A stretch of DNA of 64,000 bases from an uncultured delta proteobacterium (GTDB taxonomy: Bacteria; Myxococcota_A; Polyangia; Polyangiales; Houyiibacteriaceae). The stretch covers positions 160,001 to 224,000 of the forward strand of contig CAVOVB010000007.1 of assembly GCA_963699755.1 (NCBI GenBank). Reading direction: 5' to 3'. The notes under the pieces were generated by a model, which saw nothing but the letters and a program-made list of their open reading frames with translations, was not told the origin of the DNA and ran no database searches. The position numbers were made by a program, and so were the translations under genes. Below are positions 1-64,000 of the stretch, one piece after another (within the stretch, counting starts at the first letter, position 1; each line of letters opens with the position of its first letter).

Positions 1-58
1 GTATTACAGTCTAAATTTAGTCCTGCAGGGTCTATTCTGGCATGTTAGCCTGACGTTT

Positions 59-2275
59 GTGCAGATGAGTCAGACATGCATCCGCGGCAGCCTGAAGGGG
101 GCGTTGGCTATCCTGCTACTCGGATCGGTGATCACCGTATCCGGCTGCAAGGAAGATCCCACCCTCTTTGGGGGTTGCTCAACCCAAGACATGAACGCCT
201 GTCCCCGTTCGGATGGCTTCACCAACCCGTACGAGGGTCAGCTCGAGCTTCTTACCTGGCCCGAGACGCTTCGTAAGGCGAGCCTCGAGCTCACAGGCAA
301 GCTCCCCACCGACGCGCAGCGAGCAGTCACGGAGGTCCACGGCCAGGTGGGGCTCGAAGCATCGCTGGCGGAGATGATGCGCGACCGCGGTTTCACCGAC
401 CGCATGATCGAGCTCTACAACGATCATTTCCTGACGGACAAGTACCTCGGTCGCGAGAACGCGATCGAGCTTCTCGACGAAGAGGTCTGGCCGAACCTGC
501 GCTGGTTTGAGAGTAGATTTCCAGGCGATGAAGACACGGCGTTGGTGACCAACGACTCGTTGGCGCGCGAGCCGCTCGAGCTGATCGCGCACGTGATCCA
601 CGCCGAGCGCCCCTTCACCGAGATTCTGACGGCTGACTACACGATGGGGAATGCCTACTCGGCGATGTCGCTGATTGCGCTTCCCGACGTTCCGATTGGA
701 CTCGGCAGCAATCCGGGCGCGTTCGAGGAGATCCACGTACCGGGAATTCCCCATGCGGGCATTCTCACCTCCCCGATGTTCCTCAACCGTTTCCCGACGA
801 GCGACACGAACATCAACCGTCACCGTTCGCGCATGGCGTACTGGTTCTTCCTCGACATCGACATCAATCAGTTCGGAAGTCGTCCGGTCGACGCGAGCAG
901 CGATTTCGGTGAAAACCCGACGCTCAACAATCCGGACTGTACCGTCTGCCACACGACGATGGATCCGGTCGCCGGTTTGTTCATGAACTGGAACGAGAAG
1001 GGCGAGTACAGCGGCAAGGGCGAATGGTTTGGGCCCGACTACATCTTGCCCCCGGGCTTCAACGGGGAAGCGCTGCCGGACCAGAACCGGAGAAATGCGC
1101 TTCAATGGTTCGCGCAGCGTGTCGCGCAGAACCCGAGGTTCGCTCAGGCCACCGTGAAGACGGTGTTCGAGGGACTCACTGGCCAAGAGATTCTCGACAT
1201 CACGCTGGGTGGGCCGCCCGACATGGGCGGAACGGGCGGCAGTGATGGTGCTGGCGGTACCGGCGGCATCGATGGTGTGGGTGGCATGGGCGGCGACCCT
1301 GGCCTTGGTGGCATGGGCGGCGACCCTGGCCTTGGTGGCGTGGGCGGCGACCCTGGCCTTGGTGGCGTGGGCGGCGACCCTGGCCTTGGTGGCGTGGGCG
1401 GCGTCGGTGGAGCGAATCCTCCACCACCTCCTCCTCTGCTTCCCGACGACAATGCAAACATCGACCCCAGCGTCGATCCGGCCCTCCAGCGTGCCTACAA
1501 CGTGCAGCAGCAGGTCTTGCGCACGATTCAGCAGCGCTTCATCGAAAGCGGGTACAACTTCAAGGTTCTGGTACGCGAAATCGTCTTGAGCCCTTACTTC
1601 CGCGCGAAGAACGCCAGCCCGCTCAGCGCGGACATGGAAAAAGAGCTTTCGACCTTTGGCACCGCCCGGCTCCTGACGCCCGAGCATCTGTCTCGCAAGA
1701 TCGAGGCGACCACGGGCGTGCGTTGGCGATCCAACCCGAATCGAAAGGACTACTTGCTCGACCAGTACCGTATCTTCTATGGCGGCATCGATTCGGACCT
1801 GGTGACGAAGCGCGTGACTGAGCCGAATGGCGTCATGGCAAGCCTCGCGCAGCGCATGGCTTACGAAGTGGCCTGCTCGGCGGTTCCCTACGACTTCTCG
1901 AAGCCAGCACATCAGCGGCTCCTGTTCCCGAGCATCGAACAGAATACCCCGCTCTCCGAAGCCTCGGACCAGGTGCGGGAAGCGGTTCGTCATCTGCACG
2001 ATCAGCTTCTGGGCGAAGAGCTCCCCGGGAGCGACGAGGAAGTCGCAGCGACGATGGTCGTTCTGATGGAAGCGTACAATTTAGGTCGGCAAGGCCTCGC
2101 CGATGAATCGGTGTCCGAGCAGCTCGCCGGTCCATGCCGCCTCAACAACGATCGAATCACCGGCGCAGATTTGCCGGACAACCGCCGAATCAACCGCGAC
2201 ACGGAGTACAGCATTCGCGCCTGGATGGCCGCGACGAGCTACCTCCTGTCGGATTACCGATACCTGTACGAGTGA
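59..2275 (+). CDS. DUF1588/DUF1592-like lipoprotein with one c-type heme motif and a Gly-rich repeat insert
   Basis: 738 aa ORF; lipobox-like VSG-C; HAGILTSPMFL and CTVCHTTMDP motifs typical of PSCyt/DUF1588-type proteins; adjacent to DUF1501. Start may be GTG59 or ATG65. Confidence 0.7.
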   Translation: MQMSQTCIRGSLKGALAILLLGSVITVSGCKEDPTLFGGCSTQDMNACPRSDGFTNPYEGQLELLTWPETLRKASLELTGKLPTDAQRAVTEVHGQVGLEASLAEMMRDRGFTDRMIELYNDHFLTDKYLGRENAIELLDEEVWPNLRWFESRFPGDEDTALVTNDSLAREPLELIAHVIHAERPFTEILTADYTMGNAYSAMSLIALPDVPIGLGSNPGAFEEIHVPGIPHAGILTSPMFLNRFPTSDTNINRHRSRMAYWFFLDIDINQFGSRPVDASSDFGENPTLNNPDCTVCHTTMDPVAGLFMNWNEKGEYSGKGEWFGPDYILPPGFNGEALPDQNRRNALQWFAQRVAQNPRFAQATVKTVFEGLTGQEILDITLGGPPDMGGTGGSDGAGGTGGIDGVGGMGGDPGLGGMGGDPGLGGVGGDPGLGGVGGDPGLGGVGGVGGANPPPPPPLLPDDNANIDPSVDPALQRAYNVQQQVLRTIQQRFIESGYNFKVLVREIVLSPYFRAKNASPLSADMEKELSTFGTARLLTPEHLSRKIEATTGVRWRSNPNRKDYLLDQYRIFYGGIDSDLVTKRVTEPNGVMASLAQRMAYEVACSAVPYDFSKPAHQRLLFPSIEQNTPLSEASDQVREAVRHLHDQLLGEELPGSDEEVAATMVVLMEAYNLGRQGLADESVSEQLAGPCRLNNDRITGADLPDNRRINRDTEYSIRAWMAATSYLLSDYRYLYE
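1280..1403 (+). repeat. In-frame 27-bp tandem repeat (4 full copies plus a partial) encoding GG(M/V)GGDPGL
   Basis: Unit GGTGGC(A/G)TGGGCGGCGACCCTGGCCTT at 1280, 1307, 1334, 1361, with a partial copy from 1388. Confidence 0.95.
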
Positions 2276-2288
2276 GGGAGGACTAGCT

Positions 2289-3584
2289 GTGGATCGTCGT
2301 GACTTCTTACGAATGGCAAGCTGGGCAGGGCTGACGTGTGTTCTGCCGTCGGTGATGGACCCTCTGCGCGCGAGTGCTCAACCGATTAGCGGATCGGCCT
2401 ACACCGGCACGTATTGGATCTTCATGCACGCAGGTGGCGGTTGGGACCCGACTCACCTCTGCGACCCGAAGGGCCGCGCCAACGAGAATGAGAACAATCC
2501 TATGGGTCGCTTCCTCAAAAGCGACATTCGGACGGCCGGCAACATCGAGTACGCCCCGCTGGGCGATGACGGCACCGCGCTCGATGCGTTCTTTCAGACG
2601 CACTACGAGCGCCTGCTGATCATCAACGGGATGGACACGACCACCAACGGTCATGACCAGGGGACACGGGGTACCTGGAGTGGGCGCACGGCGGAGGGCC
2701 ATCCGCCAATTGGCGCACTGATCGCCGCTACCCACGGCCCCAATCTACCGATGCCCTTGATAGGCTACGGTGGATATCTCGATACACAGGGCGTCACCAA
2801 TGCCGTGCCGCTCGGCGATGGTGGTCTCCTGCACAACCTCGCACACCCTTCGCGCCCCGATCCGAGGGGCTCAGAGGAAAACTACTTCGGACACCCGGAC
2901 GTCCCCGGCATCGTGCAACGGGAACAGCAGCTGCGGCTTCTGAGAATGCAGGGTGAGCAGCGACTGCCACGCATTTGGAACGGACAGAACGAGCTCATGT
3001 TGGCTCGACTCGGACAGGACGACCTCAAGCGGGTCTCCGACTCGCTTCCGGAAGACTTCTCGAACAATCAGCTCGAACGACAGATTCAAGTCGCGCTGGC
3101 CGCCTACCAGGCGGGCCTCTCGGTGAGCGTCAGCGTCAGCCAGGGCGGCTTCGACACGCACGGCAACCATGATGGCAACCACCTGCCCCGACTCATCGAC
3201 TTCGTGAATGGCGCCAACTTCGCAATGCAGGAGGCAGAGCGAATGGGCATCGCCGACAAGGTCGCTGTCGTGATGGGGTCTGACTTCGGCCGGACGCCGG
3301 GATACAACAACGGCAACGGTAAGGACCATTGGCCGATCAGCAGCATGATGATGATGGGCCCGGGCATTCCAGGTAACCGCGTCGTTGGCGGCACCGACGA
3401 TCGACACGGTCTGCAGCTCATCGACCCGGTGACTTTGCAACCCACGGGTTCACCCGACACGGCTCAGGGGACCAGGCTCTCGATCGCCCACGTGCACCGG
3501 GCGTTGCGAAACCTCGCGGGCGTTCCCAACGACTTCAAGGCCGCGTTCCCGCTCGCGGGCGAAGACCTGCCGATCTTCGGCTAG
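2289..3584 (+). CDS. DUF1501 family protein, Tat-exported
   Basis: GTG2289 after GAGGGAG; DRRDFL twin-arginine signal; GGWD, GGFDTH, SDFGRTP and DHW motifs. Confidence 0.85.
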   Translation: MDRRDFLRMASWAGLTCVLPSVMDPLRASAQPISGSAYTGTYWIFMHAGGGWDPTHLCDPKGRANENENNPMGRFLKSDIRTAGNIEYAPLGDDGTALDAFFQTHYERLLIINGMDTTTNGHDQGTRGTWSGRTAEGHPPIGALIAATHGPNLPMPLIGYGGYLDTQGVTNAVPLGDGGLLHNLAHPSRPDPRGSEENYFGHPDVPGIVQREQQLRLLRMQGEQRLPRIWNGQNELMLARLGQDDLKRVSDSLPEDFSNNQLERQIQVALAAYQAGLSVSVSVSQGGFDTHGNHDGNHLPRLIDFVNGANFAMQEAERMGIADKVAVVMGSDFGRTPGYNNGNGKDHWPISSMMMMGPGIPGNRVVGGTDDRHGLQLIDPVTLQPTGSPDTAQGTRLSIAHVHRALRNLAGVPNDFKAAFPLAGEDLPIFG

Positions 3585-3961
3585 GTCAGCGACCAGAGGA
3601 CGAGCCCTCCGATCGCCGTGGCGAGGAGCGACCAGAGGCGCATGACGAACGGGGAGTGGCCGGTCCACCATCGGAGCACGCCTTCGAAGCGCTCGTAGCC
3701 GACGAGCGGGAGGCTTGCTGCGCTCAGGATCGCAATCGCGCCCAGCACGTGCAGGAGGACCGGTGAGCGGGTATCAGGCGCGGCGAACCAGAGCGCGAGC
3801 CCAAAGCAAAGGCGTAGGAGCACGGCGAGCCAAAACCCGGACTTCGAGCTCCACCCCGAGATGAAGGCAAAGATCGAACCCGGTGCGAAGACACCCCATG
3901 CACCCATCACGAAGATGAAGAGCGCCACGGCAAGCGCGAGCAGCGCAAACACGATATCCAC
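3581..3961 (-). CDS. Small hypothetical membrane protein (about 4 TM)
   Basis: 126 aa, four hydrophobic segments; stop overlaps the convergent gene (CTAG). Confidence 0.7.
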   Translation of the reverse strand: MDIVFALLALAVALFIFVMGAWGVFAPGSIFAFISGWSSKSGFWLAVLLRLCFGLALWFAAPDTRSPVLLHVLGAIAILSAASLPLVGYERFEGVLRWWTGHSPFVMRLWSLLATAIGGLVLWSLT

Positions 3962-4048
3962 CCCAGCGAAGAGACCGGAAATCAGTCCCTGAGCGCGGTG
4001 ACGATAAGATGCCGCGGCCTCGGGCGCAACGTTGTAGAGCCAAGCGCT

Positions 4049-4966
4049 TCAGAACGCCGCACCACCGCCGATGCGCAGGCCCCAGACCTGACGGTCGTCG
4101 AAGGAGAAGCCGTACGGGTTGTCGATGTTGATGTTGAGGCGGATCGCACCGAAGGCGTTGTCCTTGCCAAAGCGCAGATAGGGCTCGACCGCAAGCTGCG
4201 TGTTCGCGGCCTTGAACTTGGGAATCAGCACCAGGCTGAAGCGAGAGCCAACTCGAAGCCAATCAGTCGCCTGATAGCCCATCATCCCCACCATCTGCAT
4301 GATGAAGTCGGTCTTGGAGGTCCGGTTGTTCCTATCGTCTATCTTGATCATCGCGCCGGTATCGAGGTAGGCGCCCCAGAGGAAACCGCTTGGCTTGTTT
4401 CGCTCGAGAGCGATGGGGACGATGACGCTCACCGAATGCGCGTCCCAGAGCCAGTACATGGTGTTTCCGCGCAAGGCGGCAGCCAGAGTGTAAGCAGATT
4501 GCGCGGCCCCGCGGAAACGTTCGTCCAGGCTTTCCGGGACAGTTGCAGCGGGAATGGTGGCACCAACTCCTATTCGATAGGAAAACTGCCCCTTCTTGCC
4601 TTGGTAGTGGAATACTGCGTAGGGATTGCCTACGCGAAACGCGTTCTCGGCAGGGACATCGACGTCGGTCGAGCGATCGACGTTGGCGTAGGACATGCCC
4701 CAGACGACCTGAAAAAGAACGTTGTACGCAAGCTGCAACCGCATCTCGATCAGGGGGCTGACCACGATGGAGCGCTGGTCGCCTTCAAGCTTTCCGCCAA
4801 ACACGCCGATCTCGCCAAGGATGTGAAAACGCTTGGTGTGCGCCTTTACGCCATCGTCGAGGCTGTACGGCTCGTCCGGGAATGCGCGCGCCTGACCGGG
4901 CGCCAACCAGAGCGCAGCAGCGGCTAATAGACCAACAACTCCCCAACCACGAAGCACAGACATCAT
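4049..4966 (-). CDS. Secreted hypothetical protein, probable outer-membrane beta-barrel
   Basis: Signal peptide ending ARA; alternating amphipathic strands; C-terminal Phe. Confidence 0.65.
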   Translation of the reverse strand: MMSVLRGWGVVGLLAAAALWLAPGQARAFPDEPYSLDDGVKAHTKRFHILGEIGVFGGKLEGDQRSIVVSPLIEMRLQLAYNVLFQVVWGMSYANVDRSTDVDVPAENAFRVGNPYAVFHYQGKKGQFSYRIGVGATIPAATVPESLDERFRGAAQSAYTLAAALRGNTMYWLWDAHSVSVIVPIALERNKPSGFLWGAYLDTGAMIKIDDRNNRTSKTDFIMQMVGMMGYQATDWLRVGSRFSLVLIPKFKAANTQLAVEPYLRFGKDNAFGAIRLNINIDNPYGFSFDDRQVWGLRIGGGAAF

Positions 4967-5084
4967 TCATCCCCCACGAAGAAAAGACCCCCCTTTTCTT
5001 CTTCGCTTCACTATAGACAGTGCGCGCCGTCGGGGCTCGCGTTCCGCCGTCAGCGGAACCCAGATCGTGCACTTGATCGTTCGT

Positions 5085-6182
5085 TCAGGGCTGGACAGCA
5101 ACGTAGGACGGGCCAGCACCATCGAGCCAGCTGATCGCCCGTACGGCTCCGGATTCGAGATCGATGACCGAGAGCTTCTTGTCCGCCGCGTGCGCCACGA
5201 AGGCAAAGCTATCAGTTCGGTCCACGGCTGCGGTGAGCACGAAGGGGCCACCAGGAATCGCGGCGGGCTCCGAGGGGACGAGCAGGTCGCCGTTCCGCGC
5301 AATGGTCACCAGATACGAGCCGGTCCCCGCTGGCGCAAGAATCTGACCTCGGCTCGGCATGTAGGTCACGCCATAGGGAGCGCCTGCAGCGTACGCAAAG
5401 CGGTCGATCACCGACGGCGATCGGGGATCGCTGGTGTCGACGAGTGTGACGTCGAAGCTGAGGCTGTTTGCCACGACGACGCGGGTTTCATCGTCGAGGA
5501 AGGTGACGTCGGAGGGGTCGTTTCCCGTTGGAACCAGGGGGCTGAGCGTCCCCTCTACGTCTGCAATTTCGAAGACGCGAATGCCACCCCCTCCGCCTGC
5601 GATGTTGACCACGCCGAGCGTTCCATCGGGACTCAGGGCAACTTGTTCGGGCCTGTCGCCAACGGTGAGCTCCTTGACGACTACCTTCCGGACGATGTCG
5701 ATGACCGAGAGCGTATCGCCGGGCGCGTCGGCTGTCCCATAGTTGGCGGTGTATGCGATCGCACCGTCTGCGCTGATCGCGATTCCCAGCGGAATGTCCT
5801 CGGTGGCGACCTCGGTCGCATCACCCGAATCCAAGTCGACGATCAGCAGCGTGCCTCCGGACGGAATCTCGGGAGAGCCGACGAGCGTGCTGATGAATTC
5901 GTTGTCGAAGAACGCGGGGCCGACCGCAACGACAGCCGTCTTGCCGTCCGGGGTGATCTCGAGCTCGATTGGGCCCGGCTCCCAGTCGGAAAGATCGATC
6001 CTCCGCACGATGCAAGCTTCACCGTCGCTCGCACCGTCGGTGAGCCGGTCGTAGTCGAGGAGTGTCAAGGACTGATTCAGCCAATCGGCGGTGATCACGA
6101 GCCGAGGCGCGTCCGACGCTTCGCAGCCGCAGAGCCCCATGCCGAGAACATACAAGGCCAGCCAGCCCCGACGACGAATCAT
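5085..6182 (-). CDS. YncE/YVTN-like beta-propeller lipoprotein
   Basis: Lipobox LCG-C; repeated P..(I/V)A(I/L)S.DG / LSVID blade motifs. Confidence 0.8.
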   Translation of the reverse strand: MIRRRGWLALYVLGMGLCGCEASDAPRLVITADWLNQSLTLLDYDRLTDGASDGEACIVRRIDLSDWEPGPIELEITPDGKTAVVAVGPAFFDNEFISTLVGSPEIPSGGTLLIVDLDSGDATEVATEDIPLGIAISADGAIAYTANYGTADAPGDTLSVIDIVRKVVVKELTVGDRPEQVALSPDGTLGVVNIAGGGGGIRVFEIADVEGTLSPLVPTGNDPSDVTFLDDETRVVVANSLSFDVTLVDTSDPRSPSVIDRFAYAAGAPYGVTYMPSRGQILAPAGTGSYLVTIARNGDLLVPSEPAAIPGGPFVLTAAVDRTDSFAFVAHAADKKLSVIDLESGAVRAISWLDGAGPSYVAVQP

Positions 6183-6260
6183 CGGGCGAGTATACGGAAT
6201 TTGCTGGTTTCAAGAAGGGCGATCTTCCCAGCGTGGGTCCTGCGTTGAAGAGCGCGGCGA

Positions 6261-7196
6261 TTAAGCGAACTTTCGGCTCCGGATCCTGCACTGACGCGTG
6301 AGCGCCTCGTCCAAGTCCTCATAGCGATGCACCAGGGTGGCGGGCAGAGGATAATTCGAGAGCTCGTGCTGCTCCGGAATCCCAACCCAAACCTCGCTTT
6401 GCTTGGCGAGGCTCGTGATGCCGGCAATCAGTTGGTCTCTTTCGCCAGGCTCACAATCTCGTGCGATGCTCAAGAGGACGAGTGTGGCCCCGCTTTGCTC
6501 CGCAGCGTCGGCGATCTCTTCAAACGGCATGTGTGTGCCCAGATAGATCGGCTCAAACCCCCGACCCGCGGCCATGAAGGCGCCGATGATGGCGCCGAAC
6601 TCGTGCAGGTGCCGTGGAGGGGTCGCGACGATGATTCGCGGAGCCCCGCTGCCGGGTTGTTCGTGGCGAAGAAGTGTGCCGAGCAGGCTACGAAGCTGTC
6701 CGGAGATGATGTGCTCGTGCGCGATCCGAAGCCGCTCGGCTCGCCAGGCCTCACCGACATGACGCATCAAAGGTACGATCACCTCGAGCGTCAAGGTCAT
6801 TGGCGGAAGAATGGCGGCCGTGCGGGTCAGGATCGATTCCGCGCGCTGCACGTCGTACTCGAAGATCGCCTTGAGGTAGTCTTCTACGATGGCCGCATAG
6901 AGCGAAGCCTGGCTCCCGGTGTCGGAGCAGCTCTCTCCGATGAGCCGTCTTAGCTCCGCATCGGGGAGCTGGACGATCTGACCAATCGAATGACCAAGCT
7001 CGGTGGCTCGTCTGAGCAGAACCAGCCGACGGACCTGGGCGCCACTGTACCTGCGCTTGTTTCCGTCGGTCCGATTCGGTTCGACGGCGCGGTAGCGCCG
7101 CTCCCAGACGCGGATCGTATCCGCAGACAAGCCGGTCAGTCGAGAAACGACCCGCATGGGATACAGACCACTGATTTCTTTGACGTTGTTATTCAT
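6261..7196 (-). CDS. carH: MerR-family cobalamin-binding regulator, CarH/LitR-type photoreceptor
   Basis: MerR HTH (TIRVWERRY...R.YS); W-x9-EH motif (WRAERLRIAHEH); B12-binding HxxG (HLHEFG) and IYLG. Start taken at ATG7196. Confidence 0.8.
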   Translation of the reverse strand: MNNNVKEISGLYPMRVVSRLTGLSADTIRVWERRYRAVEPNRTDGNKRRYSGAQVRRLVLLRRATELGHSIGQIVQLPDAELRRLIGESCSDTGSQASLYAAIVEDYLKAIFEYDVQRAESILTRTAAILPPMTLTLEVIVPLMRHVGEAWRAERLRIAHEHIISGQLRSLLGTLLRHEQPGSGAPRIIVATPPRHLHEFGAIIGAFMAAGRGFEPIYLGTHMPFEEIADAAEQSGATLVLLSIARDCEPGERDQLIAGITSLAKQSEVWVGIPEQHELSNYPLPATLVHRYEDLDEALTRQCRIRSRKFA

Positions 7197-7347
7197 GACT
7201 AAAATGGCACAGGAACGAGCACCCACGAGATCGAAACACGGTCAGTTGCCTGACGATGGATGGGGTGGTGGTTGCAACATTCATCTTGCGTGCTCCTGCA
7301 GTGAGTACCCGCCCTGCGCCGGGAGAAGTGAAGTCACCCGCCCGTTT

Positions 7348-8757
7348 TCAGGCGACCTCGGGTTGATTGAGAGCTTGGGAAGGACCCCTCGCTCTGGCTA
7401 GATGCGCCGCGAAGCGTTTCATGAGCCAACTATGAAAGAAGGCCTGCGTGCAGAGGTAGAAGAGCCAGGGCAAGCGGGGCTGATAGTCATGAACGACGGT
7501 GAGGAGCGTCCGTCCTCCGAGGACCTGCCTGAGCTCGAAGCGAGGCTTGCCACCCTCGCGGGCAAGCAGGCCACCGGTCACGTAGAAGAGCTGCCGATCG
7601 GAGCTGCTGCGATCTCTGGCCCGACGTAGCTCGAGCAAAGAGCGACGTAGTGGGGCCCAGACGAAACCAAATCGGTCGCTCGAGAGGAGATCGACCCGCA
7701 AGAAGCCGGTCAGGAACCTAGGAAGCCAGAGCAGATACTCATCGGCCGCCTGCCGAGCCGTCCAGCCAAGAGGAAGCTCCATGCGCTGCACCGAGCGCAC
7801 CAGGGCCTTCGACGAGGATGCGCCACGGAATGCGTGTGGGTCCCTGCCATCGGACTCCGCCACTGCTCGTTGTACCGCCTCCCCAGTAGGCGTCCGCCGA
7901 AGTCCAAGCTGTTCAGCCAGCCCCTTGTCCGGACTCACCATTTCGTGCTTGAGACTCTCGACTAGTGGGCCGACCAAGGCCTTGGGCGCACCGGTGATCA
8001 GCGTGACCCACAGCCGCGAAAGACCTGGTGAGAGAAACCGGGATGGGATGAAGAATCGGCGCTTTCCCAGCGCCGCGGCGGTAAGCGCCATCAGGTGCTT
8101 GTACGTAACCACGTCAGCCGCACCGACGTCATAGGAGCGATCGTAGTGTTCTTCTCGGCCGACGACACCGCTGATCAGACCAACGACATCGCTCAGCGCG
8201 ATGGCCTGCATCTTGGTGTTGGTCCATCGTGGACAGATCATCACCGGCAAGCGCTGGACGAGGCGAGACATGATCTGAAACGATGATCCCTGGCCACCGA
8301 GGATCAATCCTGCGCGCAGGGTCGTTACCGGGACAACGTGTCCAGCAAGCGTCTCCGCCACCTCGCAGCGGCTCCGCAAATGCTTCGAGAGCTCAGTGCC
8401 CTCTGGTGTGAGCCCACCAAGAAAGACAATCTGCTTCACACCCGCCGCCGCAGCCGCCCGTGCGAAGTTGTCTGCACAGACCACATCGAGGTCAGCGAAG
8501 TCACCCTGCGTCAGCCGCGCGGACGGCATCATGTTGTGAACGAGGTAGACCGCATACTCGACGCCTTCCAGCGCTCCTTCGGCCTCCCTCAGAGAAAACA
8601 GGTCGCACATTCGGTACTCGTCGAACCCGGCGCCCGGCTCCCGCATCGAGCGGGAGAGGCCAACGACGTGAAAAGAGTCCGACAAGGCAGGAGCGAGCGC
8701 ACGGCCGACGAAGCCCGAAGCGCCCGCGATCGCGACTTTTGGCCGACTCCTACCCAT
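7348..8757 (-). CDS. YbjT-like atypical SDR / NAD(P)H-binding protein with C-terminal DUF2867-like domain
   Basis: GASGFVG Rossmann motif; YLVH..M; SLKHEM; 469 aa. Confidence 0.8.
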   Translation of the reverse strand: MGRSRPKVAIAGASGFVGRALAPALSDSFHVVGLSRSMREPGAGFDEYRMCDLFSLREAEGALEGVEYAVYLVHNMMPSARLTQGDFADLDVVCADNFARAAAAAGVKQIVFLGGLTPEGTELSKHLRSRCEVAETLAGHVVPVTTLRAGLILGGQGSSFQIMSRLVQRLPVMICPRWTNTKMQAIALSDVVGLISGVVGREEHYDRSYDVGAADVVTYKHLMALTAAALGKRRFFIPSRFLSPGLSRLWVTLITGAPKALVGPLVESLKHEMVSPDKGLAEQLGLRRTPTGEAVQRAVAESDGRDPHAFRGASSSKALVRSVQRMELPLGWTARQAADEYLLWLPRFLTGFLRVDLLSSDRFGFVWAPLRRSLLELRRARDRSSSDRQLFYVTGGLLAREGGKPRFELRQVLGGRTLLTVVHDYQPRLPWLFYLCTQAFFHSWLMKRFAAHLARARGPSQALNQPEVA

Positions 8758-8760
8758 TCA

Positions 8761-8813
8761 CGTCTACATGTTGTCTAGTTCTTGGCTGTCAATAGAGAGA
8801 CAAGCATTAGACG
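8761..8813. promoter_or_regulatory. Candidate CarH operator: two pairs of (T/G)AGAC(A/G) hexamers at 11-bp period, inverted about a TTGACA -35 element
   Basis: Minus strand TAGACA (8777-8772) and TAGACG (8766-8761); plus strand GAGACA (8797-8802) and TAGACG (8808-8813); minus-strand TTGACA at 8792-8787. Confidence 0.55.
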
Positions 8814-8842
8814 ATAGAGAATGCTTGCCAGATTCGATGAGA

Positions 8843-8872
8843 TGAAACATGTTCTAGTGAAACATGTTCTAG
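8843..8872. promoter_or_regulatory. Two tandem KstR-type operators (TnnAACnnGTTnnA)
   Basis: Exact 15-bp duplication TGAAACATGTTCTAG; 14-mers at 8843-8856 and 8858-8871, about 50 bp upstream of a KshA-like gene. Confidence 0.7.
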
Positions 8873-8922
8873 TTGCCCGGCGCGTCGCCCGGGTCGCGGT
8901 GAAACGACGAGTGGAGCTTCCA

Positions 8923-9897
8923 ATGACCAACGAAACGAAGACGAATCCTTGGGCGGGTTTTGCGAGGGGTTGGTTCCTGCTGATGTTCTCCGACGAGCTG
9001 GAACCTGGCCAAGTCGTGCCGATGAAGCGCTTCGACCAAGAGTTGGTCTTGTTCCGAACGGAGTCAGGCGAGGCCCGAGTGCTCGACGCGTACTGCCCTC
9101 ACATGGGCGCGCACCTCGGACACGGAGGCAAGGTCGCGGGCGAAGGCATCGTCTGTCCGTTCCATGCCTGGAAGTTCGACGGCACGGGGAAGTGTATCGA
9201 GATCCCCTACGCCAAGCGGATTCCGCCGAAAGCCGGACTGGCTTGCTGGCCAGTCCTCGAGCGCAACGGAATGATCTTCGTTTGGCACGATCGCGAGAAG
9301 AGCCAACCCGATTGGGAGATCCCAGTACTCGAAGAGTGGGACGACGCCGAGTTCCTTCCGTGGCGTTACGCGAAGCTTCAAATCAAGACGCCGCCGCTCG
9401 CCATCGCGGAAAACCTCGCCGACGCTGGTCACTTCATTCCTGTGCACAATACACATCCGGTGCCCGGATCCTTCAGCAACACTTACACCGACCACGTTGG
9501 CCAACAGAAGATCAAGGCGGTCGCCTATCCGGTCCACGGCGGCAAGGACGAATTCGAATCGACGGCGACGTACTACGGCCCGGCCTATCAGGTTACCAAA
9601 ATGCACGGCAAGGGCCTCGGTGTGATCATCAACGCCCATACTCCGATCGACGACGAGAACGTGATGCTGCGGTTTGGTGTTTCCATGAAGGCAACCAAGG
9701 GGATGACCGACGATCTCATCGACCACTTCATCAACAACATGCGCGACGGCTACCTGCAGGATGTGCAGATCTGGGAGAACAAGATCTACCTCGACCGGCC
9801 GATCCTCTGCGACGGGGACGGCCCCATCGGTGAGTTCCGTCGCTGGTACTCGCAGTTCTACACGCCACGCAAGAAGGAAGCCGACGCGGCCGAATAG
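8923..9897 (+). CDS. Rieske oxygenase, KshA (3-ketosteroid 9alpha-hydroxylase)/Neverland-like
   Basis: CPH...CPFH Rieske motif; EN.AD..H....H mononuclear iron motif; C-terminal LCDGDGPIGEFRRWYSQFY; RBS GGAG before ATG8923. Confidence 0.85.
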   Translation: MTNETKTNPWAGFARGWFLLMFSDELEPGQVVPMKRFDQELVLFRTESGEARVLDAYCPHMGAHLGHGGKVAGEGIVCPFHAWKFDGTGKCIEIPYAKRIPPKAGLACWPVLERNGMIFVWHDREKSQPDWEIPVLEEWDDAEFLPWRYAKLQIKTPPLAIAENLADAGHFIPVHNTHPVPGSFSNTYTDHVGQQKIKAVAYPVHGGKDEFESTATYYGPAYQVTKMHGKGLGVIINAHTPIDDENVMLRFGVSMKATKGMTDDLIDHFINNMRDGYLQDVQIWENKIYLDRPILCDGDGPIGEFRRWYSQFYTPRKKEADAAE

Positions 9898-9911
9898 CCG
9901 GGAGCATCCGC

Positions 9912-11093
9912 ATGAGCAACGCAAGCAAGCCTGATTTCGTGAAGCTCGCGCGGGCGGCGAAGCCAATACTACGAGAGCGCAATGCCGAGGCGGACGCCAA
10001 TCGCGTCATCCCGGACAAAACGATCCGGGAGCTCAAGGACTCAGGTTTCTTTCGAATGATGCAGCCGAAACGATGGGGTGGTTTCGAGCGCCACCCCATC
10101 GAGTTCTTTGATGTCGCGATCGAGGTTGCCTCAGCCTGTCCGTCGACAGCCTGGGTGCTTGGAGTCGTGGCAGTACACAACTGGCAGCTGGCGCTTTTCC
10201 CGGAGCAGGCGCAGAAAGACGTCTGGGAGGGCGAGAACGGGTTCGATACGCTCATTGCATCGTCATACATGCCCGTCGGCAAAGTGACCGGCGCCGGCGG
10301 CGGGTATCGACTGAGCGGCAAGTGGGGTTTTTCGAGCGGCTCCGATCATTGCCAGTGGTGCTTCCTGGGTGCCTATGCGCCGAAGGAACATCGCAAGCCG
10401 CCCGACATGCTCACTCTGCTCGTCCCCCGCTCCGACTATCAGCTCGTCGATGATTGGTTCGTCTCGGGGCTCAAGGGCACGGGCAGCAAGTCCGTCGTCG
10501 TCGAGGATGTGTTCGTTCCGGAACATCGCGTGCATCGGATGTCGGACGCATATCGACTTCAGAATCCGGGCAACGAGCTCAACACGAGCGCTCTCTATAG
10601 GGTTCCGTTTGGACAGCTCTTCACGCGAACGGTGGCAACGCCAGCGATTGGCATGCTTCAAGGCGCGCTCGAAGCCTATGTGAATCTCAACAAGAACCGC
10701 AGCGGCCGCGCCGACGGGAAGAAGGCCTCCGACGATCCGTTCAATCTCGAAACCTGTGCGCGTGCGACGCTCGCGATCCGTGAGGTTCGGGCGCTTCTTC
10801 GAAATGACTGGAACGAGATGATGGCGAAGGCGGAAGCCGGAGAACGCATCGAGATCGAGGAGCGCGTCGCGTACCGAGCAAACGCAGGCGCAGCGACTGA
10901 TCGGATGGTCAAGGCACTAGACGATCTGTTCATGGCCAGCGGTGGCTCGGCGATTTTCCTCGACCAGGACATCCAACGCTTCTTCCAAGACATCCATGGG
11001 GCACGCGCCCATCACGCAAACAACCCGCTCAAGACGCAACGGAACTACGGCGGCCTGCTGATGGGCGAGCACACGACGGATTTTTTTCTCTGA
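9912..11093 (+). CDS. hsaA: Flavin-dependent monooxygenase (acyl-CoA dehydrogenase fold), HsaA-like
   Basis: SSY.P, W.FSSG.DH, W.VSGLKGTGS and QRFFQDIH...AH.AN motifs; lies between two KshA-like genes. Substrate is inferred. Confidence 0.7.
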   Translation: MSNASKPDFVKLARAAKPILRERNAEADANRVIPDKTIRELKDSGFFRMMQPKRWGGFERHPIEFFDVAIEVASACPSTAWVLGVVAVHNWQLALFPEQAQKDVWEGENGFDTLIASSYMPVGKVTGAGGGYRLSGKWGFSSGSDHCQWCFLGAYAPKEHRKPPDMLTLLVPRSDYQLVDDWFVSGLKGTGSKSVVVEDVFVPEHRVHRMSDAYRLQNPGNELNTSALYRVPFGQLFTRTVATPAIGMLQGALEAYVNLNKNRSGRADGKKASDDPFNLETCARATLAIREVRALLRNDWNEMMAKAEAGERIEIEERVAYRANAGAATDRMVKALDDLFMASGGSAIFLDQDIQRFFQDIHGARAHHANNPLKTQRNYGGLLMGEHTTDFFL

Positions 11094-11195
11094 GGCCATG
11101 ATGGATCGAAGCACGCATAGGCGACTCAGTAGTTGGGGCCATGGATCTCCTCACCGGAGGCCCCCAACGCGACAGACAGAAATGGGAGAGCAGCC

Positions 11196-12239
11196 ATGAG
11201 CAAGAAACCGCGATTTCCGATTCCTCGCTACCCACGGGGCTGGTTCCAAGTGGCATACTCGGATGAGATCCAGCCTGGCGAGGTGAAGCCACTCAAGTAC
11301 TTCGGCGTCGAGCTCGTCATGTTCCGGACCGAAGATGGGGAGGTCTCTGTCCTCGATGCATTCTGCCCGCACATGGGCGCGCACTTGGGCCACGGCGGCA
11401 AAGTGGTCGGCGACGGCATCGTCTGTCCATTCCACGCTTGGAAGTTCAATGGCGAGGGCAAATGCACGGAGGTGCCGTACGCGCAACATCTTCCTCGCAA
11501 GGCCAATATCCAGCCCTGGCCCGTGCACGAGGTCAACGGCCTCATCATGGTCTGGCACGACATCGAAGGGAAGGAACCCGCCTGGGAGATTCCTGAGATT
11601 CCCGAGTGGAACAACGACGAGTGGACACCGTACTGGAAACAGCATTGGAAGCTTCGAACGCACAACCAGGACATGTGCGAGAACGTCGTCGACAAGGCAC
11701 ATTTCCGTTATGTCCACGGAATGAACATCGTTCCGCAACCGCATACGATCGAGCTCGAATACCCTCACATTCACATGGTGACGGACACGGCGATGGAAAC
11801 GCCCCAGGGCGACGTGACGGGCGAGCTCGACGTCGAGGTCCACGGCTTTGGTTTTTCACTGAGCCGGTTCCGCGGCATCGTCGAGACGACGAACATGGCC
11901 TCGGTCACGCCAATCGACGAAGAGTACTGCGACGTGCGCTTCTCCTTCACCGTGAAGAAGATCGGCGGCGCCGACATCACGCGCGGCGTTGGCAAAGCCT
12001 TCACCAAAGAGGTCGCGCGGCAGCTCGAAGAGGATGCCCCTATTTGGGAGCACAAGGCCTTCTTCCACCAGCCGATGCTTTGCGACGGCGATGGCCCGGT
12101 CGCAGAATTCCGCAAGTGGTGCAAGAACTTCTATCCGGCCTGGTACCACAAGCAGGCCCAGGACGAGTATGATGGCGTCAAGGAGTTGAGTAAGCCGCTC
12201 ACGTTGGCTGAGCGCCGTAAACGGCTTGCCGCAGCATAG
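11196..12239 (+). CDS. Second Rieske oxygenase, KshA/Neverland-like
   Basis: CPH...CPFH; ENVVDKAHFRYVH; LCDGDGPVAEFRKW; paralogous to 8923-9897. Confidence 0.85.
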   Translation: MSKKPRFPIPRYPRGWFQVAYSDEIQPGEVKPLKYFGVELVMFRTEDGEVSVLDAFCPHMGAHLGHGGKVVGDGIVCPFHAWKFNGEGKCTEVPYAQHLPRKANIQPWPVHEVNGLIMVWHDIEGKEPAWEIPEIPEWNNDEWTPYWKQHWKLRTHNQDMCENVVDKAHFRYVHGMNIVPQPHTIELEYPHIHMVTDTAMETPQGDVTGELDVEVHGFGFSLSRFRGIVETTNMASVTPIDEEYCDVRFSFTVKKIGGADITRGVGKAFTKEVARQLEEDAPIWEHKAFFHQPMLCDGDGPVAEFRKWCKNFYPAWYHKQAQDEYDGVKELSKPLTLAERRKRLAAA

Positions 12240-12671
12240 ATGGCCAGCAGTTCCGATAGGCGAGCCCTGGAAACACCAGATGAGATCAGAGCGCGCATCA
12301 GAAGTGAGCACGCTCATATCTCTGCACAGCTTGCACGCGTCGAAGCGTTGAGCGATCGCATCGCTGACGGCGACGCGAAGTCGGTCATTGCGCTGCGCGA
12401 CGAGCTCCAGGCACTCGGGGCGGTGCTGCTCGAGCATCTACACTACGAGGAGTACGAACTGCCATCGCTGGCCGACGGCGAGCAAGCGGCCCGGGTCGCC
12501 GAAGACATGCGGCGCGAGCACCAGTCCCAACGCGAGCTTTTCGGCCGTATCATTCGCGATCTCGACGAAACGGCCGTCGGCTCGAAACTGCTGGTTGGCG
12601 TACGCGAGCTCGCGCGCGCTATCCGCGACGACATGGAGTACGAAGAGCGAGAGCTCTTGAGTGCGCCCTGA
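12240..12671 (+). CDS. Hemerythrin (HHE) domain protein
   Basis: EH...HLHYEE...EH...DMEYEE helical pattern. Confidence 0.7.
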   Translation: MASSSDRRALETPDEIRARIRSEHAHISAQLARVEALSDRIADGDAKSVIALRDELQALGAVLLEHLHYEEYELPSLADGEQAARVAEDMRREHQSQRELFGRIIRDLDETAVGSKLLVGVRELARAIRDDMEYEERELLSAP

Positions 12672-12686
12672 GGTGGGAGCAGAGCA

Positions 12687-12881
12687 ATGAGGATCATGTA
12701 CAACCCGTCGACTTGCAATCACTATGGCGTCTGCGTCGAAGAGTCGCCTCAGGTCTTTTCATTCGCCGAGGACGGAAGCCTGATGATTCAGACCTACGAC
12801 GTACCGCCCGACCTCGAAGACAGGGTCCGGGATGCCTGCATGATGTGCCCAACCCAGTCGATTCAGATCGAAGAAGAGTAG
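12687..12881 (+). CDS. Single-cluster ferredoxin, probably [3Fe-4S] (CxxYxxC...CP)
   Basis: 64 aa acidic protein; CNHYGVC and CPTQSI. Confidence 0.85.
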   Translation: MRIMYNPSTCNHYGVCVEESPQVFSFAEDGSLMIQTYDVPPDLEDRVRDACMMCPTQSIQIEEE

Positions 12882-12964
12882 GCGTTCGCATCGTGGCCGC
12901 GGGGTCCGAATGAAGGGTCCACGAATCGCTCGTGCAGCGCAGGAGTCGTCGTCGGGATCGAGCC

Positions 12965-14494
12965 TTAGATCCGCGTCAGGAGCTTCGTGGTCAACATACG
13001 TGATGACGCGATGATCGGGGTCATGGTGTGACTCGAAGCGCTGGTTGGGAAACCAGAGGAGTCGAACACGTAGACGTCGCGGGTGCCGTAGACCTGTCCG
13101 TTCAAATCGGCGCCGCCGTCGCGTGCTGTAGCGGCAAATCGTACGCTGCCTTGCTGATGCGCGCTGATCATCGGCGCGGTTGCTGGAGCGAAAGTCAACT
13201 GTCGAGCCTGCTGGGCCTCACGGGCCGAGCGGATCAGGAGTGGAGGCGCTGTCGGCACCAGCACCTCTCGCGCGCCGGCTTCCAGGTAGACCTTGGCAGC
13301 CGTTTCGACGGCGCGACGAAGCCGTGCCCGATGATCGTCTCGCTGCTCGTAGCGAATCGTCAACCTCCCGTCGCGTGCAACTTCCACCTGGCCGGAAGGC
13401 GCATCAGGCGCCAGGAGAAGAGAAGGCGCCATGTGGTCGTACTGGGCCATGCCCTTCATCCCAGGGGAACCCGAAAACGGCAAGAGGCTCGATACGATAC
13501 CAGGTGTACCCATGATGCCTTCGATCCGAAAGCCCCAAAGCCCGAACTCGCTATTGTCGTCCTCCTCGAACTCGGTGACGGCGTACGATTGAGGAATGCC
13601 GTCGAACGCCGCAATCCTTTCATCGAAAATTCCGATGATGGGCAGCTGAGGTTGCAGTGTGAGGTTCTGCCCGACCTGCGAATTGCCGATGCCTGAACGC
13701 AGCAACAATTGCGCCGACGCGATCGCGTTAGCGGCGACGACGACGATCTTGGCTCGGACCGTCAGCTCGTGCTGCTCGTGATAGCCGTCCGCGTCGAGCG
13801 TGCGCACCTCGATCTCTTTGAGCTCCTGGCCGGCTTTGCGGATCTTCACTGCTCGAGCCCGCGTGAAGATGCGGGCGCCCGCCTCGAGCGACTTCGGGAT
13901 CGCGACCATGCGTGGATTTCGCTTGGCGTGAATTGGGCAGCCGATGAGACAGGTGCCGAGTCCCCGACAGCCCACGCGGTTGTGCAGCATGACCTCGCCT
14001 CGTAGCCCGAGCGCTTCGGCTCCTTGTCGAAGTTTGTTGTTGGCGAGGTTGACCAGGCTCTCCGGGATTCGGCTGGCGGAGAGATCGCGAAGCGCGTCCT
14101 CCGTGAAGGGCTTGAATCGCTCGGGCGCGAAGTCTTCGAGCCCATACTTGCCCGCCCAATGCCGAAGCACGCCCTCGGGAATGGGTACGACGTCGCAGGT
14201 GTTGACTACCCCGCCCCCACCGAGCACTCTGCCCTGCAAGACGCTCACCGAAAGATCGTGAGAGGCTCGCCCTCCCCGATCCATGTAGAGCTGATCGTAC
14301 ATCCGGCGGTCGCGTTGGGTTCGCTCGGGGCCCACGAGATCGCGACCCTCTTCGAGAACCACGACGTCCCGCCCCGCCTCGGCCAGCAGCCGCGCCGCCG
14401 TCGCCCCGCCCGAGCCAGAGCCTATCACGCAGATCTCCGCGGTGATCGCTTTGGGTGCAGCCTCTCTCGACAGATCGATGATCGCGCCGCTCAT
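12965..14494 (-). CDS. GMC family oxidoreductase with Cys-rich Fe-S motif
   Basis: IGSGSGG FAD motif; GRVLGGGGVVN; CRGLGTCLIGCP; SAHQQG; ATGA overlap with the upstream gene. Confidence 0.85.
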   Translation of the reverse strand: MSGAIIDLSREAAPKAITAEICVIGSGSGGATAARLLAEAGRDVVVLEEGRDLVGPERTQRDRRMYDQLYMDRGGRASHDLSVSVLQGRVLGGGGVVNTCDVVPIPEGVLRHWAGKYGLEDFAPERFKPFTEDALRDLSASRIPESLVNLANNKLRQGAEALGLRGEVMLHNRVGCRGLGTCLIGCPIHAKRNPRMVAIPKSLEAGARIFTRARAVKIRKAGQELKEIEVRTLDADGYHEQHELTVRAKIVVVAANAIASAQLLLRSGIGNSQVGQNLTLQPQLPIIGIFDERIAAFDGIPQSYAVTEFEEDDNSEFGLWGFRIEGIMGTPGIVSSLLPFSGSPGMKGMAQYDHMAPSLLLAPDAPSGQVEVARDGRLTIRYEQRDDHRARLRRAVETAAKVYLEAGAREVLVPTAPPLLIRSAREAQQARQLTFAPATAPMISAHQQGSVRFAATARDGGADLNGQVYGTRDVYVFDSSGFPTSASSHTMTPIIASSRMLTTKLLTRI

Positions 14495-15069
14495 GGTTTC
14501 GACCACCCCTGGCGCTTCATCGAGGGCCCCGGGTAGCCGATGTGCGGCCAGACCTGCTCGTGGTCGAAGTAGACCAGGTTGAAGAACTTCCGCATCGCAA
14601 TGCTCACCTGGCGTCGCAGCAAGCTTTCGCTTACCGCCCAGGCGTTCCAATGCTCAGTCCGCTCTGCAGCATTCAGTCGCGAAAACGTCGTGAGCTTCTT
14701 GTCGAACACCAAGGGCCCAAATTCGATCAGCACGATCGCCTTCTGTAGATCGGCCACGTCGTGCTCGGGCTGATCCGCAAGAAAGGTGTCGAACGCGCGG
14801 GGAAGATCCATCGAACCTGCGTCGATCGGAATCGCGTTGGTCCTCGGCAGCATGACCTCGACGAGGCTTTGGAGTGTGCGGTATTCGTGCGGATCGAGGA
14901 CGCGTAGACCTTCGACCTTTGGCGCGCCCCCGCGCAGAGCGAGAAGCCCGCCGCCACCGACGCCCAGGATCGCACCGCTGGCAACCAGGCTCACCTTCAG
15001 GAACCGTCGCCTCGAAAGGAAGCTGAAGAGCCCGTCTCGCTTCGCCGATCCGTTCACAGTATCCGCCAC
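14491..15069 (-). CDS. Gluconate 2-dehydrogenase subunit 3-like Tat-signal protein (GMC partner)
   Basis: SRRRFLK twin-arginine motif; F.RL...ER; W..IGYPGP C-terminus. GTG15069 start inferred. Confidence 0.7.
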   Translation of the reverse strand: MADTVNGSAKRDGLFSFLSRRRFLKVSLVASGAILGVGGGGLLALRGGAPKVEGLRVLDPHEYRTLQSLVEVMLPRTNAIPIDAGSMDLPRAFDTFLADQPEHDVADLQKAIVLIEFGPLVFDKKLTTFSRLNAAERTEHWNAWAVSESLLRRQVSIAMRKFFNLVYFDHEQVWPHIGYPGPSMKRQGWSKP

Positions 15070-15071
15070 GT

Positions 15072-15341
15072 TCAGCCTCTGCGCTTGCGTGCCTCGTCGT
15101 CGTCCTCGGGTGCATCCTTGTAGTCGACCCGGATGCGACCCTCCCCGAGGGTGGCAATCGTTTCGAGCGCCTGCAGGCGGGCTTCGGTGTCCCGCTTGTA
15201 GGCGCGGAGCTCGGTCAACTCCTCTTGCATGCGTTCGGTTTCCTCCGCGCGCGCCAGCCGAAGCTTGTACCAGAGCCACAAACCCCAGCCGATCAGACCG
15301 AGGACCGCCAGCGGGATGAGCAATTCGATGACGACGGCCAC
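15072..15341 (-). CDS. Small single-TM coiled-coil protein (PspB-like architecture)
   Basis: TM helix followed by a coiled coil ending RLQALETI; start uncertain (15341 or 15389). Confidence 0.55.
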   Translation of the reverse strand: MAVVIELLIPLAVLGLIGWGLWLWYKLRLARAEETERMQEELTELRAYKRDTEARLQALETIATLGEGRIRVDYKDAPEDDDEARKRRG

Positions 15342-15408
15342 CTGGTTCTTGTGCCCTTCCCGCGCCCGGGCTGCAAGTAAATCCCGCATCCCGTGCTATA
15401 GAGCGGCA

Positions 15409-16932
15409 ATGAGTGGCGACCGCGACGAAATGAGGGCATTTCGCGAGTTGCAGGCTCATCTGGCGCCTCGCTGGGCGCTGGCTGATGGCGACGGCCCCGA
15501 GGCGAGGGATATCGTGGTGGTACCCTCCCTCTCGTTCGACGGCATCGACACGGTCTCGATCGACGGCGTAATTCACTACGAAGAACGTATGCTCTTCACG
15601 CTGAACCTGCTGCGCCATCCGCGGGCGCATCTCGTTTACATCAGCTCGGCGCCGATTCATCCGGTGGCCGTCGACTATATGCTCTCGTTGATCAGTGGCA
15701 TCCCGAACGAGCACATGCGACGGCGACTGACCGTGTTGTCGCTCTATGACAGCTCGCTCGTTCCGCTTTCCAAAAAAATTCTGCAGCGACCCAGGGTCAT
15801 CGAACGCATCCGAAATCTCATTCGTCCCGACTGCGGCCTGATGACCTGCTTCACCGTTTCCGAGCTGGAGCGGAGCCTGGCGGTCGCGCTCGGCATTCCG
15901 CTCTATGGGGTCGATCCCGACTTGGCCTGGCTCGGCACCAAGAGTGGATCGCGTTGGGCGTTTCGAGAGGCTGGTGTGCCCTGCTTACCAGGCTCCGAAG
16001 ATCTGAGAAGCGAAGCAGATCTGGTCGAAGCCATCGACGCCCTCTGGTCTGATGATAGCAGCCTCGAGCGGGTGGTGGTGAAACAGAACTCCGGCTTCAG
16101 CGGCCAGGGGAACGCGATCCTCGACCTAGGCGCTCTGGAGGCGGTGTCCCCAGCGACCGGCGCAAGTCCTGAAACCCGCAAGCAAACCCTCGTCGCGGCA
16201 CTTGCAGAGATGCGCTTCGTCGATCCCCGGCTGACCTGGGACCTCTTCAAGGAGAAGCTCGAACGAGAGGGCGGAATTGTCGAGACCTTCGTAGAAGACA
16301 GTGCCAAACGTGCGCCGAGCTGTCAGCTTCGGATTTCGCCCGAAGGCAGCCTGGACATGATTTCGACGCACGATCAGCTGGTCGAGGGCATCGACGGACA
16401 GGTCTATGCGGGTTGTCGATTCCCCGCCGACGAGGCGTATCGAATGGACATCCAGCGCGACGCGCTCCGCGTGGCCGAAGTCCTTCAAAAGAAGGGCGCG
16501 GTCGGCCGGCTTGCGATCGACTTCATCTGTGTGCGCGGCGACAGTGGGAAGTGGAATCACTATGCGATCGAAACCAACTTGCGCTTGGGCGGGACGACCC
16601 ATCCCATGATGATGCTACGCATGCTGACCGATGGACGGTACGACGCGGAAGCGGGTCTCTACTTCACACCTCGGGGAGAGCCGCAGTTCTACGTCGCGAC
16701 GGACTCGATGCGTTCGGATCGTTACCGTGGCCTACTCGTCGAAGACCTGCTGGACATTGCAGCGGTGAATGGTTTGCACTATCAAGCTTGGTCCGAATCG
16801 GGTGTGCTTTTTCACTTCAGCGGTGCGCTGAGCGAGTTCGGGAAGCTCGGCATCACTGCTGTCGGCAAGAGCCCTGCCGAGGCGGACCATTGGTTCGAAA
16901 AGACACGTCAGGTATTGGACCGAGAATCATAG
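15409..16932 (+). CDS. PGM1 (pheganomycin ligase)-related ATP-grasp peptide ligase
   Basis: VVVPSLS, HYEERML, GTKSGSR, K..SGFSG.GN, STHDQ, (I)E.NLR.GGTTHP motifs. Confidence 0.8.
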   Translation: MSGDRDEMRAFRELQAHLAPRWALADGDGPEARDIVVVPSLSFDGIDTVSIDGVIHYEERMLFTLNLLRHPRAHLVYISSAPIHPVAVDYMLSLISGIPNEHMRRRLTVLSLYDSSLVPLSKKILQRPRVIERIRNLIRPDCGLMTCFTVSELERSLAVALGIPLYGVDPDLAWLGTKSGSRWAFREAGVPCLPGSEDLRSEADLVEAIDALWSDDSSLERVVVKQNSGFSGQGNAILDLGALEAVSPATGASPETRKQTLVAALAEMRFVDPRLTWDLFKEKLEREGGIVETFVEDSAKRAPSCQLRISPEGSLDMISTHDQLVEGIDGQVYAGCRFPADEAYRMDIQRDALRVAEVLQKKGAVGRLAIDFICVRGDSGKWNHYAIETNLRLGGTTHPMMMLRMLTDGRYDAEAGLYFTPRGEPQFYVATDSMRSDRYRGLLVEDLLDIAAVNGLHYQAWSESGVLFHFSGALSEFGKLGITAVGKSPAEADHWFEKTRQVLDRES

Positions 16933-16940
16933 AGTCGGCG

Positions 16941-17810
16941 TTGTACATCGAAGAGTTGAAACGAGGTGTGCTGCGAGTATCCGCATCGGCAGATTGGCCG
17001 AGGCCCCATGTCGGCGTCGGCGGATCGATGCACGGGAACGAGCCTTGCGGCGCCGATGCGATTCGCCGAATTGCAAGCGCGTTCGAGCACGGGACGCTCG
17101 AACCGGCAAAGGGCACCATCTTCCTGATTCACGCGAACCCCGAAGCGACCGTGATAGGGCGGCGCCACACGCCGCAGGGTGAGGACCTCAACCGCCTCTG
17201 GGACTTCGACTTCACCGACACCCTTCGCCCCGAAGTCTGGGGGTATGAGCACCATCGGGCGCTGGAGCTCAAGAAAGTGCTCGGCGAGCTGGACATCTTC
17301 GTGGACCTTCACTCAGCGGGGACGGCGACCCCAGCGTTTGGCGTCAGCAATGGAGAGGATTCTATCGACGACATCGCAAAACAGGTCGGCATCTCGTACC
17401 TGGTGCAGTCCTGGTACGGCCTCGCTGACAAGGTGATCATCGGCTTCCTCAAGCTTGCAGGAGTGCCGGCCTTGTCGGTCGAATGCGGCGCGCACGACGA
17501 TCCCGACGTTTCGGAGACCGCGCACCAGATCGCCATGAACTTTCTCAGGGCGACCGGTGCGATCGACGACGGGAACCGCACCAACGGGCGGGAAGTACGC
17601 ACTGTCCGCGTCGTGGAAACGATCACCAAGCCCAGCGAGGAGTTCGACTTCGGCTCCCCTTGGACTGGGTTTCAGGAGCTCGAAGCAGGAACGCTCGTCG
17701 GCCGCGACCGCGTCACCGAAATTCGCGTGACTCGACGTTGCTATGCCGTGTTGCCAAACCTGAATGTCGATGTCGGAGAGGACGCCATCTACCTGGCGGT
17801 CGATACCTAG
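16941..17810 (+). CDS. Succinylglutamate desuccinylase/aspartoacylase family (M14 zinc hydrolase)
   Basis: HGNE, ANP, DLNR, DLHS and VECG motifs; TTG start inferred. Confidence 0.8.
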   Translation: MYIEELKRGVLRVSASADWPRPHVGVGGSMHGNEPCGADAIRRIASAFEHGTLEPAKGTIFLIHANPEATVIGRRHTPQGEDLNRLWDFDFTDTLRPEVWGYEHHRALELKKVLGELDIFVDLHSAGTATPAFGVSNGEDSIDDIAKQVGISYLVQSWYGLADKVIIGFLKLAGVPALSVECGAHDDPDVSETAHQIAMNFLRATGAIDDGNRTNGREVRTVRVVETITKPSEEFDFGSPWTGFQELEAGTLVGRDRVTEIRVTRRCYAVLPNLNVDVGEDAIYLAVDT

Positions 17811-17867
17811 TGGTGCATGGCTGGGGCGCAGCGCGGGACAAACCAACGTCTGGATGCGTCCGGGGTC

Positions 17868-19262
17868 TCACTTCATCTCTGACGACAAGCGCCGTATCGC
17901 GGCGTCGAGCGACCGCGAGACACAAGTCTGGTCTCGGACGCGGGCCAGCATCGGCCAGGTCGCGCGTTCACCTTCGTGAATATGCTTCTCGAGCTCCTCG
18001 TGCGAAATGTTCGACATGGCTCGGAGGAGCGCGACCGGCCGAAGACGTGGGTGGATGTCGATGTCGCCACCGTAGGGCTGGCCTGCAAGCGAGTGCGCCA
18101 CATCGAAGGTGCTGTAGAGCGGCGTGCGCTTCGTGAGGTCGCGAGCGAGCTCGAGTTGGTGTGTGACCTGGGCGCGAACGCTCGAGACGATGATGCCTGA
18201 CACGACCGGGAACAGACCGCGCCGGCCGGTGACGCGGCGTACGGGCGCGACGTGCGGATTGACCTGGCTGACGATGAAGTGATTGACGTTGTGAAGTCGA
18301 CTTAGGCGACGCATTGGCAGGTCACCCTTGAGGGAGCCATCGATCCAGGTTTCGGTACCCATGTAGGGAACGCTTTCGCCGGACGGCGAGCGCTGCCGCA
18401 AGGTCGTCGCTGGAAACGCACCCGGGATGGCGGCCGAGGCCACCGCCGCGCTGTTCATGAGCACGTCGGGCGTCGTATAGTGGCAGAGCACCCGCGGCTT
18501 TTGGCGCTCGCGTGTGGGGGAAACGCTGATACTGACGGTGCGCCCCGTCCGAGCGTGGGCTTCGGCGAACGTGTAGTCGCCGCAGTTGTGGGCCACGACC
18601 TCTTCGAGGCGGGCAGGATCGTACACGGCGCGTTCGCGCGCGGCACGCTTGGGCGGAAGACGTTTCAACGCGTCGGTTCGGATGACCCGCGGATTGTCGA
18701 AGAGCGCTTTGAGTTCTTCGTCGGTTCGAACGCCCGTACCGCAGGCGATGAGAGCACCCATCGAAGCGCCGGACAGGACGTCGGGCAAGAGCCCCTGCTC
18801 GGACAAGGCCTTCACCACGCCGAGATGGAAGAAGCCCAGGGACGCGCCCCCCGAGAGCAGGAGCGCAGAGCGACCAAAGATGTGGGCCGCCCGCCGGAAA
18901 CCGGCGAGAGTGAATGCGGGCTCTAGTCCTGTCCGATTTGGGTCCGCCAAGTACTCGATGCAGGCGAGCGCCTCCTCGTAAAAGGCTTCGACTAGATACT
19001 TCGTCCCGAGGGGGGTCACTGAATAGAGCCGCGGGTCGGCCAGCTCGCCGAGGTGACGATACAGGGCCTCGCGCAATAGGGGCACCAAGTCCAGGGCCTT
19101 TTCTGCTTCGCGGGTACGGGTGAGCTCCTCGGTATGCTCGCGCAAGAGCCTGGCGTCGTATACGGACGACTTCGGTTCCGCCCGCCAAGCGCCGGCACCG
19201 GTCTTGGCCTCTAAGACTTCAACGTTTGCCCGCCATTCCTGGTAGCTGTCCACGTCGCTCAT
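17868..19262 (-). CDS. Patatin-like phospholipase with DUF3336 (TGL3/4-type triacylglycerol lipase)
   Basis: LSGGASLG oxyanion motif; GASMG nucleophile elbow; DGS; HFIVSQVNPH. Confidence 0.85.
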   Translation of the reverse strand: MSDVDSYQEWRANVEVLEAKTGAGAWRAEPKSSVYDARLLREHTEELTRTREAEKALDLVPLLREALYRHLGELADPRLYSVTPLGTKYLVEAFYEEALACIEYLADPNRTGLEPAFTLAGFRRAAHIFGRSALLLSGGASLGFFHLGVVKALSEQGLLPDVLSGASMGALIACGTGVRTDEELKALFDNPRVIRTDALKRLPPKRAARERAVYDPARLEEVVAHNCGDYTFAEAHARTGRTVSISVSPTRERQKPRVLCHYTTPDVLMNSAAVASAAIPGAFPATTLRQRSPSGESVPYMGTETWIDGSLKGDLPMRRLSRLHNVNHFIVSQVNPHVAPVRRVTGRRGLFPVVSGIIVSSVRAQVTHQLELARDLTKRTPLYSTFDVAHSLAGQPYGGDIDIHPRLRPVALLRAMSNISHEELEKHIHEGERATWPMLARVRDQTCVSRSLDAAIRRLSSEMK

Positions 19263-19307
19263 GTGCCAGAAATCGCCCCCCGGAAAAAGAGGACAGCTCC
19301 TCGCTGC

Positions 19308-21155
19308 TCAGGCCTTGCGCTTCTTGACCGTCTCGAAGAAGTTCTTGCCGGGATCGGGAGCGTCGGGGTTGAGCATGCCGCAACCTACCCGGTCTGCCGG
19401 GTCTCGTGGGTCATCGGACTCGGCCGAGAGGTCCGGAAGGCTCATCCCCGAACGGATGACTTCGATCGCGCGGTGGGTCGAAAGATAGACCCGGCCTTCG
19501 GAAGCGAGCTTCTCGAGGAGGCCGCTGCGGTGCAGGACGTCGCGGACCGGGCCTTTGATTCGGGTGAGCACCAGGCGGACGCCCTGAGCCGCAAGCTCTT
19601 CGTCCAGCTCCGCCAGGGTCGCGGCAGCCGCCGAGTCGAGGTCGTTCACCCCGGCTGCTTCGAGGACGAAAGCTCGAACCGGTGTCTCGGCGTCGCGGAG
19701 CAGACCGCGAACCGTTTCTTTGAGAAAGCTCACGTTGCCGAAATAGAATTGGGCGTCGATGCGGACCAGGATGATGCCCGGAATCGTTTCGGCGTGCGGG
19801 TGGCGCGCGACGTTCAGATAGGTCTGCGACTCCGGAACACGTCCGAGCACGGCGAAGTGGGGTTGCGTCGTGCGCACGAGAAAGAGCAGAACCGATGCGG
19901 CGACGCCGACCAGAATGCCCCACTGAATGCCAAGGGACAGAGTCGCGAAAAACGTGAGAACGAGCAGATAGAAGTCGGCGCGTTTGACTCGATAGACCTC
20001 TCTGGCGCCGGGAATGTCGATCAGGCCCGTGACCGCCGCGACGATGATCGCGCTGAGCGCCGCCTTGGGCAGATAGAAGAAGGCGCTTGTCAGAAAGAGA
20101 AGCGTGATGACGACCACTGCGCACGTGACCAGCGCGGCAAGCTGTGTACGCGCCCCGGCACGGACGTTCACCGCGGTGCGCGAGAAGCCTCCTGCGATCG
20201 GGTAGCCGCCCGTCACACCGCCCGTCATGTTGGCAAAGCCTAGCGCGATGAGCTCACGGTTCGGATAGATGTCGTACCGAAATTGCTGGGCGAAAGTCGT
20301 ACCAACGGAGATCGCCTCCATGAATGAGACCAAGGCAATGGTCGCTGCTGCTGGAATTAGCTTTGTGAGGATTGCAGAGTCGACCGAAGGCACGTGCAAG
20401 CCCGGCAAGCCGGCCGGAACCTCGCCAACGACCGATACCCCAGCGGTGGAGAGGCCAAGCAGCCAAACCACGAGTGTCGAGAGGACGACGACGACCAAAG
20501 CTGCCGGCACGCGCGGCCAACGCTTCTTGATCAGTAAGAGCGCCGCAATCGATGACACGCCGATCGCGAGCGTCGGCCAAGACCAGGTGGATGTGCTCCG
20601 GATCGCCTCCCAAACCACCCTGTGAACGTGATGGGTACGAGGAAGTTGGACACCGAGCAGATGGCCGAGCTGGCTCGCGGCAATGATGAGCGCGGCGGCG
20701 GCGGTGAAGCCCGCCACGACCGGGCGGGAGAGGAAATTCACGAGGAAACCGGCGCGGAGAAAACCGAGCCCGGCCTGAACGACGCCGACCATCACCCCGA
20801 GAGCGGCGGCCGCCACGATGTAGCTCTCGGTCCCGAGGGCGGCGATCGTGCCGACGCTGGCGGCGACCAGGATCGAGTCCATCGCCACGGGCCCCACCGC
20901 GAGGTGTCGTGAGGTGCCAAGCACGGCGTAGAGCAAGAGCGGCGCGACGGAGGCATAGAGGCCCTGAATCGGCGGAAGACCGGCGAGGAGCGCGTAGCCC
21001 ATCGCCTGAGGGACCAACATGACCGCTGTCGTCAGTCCGGCCACGAAATCGGGCCCGAAGTCCGCGCGCTGGTAGTTTCGGAGCCAGTCGACGATGGGCA
21101 GCGCAGAAACCCCCAAGCCGCGTGGCGACGAAGTCGCTTTGCGGGCTTGGCTCAT
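19308..21155 (-). CDS. sulP: SulP family anion permease with STAS domain
   Basis: PQAMGYA.LAGLP, GGFSRTAVN, YFGN, D.DS STAS motifs. Confidence 0.95.
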   Translation of the reverse strand: MSQARKATSSPRGLGVSALPIVDWLRNYQRADFGPDFVAGLTTAVMLVPQAMGYALLAGLPPIQGLYASVAPLLLYAVLGTSRHLAVGPVAMDSILVAASVGTIAALGTESYIVAAAALGVMVGVVQAGLGFLRAGFLVNFLSRPVVAGFTAAAALIIAASQLGHLLGVQLPRTHHVHRVVWEAIRSTSTWSWPTLAIGVSSIAALLLIKKRWPRVPAALVVVVLSTLVVWLLGLSTAGVSVVGEVPAGLPGLHVPSVDSAILTKLIPAAATIALVSFMEAISVGTTFAQQFRYDIYPNRELIALGFANMTGGVTGGYPIAGGFSRTAVNVRAGARTQLAALVTCAVVVITLLFLTSAFFYLPKAALSAIIVAAVTGLIDIPGAREVYRVKRADFYLLVLTFFATLSLGIQWGILVGVAASVLLFLVRTTQPHFAVLGRVPESQTYLNVARHPHAETIPGIILVRIDAQFYFGNVSFLKETVRGLLRDAETPVRAFVLEAAGVNDLDSAAAATLAELDEELAAQGVRLVLTRIKGPVRDVLHRSGLLEKLASEGRVYLSTHRAIEVIRSGMSLPDLSAESDDPRDPADRVGCGMLNPDAPDPGKNFFETVKKRKA

Positions 21156-21625
21156 CCGTCAATCATGGCAGCGGCTTGCGAATCGACGGTGCCCCCGCTT
21201 CGTTTCTCGCGGATGCGCGTGAAGAGCTGATACGCGCCCACGCCGACCAGCATCGCAAGACCAAAGGTCAATGCAGCCTGCGATCCGGCCCCCACCGAAG
21301 TGAACGCCGGACCGGGGCAGTAGCCTCCAAGGCCCCAGCCGACACCGAAGATCGCGGAACCGAGAATGAGCCGGGCGTCGATGTCCTTGCGCGTAGGCAG
21401 GGAGAACGCCGGCGCCCAAATCGGCCTTTGCCAGGTTCGAATCGCCCAGCGGTAGACAGGCGTGTACACGACGATGGCGCCGAGCATCACGAAGGCCAGA
21501 CTGGGATCCCAAGCACCGAAGAAGTCGAAGAAGCCGACAATCTTGGCGGGCTGGGTCATGCCGGCGATGGCGAGACCCACCCCGAACAGCGCTCCTCCGA
21601 GGAACGCGCCTATCTTGACCTTCAT
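21152..21625 (-). CDS. YeeE/YedE family sulfur-compound transporter, half-size subunit
   Basis: GM..P.KI..F.D..G.WDPSL; FG.GWG..G.CPGP. Confidence 0.9.
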   Translation of the reverse strand: MKVKIGAFLGGALFGVGLAIAGMTQPAKIVGFFDFFGAWDPSLAFVMLGAIVVYTPVYRWAIRTWQRPIWAPAFSLPTRKDIDARLILGSAIFGVGWGLGGYCPGPAFTSVGAGSQAALTFGLAMLVGVGAYQLFTRIREKRSGGTVDSQAAAMIDG

Positions 21626-22062
21626 ACCGAACCTCCCAGCACTTCATTGATGACGAAGACGGTGAGCGCAGCGGTGATCATGAACGAGATGGTGGCCACG
21701 GTGGATCGCTTCGACAGACGACCGATTCCGCAAACACCGTGACCGCTGGTGCAGCCGCTCCCGAGCTGAGTGCCGATGCCTACTGCGAGGCCGGCGACGA
21801 TCAATGCAGGGGTCGAGCGACTGATCTCGACCAAATAGTCCTGCGGATAGAAACGGCTCCAACCTGCGCCCGCGGCAAATAGTCCGATCAGAAACATGAC
21901 GCGCCAGGAAATGTCGCCCGCCTCTCGACGGAAGATGCCGCCCGCGATGCCGCTGATGCCGGCGATCCGGCCGTGGAACAGGAGCAAACCGGCCGCTGCG
22001 GTGCCGATCATCAAGCCTCCGAGGGTGGAAGCGATGGGTGTGAAGGATTGCATGGTGCTCAT
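21622..22062 (-). CDS. YeeE/YedE family sulfur-compound transporter, half-size subunit
   Basis: [27 protein letters not shown]. Confidence 0.9.
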
Positions 22063-22193
22063 TCAAAGCAGCACCGGTGCAAGATCGCCAGCCCTTTATG
22101 TGGCTTGGGTTTGCCGTGAGGCCCGAGTCCTGTTATTTCAGTGACTTAGCTCCGGTTCGCATCGAGCACCGGAGCGACATCAGGAGACCATCC

Positions 22194-23252
22194 ATGCTAC
22201 TTCGGCAACTCTTTGATCACGAGACCTGGACCTACACGTACCTGCTTGCAGATGAAGAATCGGGCGAGGCCGTCTTGATCGACCCGGTGATCGACCAGCT
22301 CGAACGCGACATCAAGCTCCTCGACGAGCTCGGCTTGAAGCTCGTTTACACCTTGGACACGCATACGCACGCCGATCACATCACGGGCTCCGGGCTCTTG
22401 CGCAAGCGCCTGGGCAGCAAGGCTGTGATCGGCGCGAAGGCCGGCGCGGAAGGAGCGGACTTGTTGGTGGAAGACGGAAGCCGTCTGCAGTTCGGCTCGC
22501 TCGAGCTCGAGGTTCGCGCGACACCGGGTCACACCGATGGTTGTGTGACCTTCGTAACCGGGGACCACAGGCATGCGTTCACGGGAGACGCGCTGTTCAT
22601 TCGCGGCACCGGCCGAACCGACTTCCAGCAGGGCAGCGCACACCGACTTTATCGTTCGATCCACGACAAGATCTTCACCCTACCCGATGACACGATCATC
22701 TGGCCCGGGCATGACTACCGAGGAATGACGTTCACCACGGTGGGCGAAGAGAAACGATTGAACCCGCGCGTCGGCGACGGGAGGACCGAAGCGGAGTTCG
22801 CCGAGATCATGGACAATCTCAACCTGCCCACGCCCAAGAAGCTCGACGTCGCCGTCCCTGCGAATCTGCACTGTGGCATCGTCCCGCCGACCTCGATGTC
22901 CGGCGATCCGCTTCCCGAGCGCGGTTGGGCCGCGATCGAGCGGAGCCCCCAAGGCATCCCGGAGGTCTCGATCGGATGGGTTGCGGAGAACAAAGGCGCG
23001 GTCCGAATGGTGGACGTTCGGGAGCTCGACGAAGCCGAGTCCGACGGCAAGATCGAAGGCGTGGACGTCGTTCCGATGGGAACCGTGGGCGAAGCGTCGA
23101 AGGCCTGGGACAAGGAGATCCCGGTGATCACGATCTGCCGTTCCGGCCGGCGTTCGGGGCGGGTCGCGCTCGAGCTCGAGAAGCTCGGGTTCAAGCGCAT
23201 CGCCTCCATGCGCGGCGGCATGGTCGCCTGGCAGAGCCAAGAGCGGCGCTAG
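22194..23252 (+). CDS. Persulfide dioxygenase (ETHE1-like MBL fold) fused to a C-terminal rhodanese
   Basis: TYTYLL, IDPV, HTHADH, TPGHT, GRTDFQ, PGHDY; rhodanese loop CRSGRRS; RBS AGGAG. Confidence 0.9.
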
Positions 23253-23899
23253 TGTCGCTGCGCGGTCGCGGGAACGGCGAGCCAAGCTTCGACGTCCTCG
23301 GGGCGGACCGGATCCTCGCCGCGCAGGTAGCGCTCGAGGTGAGGGATGCCGTCCGTTCCCCAGAATAGCTCATCTTCAACGACCATCGTCGGAACGCCAA
23401 AGACGCCGAGCTCGATGGCCTCTCGGCTAGCATCGTGGAGGCGCCGCTTGATCGCGGGATCGCGGATGCGTTCGAGAGCGTCTGGCACACCGGCCTCGTC
23501 GCAGAGCTCGGCGACGACCTCAGCGGAGCCTATGTCGCGACTTTCGGCCCAGGCCGCATCGAAGAGCCTGGTAACCAGGAGCTTGCGGGTCTCGTCGTCC
23601 ATGTCGAGGAGGGTGGCGCGCAGCGAGGGGAGCGGATTGAACGGATGCGAACAGACTGGCGCGAAGGGCACACTCAGTTGCGCAGCTGCCCGAAGGCAGT
23701 CCTTGAACATGTAGATTCGCTTGGACGGGATTTCCGCAGGCCCCTTGTGACCGTGATGATTGAGCAGGCCTGCGAGGAGCGTGGGCTTGGGCTCCACTCG
23801 TAGACCGTGCCTTATCGCGACGCCCTCGAGCTGCCGCCAGGCCAGGTAACTGTAGGGCGAGATGTAGTCGAAATGAAAACGAAGAATGCGCTTCGGCAT
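23249..23899 (-). CDS. 2-hydroxychromene-2-carboxylate isomerase / GST-kappa (DsbA-like)
   Basis: [21 protein letters not shown]. Confidence 0.85.
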
Positions 23900-23964
23900 G
23901 CCTATCGAACGCATACCCACGATGCCAACGCCGCACAAGCACAAACGGGTGCTAGCCTGAGGAC

Positions 23965-24696
23965 ATGTTCGAGATGAGCACGGTCGCCGTCCTGGTCGTG
24001 GCCTGCTTCGTGACAGCTACGATCTCCGGAATCCTGGGGATGGCTGGCGGAGTCACCCTCCTCGGCGTGATGACGGCCCTCCTTCCTGCTCCGGTGGTCG
24101 TGCCGCTTCACGGCATCGTGCAACTCGCTTCGAATTGGACCCGGACCTGGGCGTTCCGTCGGTATGTTCGCTGGCAGATCTTCTTCGCGTTCATGATTCC
24201 TGCCGTCCTGGGCGTGGCCATCGCCGCCAACATCTGGTCCGATTTGAAGCTCACCTGGTTCCGTGCCTGGGTTGGCGCGTTCATCTTATTCTTCTTGGCC
24301 TGGCGCCAGTACAAGCCAAAGCTTCGGAATCCTCCGATCTGGTCCTACGCCCTGCTGGGGCTGGCCGCCGGGCTGCTTGCGATCTTCGTTGGCGCCACGG
24401 GCCCGTTCTTGGCGCCCTTTTTTCTACGCGATGATTTCGACAACGAGCAGGTCATCGCGACCAAAGCGGTCTGCCAGACCTGGCTGCACCTCTTGAAGAT
24501 CCCGGCCTTCCTCGCCTTGAGCTTCGACTACGCGCCCTATGCGCCCATGCTCGTGGGCCTGGTCGTCGCGGTGATCGGCGGCACGTATTTCGGTAAACAC
24601 TTATTGAGTCGGATCCCGAAGGAACGCTTCGTCTTCTGGTTCCAGCTCGTGCTCGCCATTCTCGCGGTCTACCTGATCTTCTCTACCGTGCGCTGA
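23965..24696 (+). CDS. TauE/SafE family sulfite exporter
   Basis: SG.LG..GG; P.HG.VQ; GATGP; multi-TM. Confidence 0.85.
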   Translation: MFEMSTVAVLVVACFVTATISGILGMAGGVTLLGVMTALLPAPVVVPLHGIVQLASNWTRTWAFRRYVRWQIFFAFMIPAVLGVAIAANIWSDLKLTWFRAWVGAFILFFLAWRQYKPKLRNPPIWSYALLGLAAGLLAIFVGATGPFLAPFFLRDDFDNEQVIATKAVCQTWLHLLKIPAFLALSFDYAPYAPMLVGLVVAVIGGTYFGKHLLSRIPKERFVFWFQLVLAILAVYLIFSTVR

Positions 24697-24699
24697 GAC

Positions 24700-25113
24700 T
24701 CAGGTTCCGAGGATCGTGACAGCGACGGTCCTGTGTCGGCGCGGGCCGTCGAGCTCGCAGAAGAAGACGTTCTGCCACGTCGACAGGTTCAGCTTTCCAC
24801 GCCGAATCGGAATCGATTCGCTCGGACCGACAATGCCGGCCTGAATGTGTGAAGCCCCGTTGCCATCGATCCGATCGTGGAGCCAGACCCCTTTGGGAAC
24901 GAGCTTGTCGAGACAGCTCACGACGTCTTTACCAATGTTGGGATCGTCGTTTTCCTGAATCATCAACGCCGCCGTCGCGCCGTGGGCGTAGAGGGCACAG
25001 AGCCCTTCTTGGACGCCGGACGCATCAACGATCTGCTGGGCCTCGCCGGTGAGATCGACGAGCTCGCGTTCCAAACTGGTGGAAAGCGTGATCGTATCGG
25101 TGAAGAGCTTCAT
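24700..25113 (-). CDS. yjbQ: YjbQ (UPF0047) secondary thiamine-phosphate synthase family
   Basis: TAAL.IQEN.DP; NG.SHI; L.TWQ..FF.ELDGPR. Confidence 0.9.
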   Translation of the reverse strand: MKLFTDTITLSTSLERELVDLTGEAQQIVDASGVQEGLCALYAHGATAALMIQENDDPNIGKDVVSCLDKLVPKGVWLHDRIDGNGASHIQAGIVGPSESIPIRRGKLNLSTWQNVFFCELDGPRRHRTVAVTILGT

Positions 25114-25158
25114 ACGAGTAGCGCATACCCACGATGCGACTACAACTCAAGACGAACC

Positions 25159-25908
25159 ATGAATCTAGCCGGACGAACGCTCTTGCTTACCGGCGGGGGC
25201 ACGGGGATTGGGCGCGCGCTCGCGCAGCAGCTCTCCGACAGGCAGAACACCATCTTGATCTGCGGAAGGCGACTCGAGCTTCTCAGGGAGACCGCAGCGC
25301 ATTCGAGTGGCATTCACCCATACCGCTGCGACCTGACTAGCTCGGAGGAGATCCAGCAGATGCTCGCCGCGATCGAGCGTGACGGGCATCAGGTCGACAC
25401 GCTGATCAGCAACGCCGCGATCTTGGGTTTTGATTCGCTGGCAGGTGGCGTCGACTTGGAGGAAGCTAAGAAGATCATCGACGCAAACCTATTTGCCCCG
25501 ATCGAGCTCACCCAGAGGATGCTCGACGCACTCCGCGCGACCGAGGACCCGACGATTGTAATCGTAGGATCGCCAGCGGGCCTCGGTCCATTGGCCACTA
25601 CGCCGATCTACAGCAGCAGCAAAGCCGGCCTTCACGCGTATACGCTCTGCCTTCGCCACCACCTCGGGGACGAGATCCGAGTCATCGAGGTGTTTCCCCC
25701 AACCGTCGACACACCGATGCTCGCCGAGAAAAATTGGAAGAAGATGAGCTCGGAGGAATGTGCGCGCCGGATGCTGCGCGACATCGAACGGGGCCACGAG
25801 GAGATCTGGATCGGCGAGAGCCGGTTGTTTCGTTTCCTGCGGCTCGTGCTTCCGCCTGCGCGCTTGTTCCGACTCGTCAACGACTGGTCGCCACCTGAAG
25901 GAGACTAG
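25159..25908 (+). CDS. Short-chain dehydrogenase (DltE-like)
   Basis: TGGGTGIG; NAA; YSSSK; E.FPP.VDT. Confidence 0.85.
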   Translation: MNLAGRTLLLTGGGTGIGRALAQQLSDRQNTILICGRRLELLRETAAHSSGIHPYRCDLTSSEEIQQMLAAIERDGHQVDTLISNAAILGFDSLAGGVDLEEAKKIIDANLFAPIELTQRMLDALRATEDPTIVIVGSPAGLGPLATTPIYSSSKAGLHAYTLCLRHHLGDEIRVIEVFPPTVDTPMLAEKNWKKMSSEECARRMLRDIERGHEEIWIGESRLFRFLRLVLPPARLFRLVNDWSPPEGD

Positions 25909-25914
25909 GCATCC

Positions 25915-27132
25915 TCAAGAACGCTTCGGCTTGAAGAGATCCGTGCTCTCTTGTAGCAACGCTGAAAAGACCGCTCCCAGACCACCGAAGCGCAGGATCG
26001 GGCTCTTTCCCTGCGCGAGCAGTCCCATCTGAGCCACGCTCATCATCGCCTCGGAGGCCCCGCCCAATCTGCCGAGACCAGGCATGACTGGTGGATCGGC
26101 CGCCCGATCGGTTCGCCCATCGAGAAGGTCCCGGGCCACGCTCGGGTCGTTGGTGAATGGACGAGCCATCCCGACGACGTCGAGCGCACCGCTTGCAAGC
26201 GCGTCTTCCATGATCGCGCGAGAACGGAAACCGCCAGTTACCATCATCGGAATGTTCACCTCCGCCCGCGCCTTCCTAGCGTACTCGAGGAAAAATGCCT
26301 CCCGGTGGTTCTCCACCTTGTCGAGCATGACGCGGGACTCGTAGCTGCCACCGGAAATTTCGACGAGATCGATGCGGTCTTCTTGAAGCATACCGAGCAC
26401 GCGCATCGATTCCTCTTCCGTGAAACCACCCCGCTGGAAGTCCGCCGAGTTGAGCTTGATGCCGATCGGGAAGTCATCGCCGACCGCCAAGCGAATCTCA
26501 CCGAGCACTGCACGCGCAAAACGAGCGCGGTTTTCGAGCGAGCCACCCCAGCGATCAGAGCGCAGATTGGTCAGCGGCGAGAGAAACTGGCTCACCAGAT
26601 AGCCGTGCGCGCCATGCACTTGCACGCCGGTGAAGCCTGCGGCCTTGGCGAAGGCAGCCGCACTGGCAAAGCTCCGGATAGCCCGTCCGATTTCCGCCTC
26701 ATCCATCGCGTGCGGCTTGCCAAACGCCTTGGCACGACGAAACAGATTGACCGGCTCGACGGCCGAAGGGGCGCCCGGGTTTGGATTCAGGTGGCGTGGC
26801 GTTTGACGACCGGGATGGTTCAGCTGCATCCAGAGATGATTGCCCTGGACCGTCCCCGCCTCCGCCCATTCGCGGAACCGATCGATGTTCGAGTCGGGTC
26901 CGATCGCCACGTTTCGGACCCCCTCCAGATGTGCTCGGTCGATCATCACGTTGCCCGTGATCAAGAGCCCAGCGCCGCCCGCAGACCAGCGCTCGTAGAG
27001 CCGGACCAGGCCTCGCCCTGGCGACTGCTTGGTCGACGCCAAGTGCTCGCTCATCGCAGCCTTGGCGATGCGGTTTGGAAGAGTCGCTCCGCAAGGCAAG
27101 CTCAGCGGTTCATTCAATACGGACGAAGTCAT
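25915..27132 (-). CDS. NADH:flavin oxidoreductase (Old Yellow Enzyme family)
   Basis: NRIAKAAMSE; QLNHPGRQ; HGAHGYL.SQFLSP; WGGSLENR. Confidence 0.9.
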   Translation of the reverse strand: MTSSVLNEPLSLPCGATLPNRIAKAAMSEHLASTKQSPGRGLVRLYERWSAGGAGLLITGNVMIDRAHLEGVRNVAIGPDSNIDRFREWAEAGTVQGNHLWMQLNHPGRQTPRHLNPNPGAPSAVEPVNLFRRAKAFGKPHAMDEAEIGRAIRSFASAAAFAKAAGFTGVQVHGAHGYLVSQFLSPLTNLRSDRWGGSLENRARFARAVLGEIRLAVGDDFPIGIKLNSADFQRGGFTEEESMRVLGMLQEDRIDLVEISGGSYESRVMLDKVENHREAFFLEYARKARAEVNIPMMVTGGFRSRAIMEDALASGALDVVGMARPFTNDPSVARDLLDGRTDRAADPPVMPGLGRLGGASEAMMSVAQMGLLAQGKSPILRFGGLGAVFSALLQESTDLFKPKRS

Positions 27133-27229
27133 GTCTAACCTGGCTCGTCGCCGCTGGGACTCGACCTCTGCAGCGCAATGACGTAAATGACAGAGCCGCG
27201 CATCGAGTCAAATGCGCACGAGGTGGGCG

Positions 27230-28306
27230 ATGGCCTTCGCAGACGAAGATCGAGATATCGGGCAAACCGCGAGCGCCTTGCGGAGTTGGCTGGCCCCCAA
27301 GCTATCGGTGCCCGTAGACGAGATCCGCATCGAGGATCTCGACGCACCGCTGAGCACCGGATTCTCGAGCGACACCCTACTCTTCGATCTCGTCTACCCA
27401 AAGGACGGCGCAGAGCGTCGAGAGGGGTTGGTCGTGAGGCTGGAGCCCGAAGAGTACGTGATGTTTCCGTACTACGACGTTGGGCTGCAGGCGAAGGTCC
27501 TGCAGCGTCTCAAAGACACCGATGTTCCCGTGCCCATCGTGCGCTGGTTCGAGGGGGACAAATCGGCTCTTGGGGTTCCGTTCTACGTGATGAATCGAGT
27601 CGAGGGACGAATCCCGACGGACAATCCACCCATGCACGACGAAGGCTGGCTCGCCGAGGAAACCTCCGAAGCAGAGCGGACCGCCATTTGGTGGAACGGC
27701 TTTGAAGCCATGTGCCAGGTACATCGCCTCGACTGGCAGGCTCTCGGCTTTGATTTCCTGGCCGAGCCGAGGCGCGGTGATACGCCTCTCGACCAGCAGC
27801 TCGACTACTGGCAGGAGTACTTTCGATGGGGCATGGAGGCTTCTCGACATCCCGACATTGCGCGGGCGCTCGAATACCTCGAGGCAAACAAGCCCGAGGA
27901 AGAGCTGATTGCGCTCTGTTGGGGGGACTCGCGGCTCGCGAACCAGATCTTCGACGGAGTCGACTGCGTCGCGGTGCTCGATTGGGAAATGGCCAGGCTA
28001 GGCGACCCCGTGCAGGACCTCGCCTGGTGGCTCGCGTCCGACCGATGCTTCAGCGAGGGCCTGGAGCTCGAGCGCCTTTCCGGTTTTCCCGGCAAGGAAG
28101 AGTCGATCGCGCGCTGGAAAGAAGCCACTGGCCACAGCGCTGCGAACTTCGAGTACTACTCCATTCTGGCGCTCACGCGTTTCTCGATGAACATGGCGCG
28201 CGTCGGACAATACATGAAGCAGATCGAAATCATAGATGAAGAGAATGAATTCGACTATGAAAACTTGGCATCGATCACTCTGCGACGCGCACTTTCGGAG
28301 CTTTGA
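27230..28306 (+). CDS. APH-family phosphotransferase (ACAD10/11 kinase-like)
   Basis: G.PFYVM; WGDSRLAN; LDWE motifs; RBS GAGGTG before ATG27230. Confidence 0.85.
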   Translation: MAFADEDRDIGQTASALRSWLAPKLSVPVDEIRIEDLDAPLSTGFSSDTLLFDLVYPKDGAERREGLVVRLEPEEYVMFPYYDVGLQAKVLQRLKDTDVPVPIVRWFEGDKSALGVPFYVMNRVEGRIPTDNPPMHDEGWLAEETSEAERTAIWWNGFEAMCQVHRLDWQALGFDFLAEPRRGDTPLDQQLDYWQEYFRWGMEASRHPDIARALEYLEANKPEEELIALCWGDSRLANQIFDGVDCVAVLDWEMARLGDPVQDLAWWLASDRCFSEGLELERLSGFPGKEESIARWKEATGHSAANFEYYSILALTRFSMNMARVGQYMKQIEIIDEENEFDYENLASITLRRALSEL

Positions 28307-28308
28307 AA

Positions 28309-29409
28309 ATGGGTCCACTCGACGGAATACGAATCATTGAAATCGAAGGCATCGGTCCTTGCCCTTTCGCAGGGATGCTCTTGTCGGATTTGGGCGCCGA
28401 GGTGATTCGTGTCGGCCGGCCCGAACCATCCTTCTTGCAGGCGAATTTCGACGTGATGAGCCGGGGCAAGAAGAGCATCACACTCGATCTCAAAAACCCG
28501 CAGCACAAGGCCGCGCTTCTGAAGCTCGTCGGTACGGCGGATGCGCTTATCGAAGGTTTTCGACCCGGTGTCATGGAGCGCCTCGGCATTGGTCCTGAGA
28601 TTTGCCTCGAAGCCAATCCGCGACTCGTTTTCGGGCGGATGACCGGCTGGGGGCAGGAGGGCCCCTGGGCGCAACGCGCGGGCCACGACATCAACTACAT
28701 CTCGTTAGCAGGCGCCCTGCACGCCATCGGCCGCAAAGGGGAGCGCCCCACCATTCCCTTGAACCTGGTCGGTGACTTCGGCGGCGGCGGCTTGTTACTG
28801 GCCTTCGGCGTCCTCGCTGCGCTGCTGGAAACGAAGAAGTCAGGCAAGGGTCAGGTCGTCGACGCTGCGATGGTCGATGGCGTCGCCGCCCTGATGGCGA
28901 GCATCTACGCTGGGATGCAGCAGGGTTTCTGGTCCGACAAGCGCGGCGAGAACCTGCTCGATTCTGGCGCCGCCTTCTACGATGTCTACGAGACCAGCGA
29001 TGGCAAGTACGTGTCGATTGGCTCGCTGGAGCCGCAGTTCTACAAGGAGCTGATCGAGAAGCTTGGCATCGCCGACAGCGCGCCAGCGGTGGGCGAGCAC
29101 TTGAACCCCGCGAAGTGGAACGCGCTCCGGCCTGCTCTCGAAGAGCTCTTCCGCACAAAGACGCGCGACGAATGGTGCGAGGTCTTCGAAGGCAGCGACG
29201 CTTGCTTCGCGCCCGTGCTCGCAGCGGCCGAGGCGTTCGAGCACGCGCACCATGTTGCGCGACGTTCCTTCGTCGAAGTCGATGGCATCAAGCACGCCGT
29301 CGCGGCCCCTCGCTTCTCGAGGACGAAGCCCTCCGACCCAACGCCTGCACGGGAACGCGGAGCGGACACCGAAGCGATTTTGCTTCAGTGTGGAGTGACA
29401 CTCGAGTAG
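28309..29409 (+). CDS. mcr: Alpha-methylacyl-CoA racemase (CaiB/BaiF family)
   Basis: GIGP.PF; EGFRPGVMERLG; GHDINY; N.VGDFGGG catalytic motifs. Confidence 0.85.
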   Translation: MGPLDGIRIIEIEGIGPCPFAGMLLSDLGAEVIRVGRPEPSFLQANFDVMSRGKKSITLDLKNPQHKAALLKLVGTADALIEGFRPGVMERLGIGPEICLEANPRLVFGRMTGWGQEGPWAQRAGHDINYISLAGALHAIGRKGERPTIPLNLVGDFGGGGLLLAFGVLAALLETKKSGKGQVVDAAMVDGVAALMASIYAGMQQGFWSDKRGENLLDSGAAFYDVYETSDGKYVSIGSLEPQFYKELIEKLGIADSAPAVGEHLNPAKWNALRPALEELFRTKTRDEWCEVFEGSDACFAPVLAAAEAFEHAHHVARRSFVEVDGIKHAVAAPRFSRTKPSDPTPARERGADTEAILLQCGVTLE

Positions 29410-29422
29410 CCAGGAAGCGCAT

Positions 29423-30553
29423 ATGATTACCGATTTCGATGACTACTTGATCCATCAGGCTGCGCTCCCCATCAACCAACCGGGCATCGTCAACCGGAAC
29501 GCCTATGATCGCTATTGGTTCAATGGCCTCGACAAGGCTGGCACCTTTCTGTTCGAGGCTGGCTTCGGCCGGTACCCGAACCGCTTCGTTCAGGATGCGC
29601 ATTTCAGCGTGGCCTTCGACGGCGTGCAGCATTCGTTTCATGCATCACGGCGGATCGCCGACAACCCCATGGACTCGAGCGCGGGACCACTGCGGGTCGA
29701 GGTCCTGCAGCCCATGCGAAAGATCCGACTGCTGATCGAGCCCAATGAGACCGAAGTCGAGTGCGACCTGACCTTCCACGCAAAGGCGCCCCCGGTTCAA
29801 GAGCCGAAGAACATCATGTACGATGGGAACAGGCTCATCATGGACACGCAGCGATTCACCCAGGTGGGGACTTGGGAGGGTTATTTCTCGGTCAAGGGCC
29901 GACGTTTCGAGGTGAAGCGGACAGAGGTCATCGGGCTTCGAGACAAGTCCTGGGGCATGCGCCCCGTCGGCGAGCACGAAGAGGGCGCGCCAAGCAGGCT
30001 TACCAGCGACCCTGCCGTGTATTGGATCTGGTCGCCCATCCATTTCGACGGCTTCTGCACGCACTTCCTGACGCGGGAGATGCCAGACGGACACCCTCAA
30101 GAGCTCTCGGCGTCGATCGTCAAGACCTACGGCGACGACGAAGAGGTGCCGAGAGAGCTGGTCGAAGCCGAGGAAGAGGTCATGGCCTCCGCGACCAACT
30201 CGATCGAATGGCGAAGCGGAACCCGGTGGCCAAAAAGCGCGACGCTCGGTTTCGCGAAGCGCGACGGGACGAAGCTCGAAATCGAGCTCGAGCCGATCTT
30301 CCGATTCCAGATGATGGGCATCGGCTACCAGCACCCAGAATGGGGCCATGCGGTCTGGCGCGACGAGCTCGAGATCGGTTATGAGAGTTGGAGGCTGGAT
30401 GAAGTGGAGCCCGACGAATACTGCTCCATTCACGTGCACAACGTCGTGCGTGCGAGGATGGGCGACGAAAGCGGCATAGGCATCCTCGAAACCCTGGTGT
30501 TCGGTCGACACGAGCCAAGCGGCTTCCAGGACTTGTTCGACGGAGCTCCTTAG
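29423..30553 (+). CDS. Conserved hypothetical beta-rich protein (resembles actinobacterial lipid-cluster proteins)
   Basis: DDY.IHQ...N.YDRYWFNG; RD.SWG.RPVG; M.GIGY.HP.W.H; in the same operon as APH and AMACR. Confidence 0.7.
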   Translation: MITDFDDYLIHQAALPINQPGIVNRNAYDRYWFNGLDKAGTFLFEAGFGRYPNRFVQDAHFSVAFDGVQHSFHASRRIADNPMDSSAGPLRVEVLQPMRKIRLLIEPNETEVECDLTFHAKAPPVQEPKNIMYDGNRLIMDTQRFTQVGTWEGYFSVKGRRFEVKRTEVIGLRDKSWGMRPVGEHEEGAPSRLTSDPAVYWIWSPIHFDGFCTHFLTREMPDGHPQELSASIVKTYGDDEEVPRELVEAEEEVMASATNSIEWRSGTRWPKSATLGFAKRDGTKLEIELEPIFRFQMMGIGYQHPEWGHAVWRDELEIGYESWRLDEVEPDEYCSIHVHNVVRARMGDESGIGILETLVFGRHEPSGFQDLFDGAP

Positions 30554-31221
30554 AACGCGTAGCCGCCGCCGATCGAAATGATCGGGAAGGCATCGGGGTA
30601 GAACTCGTTTCTGAAAACGGCGATCTTGAGCGAGGTTGCGAAGAACACACCCTTGCCGACGCCCATGAGCAGTCCGCCGCCGAGGAGCAGGTTGCCGTAA
30701 TTCCTGCGACCGGAGCTGAATCCACCTTGTTTCCAGCCCGTGTTGATGAGCTCACCTTCGACCAGGAAGAAGAGCTGCTTGATGGGAAAGATGCGAACGA
30801 AGAGCGAACCGCCATAACTATGCCAGGTTCTCTCCGGGATCACGATCCGGTCGCGGGTGAACTCGTATCGAAACGAGACACCTGGCTCGACGATCCGCTT
30901 GAAGATATAGGAAACTTGCGGCGCCACGCCGATCGAAATCAAACCCGTCGCGAAGCCAAAGCCGATGCCACCACCGACCCGAAGGTGACCGAGGGGTTCC
31001 TTGGTCTCGTCGGGCATGGGTGGAGGCAGCTGAGGCGGCGGTTCACTGGACGGCACATCATCGGGCGGAGGCACAGAAGGCGTCGGCTCGGATGGCGGAG
31101 GCGGCTCGGTGATGATTTCGATCTCGGGGCTTTCCTGCGCAGCCACGTCGCCCCCACATGAGAGGGCGAGAGCAACCAGAGCGAAAGCCAGAAGCAGTCC
31201 GAGCGAAGAAAGCCTAAGCAC
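30550..31221 (-). CDS. Secreted protein with Pro-rich linker and small beta-barrel
   Basis: Signal-like N-terminus; PPPP-rich segment; amphipathic strands; C-terminal YAF. GTG31221 start inferred. Confidence 0.65.
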   Translation of the reverse strand: MLRLSSLGLLLAFALVALALSCGGDVAAQESPEIEIITEPPPPSEPTPSVPPPDDVPSSEPPPQLPPPMPDETKEPLGHLRVGGGIGFGFATGLISIGVAPQVSYIFKRIVEPGVSFRYEFTRDRIVIPERTWHSYGGSLFVRIFPIKQLFFLVEGELINTGWKQGGFSSGRRNYGNLLLGGGLLMGVGKGVFFATSLKIAVFRNEFYPDAFPIISIGGGYAF

Positions 31222-31311
31222 TCCTTCATCATAGCAGAAAGGCTTCTCGGAGATCATTGAACCCGTCGGCGATAGCTCGACAGAGGCAGCTGGCCCAGTA
31301 CAGTTCGAGCA

Positions 31312-32289
31312 ATGCTCGCCGTCGTCACGGGTGCCTATGGCTTCGTCGGCGCCAACCTCGTCCGTGCGCTTCTTCATCGAGGCGATGACGTTCGAGTCGC
31401 CGACAAGATTCAGGCCGAGTCGCTTGCAGGCCTCGACGTCGAGCATGTGTTCATCGACGTCCTTGAACCCGAATCCCTAGAAAAGGCCTTCGCGGGCGCG
31501 GACACGGTGTTCCATCTGGCAGCCATCATTTCGATCACCGGTGACCCAACGGGGATCGTCCACCGAGTCAACGTGGAAGGTCCGCGAAACGCCTCCCGCG
31601 CTGCGATGGCGTGCGGAGTATCGCGCTTCATCCACTGTAGCTCCGTCCACGCCTTCGACATCCAACGATGCGGACCCGAGCTCACCGAGGCTGCGCCGAG
31701 AGCTATCGGCGCTCACGTTCCTCTCTATGACCGGTCGAAGAACGAAGGAGAGAACGAGGTTCGCGCCGCAATCGCGGATGGTCTTGATGCCGTCATCGTG
31801 AATCCGACCGCAATCATCGGACCTCACGACTTCGGCCCCTCGCGAATGGGTGAGTTACTGCTCCAGTTTCGCGATCGAAAGATCCCCGTGAACATTGGCG
31901 GGGCGTTCGACTTCGTCGATGTGCGTGATCTCGTGGAAGGGATGCTTGCCGCCGAGCGCTTGGGCACGACGGGCGAGAACTACCTGATGTCCGGCCACCG
32001 CCATAGCCTGCGGGAGCTCGCCGATCTCGCTACAAGGATCACTGGCGTGAAAGGCCCCCGGCTCTCAGTGCCGGCGTCACTGGTCAGTGGTGTCGCTCGT
32101 CTCGTCCTCAAACTCACCCCGAAGGACCGAGTTCCCCTCGTCACTCCGGACTCCATGCACGCACTCCAGTACTCTCCTAGCGTGTGCCACTACAAGGCGG
32201 CAAAGGAGCTCGGTTTCGTCAGCCGTCCCCTCCAAGAGACCATCCGGGATACATACGAATGGTTCGACGAACATAACGGCGCCTTCTAG
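31312..32289 (+). CDS. NAD-dependent epimerase/dehydratase (HpnA/DFR/3beta-HSD-like extended SDR)
   Basis: TGAYGFVG; FHLAA; YDRSK; FVDVRD. Confidence 0.85.
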   Translation: MLAVVTGAYGFVGANLVRALLHRGDDVRVADKIQAESLAGLDVEHVFIDVLEPESLEKAFAGADTVFHLAAIISITGDPTGIVHRVNVEGPRNASRAAMACGVSRFIHCSSVHAFDIQRCGPELTEAAPRAIGAHVPLYDRSKNEGENEVRAAIADGLDAVIVNPTAIIGPHDFGPSRMGELLLQFRDRKIPVNIGGAFDFVDVRDLVEGMLAAERLGTTGENYLMSGHRHSLRELADLATRITGVKGPRLSVPASLVSGVARLVLKLTPKDRVPLVTPDSMHALQYSPSVCHYKAAKELGFVSRPLQETIRDTYEWFDEHNGAF

Positions 32290-32318
32290 CCCCGCCCTAA
32301 GTGAGCTAAGCTTCGGGG

Positions 32319-33560
32319 ATGGAAGACTCCGCGATTGTCTCTCGGATTGTGCACGAGTCTTACGAACGAGAGGCCCCTTTGATACCCAGCGGGCACTGGT
32401 GGGAGCATCTCGACGACGATTTTGCCCGAACCTCAGAGAAGTTCGATCTCGCCCGCACCGATCGCTTCCAAATCGGTGCTGCGGCCGCGTTCGACCATGT
32501 CGTGAGGGCCATCTTCGGCACGATGGTAGGCGCAACGGCCATTCCGTTCGGCTTCAATCCGATGGAGCTTCGCCGATCCATGCGAGACGCGCGCTTGTAT
32601 GCCGAGATGGCGGAGTCGGGCGATCGTGGCCGCTTCTTTCGTGATCCCCCGGCGGGCGTACGCGTTCGCGCCGAGAGAGGGCGCTGGTTTCCGCGTTTCG
32701 AACCGGATGACGGTGTGTGCGAGGTGCTGCGCTTCGACAGCCCGTTTCAGCCGGTTCATCCGAACCAACACCGGCCCTATCTGCGGCACGACCGAAACCG
32801 TGTCGCCTTCGCGCGGATGACTCGGCACCGGAACGGGCCGAGACCGACCATCGTTGCGATTCATGGATTCACAGCAGAAGGCTACTTGATCAACGAGTGG
32901 TTCTTCGCGCTCCCTTGGTTCTATCGCATGGGCTGTGACATTGCCTTGTTTACTCTTCCTTTTCACGGTCCTCGCCAGACGCGCTTCTCGCCGTTTTCGG
33001 GACACGGTTTTTTCGCCGGCGGCACCTCTCGATTCAACGAAGCGGTCGCGCAGTCCGTATTCGACTTCAGGATCCTCCTCAACTGGCTTCAGCGTGAACG
33101 AGGCGTCCAACAAGTTGGCGTGACCGGCCTGAGTCTCGGGGGCTTCATTTCCTCGATGCTCGCCAGCGTCGAGCCCAAATTGGCATTCGCGCTGCCCAAC
33201 GTGCCGATCATCAGCGTGGCGGACTTGGTTCTAGAGTGGCAGCCACTTGGTGCGTTGATGCGAACCGCGCTCTCGGTCTCAGGCTTGAGCTCCGCCGACG
33301 CGCGCCGTCTCCTCGCGGTGAGCTGCCCCCTCACCTATCCCGCGGTGCTGCCGCGCGAGCGACTGATGATCGTCGGCGGCGCAGGCGACCGGCTAGCTCC
33401 TCCGAAGCATTCCAGGCTGCTCTGGGATCATTGGCAGCGCTGCCGCATGCATTGGTTTCCCGGGAGCCACAGCATCCACCTCGACCGCGGCGCATATTTG
33501 ACGGAGATGGCTCGTTTCATGATGGGCATCGGGTTCTTGGACCCGGGGAGCAAGCCGTGA
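32319..33560 (+). CDS. Alpha/beta hydrolase
   Basis: IHGF; LPFHG.R; GLSLGG nucleophile; DRL; GSH. Confidence 0.85.
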   Translation: MEDSAIVSRIVHESYEREAPLIPSGHWWEHLDDDFARTSEKFDLARTDRFQIGAAAAFDHVVRAIFGTMVGATAIPFGFNPMELRRSMRDARLYAEMAESGDRGRFFRDPPAGVRVRAERGRWFPRFEPDDGVCEVLRFDSPFQPVHPNQHRPYLRHDRNRVAFARMTRHRNGPRPTIVAIHGFTAEGYLINEWFFALPWFYRMGCDIALFTLPFHGPRQTRFSPFSGHGFFAGGTSRFNEAVAQSVFDFRILLNWLQRERGVQQVGVTGLSLGGFISSMLASVEPKLAFALPNVPIISVADLVLEWQPLGALMRTALSVSGLSSADARRLLAVSCPLTYPAVLPRERLMIVGGAGDRLAPPKHSRLLWDHWQRCRMHWFPGSHSIHLDRGAYLTEMARFMMGIGFLDPGSKP

Positions 33561-34990
33561 TCCCGGTCTCGACGCTCGACGCGGCGATGCTCTACGCCGA
33601 AACGCCCGAGATGCCCATGCACACGATGGGGATCTTGATTCTCGAGCCAGAGGATTCGCAGGGCGCGGACGGCCCCGAAGCTTCGGCGTTCAATTTGACT
33701 CGTCAGCGGTTTGCCGAGCGAATCCATCTCATTCCGCCGTTTAGGCGACGAATCGTTCAAGGGCCGTTGCAGATCGGTGACCCTCACTGGATCGAAGACC
33801 CGGCTTTCGATCTCGACAAGCACCTCCTGCACGTTTCCCTCCCCTCTCCGGGGGGGATGCGAGAGCTTTGCGACTTCGTTGGGAGCTTCGCCGGAGCCCG
33901 TCTCGAGCGCGACAGGCCGCTTTGGAAGGCCGTGCTCGTGGATGGCTTGGAGGGGGGGAAGCTGGCGCTGGTGATGAAGATCCACCACGCCGCGATGGAT
34001 GGTGGCCGGAGTGCGGCCATCGCGGGCGAGCTCATGGACACCAGCCCGGAGGGTCGGCTCATCGCTCCCCCTGAGGAGTCCTGGCTACCCGATAGAGAGC
34101 CGACGATCCCCTGGCTAGCGGCCGACACGCTTCGGACCCTGGCGGGCAAACCGCGGCGCGCGGTCGAGGCGGCGACGAAAATAGTAGAGGCAGTCCGAGG
34201 CAAAGGGAGCTCGCAAACTGCCCCATTCGCCGATCGCGAAGCGACAGCGAAGCCGCCCCTCTTCGAAGCACCGCCGACGATGTTCAACGGTGCCCTGACG
34301 CCGAATCGCTCGGTCGCGTTCGCCGATGTCTCGTTCGACGATGTGAAGGCGATCAAGAGCGCCTTCGGAACGACCGTGAACGATGTGGTTCTGGCCGGCT
34401 GTTGCGCAGCGCTCCGACCTTGGCTTGGCGCCCACGGCGGCCTTCCCGATCGCCCCCTCGTCGCGACGGTGCCAGTGTCGGTTCGGCGCGACGGCGAGCA
34501 GGCCGGCAATCGCGTTTCAGTGATCCGAGTGCACCTCCCGATCCAACTCGACGACCCGGTCGAGCGCCTGATCGCCATCAACGAAGAGACATCGCGGCAA
34601 AAGAGGCGCCACAGCAGTGGAGGCGGCGGAGACATCCTCAAGAACTTCACCGACCTGGTGAACAACATCACTGTCCCTTGGATCGCAACCCATTTCATCG
34701 GCTTCTTTTCGTCGCGGCACCTGGCCGACCGGCTTCCGCCCCTATGGAACCTGATCATTTCGAACATCGCGGGCCCGCCGGTTCCCCTCTACACGGCGGG
34801 CACCAGGCTCACCCACCTGTTCCCGCTCGGCCCGGTACAGCAAGGCTCGGGGCTCAACATCACGGTCATGAGCGTTGTGGACCGTCTCTGTTTCGGTGCA
34901 CTGGCCTGCACCGAGCTCGTCCCCGACCTGCAGGATATCGCCACCGGTTTCGTAGGGGAGATCGAGCTCCTCAAGGAGCGAACCAAGTAG
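33557..34990 (+). CDS. Wax ester synthase/diacylglycerol acyltransferase (WS/DGAT)
   Basis: LDA..L..E....PMH; RPLW; HHAAMDG catalytic motif; TVNDV; SNI.GP; GTGA overlap with the upstream gene. Confidence 0.92.
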   Translation: MIPVSTLDAAMLYAETPEMPMHTMGILILEPEDSQGADGPEASAFNLTRQRFAERIHLIPPFRRRIVQGPLQIGDPHWIEDPAFDLDKHLLHVSLPSPGGMRELCDFVGSFAGARLERDRPLWKAVLVDGLEGGKLALVMKIHHAAMDGGRSAAIAGELMDTSPEGRLIAPPEESWLPDREPTIPWLAADTLRTLAGKPRRAVEAATKIVEAVRGKGSSQTAPFADREATAKPPLFEAPPTMFNGALTPNRSVAFADVSFDDVKAIKSAFGTTVNDVVLAGCCAALRPWLGAHGGLPDRPLVATVPVSVRRDGEQAGNRVSVIRVHLPIQLDDPVERLIAINEETSRQKRRHSSGGGGDILKNFTDLVNNITVPWIATHFIGFFSSRHLADRLPPLWNLIISNIAGPPVPLYTAGTRLTHLFPLGPVQQGSGLNITVMSVVDRLCFGALACTELVPDLQDIATGFVGEIELLKERTK

Positions 34991-35029
34991 CGCTGGGCTG
35001 CGTGGGCGCTGGATCGCGTTCTAACGCGA

Positions 35030-36706
35030 TCACCAGGACGGCCGCCAAGTCAGATTCGAGCCGAGGACCAAGACGCTCACGTCTTCGCCGAAGATTCCGT
35101 CGACGCGAACCCCGAGATCGAGGTCGTGCCCGAGTGCGAAATACAAGAGGCCGCCGGCCGAATGCTGCAGCCAACTCGTGGGGGACGCGACATACTGGTT
35201 GATCGACACCCGGTAGTAGGCGGAAATCTCACCGACACGCCGAATGTCTACCCCTGCTCCAAGACGCGCGGCGTAGTCCGATACGAACGAGCGCGCGTAG
35301 GCCGCGACCGAAAGGTCCGCCCAAGCGATATCTGCGATACGCAAGATGCGGGCCTGCAGGTAGCCAGAGAGTTGCTCGAATTCATCGGCAGTCTGGCTGT
35401 GCACGATGTTTGCGCCAGCATGGAGGGCGAAACGTGAAAACATGAAGCTTGCATCCAAGCCACCGAAATATCGCTGGTCATTGCTGTTGAGGCAGACCAA
35501 CTCGTCTCCGCCGCCAGCGGCCGGGTCCGGAACGGTGTTGCACAAGTAACCCAACGGCAGATACGAAGTGAGCCAGAGCGAACGTTCCGGTAACCGCATG
35601 TCGAAGCGGCCGGCGAGCTGAAAGAGGCCGACACGAATCGATGCGTCGAAGCCTGCTGCGCTCACTTCGAAGCGCGGCGCCCGCCAAGGATTGACCTCGT
35701 CGTGCATCGAGAGCTCGAAGTGCCCTCCGATCTGGCCATTTCCGGGAAACACGTCGAACTCCAGATTGAGGCGTCGCTCGTCGATTTCGCCCATGAACGT
35801 CGAAGCGTGTGCGGACAGGCCCACGAAAGGCTGGGCATCGAGCGATTCGTTTTGGTATGCGAGCTCCACCCCAAATCGCGTCGTATCCAGGGTCGGCAGA
35901 TAGTCGAGCGGGTTTGGCACCGTGCCGCCAAAGGCGCCGATCGTGAAGCCCTTCCAAGAAGGGGAGCGCACACGAAGCCCATCGAGCTGCCCGACACCGA
36001 CCGCAACGAAAGGCAGCCTGCCCAGCCCAAGCTGAGGGCTGGTCGACGTGCCGTAGCCGAATTGCAGCTCCCGGACCGCGAGCACTGGCCGGGAGGAGCT
36101 GCCCGGGCGATTTCCGATGTTGCCTCCGAACCAGGACCGCACGGCAATGTCTACGTCGAAGAACACAGGCTGCTCGAAAGGCTCGGCGTGGAGCCTTGCG
36201 CGTAGCGATGCACGGCCGAAGGACTCCCCGTCGCGCAACGCAAGAGTCCCACCTACGTCTGTCGAAAGGGCGAGATCGATTCGCTCCCCATCGGACCAGG
36301 TACCCAGAGGCACGTACTCCGGCGTCTGCCGCGTCGCGGGACGCACCGGCTCTGGCCATTGGCTCTCGTACGCGGTTAGAGGCTTGGGTTTGGTCAGTGA
36401 TGAGCTAACGGTCCGTTTGACCTTGGCCTCTGCCCGGCCGGTCATCCCGACTCGCAGCTCGCGTCCTTTCATCTCGATGACCGCGTGCTTGCCTGTCACC
36501 CCAACGACTCGGTAGCGACGATCACGAAGAACCACGACGGACCCTACTCCGACCCCCGCTGCTTCGCCTGGCGTCAGATAGGCGCGTCCGCCCGCAATGT
36601 CGACGACTTTGACGCTGACTCGGCTTCCAGATGCGGCGTTGGCCGCAGTCGTCGCGGCGAAGAGGGCCGTGCACGCAAGCAGCGCTGCGAACCAAGTCGG
36701 CCTCAT
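35030..36706 (-). CDS. Putative outer-membrane beta-barrel (porin partner of multiheme cytochromes)
   Basis: Signal peptide; small N-terminal beta domain; many amphipathic strands; C-terminal Trp; ATGA-coupled to the decaheme gene. Confidence 0.7.
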   Translation of the reverse strand: MRPTWFAALLACTALFAATTAANAASGSRVSVKVVDIAGGRAYLTPGEAAGVGVGSVVVLRDRRYRVVGVTGKHAVIEMKGRELRVGMTGRAEAKVKRTVSSSLTKPKPLTAYESQWPEPVRPATRQTPEYVPLGTWSDGERIDLALSTDVGGTLALRDGESFGRASLRARLHAEPFEQPVFFDVDIAVRSWFGGNIGNRPGSSSRPVLAVRELQFGYGTSTSPQLGLGRLPFVAVGVGQLDGLRVRSPSWKGFTIGAFGGTVPNPLDYLPTLDTTRFGVELAYQNESLDAQPFVGLSAHASTFMGEIDERRLNLEFDVFPGNGQIGGHFELSMHDEVNPWRAPRFEVSAAGFDASIRVGLFQLAGRFDMRLPERSLWLTSYLPLGYLCNTVPDPAAGGGDELVCLNSNDQRYFGGLDASFMFSRFALHAGANIVHSQTADEFEQLSGYLQARILRIADIAWADLSVAAYARSFVSDYAARLGAGVDIRRVGEISAYYRVSINQYVASPTSWLQHSAGGLLYFALGHDLDLGVRVDGIFGEDVSVLVLGSNLTWRPSW

Positions 36707-37632
36707 CGTGCGGTCCCTCCTGGGTGGCACCCCAAGCACGAGGCACCACTGCTCGAAACGCGCCGTCCATGCTGCTGCTGGAGCTTGACGGCGTTGTGCG
36801 CATGGCAACCCGTGCAGCGGACCAGCCGAGGCGTTCGCGCTGAGGTGTGGCAGCTATTGCACGGCGCCCCGCGGTGCGGGCCGTGCGAAACCGGAAAATA
36901 TCGGTCGTGATCGGGAGGGACGACCATGCCTCCGATGCCTGCTCTGACGGAGCTCGTCGACGCGGCGGTGAGTGACGTGGGGTCGATGAACGCAGGGCTC
37001 CAGGCGCTCGCAAGATGGCACTGAGAGCAATCTCGCGAAAACGGGTCGGAGGTGGCGGTTCCGCGGTGACTCGGATGGACGCTTGGATCGAGGTACTCGG
37101 CAGCGTGACAGGAGAAGCAGTCGCTTTGAACCGTCGTCCACTGCCGTTCTCCGTTTCGCAGATGGCATTCGGTGCAGTCGGCCAGCGCGTGCATGCCCGT
37201 CAAGGGGAAGCGTGTTCGGCGATGGATCTCGAACGGCTCCATGTCGTTCCAGCGTCTCGAGGAGTGGCAGCTGTCGCATCGACCGCTCAGGCGTTTCTGG
37301 TGTGGATTTTCGTGGCACGCTCCGCACTCCCTCGTAACTCGCCGCTCGCCGCTGTGACACTGATTGCAGGCAGCCGGCTCATGTCTCCCTGTGAGCGGGA
37401 AACCCGTGCGGGAATGGTCGAAGCCTTCGCCTGATTTGCCCCCCATCATCTTCCAGCTCGCCGGCGTGTGGCAGTTGCCGCAATCAAGCCCCTCGGTGAT
37501 CGAGTTGTGGCTGGCAGCCCTGGCTTGGGCCGCGTTCCGTTCGGGGTCTTTGGCGATCGCGAGCCCGGCAATGCCGGCGAGAGCGACGATGCCCAAAACG
37601 ATGAATAGCCTAATCAACAGGGCGCGGTTCAT
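36703..37632 (-). CDS. Decaheme cytochrome c
   Basis: 10 CxxCH in 309 aa; N-terminal signal/TM; FPLTG.H modules. Confidence 0.9.
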   Translation of the reverse strand: MNRALLIRLFIVLGIVALAGIAGLAIAKDPERNAAQARAASHNSITEGLDCGNCHTPASWKMMGGKSGEGFDHSRTGFPLTGRHEPAACNQCHSGERRVTRECGACHENPHQKRLSGRCDSCHSSRRWNDMEPFEIHRRTRFPLTGMHALADCTECHLRNGERQWTTVQSDCFSCHAAEYLDPSVHPSHRGTATSDPFSRDCSQCHLASAWSPAFIDPTSLTAASTSSVRAGIGGMVVPPDHDRYFPVSHGPHRGAPCNSCHTSARTPRLVRCTGCHAHNAVKLQQQHGRRVSSSGASCLGCHPGGTAR

Positions 37633-39266
37633 CGCTGCCCCTTTCTGCGCGCGTGCGGGTTGCCATGACAATCGGCGCACTCGCGATACCCGAGCCTGTA
37701 TCTCACCACTTGCACCCCGCTTCGTAGGCGCTCCTTTTGGTGACACCCGACGCACTTGAGCCCGGCGTGAGCGCCTTCGAGCGGATAGTCGGCGAGCTCC
37801 TCGTGGGCGAACGCCTCGATCTCGAAAGCATCCGTTATGTGGCACACCTCACACTCGCGCTTGGGCTCGCTGAGCCGAAACTGTCCGGCGTGAGTGTCCT
37901 GGTGACAACCGGCACAGTCGCGCGGCGCTCCACGGTAGGTCGCCCCCCGTCCGCTGAGCCGGTCCGCTTTCGAGGGGCTATGGCAGCTGTCACAGGCCGC
38001 TTCGGAGTGCGCGCCGGTCAGCGGCCAGGTGCTGTGGTCGATTTTGGGTGAGTCCCAGCCGCGCTCGGAGTGGCAATGCGCGCAGCCCCCATCGCTCATT
38101 TCGCTGGCGAACTGGTCGCCGTGGGGGTTGTCGTGGCAATCGATACAACGCTGCGATTTCAGCTCGAGCCGGTAGTGAGGTCGTTTCCCTTGGTGACAGC
38201 CCGTGCAAGGGACCGACTGATGCTTGCCATCGAGAGGGAACTTGGTCCGGCTGTGCTGCTCGACACCAAACGAAGTCGGCCAGAACCCGTGTTCGTCGTG
38301 GCAGGACTTGCAGTCGGCGCTTCCAAGGCTCCCGCGGTGCACATCTTTGTGGCAGTCCCCGCATTGATCGAACTCGAGACGGCGATATCGGCGCTCCATC
38401 GGCAGCTTGGGCGAATGGCAGCTAGTGCACGCGACGTCTTGATGCCGGCCTTCGAGGGGAAACGCAGTGAGAGGATGCGCGCGAAGCCCGATCCTGGTGG
38501 GCAGCCGCGTCCAGCGAATGCTGGCATGGCAGTTCTCGCATCGATCTCCGAATTTCGCTTCGTGAACCTGCGCATGGCAGGCTACGCACGCCGCGCCCGC
38601 GCTTGGGGCCGAGGTGTTGCCTTTGTCGTGACAGGCCTCGCACTTCGTTTTCGCATGCCCGCCGGCGAGGCTGAGACCAGGATGGTTGCTCCTGACGTTG
38701 GTGACCTGGCTCCAGTCGGTTTCGTTGTGGCACGACGTGCATTCAGCCCCCGCAAATCTGCCCTCGTGGGGATCCTCGTGGCAGGACACACAGTCGGTCT
38801 TCAGCCCGAGAAACGTCGCTTGACCGCGACGGTTGCGGCGATCGTGACAGTCCTCACATCGAACCGAGGCATGAGCCCCCTTGAGCGGCCAGCCCGATAG
38901 GCGATGATCGAAACGCGTCTGCCCACCGCCTGGCCACCGAACGAGCTTCGCATTCCTTCCGAGATGCTCGACGTGGCACTGGCCGCAGTCTTGTCCGCGA
39001 TACTCTCGTCCGTGGAGACCTGCCTGCTGGCGTATCCGTGCCCCCAAGTCGTCGTGGCAAGCCAGACAGGCATCGGTGTCGAGCCGCTGGCCGGTCGAGT
39101 GGCATTCACTGCAATTCGCATCGCCCTCGAGCTCGGCGTGTGCGCTCGTGAGCTTTCCGGGCGATAGGAACTGAGCGCCGGTCGGCCGAGGCACCAGCAC
39201 GCCAGCAATCGCAGCCGCGATCATCCACGCGCCCAAAAGCACCATAGCGGTCGTCCGCCCGCTCAT
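37629..39266 (-). CDS. 20-heme cytochrome c
   Basis: 20 CxxCH in 545 aa; signal peptide; SPG.L..AH start; repeated (W/F/Y)PL.G.H triheme modules. Confidence 0.9.
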   Translation of the reverse strand: MSGRTTAMVLLGAWMIAAAIAGVLVPRPTGAQFLSPGKLTSAHAELEGDANCSECHSTGQRLDTDACLACHDDLGARIRQQAGLHGREYRGQDCGQCHVEHLGRNAKLVRWPGGGQTRFDHRLSGWPLKGAHASVRCEDCHDRRNRRGQATFLGLKTDCVSCHEDPHEGRFAGAECTSCHNETDWSQVTNVRSNHPGLSLAGGHAKTKCEACHDKGNTSAPSAGAACVACHAQVHEAKFGDRCENCHASIRWTRLPTRIGLRAHPLTAFPLEGRHQDVACTSCHSPKLPMERRYRRLEFDQCGDCHKDVHRGSLGSADCKSCHDEHGFWPTSFGVEQHSRTKFPLDGKHQSVPCTGCHQGKRPHYRLELKSQRCIDCHDNPHGDQFASEMSDGGCAHCHSERGWDSPKIDHSTWPLTGAHSEAACDSCHSPSKADRLSGRGATYRGAPRDCAGCHQDTHAGQFRLSEPKRECEVCHITDAFEIEAFAHEELADYPLEGAHAGLKCVGCHQKERLRSGVQVVRYRLGYRECADCHGNPHARRKGQR

Positions 39267-40150
39267 TGGGAAAAGATCCATCGATAGCCGTAGATCCAAG
39301 CCACGGCGATGTGTACGGGAACGAGCAAAACGAGGATCAGCGCGAGCAACCGGTGGAAGCCTCGCCAGGACTGAAGCAGCGAGGAGGCTCCGACCGCGAC
39401 AACCTCGCGGGTTGCGTACTTGCGGACCACGCGCTTCGCCTTTCGAAAGCGTCTTCGTTCTTTGCGTCCGAGGACGTCAGCAACTGGGGCATCCTCGATC
39501 ACGAAGCTCACGATGAAGCCTCTTGAACGCGCATCCATCACCCACCTCGGAATGGCGGCGAGCTTGGCGAGCAGCCACTGATGCGCATCGACTTGGGTGA
39601 CCTTGTGGATCGCGAGCGCATGGTACACCCGGGCGCTGCACCCCGGAGCGAGCTCATCCAACGAGGCGAGCGCCTGCTCGAGCCGGGCTCGATCGGGACG
39701 CGGCGTCAATGCATAGAGATAGCGGCCTGCGATCCCGGTCGCCACCACGACGCCTAGACTGACCGCTGTGACCAGCGCGATCGGTGTCCGAAACTGGAAT
39801 GCGGAATGAAAGAGGATGAGGAGTGACCCGATCAGTCCGGTGAAGACGTGTAGGTTGAGCCAGGTGGCCATCGAGCCGAGCGACCAGCGCGCGAGCCTTC
39901 GCCGCGCGAGGTAGAGGAGGTTGGCGAGGATCAAGATCGTTCCGACGATGCCGTACCCGTGTCCGACCAGGCCGCCGGGCCGAAGCGCGTCGTAGTCGCC
40001 GTGCTCCACCCTCGCCTCGAGGTCGGACAGATAGAAGTCTTGACCGAGATCCCAGAGCACGTAGGCAAGAACGGAAATCGCCAACAACACCAGCAAGACG
40101 GCGCTTCGATCCGCGCGGCGCTTCTGCGCAGCTTTGGTTTTCCTCCCCAC
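39263..40150 (-). CDS. His-rich integral membrane protein, ferric-reductase/cytochrome b-like
   Basis: About 5 TM helices; GHGYG, WLNLH, LFHS, W..FH and VHI motifs; ATGA-coupled to the 20-heme gene. Confidence 0.7.
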   Translation of the reverse strand: MGRKTKAAQKRRADRSAVLLVLLAISVLAYVLWDLGQDFYLSDLEARVEHGDYDALRPGGLVGHGYGIVGTILILANLLYLARRRLARWSLGSMATWLNLHVFTGLIGSLLILFHSAFQFRTPIALVTAVSLGVVVATGIAGRYLYALTPRPDRARLEQALASLDELAPGCSARVYHALAIHKVTQVDAHQWLLAKLAAIPRWVMDARSRGFIVSFVIEDAPVADVLGRKERRRFRKAKRVVRKYATREVVAVGASSLLQSWRGFHRLLALILVLLVPVHIAVAWIYGYRWIFSQ

Positions 40151-40245
40151 AGCCCCCTACAGACGACGGGTCCCCACCCGTCCTGCATGTTAGAATCCCA
40201 GCGTAACAAAGGGGAGCCATTCGCACAAAAGGGCGAGCCGAAAAC

Positions 40246-41565
40246 ATGACCACTTGGATTGCACTTGGCTTCTTCGCTGCAGTTGCCCTCGGCTTGAACC
40301 TTTTTTGGAGACGAAACGAGCAGGTGCGCACCGAGACAGGTCGCCAAAAACTCGAGGAGCTGCGAGCCATGGGGGACCTCGTCCCCGCGAGCATTCATCC
40401 TGAGATCGATCCCATCCGCTGCATCGGTTCAGGGGCATGTGTCTATGCCTGCCCGGAGAAGAGCGTCCTCGCGGTGGTCAATGGCAGGGGCGTGCTGACC
40501 AACCCGCTCGGCTGCATCGGACACGGCGCCTGCGCCTCGGCCTGCCCAGTTCAGGCGATCTCGTTGGTGTTTGGCACTGAGAAGCGCGGGCTCGAGCTGC
40601 CCCAGCTGGATCCCGACTTTCAGACCAACCAGCCCGGCATCTACATCGTCGGCGAGCTCGGCGGAATGGGACTCATTCGTAACGCGGTCTCGCAGGGACG
40701 GCAGGCGGCTGACCACATCGTCGCGGGTCATCGCAGAGGAGCAGGCGAATCGCTCGATGCACTGATCGTCGGCGCCGGCCCGGCCGGGACGAGCGCGACG
40801 CTGCGCTTGATGGAAGCCGGGTTGCGGGTGCTCTTGCTCGAACGGGAAGCCTTTGGCGGCACGATTACACACTACCCGCGGGCGAAGGTCGTCATGACCG
40901 GATCGCTCGACTTCCCGATGTACGGGCGTGTGTCCAAGACAAAGATGAGCAAGGAGCAGCTCATGACGCTCTGGGAGGACATCCAGGAGAAGACCGGGCT
41001 GCAGGTCGCTGTGGGAGAGCTCGTCGAGAAGATCGAGCGCGGACCGGGACCGAACGACAGCTGGTTGGTCTCCTCCACCGGCGGTGTGTTCGGAGCGGCA
41101 AACGTCCTCTTGGCCCTCGGCCGTCGCGGCTCTCCGCGTAAGCTCGGGGTGCCCGGCGAGGAACGTTCGAAGGTCGCCTATCGAGTGATCGAGCCCGAGG
41201 TCTTTCGAGAGCAGCACGTATTGGTGGTCGGCGGCGGCAATGCGGCGGTCGAGTCGGCATTTGCCCTACTCGATGGCGGAAACTGCGCGTCGGTGACGAT
41301 CAGCTATCGCAAGAATGCTTTTGCGCGCTGCCGTGAGCCGAACCGCAAGCGCATCGAAGCGGAGGTCCAGGCCGGCCGGCTTACCGCGTTGATGGGCACC
41401 GAGGTCGAGGAGATCTTCGACGATCGAGTCACCCTCCGCAACGGGTCGGGACTGCCGATCTCGATCCAGAACGACGCGGTCGTGGTCCAGGTCGGTGGAA
41501 CGGCGCCGACCGACTTGCTTCAGGGCGTCGGGATCGAGATCGTCACCAAGTACGGAGAAGCCTAG
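40246..41565 (+). CDS. Membrane-anchored NAD(P)/FAD oxidoreductase (TrxR/YpdA-like) with ferredoxin dicluster domain
   Basis: N-terminal TM; CIGSGACVYACP and CIGHGACASACP; VGAGPAG; VGGGNAA; YRK. Confidence 0.85.
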   Translation: MTTWIALGFFAAVALGLNLFWRRNEQVRTETGRQKLEELRAMGDLVPASIHPEIDPIRCIGSGACVYACPEKSVLAVVNGRGVLTNPLGCIGHGACASACPVQAISLVFGTEKRGLELPQLDPDFQTNQPGIYIVGELGGMGLIRNAVSQGRQAADHIVAGHRRGAGESLDALIVGAGPAGTSATLRLMEAGLRVLLLEREAFGGTITHYPRAKVVMTGSLDFPMYGRVSKTKMSKEQLMTLWEDIQEKTGLQVAVGELVEKIERGPGPNDSWLVSSTGGVFGAANVLLALGRRGSPRKLGVPGEERSKVAYRVIEPEVFREQHVLVVGGGNAAVESAFALLDGGNCASVTISYRKNAFARCREPNRKRIEAEVQAGRLTALMGTEVEEIFDDRVTLRNGSGLPISIQNDAVVVQVGGTAPTDLLQGVGIEIVTKYGEA

Positions 41566-42254
41566 TCGCGATTACGGCCGTCGGCATGGCACTCCAAGCA
41601 GAAATTGGGAGATGCCTCTCCACTCGGGTAGCGGCCGACCTCGTTGTGTTTTGGATCCATCCGGGCGCGCGTGTGCTCTCCGTCGTGGCAACCAACGCAA
41701 TCGCTGTTCTCGCCGCCCACCGGCGATCCGAGCGCAGGGTTGTGGCAGGACACGCAGTCGTTCCGGTACGGCGAATGCGCCCCGTTCTGAATGGGAAACG
41801 CGTTCTCGGGATGCGTACCGCCAACCGCTGGCGCCCACGCTTCGGTCGTATGGCAGTTCTCGCAGGTCGTGGGGAAGTCTGAGTGTCCCGGATACGGGCT
41901 GCTGTCATAGTCGTCTTGATGACATCCGACGCACAGGGTGGGGGTGCCCTGGAAGACCGCTGGATTTCCGACGTGGCATGACGCACAGTCGACGTCGGCC
42001 GCCGCATGCGCGCCATTGAGCGGCCACGGATGCATGAACAACCGTGCCGGCTTCCAAGCGTCGCTGCTGTGGCAGGTGCCGCAGGTATCCGGAAAGCCTT
42101 GATGTGGGGGGTTGAGGGCGTGCTGCACATCCTCGGCGTGACAGACGATGCAATCCGCACCGCGCACCTCGACGCGCGCGTGGTCCTGCGTGCCGCCAGT
42201 GCACGCATGGTTGAGCAAGAGCACGCCCAGCACCCCGATCCTGAGAAATCGCAT
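41562..42254 (-). CDS. Octaheme cytochrome c lipoprotein
   Basis: 8 CxxCH in 230 aa; signal MRFLRIG...LLLNHA-C (lipobox-like). Confidence 0.85.
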   Translation of the reverse strand: MRFLRIGVLGVLLLNHACTGGTQDHARVEVRGADCIVCHAEDVQHALNPPHQGFPDTCGTCHSSDAWKPARLFMHPWPLNGAHAAADVDCASCHVGNPAVFQGTPTLCVGCHQDDYDSSPYPGHSDFPTTCENCHTTEAWAPAVGGTHPENAFPIQNGAHSPYRNDCVSCHNPALGSPVGGENSDCVGCHDGEHTRARMDPKHNEVGRYPSGEASPNFCLECHADGRNRD

Positions 42255-42516
42255 CACCCGTCGGCCACCAATCCGCTCACCCAAAGTTAGCACCTCTGGC
42301 TTAGACTCGGTAGCTGACCGACGAACAGGGGAAGCCCTGTAACACGCTGAAAAAACAGGCTTTGAGGGGTACGGAGCGGGATCTTGTCGACCGACGCAGC
42401 CGAGTGCTTGAAACTGGGCCTCCGATGTGCCTCTGTTCTCTCACCAATCGAGGGCGAACCTTGATTTGAGGGCCCCTTACATTTAACCTGGCGGGGTTAA
42501 TCACAATGGCATTAGA

Positions 42517-44724
42517 ATGTCACCCATGAGGCTTAGTTCTCGTGGACCGCTTGGGCGCCTCGCGGCTCTCGGGCTAGTGGCCACCTTGTTGATCGGCGTG
42601 GGATGCAGTGGGGCTGCGAGTCCGTCTCACGAACCGGGGAGGATCGTTCAAGCCGAATGCATCACGTGCCATGAAGCAGACCGCAAGGCGGCGATCAATC
42701 CACCGCACGCTTCCCTCCCGAGCACATGCCAGGACTGCCACACGGAACACCAATGGGACCCGGCTGTGTCCACCACCATCCACACGCCGCTTCCGACATC
42801 TTGCGTAACGTGTCACGAAAACCAGCCCCGGCCGCAAACGCTCTTCCATACGCAGGCCGTCGAGACCGAGTGCGTCAACTGCCACCGAAACTATCCGGAT
42901 TGGACGCAGGCCAACTTCCTCCACATGCCCGCGCCTCGCGCCTGCGCAGATTGCCACGCGGATCAGAGGCCCAACACGCCCACGCACCAAACCTCGCAAG
43001 GCCAGGGCGACTGTGCGTCGTGCCACATCATCAACGACTGGGCGATCACCGACCCGGCGGCGCTTCACACCCCGCTGCCAGCGTCTTGCGTGACATGTCA
43101 TGAAAACGATACGCAACCGCAGACGATCTTTCACACCCAAGCCGTGGAGAGCGAGTGTGCGAGCTGTCACACGAACTATCCGGATTGGACGCAAACCGAC
43201 TTCCTTCATTCGCCCGTGCCGAGCACCTGCAACGACTGCCACAGCGACCTCAGACCCACGACGCCCACGCATCAATCGACCGCGGGCCGGGGAGACTGTG
43301 CCGGCTGCCACGTCGTGGACGACTGGGCCATCACCGACCCGGCAGCCATTCACACGCCGCTGCCGGCATCCTGCAAGACGTGTCACCAAGACACTTTGCA
43401 GCCCCAGACAATCTTCCACACCCAGGCCTTCGACACCGAGTGCCGCAGCTGTCACCGAAGCTATCCGGATTGGAAGCCGGCTGATTTCCTCCACACGCCC
43501 GTGCCCAGCACCTGCGATGCTTGCCACAGCGATCTGAGACCCACGACTCCTACGCATCAATCGGCCGCAGGCCTCGGGGACTGTGCCCGCTGCCACGTCG
43601 TGGAAGACTGGGCCGTCACCGACCCGGCCACACTCCATGCGCCGCTTCCGGCAGCGTGCATATCGTGTCACCAGAACGAACCGCGACAGTCGACGATTTT
43701 CCATACCCAGGTCCTCGAGCCCGAATGCGCCGGCTGTCACCGGAGCTATCCGGATTGGACACCGGTTGACTTTCTCCACGCGCCTGTGCCCGACACCTGC
43801 TTGGACTGTCACTCTGATCGAAGACCCGACACGGCCACGCACCAAACCGCGGCGGGCCAGGGCGACTGCGCCTCCTGCCATCTCGTCAGCGACTGGACGA
43901 CGGCCGATCCGGAGGAGCTCCATACGCCGCTTCCAGCATCTTGCATGACATGTCACCAAAACGAGCCTCGGCAACCGACGATCTTCCACACCCAGATCGC
44001 TCAACCCGAGTGCGCGCGCTGTCACCATCAATATCCAGGTTGGACGCCGGCTGACTTCTTGCACGCGCCCATTCCAAACACCTGCAATGCTTGCCACAGC
44101 AACCTGCGGCCCAATACTCCGACGCATCAATCAGCCGCAGGACTCGGGGACTGCGCCAGCTGCCACGTCGCGAACGACTGGACACTGGTCGATCCGACAG
44201 CGCTCCACACACCGCTTCCGGCCGCTTGCATTGCTTGTCACGCCGACGAACCCAGGGCGAACAATCCGCTACACACGCAAACATACGAACCCGAATGTGC
44301 GAGCTGTCACCGCTCGTATCCGGCCTGGACTCCGGCAACGTTCGCCCACACTCCGCCGCCAACGCGCTGCTATGACTGTCACGAATCGCAGCGCCCCATG
44401 ACCCCAACGCACCCCAGCACTGGCGACTGCCTGGGTTGCCACGCGACGTCAGCCTGGCTTCCGGCAACGGGTGGCGCCCATCCCGAAACTGCGTTCCGGA
44501 TCCAATCGGGAGCGCACTCGAGATATCGAAACGATTGTGCCTCCTGCCACAACGTGGCGCTCGGCTCGCCCGTGGGCGGCGAGAATACCGACTGCGTCGG
44601 TTGCCACGATGGCACCCACACGCGGTCCCGCATGGACAGCAAGCACGGGGACGTGCGCAACTATCCGAGCGGCGCCGCGCCTCCGAACTTCTGCCTAGAT
44701 TGTCATTCAGACGGCCGAAACTAG
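42517..44724 (+). CDS. 29-heme cytochrome c lipoprotein with six tandem tetraheme repeats
   Basis: 29 CxxCH in 735 aa; lipobox IGVG-C. Confidence 0.9.
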   Translation: MSPMRLSSRGPLGRLAALGLVATLLIGVGCSGAASPSHEPGRIVQAECITCHEADRKAAINPPHASLPSTCQDCHTEHQWDPAVSTTIHTPLPTSCVTCHENQPRPQTLFHTQAVETECVNCHRNYPDWTQANFLHMPAPRACADCHADQRPNTPTHQTSQGQGDCASCHIINDWAITDPAALHTPLPASCVTCHENDTQPQTIFHTQAVESECASCHTNYPDWTQTDFLHSPVPSTCNDCHSDLRPTTPTHQSTAGRGDCAGCHVVDDWAITDPAAIHTPLPASCKTCHQDTLQPQTIFHTQAFDTECRSCHRSYPDWKPADFLHTPVPSTCDACHSDLRPTTPTHQSAAGLGDCARCHVVEDWAVTDPATLHAPLPAACISCHQNEPRQSTIFHTQVLEPECAGCHRSYPDWTPVDFLHAPVPDTCLDCHSDRRPDTATHQTAAGQGDCASCHLVSDWTTADPEELHTPLPASCMTCHQNEPRQPTIFHTQIAQPECARCHHQYPGWTPADFLHAPIPNTCNACHSNLRPNTPTHQSAAGLGDCASCHVANDWTLVDPTALHTPLPAACIACHADEPRANNPLHTQTYEPECASCHRSYPAWTPATFAHTPPPTRCYDCHESQRPMTPTHPSTGDCLGCHATSAWLPATGGAHPETAFRIQSGAHSRYRNDCASCHNVALGSPVGGENTDCVGCHDGTHTRSRMDSKHGDVRNYPSGAAPPNFCLDCHSDGRN
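42781..44451 (+). repeat. Six degenerate 285-bp (95-aa) intragenic tandem repeats
   Basis: Units start at 42781, 43066, 43351, 43636, 43921 and 44206 (H(T/A)PLP..CxxCH); the last unit is shorter. Confidence 0.95.
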
Positions 44725-44745
44725 GGGCCGCACGAAGTCACGCGC

Positions 44746-44946
44746 TCAGAATGCTTTGCCTTCGCTCATCCCGAAACGCTTCGCGATCGTCGCCATGGGG
44801 CAAAAGCCCGTAAAGGAGGCCTGAAACATGTTCAGCCCGACAAAGGCCGGAAGGATGAGCCAGGCGATATTGTGACTGTAGGCGAGGATCACGCCTGCGG
44901 TGACCATGATGCCTGCAACTCGAAAGACCAATTTGTCGATGTTCAT
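44746..44946 (-). CDS. DUF2892 (YgaP-like) small membrane protein
   Basis: R.AG; FVGLN.FQ..FTGFCP motif. Confidence 0.85.
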   Translation of the reverse strand: MNIDKLVFRVAGIMVTAGVILAYSHNIAWLILPAFVGLNMFQASFTGFCPMATIAKRFGMSEGKAF

Positions 44947-44972
44947 GATTGCGTTCCTTTCGTTTTGAAATC

Positions 44973-46592
44973 TCAGAAGGAGTAGCGAAGCCTCGCGTAG
45001 ACGTTCGTGTTCTCTTGGAGCTGTCCGAAGAAGCTGTAGTCGTCGCGACCGAACATGAGGTTCGCGCCGATGACGATCGCCAGGGGCTCGACGATCTTGT
45101 AGGTGATGCGCGGCCGGATGTAGGTGTCGAGCTGGTCCGGCGAGAAGAAGACGAAGAGCGAGAGCTCGAGCTTGTCCATGACCAGGAGCTGGTTGAGCCG
45201 TAGCGTGATGAGGTGCCGGAACTCGTGCTGCTCGTATTGAGGCCAGAACGAGCTCGCGATCAGCTCGTCGTACTTGAGCGTGTACTCGAGGTAGTATTGC
45301 AGGCCCATTTGGAACTTCGGAAGGAGCTCACGCTCATAGCCCACCAGTCCCCGGAACTGGGAGTTCGGTATCGCGGGGCTCGTCCCCGCCCGATCCTTGA
45401 ATGAGTCGTAGAACGCACCTTCGACGTTGAAGAGGCCGCCAAAGAGCGGGGTGCGCAGGCTCGCGCCGTAGACGGCCAGGCGCGCGTAGGTGAGCCCCAA
45501 AATGGTGTTCGGATCCGCCGGGTCGGTGAGCGCAAGCGCATTGGGCTGCATCCAGTAACCCACATAGCCATAGGCCGCGAGCTCGACGGCGCCTGCCGTG
45601 CCGTAGAGGCGGCCGTGGATCGTGCCGTTTCGCAGTCGCTGCTCGGGGAAGAACGGATCGATCGGCGTGAGCGGAGACCGATCGCCGACGACCTCTGCGA
45701 CCAGGGGATTGAAGAACGAGAGACGCTGCCCGTTGATGAAGCGATCCGGCTCGAAGATCGGGGTCCAGATCAAGTCCAGTCCGACTTTGTTCATCATGAA
45801 CGTGGTCTGCACCGAATTCGAGGGCGCCTTGAGGTATTCGTCCGCGCGACCGATGAAGAAGGAGTTGAAGTCCTTCGGAAAGAGGTCGTTCAAGAACAAG
45901 AAGTCGCCCGTGCCCCAGGTGAGCACCTGACGGCCGAACCGCATGCTGAACCAGCTTCCACCACGTATGAAGATCGACGCATCTCGAATGTCGAACCAGA
46001 TCCGACGGTCGACGGCGTCCGCGAAGACATCGCCCCGAAAGCGTGCGCTCACGATCTCATGGGTGGCGTCGAGGTTCAGACGAAAGCGCGCCTCGTTTGC
46101 GACGAATTCATTGGCGCTGGCGCTGCTTGGGACGACGCGCGGCGCGATGAGGCCTTCGACGAAGCCGCCGATCTGAAAGTCCCAGGCCTTGGCGCCAGAG
46201 CCTCCTTCTCCTCCACCCTCTTCCTCTTCCCAGTCGTCGAACTCGCCCCAGTCCTCGTCGCCGCCAGAATCGTCGGCCGGCTCGACGTCGCCCGCGAGCT
46301 CCTCGGGCGGATCCGAAGCTTCTGCGGCGTTCAGCGGGCCTTCTGCCTCAGCCTCGAGCGCCTCTTCCGCTCTCGGATCAGGAGACCCCTCGGGCTCAGA
46401 CCGAGTAGATGGACCTGCGTCGGAGCCGCCCGCGCCCTCCTCTTCCTTGGGCGCGGCCATCTCTTGCCCGACTTGACCGAGGGCCCCAGAGGCGAAGACG
46501 AGGGCCGTGAACACGAGCGCAGCGATCGCCAAGCACCTGAGCGAGCCGCCACCCTCGTGGCACCGCTCGGTAGTACAGATCGCCGGTTTCAT
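44973..46592 (-). CDS. Outer-membrane beta-barrel protein (DUF1302-like) with acidic disordered N-terminus
   Basis: Signal peptide; E/D-rich region; GRQVLTWGTGD; C-terminal LRYSF; start ATG46592. Confidence 0.7.
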   Translation of the reverse strand: MKPAICTTERCHEGGGSLRCLAIAALVFTALVFASGALGQVGQEMAAPKEEEGAGGSDAGPSTRSEPEGSPDPRAEEALEAEAEGPLNAAEASDPPEELAGDVEPADDSGGDEDWGEFDDWEEEEGGGEGGSGAKAWDFQIGGFVEGLIAPRVVPSSASANEFVANEARFRLNLDATHEIVSARFRGDVFADAVDRRIWFDIRDASIFIRGGSWFSMRFGRQVLTWGTGDFLFLNDLFPKDFNSFFIGRADEYLKAPSNSVQTTFMMNKVGLDLIWTPIFEPDRFINGQRLSFFNPLVAEVVGDRSPLTPIDPFFPEQRLRNGTIHGRLYGTAGAVELAAYGYVGYWMQPNALALTDPADPNTILGLTYARLAVYGASLRTPLFGGLFNVEGAFYDSFKDRAGTSPAIPNSQFRGLVGYERELLPKFQMGLQYYLEYTLKYDELIASSFWPQYEQHEFRHLITLRLNQLLVMDKLELSLFVFFSPDQLDTYIRPRITYKIVEPLAIVIGANLMFGRDDYSFFGQLQENTNVYARLRYSF

Positions 46593-46626
46593 GGATTTGC
46601 TCCGTGCTCGTCTGCGCGCGCTCCGC

Positions 46627-47436
46627 TCAGCGAAGCCACTTGACGGGCGGATTTCGAAGAGAGCCCTCGACGAAGATGTCATCGGGGATCCCGAGGTCGT
46701 AGCTCACGTTGCTGACGTCGCTCAGCGTGTACCCACCCAACTCGAGATCACTGACCTTGAGCCTGGTGATGGTCGGATGCCCTTGTATGGTGTCCACCTT
46801 GGCGGTTTCGATGCGCCGGTACACCTTGCCCTGCGCGTTTACGTACTCGATCTGGCTGGGCAAGAAAGTCTTCTTGTTGATCCGTAGTGTGTAGTGCACG
46901 AACTCGACGCCCTTGCTGCTCTTGGGCGTGCTCTTCACCACATACTCCGTGTCGGTCGTTTCGATGAGCTCGTGCTTGTCCTCGTCGGGATGTCGCCCGG
47001 AGATATCTTCGTAAAAAAAGTTCGTTCCGACGAAGCTCGTGCGCTCGTCGCTAGCTGCGATTCGCTTCACGAGATCGAGACCTGGAAGGTACAGCCAGCG
47101 ATCGTCGTCCTTGTTAGCATGCTTCTTCACAAGGAACGCCGTGTTGCGAACGTCGGCGGGCTGGTCGAAGACGACTAGGTAGTTCTGGTCGCCTCCGTCC
47201 TTCAAGTCGCGCCTTAGAACCGCGAATTGCCGTCGCTGGGAGCGCCCCTTGCCGTCGACGATCTTCATCCGGATGAGTGCTCGTCCATCTTTTGCCGCGT
47301 AGTACTGGGCGTTGTTCGTGCGATTTACGATTTCACTCGCGTCCTTCAGGTCGCCTGCCTCCGCGGACATCGCGGGGGTCGAGAGAAGAATCGTGGCAGC
47401 GACCGCCGCCAACCAGGTCTTGCTGAGGTCTTTCAT
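46627..47436 (-). CDS. Outer membrane lipoprotein-sorting (LolA-like) protein
   Basis: F.QPADVR.T.FL; DD.WLYLP.L..VKRI; F.GT.F.YED. Confidence 0.9.
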   Translation of the reverse strand: MKDLSKTWLAAVAATILLSTPAMSAEAGDLKDASEIVNRTNNAQYYAAKDGRALIRMKIVDGKGRSQRRQFAVLRRDLKDGGDQNYLVVFDQPADVRNTAFLVKKHANKDDDRWLYLPGLDLVKRIAASDERTSFVGTNFFYEDISGRHPDEDKHELIETTDTEYVVKSTPKSSKGVEFVHYTLRINKKTFLPSQIEYVNAQGKVYRRIETAKVDTIQGHPTITRLKVSDLELGGYTLSDVSNVSYDLGIPDDIFVEGSLRNPPVKWLR

Positions 47437-50057
47437 GCTGTTTGCTCCTTGTTGGTCGCAAGGGACGCCGCGGCGTCGTCCTCGCTCGTTGCTACCGTCT
47501 CCGTTTTTGGGGAGAGCCGGTTTTGGATTTGCATCATGATCGAGGGCAGTAGCACCACCGTGACGACGCTCGAGACGGCCATGATGGCTGCCATCAGGAA
47601 GCCCACGGTGTTGTAGGGAACCAGCGGCGCTCCGAGCAACGGAAGGAACCCAATCGCGATGACGATCGCGTTGCGCGTGATCGCCCTACCCGGCTCCTGG
47701 AACATGAGTGACATCGTTTTGCTCCAGTCACCGGTCTCCTTTTGAATTGACCTAGCGCGCTCGAGGAAATGAATCGCGAAGTCGACCGAGAGGCCAAGCG
47801 TCAAGGACGAGAGGACGGCGACCGGCATGTCGTAGTCCTTGCCCACCAAACCGATCAGTCCGTAGGTGAAGACGATCGTAATCGTGAGTGGGACCATCGC
47901 CAGCACGCCGTACAACGCCGACCGGAACAGGATCACCATCATCAGGAACACGATGACGAACGCGCCCATCAAGCTCTCGAGCATTCCGCCGACCATTTCG
48001 TCCTGCCACACCGTGTTGAGGAACGTGAGGCCGGCCCATTGGACGCGAAGGCCCTCAGGCGGAGGGTTGCCGGCCAAGAAGGTGTCGAGGTCGGTCTTGA
48101 CCGACATCATGTCCTGATTGTCACCGCTCTTGAGCTGCACCCAGATGGCGCTTTCACGGTAGTCGGGGCTCACCAAGTGCCAGAGATCATTCGGACGGTG
48201 AGACGACTGGAACTGGAGGAGCGTCTGCGCGACGCCCTCGGTGGAGCCTGGGATCCGGTAGTCCTCGTCATCTCCACTGAGGAGCTCCCGGTAGACAGTC
48301 TTCACGACATCGGCGATCGAGCTCGTCTTGCCAACGAGGGGCAGCGCGTCCGCTTCCTTCTGGAGCCGTTCGATGTAAGCCAGGTGCTCCGGGTTCTGGA
48401 AGGTCTTGCTTGCCGTCTGCGCCTCTTCGAGCGCGGTCTGCACCGCCTGCCACCGCTCCGAGTCTTCGCCGCTGGTGTCAAAGACCAGATCGGAGGTCGC
48501 TTCGATCAAGGAGTCGGAGACGTTCGTCGCCCCTTCCTCGCTCGCTGCTTCCGCATCGGCTTTGAGAGCGTCCCAGCGAGCGCGCATGTGGCCGCTTGCA
48601 CCCTGGAGGGCTTTGTCACCTGCCGCGATGATCTCGGCGCTTGCATCGGTATCCTGCTTCATGACGAGGAAGGCGGTATAGGTGCCGGCGAGCTCTTGGT
48701 TGAGCACCCTGTCGGCCACGCGGATCTTGTGAGAAGGCTTGAACCAACGGACCGGGTTGTCGTTGATATTTATCTGCGTGATGCCGTATCCGCTGATCGC
48801 GATCGCGACGACCGTCACGACGAGAATCGGCTTGGCGAAACGAAGGCTCTTGGCGCCCACGGCTTCCACGGCGCGACCCAGCAATCCACCCTCGCTTGCG
48901 TCGCGCTTGGCCGAGAGCAGCGCCGTCAAGCGTTTCTCGGGAAGCGCAGCGATGTAGGCAGGGACGAACAAGATCGTCAAGACGAAGGCGACGGCGATGC
49001 CGAAGGCGACAAACGCACCGAAGACACGGACAGGCGGAATCGGGGTCAGCATGAGCGATAGGAAACCCGCCGCCGACGTGAGAGATGTGTACAGCATCGG
49101 CGCGAACAGGTGCCCGACGACCTCCTTGATCGCGACCTTGCGATCGCCGGTCTTCGGGTAGATATCCACGAATTCCGATAGCAGATGGACGGAGTCGACG
49201 ACCGCTATGGGCATCAGGAAGATCGGAATCATCGAGCTCATGATATGCACGGTGAAGCCACTCGCGATCAGGGCTCCCATCGTGATGGTCACTGTGGTCA
49301 TGGCGACGATCATCGGCGACAAGACCAAGGCGAAGGAACGGAAGAACCACCACATCAGCAGAAGGATCACCAGAGCAGCAAGGGGCGCGGAAACCGCCAT
49401 CTGCTTGAACATCTCGACGCCAAAGGTGTCCTCGGCTACCGGAAGGCCGGTGATGTAGAACTCATCGCTGTTGTTGCCGAAGCCGGCGATGACCGCTTCG
49501 ATCTCTTGGGAGATGCGGTGGCTCTGATCCTTGCTCTCGATCGGGACGTAGAGCGCGACACTCTTGCCATCTTCGGAGACCACGGTGCCGCGAAGCATGG
49601 GCAGCCGAAGGGCGGCCTCCTTGATCGCAAGAGCCTCCTCCGGAGTCTTGGGTGCTTCCTCCATCAACCATTCGAAGCGAATCGTCCCAGGCCCAGCCTG
49701 CTCGATGTTGTCCATGGTCGAGGGCCCAAGAACGTCCCGTGCAATGACGCCGTCGATCGACTTCAGCCGCTCGTTGAGCTCGTGAATGCGGGCAAGCGAC
49801 TCGGGGTTGAAGACCCCCTCCGGCTCGGCCTCGTTCACGACGCCCACGACGATCAGGTCGTGAAGGGCGAACTCCCCCTTGGTCTCGTTGTGAAAGACGC
49901 GCGCTGCGTCGTGCTCCGCGAGCATGTTCTCCGGATCGGTATCGACTTGGATCGAGGGAATGGCCGCACCGAGGCCGATCGTGAGCACGGCCAGGCCGAC
50001 GAAGATCAGGCGCGTGTGTTGAATTGGGAAATCGAGAATCTTTCGCTTCATGGACAT
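47433..50057 (-). CDS. MMPL/RND family transporter
   Basis: Two membrane halves with AVVDSVH and SVDFAIH, YTSLTS; large periplasmic loops. Confidence 0.9.
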   Translation of the reverse strand: MSMKRKILDFPIQHTRLIFVGLAVLTIGLGAAIPSIQVDTDPENMLAEHDAARVFHNETKGEFALHDLIVVGVVNEAEPEGVFNPESLARIHELNERLKSIDGVIARDVLGPSTMDNIEQAGPGTIRFEWLMEEAPKTPEEALAIKEAALRLPMLRGTVVSEDGKSVALYVPIESKDQSHRISQEIEAVIAGFGNNSDEFYITGLPVAEDTFGVEMFKQMAVSAPLAALVILLLMWWFFRSFALVLSPMIVAMTTVTITMGALIASGFTVHIMSSMIPIFLMPIAVVDSVHLLSEFVDIYPKTGDRKVAIKEVVGHLFAPMLYTSLTSAAGFLSLMLTPIPPVRVFGAFVAFGIAVAFVLTILFVPAYIAALPEKRLTALLSAKRDASEGGLLGRAVEAVGAKSLRFAKPILVVTVVAIAISGYGITQININDNPVRWFKPSHKIRVADRVLNQELAGTYTAFLVMKQDTDASAEIIAAGDKALQGASGHMRARWDALKADAEAASEEGATNVSDSLIEATSDLVFDTSGEDSERWQAVQTALEEAQTASKTFQNPEHLAYIERLQKEADALPLVGKTSSIADVVKTVYRELLSGDDEDYRIPGSTEGVAQTLLQFQSSHRPNDLWHLVSPDYRESAIWVQLKSGDNQDMMSVKTDLDTFLAGNPPPEGLRVQWAGLTFLNTVWQDEMVGGMLESLMGAFVIVFLMMVILFRSALYGVLAMVPLTITIVFTYGLIGLVGKDYDMPVAVLSSLTLGLSVDFAIHFLERARSIQKETGDWSKTMSLMFQEPGRAITRNAIVIAIGFLPLLGAPLVPYNTVGFLMAAIMAVSSVVTVVLLPSIMMQIQNRLSPKTETVATSEDDAAASLATNKEQTA

Positions 50058-50091
50058 CCGCTCCGTGTGAACTGGACTGAATCTAGGCCTC

Positions 50092-50120
50092 TATATATGC
50101 TCACATAATCATATAGTCAA
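50092..50120 (-). promoter_or_regulatory. Candidate sigma70 promoter of the MMPL operon overlapped by an ArsR-type operator
   Basis: Minus strand TTGACT (50120-50115), 17 nt, TATATA (50097-50092); inverted repeat TATATG-N10-CATATA at 50094-50115. Confidence 0.65.
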
Positions 50121-50160
50121 GTGGTGATTTTTTCCAGGAATGGCGCTATAAAGGGAAGAG

Positions 50161-50493
50161 ATGGCAAAAACCGCGCTCACCCCACAGAATCTGGACTCGG
50201 TCGCGACGCGGTTCCGCATCCTCGGGGTCCCGCTCCGGTTGCAGATTCTGAACGAGCTAGCCGATGGGGAGCGGACGGTAACGGCCCTGGTCCAAGCCAC
50301 GGGCAGCACGCAGCCCAACGTCTCCAAGCACCTCACCACCCTGCTCGCACACCGCTTGGTCAAGCGCGAGAAGCGCGGGAACTCGGCGTACTACTCGGTT
50401 TCCGACCCGGCGGTATTCAGGCTCTGCGAAATCGTCTGCGGGAACATCGAGCGGGCGCTCGATGAAGAACGCGCGGCGTTTAGCGGCGGTTAA
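50161..50493 (+). CDS. ArsR/SmtB family transcriptional regulator with C-terminal CxxxC
   Basis: P.RL.IL..L; Q.NVSKHL..L; G...YYS; LCEIVC. Confidence 0.9.
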   Translation: MAKTALTPQNLDSVATRFRILGVPLRLQILNELADGERTVTALVQATGSTQPNVSKHLTTLLAHRLVKREKRGNSAYYSVSDPAVFRLCEIVCGNIERALDEERAAFSGG

Positions 50494-50528
50494 AGAGAAA
50501 GCGCCCCGGCAAAGTCCGAGGCGCTTTC
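50492..50528 (-). terminator. Intrinsic terminator between convergent genes
   Basis: Stem GAAAGCGCC (50497-50505) / GGCGCTTTC (50520-50528); minus strand continues as TTTCTCTTT. Confidence 0.65.
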
Positions 50529-50548
50529 GACTTCGCCGCTTCGATCGC

Positions 50549-51208
50549 TCAGCGACGGGCGACCGAAAAGCGATATGGGTAGTGAAGGTTGGCTTCAGCC
50601 CGCTGCAGCTGTCGCTCAGACAACTGCACCAGCTCGTTCAGAATGCTCGCCTTCTTCGCGAAATAACCGCCCTGACCGCGACCGTAGTAGCCGCGATGGC
50701 CATGAGCGCGACCGCAGTGGGCGCGCTCGTAGTGGCCACGTCCGTGATGACGGCTTCGTTCGAGCGATGCAAGCTCGCTGCTGAGCAGGCGAAGCCGATC
50801 CGTGTAGCGTTGGTTGACGGGCTCGCGCGCGGATTCGCGGATCTCGCGTTCGAGCCAGGCGTCGAGCGAGCGGTTGGCGTTCCATTCTGCGTCTCGATTC
50901 CGCTCCGCAGTCGCCCGCTCCCAGCGTTCGCTGATCCGGAGGATCTGGTCTAGGTCCTGACGCTGATCGAAGTAGTCGCGACGCGACGCCTGGATCGCCT
51001 TGGGCGTGTGGTTGAACGTCCTCGGCTGGGCGTAGATCGCGCGTGGGGGATCGAAGCTCGCTCGAACCGGATGAACTGTGCGCGGACCGCCCCCTCCAGC
51101 GATCACGACCGTCGTCTGACGATCTCCGCGACGACTTTGCTGCGCGTCGGCCTGGGTTACCGCCCCGAGCGCCAATGCAAAAAGCCCAATGTGAAGTAGA
51201 TATCGCAT
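50549..51208 (-). CDS. Secreted hypothetical protein with His/Gly/Arg-rich segment
   Basis: Signal peptide ending ADA; RBS GAGG; HHGRGHYERAHCGRAHGH. Confidence 0.7.
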   Translation of the reverse strand: MRYLLHIGLFALALGAVTQADAQQSRRGDRQTTVVIAGGGGPRTVHPVRASFDPPRAIYAQPRTFNHTPKAIQASRRDYFDQRQDLDQILRISERWERATAERNRDAEWNANRSLDAWLEREIRESAREPVNQRYTDRLRLLSSELASLERSRHHGRGHYERAHCGRAHGHRGYYGRGQGGYFAKKASILNELVQLSERQLQRAEANLHYPYRFSVARR

Positions 51209-51276
51209 GTTGATTCCTCGTCTCTTTCGGAGTTGTTGCGGGCTTTCCCGCGTTTCACCAACTCGGACGAGGGCAG

Positions 51277-51294
51277 ACCTTACGAAGGTCTTAA
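51277..51294 (-). promoter_or_regulatory. Candidate OmpR-family binding box TTAAG-N6-GTAAG
   Basis: Minus strand TTAAGACCTTCGTAAGGT upstream of 51208; same motif at 52105. Confidence 0.6.
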
Positions 51295-51337
51295 CAGGCG
51301 AAAGAAGGACAAAGAATCCAGATTTCGCCGTGTTCTT

Positions 51338-52066
51338 TCAGCCACTTAGGAGGGCCAGCGACTTGTTCGCACACTCGAGGACAGCGACGACCCGGGGGTC
51401 TTTTTCGAGTGCGTCCCAGAGCGCCCGGGCGCGCTCGCGGTAATCCGCCTGACTCAAGCGGCCTCGCAGCAGCTCGGAGCGAAGAAACACGAAGGTCGTT
51501 TGCACCACATCGTGCAGACAGTAGTCGCGGATCTCTGCATATCGGCGGTGCTCGAACATGCTCTGTACCTTCGAGCCATCGACGTCCATTTTGCCGGGCA
51601 TCCCAACGAGTCGCGCCAGCGCGTCGAGGCTAGGCATTCGGCTCGCGCCATAGTCCGTCAGCAGCTCCGCCAAGTCCATGTGCCCCTCGTCGCTATAGCG
51701 ATAGCGATAGTCGGCGCCGCCGCTGCGCCCTGCATAATAAGCGGGAAAAGGCACACCGTGCTTGAGCATTCGGTTGGCCAAGACTGGCAAGTCGAAGCGA
51801 CGACCGTTGAAGCTCACCATGGTCGGTAGTCGCTTTCCTATGAACTCGGCAAACTCCTGTAGAACCTTGGACTCATCCGGGGGTGCGTTTTCTTCGCCAC
51901 CAAAGGCGCCGAGCTTCTGGAGCTCGTAGTTGCCGTCGAGCCACAGGACCCCGAGTGCCACCACTTGGTGAAACGGTGCAGGAGGAAAACCGTCGACAGC
52001 CGCATCCCAGACCAGGTCGGGGTCGGGAACCGTTTCGATGTCGAGGACGAGAAAAGAGCGGGCCAC
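51338..52066 (-). CDS. PolB-type 3'-5' exonuclease domain protein (DEDDy)
   Basis: LDIETVPD; FNGRRFDLP; H.DL; YC..DV. Confidence 0.85.
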   Translation of the reverse strand: MARSFLVLDIETVPDPDLVWDAAVDGFPPAPFHQVVALGVLWLDGNYELQKLGAFGGEENAPPDESKVLQEFAEFIGKRLPTMVSFNGRRFDLPVLANRMLKHGVPFPAYYAGRSGGADYRYRYSDEGHMDLAELLTDYGASRMPSLDALARLVGMPGKMDVDGSKVQSMFEHRRYAEIRDYCLHDVVQTTFVFLRSELLRGRLSQADYRERARALWDALEKDPRVVAVLECANKSLALLSG

Positions 52067-52104
52067 CGACCAAAACTAGCGGAAAAGAACAAAATCCGCC
52101 CGTC

Positions 52105-52122
52105 TTAAGAATCCCGTAAGGT
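52105..52122 (+). promoter_or_regulatory. Candidate OmpR-family binding box TTAAG-N6-GTAAG
   Basis: TTAAGAATCCCGTAAGGT upstream of the Spy-like/RR/HK operon. Confidence 0.6.
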
Positions 52123-52172
52123 TCGAGCCGTTTACTTCATGAAGAGGCGGAATCTCCGCGAAAGGAATAGCC

Positions 52173-52613
52173 ATGAAGTTCATCGAGAAGGAAACCATCG
52201 TCGCTGCCCTGCTGGGCGGCGTCACGGCAATCGTGCTCACCGCAGGAAGCGTCGCGCTCGCGCACGGCGGCCCTCACGGAGGCCCCCACGGCGAAAGAGG
52301 ACCTTGGTCGCCTGAGAAGATGGAGGAGCATCTGACCGAAATGACCCAGCGGCTCGATCTGAGCCCCGCACAGGAGCTCGCGATCCGGTCGATCATGGAG
52401 CAGGCGCAGGCGAAGCGTCAGGAGATCCAAGAGATGCCCGGAGGCAAAGAGAAGCTCGTGGCGATGAAGGACCTCCATTTCGCGACCGAAGATCAAATCT
52501 ATGCGAACCTCAGTTGTGAGCAGCGCGAGGATCTTCGATTGCTGAAGCGAGAGCACAAGGTCGAGCGAATGGAAGAGCGCTTCGAGCGCCATCGTTCCGC
52601 AGATCAGAAGTAA
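52173..52613 (+). CDS. Spy/CpxP-like periplasmic protein
   Basis: Signal peptide; HGGPHGGPHG; LDLSPAQ and LS.EQR (LTxxQ-like) motifs. Confidence 0.7.
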   Translation: MKFIEKETIVAALLGGVTAIVLTAGSVALAHGGPHGGPHGERGPWSPEKMEEHLTEMTQRLDLSPAQELAIRSIMEQAQAKRQEIQEMPGGKEKLVAMKDLHFATEDQIYANLSCEQREDLRLLKREHKVERMEERFERHRSADQK

Positions 52614-52625
52614 CTGGAGAACCCG

Positions 52626-53294
52626 GTGTCCAATCGAATCCTGCTGGTGGAAGATGACGTCGCACTTGGCGAACAAGTGGTACAGACTCTTTCGCAAGCA
52701 GGGTTCGAGCCGCACTGGGTCCAGGACGGCGACGCGGCGCGTGATCTCGACCCCAACGAATACCGCGTCATCGTCTTGGACCTGATGCTCCCTGGAACCT
52801 ATGGCATGGACCTCCTAAAGCGCTACCGCGTGAAGTCCGAAGTCCCGGTCCTGATCCTGAGCGCGCGCGACGACACCGCGGACAAGATTCGCGGGCTCAA
52901 GCTCGGGGCGGACGACTATGTCACCAAACCGTTTTTCCCCGAAGAGCTCATCGCACGCATCCGAGCGTGCTTGCGCCGCCCTCATCTCGTGGGGACCGAA
53001 CGCCTCGTCGTCGGAGCCATTCAGGTCGACCTCGAGAGCCGCGAAGTCAGCAACGCCTCAGGAACGCTCTCGCTGACGCCGGTTGAATTCGAGATACTGG
53101 CCCTTCTCGCGCGACGCAAAGGCTCGGCGGTCACCCGGGAGGCTCTGGTCGACGCTGCGCTCGACCCGGCGCAAGACAGCAGCAGACGCACCCTCGACGT
53201 CCACATCTCTCGACTGCGGAGCAAGCTCGGTGACGATGCCGGACAGCTCGAAACCGTCTGGGGCATCGGCTACCGCCTCTCAGGGGGCGCGTGA
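52626..53294 (+). CDS. OmpR-family response regulator
   Basis: VEDD; LDLMLP; GADDYVTKPF; VHISRLR.K; TVWGIGY. Confidence 0.95.
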   Translation: MSNRILLVEDDVALGEQVVQTLSQAGFEPHWVQDGDAARDLDPNEYRVIVLDLMLPGTYGMDLLKRYRVKSEVPVLILSARDDTADKIRGLKLGADDYVTKPFFPEELIARIRACLRRPHLVGTERLVVGAIQVDLESREVSNASGTLSLTPVEFEILALLARRKGSAVTREALVDAALDPAQDSSRRTLDVHISRLRSKLGDDAGQLETVWGIGYRLSGGA

Positions 53295-54679
53295 AGCTTC
53301 GCGCAAGATTGGCCTTGACCCTCGGCCTGGCCGCGATTTCCTTGCTGGTGCTCCTGGGCTGGGCTCAGTCCCGGTGGCATTCGCAGATGCGAGTGGAAGC
53401 GCTCGCCGAGGCCGCCGTGAACCGAATGGAATCCGGAGGACGAGAGCGATGCGAAGCCGACCCCGAACGGTGGCCCGGCGTGCAGGGCGAACGACGGCCC
53501 CGACGGCATCCCAGCCCTCCGCACCAAACGCTTCCACGCCATCGGATTTCTGCCTACGACACGAATTTCGAGAGCGCCAATCCAGACAACCCCGTCTTCC
53601 CAAAGGCACTCAAAGAGCAACTGAAGGCCGGGAACGAAGTCGCGACCGTTCGCTCCCGGGACCAGCGCCGTACGGAAGTAGCGGTTCGAATGCCTTGGAA
53701 CGAGGGCCCCTGTGCGGTGTTGCTCATGCAATCCAAAGGACCGCCATCTTGGTTTTCTGGCGCGGTGCTGATGCCAGCATTTCTGGTTGGGCTGGTCGTG
53801 GTGCTCGTCGCGCTCTTTGCGGCGGGCCCCATCGTTTTCCGAGTGCGGCAGCTGACGGAATCGGTCCGCACGCTTGGCAGCGGCTCGGAGGAGCCTATTC
53901 ACGTCGAGGGGAGCGACGAGATTGCCGAGCTCGGCGCGGCCTTCGAGCAAAGCCGCCAAACGATCCAAGCGCAACTCGCATCGCTGCGCGAACGCGAAGC
54001 TGCGCTCCGCAACTACATCGCCAACACGACACACGACGTGATGCTTCCATTGAGCGTCCTACAGGGCCACTTGGTTTCGCTACAGCAGCGAATCGAAGCT
54101 GGCGAAATGCTCGATGCGAGAGCGATCGTGCCGAGCCTCGAGGAGTCCCAGTACCTCGGTTCGCTTCTACACAACCTCAATGCCGCGGCGAGACTCGAAG
54201 CCAACGATGGGCTGACCCATCGCGACCCGATCGACTTGAACCGCCTGGTCGAGCGCGTAGTCGAAAGGCATCGACCAATCGCGAAGCGGAAGCATATCAG
54301 CCTGGATCTAGCAGTGCCGGAAGCCGCGATCGAGTTCCTCAGTGACCTCACGCTGCTCGAGCAGGCGCTCGGCAACATCGTGCAGAACGCCATTCGCTAC
54401 AACCGCGCGGACGGCCATGTGGCCGTCATCCTCGAAGGAGCTCCGAAGAGCTGGTCGCTTCGGGTGGTCGACGACGGCCCTGGGATCCCCGAGATCGAAC
54501 GTGACCGAGTGGTTGAACCCTCGTTCCGCGGAAGCGAAGCACGGACTCGGCATCCGCACGGAATGGGTTTGGGGCTTCATATTGCGAGCGATGTCGCCAA
54601 GCGGCACGGACTACGCCTCGAGCTGCGCGACACCGATGGCGGCGGCCTGACGGTCGAGCTGATCTACGCGAGCCAATAG
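53291..54679 (+). CDS. Sensor histidine kinase (2 TM, HAMP)
   Basis: DEIAEL HAMP; H-box THDVMLPL; N..QNAIRY; DDGPG; GMGLGL. Confidence 0.92.
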   Translation: MKLRARLALTLGLAAISLLVLLGWAQSRWHSQMRVEALAEAAVNRMESGGRERCEADPERWPGVQGERRPRRHPSPPHQTLPRHRISAYDTNFESANPDNPVFPKALKEQLKAGNEVATVRSRDQRRTEVAVRMPWNEGPCAVLLMQSKGPPSWFSGAVLMPAFLVGLVVVLVALFAAGPIVFRVRQLTESVRTLGSGSEEPIHVEGSDEIAELGAAFEQSRQTIQAQLASLREREAALRNYIANTTHDVMLPLSVLQGHLVSLQQRIEAGEMLDARAIVPSLEESQYLGSLLHNLNAAARLEANDGLTHRDPIDLNRLVERVVERHRPIAKRKHISLDLAVPEAAIEFLSDLTLLEQALGNIVQNAIRYNRADGHVAVILEGAPKSWSLRVVDDGPGIPEIERDRVVEPSFRGSEARTRHPHGMGLGLHIASDVAKRHGLRLELRDTDGGGLTVELIYASQ

Positions 54680-54749
54680 GGGTGCAATCGGTCGACGCGA
54701 TACTTGACCGAAACCCTGGACCGTGCGGAAATTGCGAAGCGGAGGACCG

Positions 54750-55106
54750 ATGTTCAAAGAGATACTTCAAGACTTGGTCGATCGAACCGATGGTGGGGTA
54801 GCCGGGCTGCTGATGGCGTCCGATGGAATCGCGATCGATCAATATTCGAAGGGCGACGGCCCCTTCGATATCGAGTCGGTGGGCATGGAGTACAGCGTCG
54901 TGCTCAAGGGGGTTCAGCGCGCTGGCGAAATGCTAGACACCGGGAGCACGAGCGAGATCTCGGTCCAGACCGAGCGGCTCACGACCGTCGTTCGCCTTTT
55001 GACCGACGAATACTTCGTCGCGCTCGCGGTTGCGCCCGGCGGAAATGTCGGGAAGGCACGATACCTGCTACGAACGAGCGCACCCAAGCTGATCGAAAAC
55101 CTCTGA
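54750..55106 (+). CDS. mglC: Roadblock/LC7 domain protein, MglC-like
   Basis: LM..DGI.ID; GN.GK.RY.LR; RBS GGAGG; synteny with accBC and an SgmX-like gene as recalled for Myxococcus. Confidence 0.7.
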   Translation: MFKEILQDLVDRTDGGVAGLLMASDGIAIDQYSKGDGPFDIESVGMEYSVVLKGVQRAGEMLDTGSTSEISVQTERLTTVVRLLTDEYFVALAVAPGGNVGKARYLLRTSAPKLIENL

Positions 55107-55110
55107 TCCC

Positions 55111-55566
55111 ATGGCGGCTTCGGTGAAACGCATCCTCGTGCTAAACGGACCCAACCTCAATTTGCTGGGTACCCGCGAACCTGATGTCTACGGTGCGACC
55201 ACCTTGGACGACGTCGAACGGGCACTGCAGGACCTGAGCAAGGACCTTGGTGCTACGATCGACTGCCGGCAGTCCAATCAGGAAGGCCAGCTCATCGATT
55301 GGCTTCACGAGGCGCGCGAGTCATTCGACGGCGTGGTCCTCAACCCGGGCGGCCTCACGCACACATCGGTCTCCTTGCGTGATGGAATCGCGGCAACCGG
55401 ACTTCCCGTCGTCGAGGTACACATTTCGAATACCGCGGCGCGCGAGTCGTTTCGCCACCAGTCAGTCACGGCTGCGGTATGTATCGGATCTGTGATTGGG
55501 TTCGGAAAGAATAGCTACATGCTTGGCCTTCGCGCCCTAATCGACTATTTGAACGCTGCTGGCTGA
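55111..55566 (+). CDS. aroQ: Type II 3-dehydroquinate dehydratase
   Basis: [35 protein letters not shown]...RE.FRH.S. Confidence 0.97.
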
Positions 55567-55589
55567 TCAAACCGCCGCCGGGGAACACC

Positions 55590-56039
55590 ATGAAGTTGGA
55601 CTTGGATCAACTGCGCGCGCTCATTCGACTCCTTGACGAAGCGAACCTCACCGAGATCGAAGTCTCACACGATGACGACCGCATTCGGGTGTGCCGTCAA
55701 CCCTCGCCCCTGCCTGGCGCCACGGCCACCGAATTGGCAGCGCCGGCGACTCCGGGCTCGGTGCCGGCAAGCACGGCATCCGGGACCGAGGATGACGATA
55801 GAGCCTACGTGACCTCTCCCTTCGTCGGCACCTTCTATCGCTCGCCCTCGCCGAACGGCGACCCCTTCGTCGATGTCGGCGACCCAATCGTCCCTGGCCA
55901 AGTCCTTTGCATCGTAGAGGCCATGAAGCTCATGAATGAAATCGAAGCAGAGGTTGACGGAACAATCGTCGAAATACTGGTCGAGAACGGCAAACCCGTG
56001 GAGTACGGCGATCGGCTCTTTCGAGTCGAAATCAGCTGA
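55590..56039 (+). CDS. accB: Acetyl-CoA carboxylase biotin carboxyl carrier protein
   Basis: [18 protein letters not shown] biotinylation motif. Confidence 0.97.
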
Positions 56040-56042
56040 GCC

Positions 56043-57410
56043 GTGTTCGGGAAAGTCCTCATTGCCAATCGGGGAGAGATCGCGGTTCGCGTGATTCGCT
56101 CATGTCGTGAGCTCGGTCTGCGAACGGTTGCCGTGCACAGCGAAATCGACGCGGACGCCTTGCACACCCGGCTGGCCGATGAAGCCATTTGCATCGGGCC
56201 TGCCGATCCGAGCCGCAGCTACTTGCACATCCCCGCGATCATTGCGGCGGCTGAGATTACGGGCGCCGACGCGGTTCACCCCGGCTACGGCTTCCTATCG
56301 GAAAACCCGGAATTCGCCGAAACCTGCGCACAATGCGGGCTTCTATTCATCGGACCGCTTCCCGAACAGATGCGCCTCTGGGGTGACAAGGTGAGCGCTC
56401 GAGCGCTGGCGAAGTCTCTGGGCCTTCCAATTATCGAGGGAACCGAGCTCATCGAGGACATCGAGGATGCGGTTAGAAAAGCGGAGTCACTAGGTTTTCC
56501 GGTGCTCCTGAAAGCATCGGGCGGTGGCGGCGGCCGCGGCATGCACGTCTTGCAATCGAAAGAAGCACTGCGAGCAGTATTCGAAACTGCTCGCGCCGAA
56601 TCCCGAGCCGCTTTCGGGAACGACTCACTCTACTTCGAGAAGTTCCTCGAGCGCCCGAGGCACATCGAATTTCAGATCCTCGGAGACATGCAGGGAAACA
56701 TTCGCGTGCTGGGCGAGCGCGAGTGCTCCATCCAGCGACGCCATCAGAAGATCCTCGAAGAGGCGCCGAGCGTGGCTCTAACGGACGAGATGCGGGACGA
56801 CGTCTCCGCCACCATCGAGCGCGCGATGCGCGAGGTTGGGTATCTATCCGCCGGGACGCTCGAGTTTCTGCTCGATGAGCGCGGCCAGCTGACTTTCCTC
56901 GAGATGAATCCGCGCATCCAAGTCGAGCATCCGGTGACCGAGCTCGTCATGGGCATCGACTTGATCGCTGAGCAAATTCGCATCGCGGACGGGCAGCCCC
57001 TGGAGCTGCCGCCGCAGCCACTCGCTCCACGAGGCCATGCGATCGAGTGCCGGATCAACGCCGAAGATCCAGACACCTTCGCGCCGTCGCCGGGCATGAT
57101 TACCGAGCTTCATATGGCAGGTGGAACGGGCGTCCGAGTCGATAGTGGGATCTTCGGAGGCGGGCGCGTACCCCCATATTATGACCCATTGGTCGCAAAG
57201 CTCATCGTACATGCGCGGACACGTGCCCAAGCCATCGCAAAGATGCGCCGAGCGCTCCGAGAGACGATCATCGGGGGCATTCGCACCAACATTCCGCTTC
57301 ACCAGAGGATTCTGGAGCACCCCGCGTTCGAAGAAGGCCGGATTTCCACGGGATTCCTCGATGACCTTCAGGCCCGGCGCATGTTGACCGCCCCCGTGCG
57401 GCATGAGTAG
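56043..57410 (+). CDS. accC: Biotin carboxylase
   Basis: LIANRGEIA; HPGYGFLSEN; GGGGRGM; RECSIQRRHQK; RIQVEH; ECRINAE. Confidence 0.97.
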   Translation: MFGKVLIANRGEIAVRVIRSCRELGLRTVAVHSEIDADALHTRLADEAICIGPADPSRSYLHIPAIIAAAEITGADAVHPGYGFLSENPEFAETCAQCGLLFIGPLPEQMRLWGDKVSARALAKSLGLPIIEGTELIEDIEDAVRKAESLGFPVLLKASGGGGGRGMHVLQSKEALRAVFETARAESRAAFGNDSLYFEKFLERPRHIEFQILGDMQGNIRVLGERECSIQRRHQKILEEAPSVALTDEMRDDVSATIERAMREVGYLSAGTLEFLLDERGQLTFLEMNPRIQVEHPVTELVMGIDLIAEQIRIADGQPLELPPQPLAPRGHAIECRINAEDPDTFAPSPGMITELHMAGGTGVRVDSGIFGGGRVPPYYDPLVAKLIVHARTRAQAIAKMRRALRETIIGGIRTNIPLHQRILEHPAFEEGRISTGFLDDLQARRMLTAPVRHE

Positions 57411-57453
57411 ACTTGTGTGGGTGTACTGAACGTACGGGGGCTTAGCAGGGGCT

Positions 57454-59652
57454 TTGGCGATCAACAGGAATAAGGTCTTGGACGCGGCGCGGACCTACCA
57501 GTCACGCGGTCAATACGACAAAGCGATCGCGCAGTACCAAAAACTGGTCGCTGCGGACAAGCGTGACGTTCGTTCCCTGCTGAAGATCGGTGATCTGCAT
57601 GTGCGCGCCGGCAACCGCCGTGCAGCCATCCAGACCTACGAGACCGTCGCGAACCACTACGCCGCACAGGGCTTCTTCTTGAAAGCGATCGCGGTGTACA
57701 AGCAGATCCTGAAGCTGGACCCGTCGAGACTCGATGCGCAGGTACGACTCGGCGAGATGTACGAGCACCTCCAACTGGTGAGCGACGCAATGAGCGTGTT
57801 CGAGGACGCGTCCAACGCCTTCATGCGCGCCGGCGATGCCGAGCAGGCACTGGTGATGCTCGGCAAGATCGTCGACATCGACCCGGAGCACATTCCCGTT
57901 CGCATCAAGTACGCCGAGGCGCTTTCACGGGCTGGGCGAACCCAGGAGGCGGCAAGCGAGTTCGAACAGGGTGCGGCCCTCTTGAAAGAACAGGGCCGAC
58001 TCGAAGACTACATCAAAGTCGCAGAGCGACTCTTGTACCACCGCGGCAACGATGTCCAGGTGGCCAAAGAGCTTGCCGAAACATACATCTCGCGTCGCGA
58101 TCCGAAGCGCGCACTCGCGAAGCTGCAAATCTGTTTCAAGGCAGACCCTCGCGATGTTTCGACCTTGTCGCTGCTCGCAGAAGCTTTCCTGATGCTGTCG
58201 CAGACCGATAAGGCAATCAGCGTGTATCGCGAAATCGCACGAATACACCGCGAGGCCCATCGGCCGCAGGAAAGAATGGGTGCTTTGCACCGCATCCTGC
58301 AGCTCAATCCGAACGACACAGAGGCACAGACGGCGTTGCAGAAGACCGCCTCGGCTTCGGGGCAGCATTTCATGCCGCCGAGCACGGCCCGTGAGCCTTC
58401 AGGGCTCGTCGGCTCGGCTTCAACGCAGAAGCCGAGCATCGCATCGCAGCTGAGCACCCAATCGGCCAGCCTGAGCTCGGCGTCCAATCTGAGCTACCAG
58501 CCCAGCGTCAGCGATGCTTCCAGCCTCACGGGTACGTCAGGCATCATGTTCGTCGAGGAAGACATCGAAGAGGGAAGCACCCTCAGCGGCTCGCTGCCCG
58601 CGCTCTCGGAGGAGCCTAGTGGGTTCGAAGGCTCTTACCCCTCGATCCCATCGGCTCCCCGCACGCCCGTCGGCGCACGCGTGATCCCCATGCGCACGAC
58701 CTCTCCGATGACGTATTCGGAGTTCCTCGCACTGCCACTGGTGGGCACCCGAGTCGCACCGGCTAGCGCTGCGACCGCGCCCAGCCTGATGGAACAGACG
58801 TTGGAGCTCGCCGACTCGTACTTGGTGGACGGCCTGTTCAGTCAAGCGCGTGCGATCGTCAGCGAGCTGCAGCTGACCCTTCCCAACCATCCCCTGGTGC
58901 TCGACAAAGCGCGCGAAATAGAAGCGCTGGCCGCCGCTTCTTCAGGCATCTCCGCAGTTGCGCAGCCACTGATTCAACCGGCCGCGCCCTCGGCCCCTTC
59001 ACATTCGATCTCCGACGCACCGGAGGTGGAGCTTGAATACGAAGAGCTCGAACCGGGCGACGAGGGTTTCGACTTCGCTGAGAGGCTCGCCGAGGAGCTT
59101 GCCGAGGTCGCGGACATCTCGCCGGTGGACGAAGGCGCCGAGATGATCGACGTCGATACCGTCTTCGAGCAGTTCAAGGCCGGCGTCGCGGAGCAGGTGG
59201 CCGACGACGACAGCGACACGCACTTCGATCTCGGCATTGCCTACAAAGAAATGGGACTGCATTCCGATGCGCGCAGAGAGTTCCAGGTCGCGATGAGCGA
59301 TCCCCGCCGGCGCTGCCTCTGCTGGACGATGATCGGCCTCATCTACATGGAAGAGGGCCAGACGCGCGACGCGATCGAAGCGTTCCAATCTGGTCTCGAA
59401 AGCCCGGAGAAGACCGCAACGGAATCGGTTGGATTGCACTACGAGCTCGGGGTCGCCTGCGAAGCCAGCGGCCTCACGGACCAGGCACGCCTGCACTATC
59501 AGTACGTTTTTCAGCGCGAACCGCGCTATCGCGAGGTCAATCATCGTCTGCTTCGTCTCGGCGGCCCGACCGAGAGCTCGGACGACGATTTGCTCCTCGA
59601 ATCGATGGACGATGTGAATCGAGCCTTCGACGAGTTGATCCATCAGGACTGA
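57454..59652 (+). CDS. sgmX: TPR protein, SgmX-like (type IV pilus polarity factor)
   Basis: N-terminal TPRs (YDKAI..Y.K; GFFLKAIA.YKQILKL.P); low-complexity linker; C-terminal THFDLGIAYKEMGL TPRs; directly after accC. TTG start. Confidence 0.7.
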   Translation: MAINRNKVLDAARTYQSRGQYDKAIAQYQKLVAADKRDVRSLLKIGDLHVRAGNRRAAIQTYETVANHYAAQGFFLKAIAVYKQILKLDPSRLDAQVRLGEMYEHLQLVSDAMSVFEDASNAFMRAGDAEQALVMLGKIVDIDPEHIPVRIKYAEALSRAGRTQEAASEFEQGAALLKEQGRLEDYIKVAERLLYHRGNDVQVAKELAETYISRRDPKRALAKLQICFKADPRDVSTLSLLAEAFLMLSQTDKAISVYREIARIHREAHRPQERMGALHRILQLNPNDTEAQTALQKTASASGQHFMPPSTAREPSGLVGSASTQKPSIASQLSTQSASLSSASNLSYQPSVSDASSLTGTSGIMFVEEDIEEGSTLSGSLPALSEEPSGFEGSYPSIPSAPRTPVGARVIPMRTTSPMTYSEFLALPLVGTRVAPASAATAPSLMEQTLELADSYLVDGLFSQARAIVSELQLTLPNHPLVLDKAREIEALAAASSGISAVAQPLIQPAAPSAPSHSISDAPEVELEYEELEPGDEGFDFAERLAEELAEVADISPVDEGAEMIDVDTVFEQFKAGVAEQVADDDSDTHFDLGIAYKEMGLHSDARREFQVAMSDPRRRCLCWTMIGLIYMEEGQTRDAIEAFQSGLESPEKTATESVGLHYELGVACEASGLTDQARLHYQYVFQREPRYREVNHRLLRLGGPTESSDDDLLLESMDDVNRAFDELIHQD

Positions 59653-59673
59653 GCCCTATACACTCGGCGGAGA

Positions 59674-61902
59674 ATGACCGAGACAGTGCAGACGTTTTGC
59701 CGGATTTGCGAGGCCCTTTGTGGGCTCGAGGTCACGGTAGATGGCGACCAGGTCGTCGACATCAGGCCCGACGACCAGCACGTGGCCACGCACGGGTACG
59801 GATGCCTCAAGGGACTCAAGCAGCATCGGTTATACGACACGCCCGATCGTCTGCTCTATCCGATGCAGCGCGTAGACGGGGAGCTTCGGCGCGTGAGCTG
59901 GGACGACGCGCTCAGTAGCATCGGCGGCAAGGTGCGGGAGCTAATCGACAATCACGGCCCCGACAGCATCGCGATGTACGTGGGCACTGCGGCTGGGTTC
60001 GGGGTGCTGCACCCGGTCTTCGCGCAGGGCTTCATGCAAGGCGTGGGCTCGGCGAGCATGTTCTCGTCGGCCACGCAGGATTGCGCGAACAAATTCTCAG
60101 TTGCACGCGAGGTGTATGGCTTCCCGTTCACGCAGCCGTTCCCCGACCTCGAACACCTGAACTGCCTGATCATCGTCGGCGCCAACCCAGCGATCTCGAA
60201 GTGGAGCTTTCTGCAAGTCTCGAACCCGATTCGTCGCCTCAAGGAAATCGAGGCCCGCGGCGCAAAGATTTTCATCGTCGATCCTCGCCGAACGGAAACC
60301 GCGAAAGTCGCTGGCGAGCACGTGTTCATAAGGCCGAACACCGACGTCTTCTTCTACCTTTCATTCTTGAACGAGATGCTCGCCACCGCCGAAATCGATC
60401 GGGCCCGAATCGACGAGTACATGACCGGCTTCGACGAGCTCTGTCGCGTGGCCGAGGCTTGGTCGCCCGAGCGCACCGCGGAAGTCACTCGCATTCCAGC
60501 CGAAACCCTGCGGGAGATGGTTCGCGTCTACCGTGAAGCCGACGGCGCCGCGCTGTATTGCTCGACCGGCGTGAACATGGGTACCAATGGCTCCCTCGCG
60601 TTTTGGTTGCAGGAGTGCATCAACGCGATCTCGGGCAACCTGGACCGCAAAGGCGGAACCCTGGTCAGCACTGGCGTCATCGACTTCGCTGCATTCGGCA
60701 AAAAGACCGGGGTGCTCTTGAGCGAAAACCAGAGTCGCATTGGCAAGTTCCGGTCGGTCAATGATTCGATGCCCGGCGGGATCCTGGCCGATGAGATCCT
60801 CACGCCCGGGGATCGGCAGATCAAAGCCCTCTTCGTGACAGGCGGCAATCCCTTGATCACCATGGCGAACTCGGAGCGCCTCCGCGATGCCTTCAAAGAG
60901 CTAGAGCTGCTCGTCGTCCTCGACATTCAGCCCAGCGAAACGGCATCCGTCGCGACTCACGTGCTTCCCTGCACCTCACCGTTTCAGCGGCCGGACCTTC
61001 CCTTCGTCTTCCCCTTGATGCTCGGGCTACAATTGAAGCCATATCTGCAGGCCACGCGCGCCATCGTTCCGCCCCAGGGTGAACAGCGTGACGAGGCAAG
61101 CATCTACGTAGACATCGCGAAGGCCAGTGGAGTGAAGCTCTGGGGCTCTGCGGCGGCACAGCGGATCTTCGAGGGTGCCAAGACCCTCAATTCGATCGGG
61201 CGCCGGCGGAAGCAACCCTCGATTCCGCAAGAGCTTCTGCTTTCGGGCCTTCTCCGCGCGACCAAGCAGGGAAGCTTCAAGAAGCTGCTGAAGGAAAAGC
61301 ACGGACGCCTCCGGCCCCAGCACGACCCAGGCAGCTTCCTAGGCAACCGCGTCGTGCACGACGATGGGAAGGTACATCTCGCACCCGAGGTGTTTCTGAA
61401 GCAGTCGCAGAAGCTCGAAGCGGACTTCCAACTCGAGCTCGACACGAAAGACAAGCTCAAGCTCATCACCAAGCGCGCCATCACCACACACAACTCCTGG
61501 ACCCACAACATCGAAGAGTTCGTTTCGCGAGAACGCGGGACCAATCACTTGTATATGCATCCCGAGGACGCGGCTCGCGCAGGGCTTGCGGAGGGTGACC
61601 TCGCCGACGTCTCGACGGACACCGGCGCGGTTCGCGTGCCGGTGAGGCTTCTTTCGGAGCTGATGCCTGGGTCGGTGGCTCTTCCGCATGGATGGGGCCA
61701 TCAGGACAGCAAGATGGGCGTCGCTAGCAAGACCAGCGGCGTCAACGTCAACCTGCTCGCGGCCGACGGCCCGGACAAGCTCGAGCGCGTTTCGGGAATG
61801 GCCAATCTCACCGGCTTCCTCGTTGAGGTGAAGCCCGCTGCGGGCGCTCTCAACCCCATGCATTGGTCGGGCATCGGCGCCGCTGAGGGCCGAGCACTCT
61901 AA
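59674..61902 (+). CDS. Molybdopterin (DMSO reductase family) oxidoreductase, cytoplasmic
   Basis: CRICEALC...C.KG [4Fe-4S] motif; GANP; DPRRTETA; NSW.HN; MHP.DA; PHGWGH; no Tat signal. Confidence 0.9.
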   Translation: MTETVQTFCRICEALCGLEVTVDGDQVVDIRPDDQHVATHGYGCLKGLKQHRLYDTPDRLLYPMQRVDGELRRVSWDDALSSIGGKVRELIDNHGPDSIAMYVGTAAGFGVLHPVFAQGFMQGVGSASMFSSATQDCANKFSVAREVYGFPFTQPFPDLEHLNCLIIVGANPAISKWSFLQVSNPIRRLKEIEARGAKIFIVDPRRTETAKVAGEHVFIRPNTDVFFYLSFLNEMLATAEIDRARIDEYMTGFDELCRVAEAWSPERTAEVTRIPAETLREMVRVYREADGAALYCSTGVNMGTNGSLAFWLQECINAISGNLDRKGGTLVSTGVIDFAAFGKKTGVLLSENQSRIGKFRSVNDSMPGGILADEILTPGDRQIKALFVTGGNPLITMANSERLRDAFKELELLVVLDIQPSETASVATHVLPCTSPFQRPDLPFVFPLMLGLQLKPYLQATRAIVPPQGEQRDEASIYVDIAKASGVKLWGSAAAQRIFEGAKTLNSIGRRRKQPSIPQELLLSGLLRATKQGSFKKLLKEKHGRLRPQHDPGSFLGNRVVHDDGKVHLAPEVFLKQSQKLEADFQLELDTKDKLKLITKRAITTHNSWTHNIEEFVSRERGTNHLYMHPEDAARAGLAEGDLADVSTDTGAVRVPVRLLSELMPGSVALPHGWGHQDSKMGVASKTSGVNVNLLAADGPDKLERVSGMANLTGFLVEVKPAAGALNPMHWSGIGAAEGRAL

Positions 61903-64000
61903 AAGACGGCGCGAAACGAGAGGTTCGGAAACCAGATCGCGGTGGTGTACCGGATCGGACAAGGCACCGGTGGAACGCCCACCCGAAACTGACACTGCGC
62001 GGGCGCCATCGCATCTGTCGAGTTGATCTCCTGCGCGTCTCGTGCCTGGGTGATGTTGATCCACTCGAGACCCACACGCATGCGCCGACCTGGCTTCGCC
62101 CACTCGTACGCGACTTGTGCATCGAGCCGAACGAACCAGGGAGTGCGCTGGAGATACTGCTGAACCTGACCCGTTGTGTCGTCGAGCCAGATCCAGCCTT
62201 CTGCACGACCGGACCAGGCGAATACGCGCCCGCTGATGATGAGACCGAACTTGGCTTGCCATGCTAGGACGGCATTTAGGACGTGGCGAACGTCGTAGGA
62301 CGGAGTGTAGTCGAAGGTCTGAGGGGGAGCTTCATCCAGCAACGCCGTCGCGGAAAGGTCACTGAAGCCGAGCGTATATCCGAGCAAGGTCGAGACCCCA
62401 ATATCGAAGGGACGCTGAAGCAAGAGCTCCAATCCGTAGCTTCTGCCGTCCGAGGAGTCGTCGATTCGGCCAGCAGGGTCGGGGAGGGCGGGGCCGTCGG
62501 GATTCCCGGCGACGATCTGCGGATCGGTGAAGATGTCGAGGAAGCGAAGATCCCGAAACACGTTGAGATAGCCGCGGGCCTCGAAGCTGAGATTGCGGGG
62601 AAGGAAGAAGCGAATTCCCCCCTCGGTCTGGCTGGCGCGCTGGAGGCCGGCCTCGAGTGGAACATCGCCGAGCCCGGGAAGCGGAATGGCAAAGGTCGCC
62701 GGCCGGAACCCAAGTCCCCATCCGAAAAAGAGGTCGGCAATCTCCTTCGCATGGAACGTTGCCCGCGCCCGCGGACTGACGCCGACGTTTCGATTGCTGC
62801 CCGTACTCCAGAGGTCTGCGCGGACACCAAGGGATAGATCCAGCCACGAAAGGGGTGAAAGGGTCGCATCGACGAACCCGCCTACAGTGGCTCGCCGATC
62901 TTGACCCAGGAAATTTGGATCGTCGCTCGCACAGGGGGCGGAAACGTTCGTGAGGCCATCCTGGGAACAGTTGACCGGACCAAAGAGGCCCACGGCGTCG
63001 GCGCCGAGACGGAGTTGGACTTTCGGTGCTCCATAGATGGCCCAGAACCTCGGTCCGAAGCGGTGAAGGCTCGCGTTTGCATCGGGGAGCGCGTTCCCCG
63101 AAGCGTCGTCGATATTCGAAAAGTCGTAGCCATATAGGATCGCGCCCCCGAGATCCCAGCGATTCACCTTGCCGATGAAACGCGCTTCCAGCCGATGGAA
63201 CTCGAGGTCCAAGCCCAGCGATTCGGTCGAATTCGAGGCGTCGAAAAGCGAATCGTCTCGCGCACCCACGGCCACCATTTCGAAGCGCGACCGGGCGCTC
63301 ATCGCCATGCCCGTCCGATATTGGTAGTCCCAGTAGCTGACGTTGGCGTCGACGTTGATCGCGCCGAGCAAGAGGTTGGGGAACCCATAGCGTCCCGCGA
63401 ACGTCATCGACCCTTCTTTGGGCATGGGCACATTGAGAAGAGCGGAGACGTCGATGGCGCGCAGCTCTGCTTCGCCGTGCACTCGGTCGGTCGAAATTCG
63501 GCGAGCCCTTCCGTCCACCACCCCCCCTGTGAAGCCGCCATAGCGTGCGGGCGCGGCCCCCGAATAGAGGTCGATGCCGCCGATTAGACCCGAATGCAGT
63601 GTCGCCGGACCGAGCGCAGAGTGGAAGAGCAAGGGAATCGGGATGTCATCGTAGAGATAGACCGTGCCCGATGGCGGCGCGCCACGCAGGTAGACATAGG
63701 GTTGACCGTTGGCGAGCGGAACGGTGCCGGGCAAGACTTCGAGAATTCGAAACGGCTCGCCGAACGTCCCAGGGATGTTCCGAATACCATCGAGCTCGAG
63801 CCTGAGCGGCACCTGCACCCGCGCGTCGACTTCGGCCGTTTCGGAGAATAGCAGCTCCTTTTCGAGATGAGTGCTTTCGGGCTCGAGCAGGGCTTCTCGC
63901 GCCTCGGAATCGGAGGCCTCATCCGCTGCTGTTTGCCTCACACGAAGGTCCACCCTGATCTGCGATGGTACGGGCATTCCGTCGCGCGTTGCCGGGACGA
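61899..64000 (-). CDS. TonB-dependent receptor-like outer membrane protein (5' end outside the window)
   Basis: Frame open to the window edge; plug motifs IPG..G.P, LPG, RG, PARYG..GGV; beta-barrel; C-terminal Phe. Confidence 0.75.
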   Translation of the reverse strand, partial: VPATRDGMPVPSQIRVDLRVRQTAADEASDSEAREALLEPESTHLEKELLFSETAEVDARVQVPLRLELDGIRNIPGTFGEPFRILEVLPGTVPLANGQPYVYLRGAPPSGTVYLYDDIPIPLLFHSALGPATLHSGLIGGIDLYSGAAPARYGGFTGGVVDGRARRISTDRVHGEAELRAIDVSALLNVPMPKEGSMTFAGRYGFPNLLLGAINVDANVSYWDYQYRTGMAMSARSRFEMVAVGARDDSLFDASNSTESLGLDLEFHRLEARFIGKVNRWDLGGAILYGYDFSNIDDASGNALPDANASLHRFGPRFWAIYGAPKVQLRLGADAVGLFGPVNCSQDGLTNVSAPCASDDPNFLGQDRRATVGGFVDATLSPLSWLDLSLGVRADLWSTGSNRNVGVSPRARATFHAKEIADLFFGWGLGFRPATFAIPLPGLGDVPLEAGLQRASQTEGGIRFFLPRNLSFEARGYLNVFRDLRFLDIFTDPQIVAGNPDGPALPDPAGRIDDSSDGRSYGLELLLQRPFDIGVSTLLGYTLGFSDLSATALLDEAPPQTFDYTPSYDVRHVLNAVLAWQAKFGLIISGRVFAWSGRAEGWIWLDDTTGQVQQYLQRTPWFVRLDAQVAYEWAKPGRRMRVGLEWINITQARDAQEINSTDAMAPAQCQFRVGVPPVPCPIRYTTAIWFPNLSFRAVF

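Follow-up and report, generated by a model that had tools for sequence, protein, structure and literature searches.

The stretch of DNA analysed here, 64 kb from an uncultured Polyangiales myxobacterium (the window), carries seven adjacent genes that an earlier note had taken for a candidate electron conduit unlike MtrCAB, and it raises the question of whether these genes belong to a system already described and from where to where their products would carry electrons. All seven open reading frames were recovered (Table 1). The cluster is real and, judged by homology, belongs to the PCC3 porin-cytochrome type; its products are predicted to form a chain of heme proteins spanning both cell membranes.

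Table 1. Features of the PCC3-type locus, in window coordinates
Feature	Position	Strand	Size or remark
Outer-membrane beta-barrel	35030..36706	-	558 aa
10-heme cytochrome c	36703..37632	-	309 aa
20-heme periplasmic cytochrome c (predicted)	37629..39266	-	545 aa
Five-helix inner-membrane protein, predicted di-heme cytochrome b	39263..40150	-	295 aa
Intergenic gap, flanked by the membrane-protein and flavoprotein genes (divergent)	40151..40245		95 bp
Membrane-anchored Fe-S flavoprotein	40246..41565	+	439 aa
8-heme probable lipoprotein cytochrome	41562..42293	-	alternative start: ATG at 42254
29-heme probable lipoprotein cytochrome	42517..44724	+	acidic

The CxxCH motifs of the four cytochromes (20 + 10 + 8 + 29) add up to the 67 c-hemes claimed previously, and these are not due to chance, since the remaining stop-to-stop frames of at least 100 aa in the window total only 3. 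The proposed ATGA-overlap operon was confirmed at all three junctions: membrane protein/20-heme (39263-39266), 20-heme/10-heme (37629-37632) and 10-heme/barrel (36703-36706). A divergent promoter had also been proposed; the flavoprotein and membrane-protein genes are indeed divergent, but a sigma-70 consensus scan found no site in the gap between them and one site in 10.3 kb, against 1.5 expected by chance, and promoters and terminators predicted across the locus did not exceed chance level. The 8- and 29-heme genes, said to follow the operon, instead lie on the minus and plus strands, respectively, divergent across 223 bp and not co-oriented with it; the 8-heme gene is convergent with the flavoprotein gene, their stops overlapping by 4 bases. 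In three estuary metatranscriptomes 6-9% of words were present, and contigs of relatives fell on flanking DNA as well as on the cluster, a scatter that does not demonstrate transcription. A cassette of MMPL, LolA-like and barrel genes (44973-50057) and a wax-ester synthase gene were rejected as parts of the system, being found beside the cluster only within the genus. The reading of a second copy, on contig C1, as a paralog from the same organism was likewise rejected.

PCC3 clusters were introduced by He, Barco, Emerson and Roden in 2017 (PMC5566968); in the portion of that paper that deals with them they are sequence predictions only, described from Alpha-, Beta- and Gammaproteobacteria, with four named genes that do not include the flavoprotein and with quinone coupling assumed. 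They are also present in the Gallionellaceae pangenome (PMC10734462), and Sideroxydans lithotrophicus ES-1 has two (Slit_0867-0870 and Slit_1446-1449). Other loci are called PCC3-type here by host, gene order and heme counts rather than by the accessions of He et al.; an example is the Amphritea locus L129, whose 63 + 21 hemes equal the counts that the PCC3 portion of their paper gives for A. atlantica. By the same kind of comparison the myxobacterial locus is not new in kind, contrary to the earlier note: its five-helix protein with two WX3HX13H motifs, its 20-heme (elsewhere 21-heme) cytochrome, its barrel and its gene order (from the membrane protein through the periplasmic and then the second cytochrome to the porin, as in Slit_1446-1449; PMC11429942 Table 1) appear homologous to those of PCC3, and low residue-per-heme ratios are common to both. 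It differs from PCC3 as described in its host, in having a 10-heme protein as second cytochrome with separate lipoprotein cytochromes, and in a shorter barrel protein, which starts with a small beta domain where the N-terminal part of proteobacterial porins is long.

The inner-membrane protein has the PCC3 features of about 300 aa, five hydrophobic segments predicted as helices and two WX3HX13H motifs (H101/H115 and H266/H280), with SGXXG represented by TGIAG (within TGIAGR, Thr for Ser), and hhalign aligned it with 30 proteins of PCC3-type loci at 99.9% probability. All 29 aligned homologs keep the four motif histidines, in agreement with the b-type protein proposed before and with two hemes predicted to be bound; the positive-inside pattern would place H101 and H266 on the cytoplasmic side and H115 and H280 on the periplasmic side. 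The protein itself has no Pfam hit, and its profile retrieved nothing below E 0.2 in a sequence search of solved structures; among the 29 homologs, Ferric_reduct (PF01794) matches weakly in 9 (best E 2e-5) and Ni_hydr_CYTB in 12 (best E 6e-4).

The 20-heme protein, at 27 residues per heme, resembles the PCC3 periplasmic cytochromes (about 21 hemes, 22-39 residues per heme) and aligns over about its full length, with 30-32% identity and 202-239 bits, with the 21- and 24-heme proteins that adjoin the membrane protein in loci from Amphritea, Gallionella, Undibacterium and Thiodiazotropha; by these alignments it is their ortholog. The 10-heme protein carries a signal peptide of the cleavable type; seven of its hemes lie in repeats like those of the 20-heme protein, and the other three in a C-terminal module common to the 10-, 8- and 29-heme proteins. 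Its gene lies between the 20-heme and barrel genes, the position of the repeat-rich PCC3 extracellular cytochromes (10-35 hemes or more), to which its similarity is weak (E 1e-7 to 1e-10). A better match to these cytochromes (about 25% identity, in low-complexity sequence) is the repeat-rich 29-heme protein, in which the shared module is joined to about six four-heme repeats of 95 aa; its gene lies outside the operon. In nine loci (L061, L062, L064, L065, L069-L071, L074 and L075) orthologs of the 20- and 10-heme proteins are fused into 30- or 36-heme proteins, and such fusion of 20-heme and 10/13-heme genes fits a single continuous wire. The 8- and 29-heme proteins had been called lipoproteins; a Cys following a hydrophobic stretch is conserved in the listed homologs of each, although neither matches a strict lipobox pattern, and we regard these probable lipoproteins as accessory. 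The heme number of the 8-heme protein varies among relatives, the 29-heme protein has a 14-heme counterpart in L022, and no 29-heme gene was found in the same-genus loci L020 and L024, whose contigs continue. Of the seven genes claimed as a unit, the five core genes are co-conserved, and the loci lacking the 29-heme gene do not support a unit of seven.

The barrel protein consists of a signal peptide, a small periplasmic all-beta domain (about residues 29-93), a Pro-rich linker and a barrel (143-554) that is confidently modelled by AlphaFold2 with 22 strands by DSSP (mean pLDDT 92.5, pTM 0.75). Structural matches to outer-membrane barrels of 18 to 24 strands (best Z 18.7, rmsd 4.8, 378 residues aligned) also bear out the barrel proposed from the first reading, and hhalign against 14 PCC3-type porins (probability 95.7%, E 1e-8, 305 columns, 11% identity) indicates a distant homolog of PCC3 porins with a different N-terminal domain. 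Pfam and NCBIfam gave no match to the barrel (NCBIfam, including the MtrB/PioB family TIGR03509, at E 0.1); Foldseek returned generic barrels, and the absence of MtrB among the matches listed rules nothing out. Neighbours in the ESM Atlas are Myxococcota and Planctomycetota clusters. MtrB has 26 strands, so that with 22 the fit of a heme chain in the barrel is not assured; a complex prediction of the barrel (27-558) with the 10-heme protein (40-309) gave a score of 0.07 (mark 0.32) and counts neither way. The barrel might instead be a pore through which very long cytochromes are exported or by which they are anchored, with electrons stored in the periplasm or on the surface as in a capacitor or used for periplasmic reduction, including heme or thiol reduction in cytochrome maturation. 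The model indeed contains no plug of its own and is near usher and TonB-dependent barrels in size, a CcmH/CycH-domain gene lies between the flavoprotein and membrane-protein genes in L129 and L147, and the accessory cytochromes differ greatly in heme number. We nevertheless judge a pore or store quite improbable: coupling ties the barrel gene to the heme genes, it is present in 30 of 35 Myxococcota loci, with four contig ends and one paralog accounting for the rest, and the locus has no cytochrome maturation gene.

Other known systems were considered as well. The general plan of barrel plus multiheme cytochromes is common to MtrCAB, MtoAB, PioAB and Geobacter Pcc, but membership in the MtrAB, MtoAB and PioAB group was rejected, with no match to TIGR03508 or TIGR03509 at E 0.1: the 10-heme protein, lacking a TIGR03508 match, is by this search not of the MtrA/DmsE family (the other cytochromes match below cut-off), the barrel differs in strand number, and the locus has no CymA/NapC gene. 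PCC4 clusters, and porin-less clusters of cytochrome, membrane protein and redox protein, share the membrane-protein motifs, and for them too coupling to quinones had been taken for granted; PCC4 was rejected because its 4-, 5- and 10-heme periplasmic cytochromes, accompanied by other redox proteins, do not fit the heme counts found here. In NOX and ferric reductase (FRD) proteins, and in MsrPQ with Fre, two b hemes, bound across the membrane by two pairs of His with a spacing of 13 residues, are fed by cytoplasmic NAD(P)H via flavin. The FRD motif of two HX13H pairs, as given in the PCC3 portion of PMC5566968, recurs in helices 3 and 5 of the membrane protein. The present system differs from all three in its five helices, in a permuted thioredoxin reductase (TrxR) fold with ferredoxin in place of the FNR fold, and in an output to a multiheme wire and barrel; membership in the NOX/ferric reductase family proper was rejected, there being no PF01794 hit in the window's protein and the partner being TrxR-type.

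The flavoprotein comprises an N-terminal helix, a two-cluster ferredoxin domain with the unusual ligand motifs CxxSxxCxxxCP and CxxHxxCxxxCP, and a circularly permuted TrxR-type FAD/NAD(P)H domain (Pfam Fer4 and Pyr_redox_3) in which the redox CxxC of the TrxR type is absent. The His ligand position is conserved in 80 of 80 homologs and the Ser position is Cys in 40, Ser in 35 and other in 5; R355 and R361 are invariant (27 aligned), and the only Cys outside the ferredoxin, Cys347 and Cys362, are not conserved. YpdA/Bdr and TrxR-type ferredoxin-NADP reductases, which share the FAD/NADPH fold without redox CxxC, are the nearest solved structures (PDB 7a76, 7a7b, 2zbw, 3ab1 and 3lzw), with YpdA 1-271 matching profile positions 171-436 and YpdA 278-293 matching 123-138, weakly and in register. 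That the flavoprotein is a YpdA/Bdr-like reductase of low-molecular-weight disulfides, linked to the wire as a regulator or side branch, is very improbable despite YpdA/Bdr being its best sequence and fold matches: it falls well below the TIGR04018 cut-off (134 against 340 bits; TIGR01292, 67 against 343), and, apart from the permutation, it differs from YpdA/Bdr in its fused ferredoxin with His and Ser ligand positions, its membrane anchor and its fusions to the heme-b protein.

Its place in the system, which the earlier note had proposed, is borne out by co-occurrence, divergent linkage and fusion, though the counts include related genomes and loci and so overstate the number of independent cases. 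A core flavoprotein (430 bits or more) is encoded in 70 of 301 Myxococcota genomes, all 70 of which have a membrane-protein match; conversely, 25 of the 95 genomes with such a match lack an intact core flavoprotein; among those examined, most cases are truncated genes or paralogs accompanied by different Fe-S modules. The PCC3-type membrane protein occurs in 55 of 121 Gallionellaceae genomes and the flavoprotein in 59, the former always with the latter (55/55), and the flavoprotein gene lies within 2.2 kb in 50 of the 55, always divergent; exceptions include G432, with the two genes 821 kb apart, and G415, which carries two membrane-protein genes, one of them with no flavoprotein gene close by. 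The DNA around the best 80 flavoprotein loci of all phyla encodes the membrane protein in 66 and in addition a cytochrome of at least 10 hemes in 60; most of the other 14 are cut by contig ends, and L093 and L124 have no membrane protein despite about 10 kb on either side. Natural fusions, which other Myxococcota have in both orders, occur with the membrane protein first (15 loci: L063-L071, L161 and L164-L168) and with the flavoprotein first (L061, L062, L163, L169 and P0230-P0234), both orders placing the flavin domain in the cytoplasm. One was modelled as a single folded chain (pLDDT 85, pTM 0.66); fold searches with this model were filled by the flavin domain. The flavoprotein also adjoins proteobacterial PCC3-type clusters in this analysis, although outside the four genes named for PCC3, and the link was partly anticipated by the remark of He et al. 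(PMC5566968, section 16 and Supplementary Table 6, the parts that bear on it) that an additional redox protein is often found within such clusters.

This partnership bears on a quinone-coupled PCC3, in which the membrane protein would trade electrons with the quinone pool and the flavoprotein would be a side NAD(P)H:quinone input or a regulator. Such coupling is the model in the PCC3 portion of He et al. (PMC5566968), the HX13H pairs resemble quinone-active cytochromes b, some homologs weakly match Ni_hydr_CYTB, and quinone respiration would conserve energy where direct export would not. With a near-obligate flavoprotein partner fused in two orders, and with membrane-protein paralogs bearing other cytoplasmic redox modules, we consider it unlikely, though not strongly so. 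These paralogs are fused to or beside multi-[4Fe-4S] domains in 8 of 8 scanned, and one in L028 accompanies an FNR-type FAD/NAD/[2Fe-2S] protein of the kind used by ferric reductases. Against a bypass of quinones stands the example of MsrQ, a di-heme b protein that has a partner in the cytoplasm and can still trade electrons with quinones.

Computation establishes the parts with their folds or motifs, the homology to PCC3, and the finding that membrane protein and flavoprotein occur together and can be fused; as to cofactor binding, carrier order, acceptor and the rest of the path, we infer, with moderate confidence, a PCC3-family conduit for quinone-independent, NOX-like export. NAD(P)H, more likely NADPH, would reduce the FAD of the permuted domain, and single electrons would travel by way of the two Fe-S clusters to the b heme nearer the cytoplasm, across the membrane to the second b heme, to the 20-heme cytochrome, and onward through the 10-heme cytochrome and barrel to a putative acceptor on the cell surface or outside it. 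The probable 8- and 29-heme lipoproteins would be optional extensions of the wire. The system would amount to an NADPH oxidase or ferric reductase coupled to a porin-cytochrome wire, bypassing the quinone pool. The earlier interpretation is supported in its barrel, core co-conservation, b-type membrane protein and flavoprotein link, and not supported as stated in its novelty of kind and seven-gene unit; its view that direction cannot be read from the sequence can be taken further, as energetics favour export.

Outward flow would run down both redox and membrane potential, hence a role as redox valve or extracellular reductase, with proton-motive force spent rather than conserved, and an Fe-S flavoprotein beside the wire suggests that electrons are exported from NADPH, not taken up from iron. 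Uptake, in which Fe(II), minerals or a partner cell would reduce the wire and the flavoprotein would make NAD(P)H, appears decidedly unlikely. PCC3 is common among iron oxidisers, ferredoxin-NADP reductases are among the closest structures, and porin-cytochrome wires can run both ways; inward flow to NADP+, however, would by established energetics have to climb both the redox and the membrane potential, with no coupling module in the locus, and the majority of PCC3 hosts, so far as the published description covers them, are not known as metal oxidisers. Moreover, published expression data give no link between PCC3 and Fe(II) oxidation, as thiosulfate gave higher expression of both ES-1 clusters than did Fe(II) (PMC8788666).

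Genome surveys of Gallionellaceae and Leptothrix count PCC3 as a candidate iron oxidase, although expression does not track Fe(II), and the near-obligate NAD(P)H flavoprotein provides a concrete, testable alternative of electron export that skips quinone. It is plausible, if somewhat short of probable, that PCC3 clusters in general (in Proteobacteria, Myxococcota, Ignavibacteria, Bacteroidota, Acidobacteriota and Calditrichota) encode wires of five parts, each a NOX-like module attached to a porin-cytochrome conduit, that lead electrons from NADPH in the cytoplasm to the cell exterior without quinones and act as redox valves or extracellular reductases, not as iron oxidases. If so, the reading of PCC3 clusters in metagenomes would change, extracellular electron transfer would have a route outside the respiratory chain and extend to many sediment myxobacteria, and bioelectrochemistry would gain a compact NADPH-to-electrode part. 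Cultured carriers of such loci are known, among them Undibacterium sp. Ji22W (L115).

The cluster is a real, conserved myxobacterial variant of PCC3, a porin-cytochrome cluster type predicted by He et al. (2017). In the text of that paper, PCC3 comprises a porin, an extracellular cytochrome, a periplasmic cytochrome (median 21 hemes) and a membrane protein of 300 aa, which has exactly the motifs of the membrane protein in the window (PMC5566968). The earlier note had set the cluster apart from MtrCAB. Its four-gene core is already in print, and its gene order is that of Slit_1446-1449 of Sideroxydans lithotrophicus ES-1. All seven open reading frames between 35030 and 44724 were confirmed, as were the CxxCH counts of the four cytochromes (20, 10, 8 and 29, with 3 in the remainder of the window) and the ATGA overlaps linking the genes of the membrane protein, the 20-heme protein, the 10-heme protein and the barrel. 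A gap of 95 bp separates these genes from the start of the flavoprotein gene, which is on the opposite strand. The 8-heme lipoprotein gene converges with the flavoprotein gene, and the 29-heme lipoprotein gene diverges from the 8-heme one; the four-gene operon thus includes neither. The G+C level is even over the cluster region, and the best named homologs of the barrel ('Polyangiales bacterium' and 'Myxococcales bacterium SG8_38') bear out the proposal of a probable myxobacterial host.

When named genomes were searched with the flavoprotein profile, at least 576 relatives came up. The best 80 of these include proteins of Gallionella, Bradyrhizobium, Methylotenera, Amphritea and Thiodiazotropha, five hosts whose genera or groups are listed for PCC3 in the text of He et al. 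(PMC5566968), as well as of Ignavibacteria, Bacteroidota, Acidobacteriota and Calditrichota; their neighbourhoods contain the membrane protein, an 18-27-heme cytochrome, a large second cytochrome and a porin. The Amphritea locus encodes 63 + 21 hemes, the numbers given there for A. atlantica PCC3 (PMC5566968). Compared with PCC3-type loci, taken from the flavoprotein search and not from the accessions listed by He et al., the membrane protein of the window matched at a probability of 99.9% and the barrel at 95.7%, and the 20-heme protein was 30-32% identical along its length.

The barrel matches nothing in Pfam or NCBIfam; clustered at 50%, its relatives number 1705 (E 0.001). Its AlphaFold2 model (pLDDT 92.5, 135 relatives used) shows a small beta domain at the N-terminus, joined by a linker to a 22-strand barrel that lacks a plug. 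The structures most like it are other large barrels of the outer membrane. That the cluster serves secretion or storage is unlikely. By the family-profile search the 10-heme protein is not MtrA-like; its repeats are common to the 20-heme protein, and its C-terminal three-heme module is common to both lipoproteins. The 20-heme and 10/13-heme genes are fused in 9 loci, which shows only that both form one chain.

The membrane protein contains two WX3HX13H motifs, the four His being invariant in 29 homologs, and five hydrophobic segments; the charges of its loops suggest one heme per membrane side. In the flavoprotein an N-terminal helix is followed by a ferredoxin and then by a TrxR-type FAD/NAD(P)H domain. 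The structures closest to it are those of YpdA/Bdr and of ferredoxin-NADP reductases. The C-terminal segment of these enzymes stands in front in the flavoprotein, a putative circular permutation for which there is a weak but in-register match. The redox CxxC is absent from the flavoprotein, and a role as a disulfide reductase, for all its resemblance to YpdA/Bdr, is scarcely credible. In one of its cluster motifs His replaces Cys in all 80 of 80 homologs; in the other, 40 of the 80 have Cys and 35 have Ser. Two invariant Arg behind the second Gly-rich motif, which we take to be a mark of NADPH, point to NADPH as the probable substrate.

Several lines of evidence tie the flavoprotein to the system, as the earlier note had proposed. 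Among 301 Myxococcota genomes, 95 have a membrane-protein match and 70, all within the 95, have the core flavoprotein (cut-off of at least 430 bits, leaving out weaker, longer paralogs). When the surroundings of the best membrane-protein matches were inspected, 30 of the 35 loci had barrel, membrane protein and flavoprotein together, in varied order, the 30 including the broken copy on contig C1; four of the five misses are contig ends and one is a paralog. In the family of a Gallionella locus, 121 genomes were searched for both proteins: the membrane protein is found in 55, the flavoprotein in 59, both in 55 and neither in 62, the membrane-protein profile having been made from flavoprotein-adjacent proteins, a possible bias, with all matches at E 1e-62 or better. 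The two genes are divergent and no more than 2.2 kb apart in 50 of the 55; in the other five they are on separate contigs (three), 5.6 kb apart (one) or 821 kb apart (one). The share with the membrane protein (55/121) is close to that published for the PCC3 periplasmic cytochrome (42/87 in the text of PMC10734462). The two proteins are also fused: the membrane protein comes first in 15 loci, and the flavoprotein does so in 4 loci and in 5 database proteins. Fusion has therefore happened at least twice; one fusion has a predicted fold at pLDDT 85. Thus, from co-occurrence, adjacency and fusions in both orders, the flavoprotein belongs to the PCC3 system.

The simplest reading, towards which we lean modestly, is quinone-free export from NAD(P)H through the flavoprotein and a wire to the outside. 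Electrons would pass from NAD(P)H to FAD, Fe-S, one heme b and the other, and onward through the 20-heme protein, the 10-heme protein and the barrel, so that the wire would resemble a ferric reductase joined to a porin-cytochrome conduit. Coupling of the wire to quinones is conceivable if doubtful. By standard energetics, electrons moving outward from NADPH run downhill and are aided by the membrane potential, whereas inward flow to NADP+ is uphill in redox and against the membrane potential; export is therefore likelier than uptake, which is very unlikely, and would spend proton-motive force. Export also fits published expression, as far as the texts report it: both PCC3 clusters of ES-1 (Slit_0867-0870 and Slit_1446-1449) are less expressed with Fe(II) than with thiosulfate (PMC8788666), and CL21 expresses PCC3 with or without iron oxidation (10.1101/2025.02.27.639646).

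The value of the locus lies in its fifth gene, that of the flavoprotein, and in what this implies for the whole PCC3 family. In the papers searched, a set with few subscription papers and covered as text without figures, neither this flavoprotein with PCC3 nor PCC3 in Myxococcota is mentioned. In their text He et al. did report 'another redox protein' next to PCC4 and to related clusters that lack a porin (PMC5566968). A Lentimicrobium cluster of 61 + 20 hemes, described in the text on a conductive-particle consortium (PMC13013709), may be of the same family.

About two thirds (291 of 436 kb) of contig C7, which carries the window, is matched on C1 by sequence some 84% identical, in which the cluster is present as a broken copy. 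Because of this sharing the source bin, with 9% contamination, probably mixes two species. In the window the cluster is unbroken, and it corresponds to intact clusters elsewhere in the genus (8 of 15 genomes, its own counted).

Table. Loci and proteins related to the cluster (G000, source bin; C1, one of its contigs; G161, another genome; L, opened loci; P, database proteins)
Feature	Location	Content
Cassette next to the cluster	window 44746-50493	YgaP-like membrane protein (DUF2892), unnamed barrel-like protein, LolA-like protein, MMPL/RND transporter, ArsR-family regulator
Second cluster copy	G000:C1:1796337-1803520 (L029)	deletions and frameshifts
Further multiheme cluster	G000:C1:612995-626197	3, 13, 23, 9, 7, 8 and 10 CxxCH; NapC/NirT-type gene
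Same-genus locus	L081:9950-14644 (G161)	two flavoprotein copies; 8-, 14- and 29-heme lipoprotein genes
Split set	L028:9045-12606	7-heme cytochrome, short membrane-protein paralog, FNR-type FAD/NAD/[2Fe-2S] protein
Multi-[4Fe-4S] fusions	L170-L187 (e.g. L173:6014-8530, L181:4210-6495)	membrane-protein paralogs fused to multi-[4Fe-4S] domains
DUF547 fusions	P0235-P0272	membrane-protein homologs carrying a fused DUF547 (PF04784) domain; several bear Planctomycetes names

The cassette adjoins the cluster within the genus only, and the further multiheme cluster on C1, in the same bin, may be fed by quinol. In several gammaproteobacterial loci (L129, L135, L147, L114) an ankyrin/Sel1 repeat protein, about 680 aa long, is encoded downstream of the flavoprotein, and in L129 and L147, the two loci covered by the domain scan, a CcmH/CycH-domain gene lies between the flavoprotein and membrane-protein genes. 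Distant paralogs of the membrane protein bear other cytoplasmic redox modules, and some are fused to DUF547 (PF04784 in 38 of 43 long matches). The split set is a ferric-reductase-like module resembling Supplementary Table 6 of He et al. (PMC5566968). The paralogs with multi-[4Fe-4S] domains, at least one of which has a cNMP-binding domain, mostly adjoin 25-31-heme cytochromes and short barrels, and are a sister system in Myxococcota.
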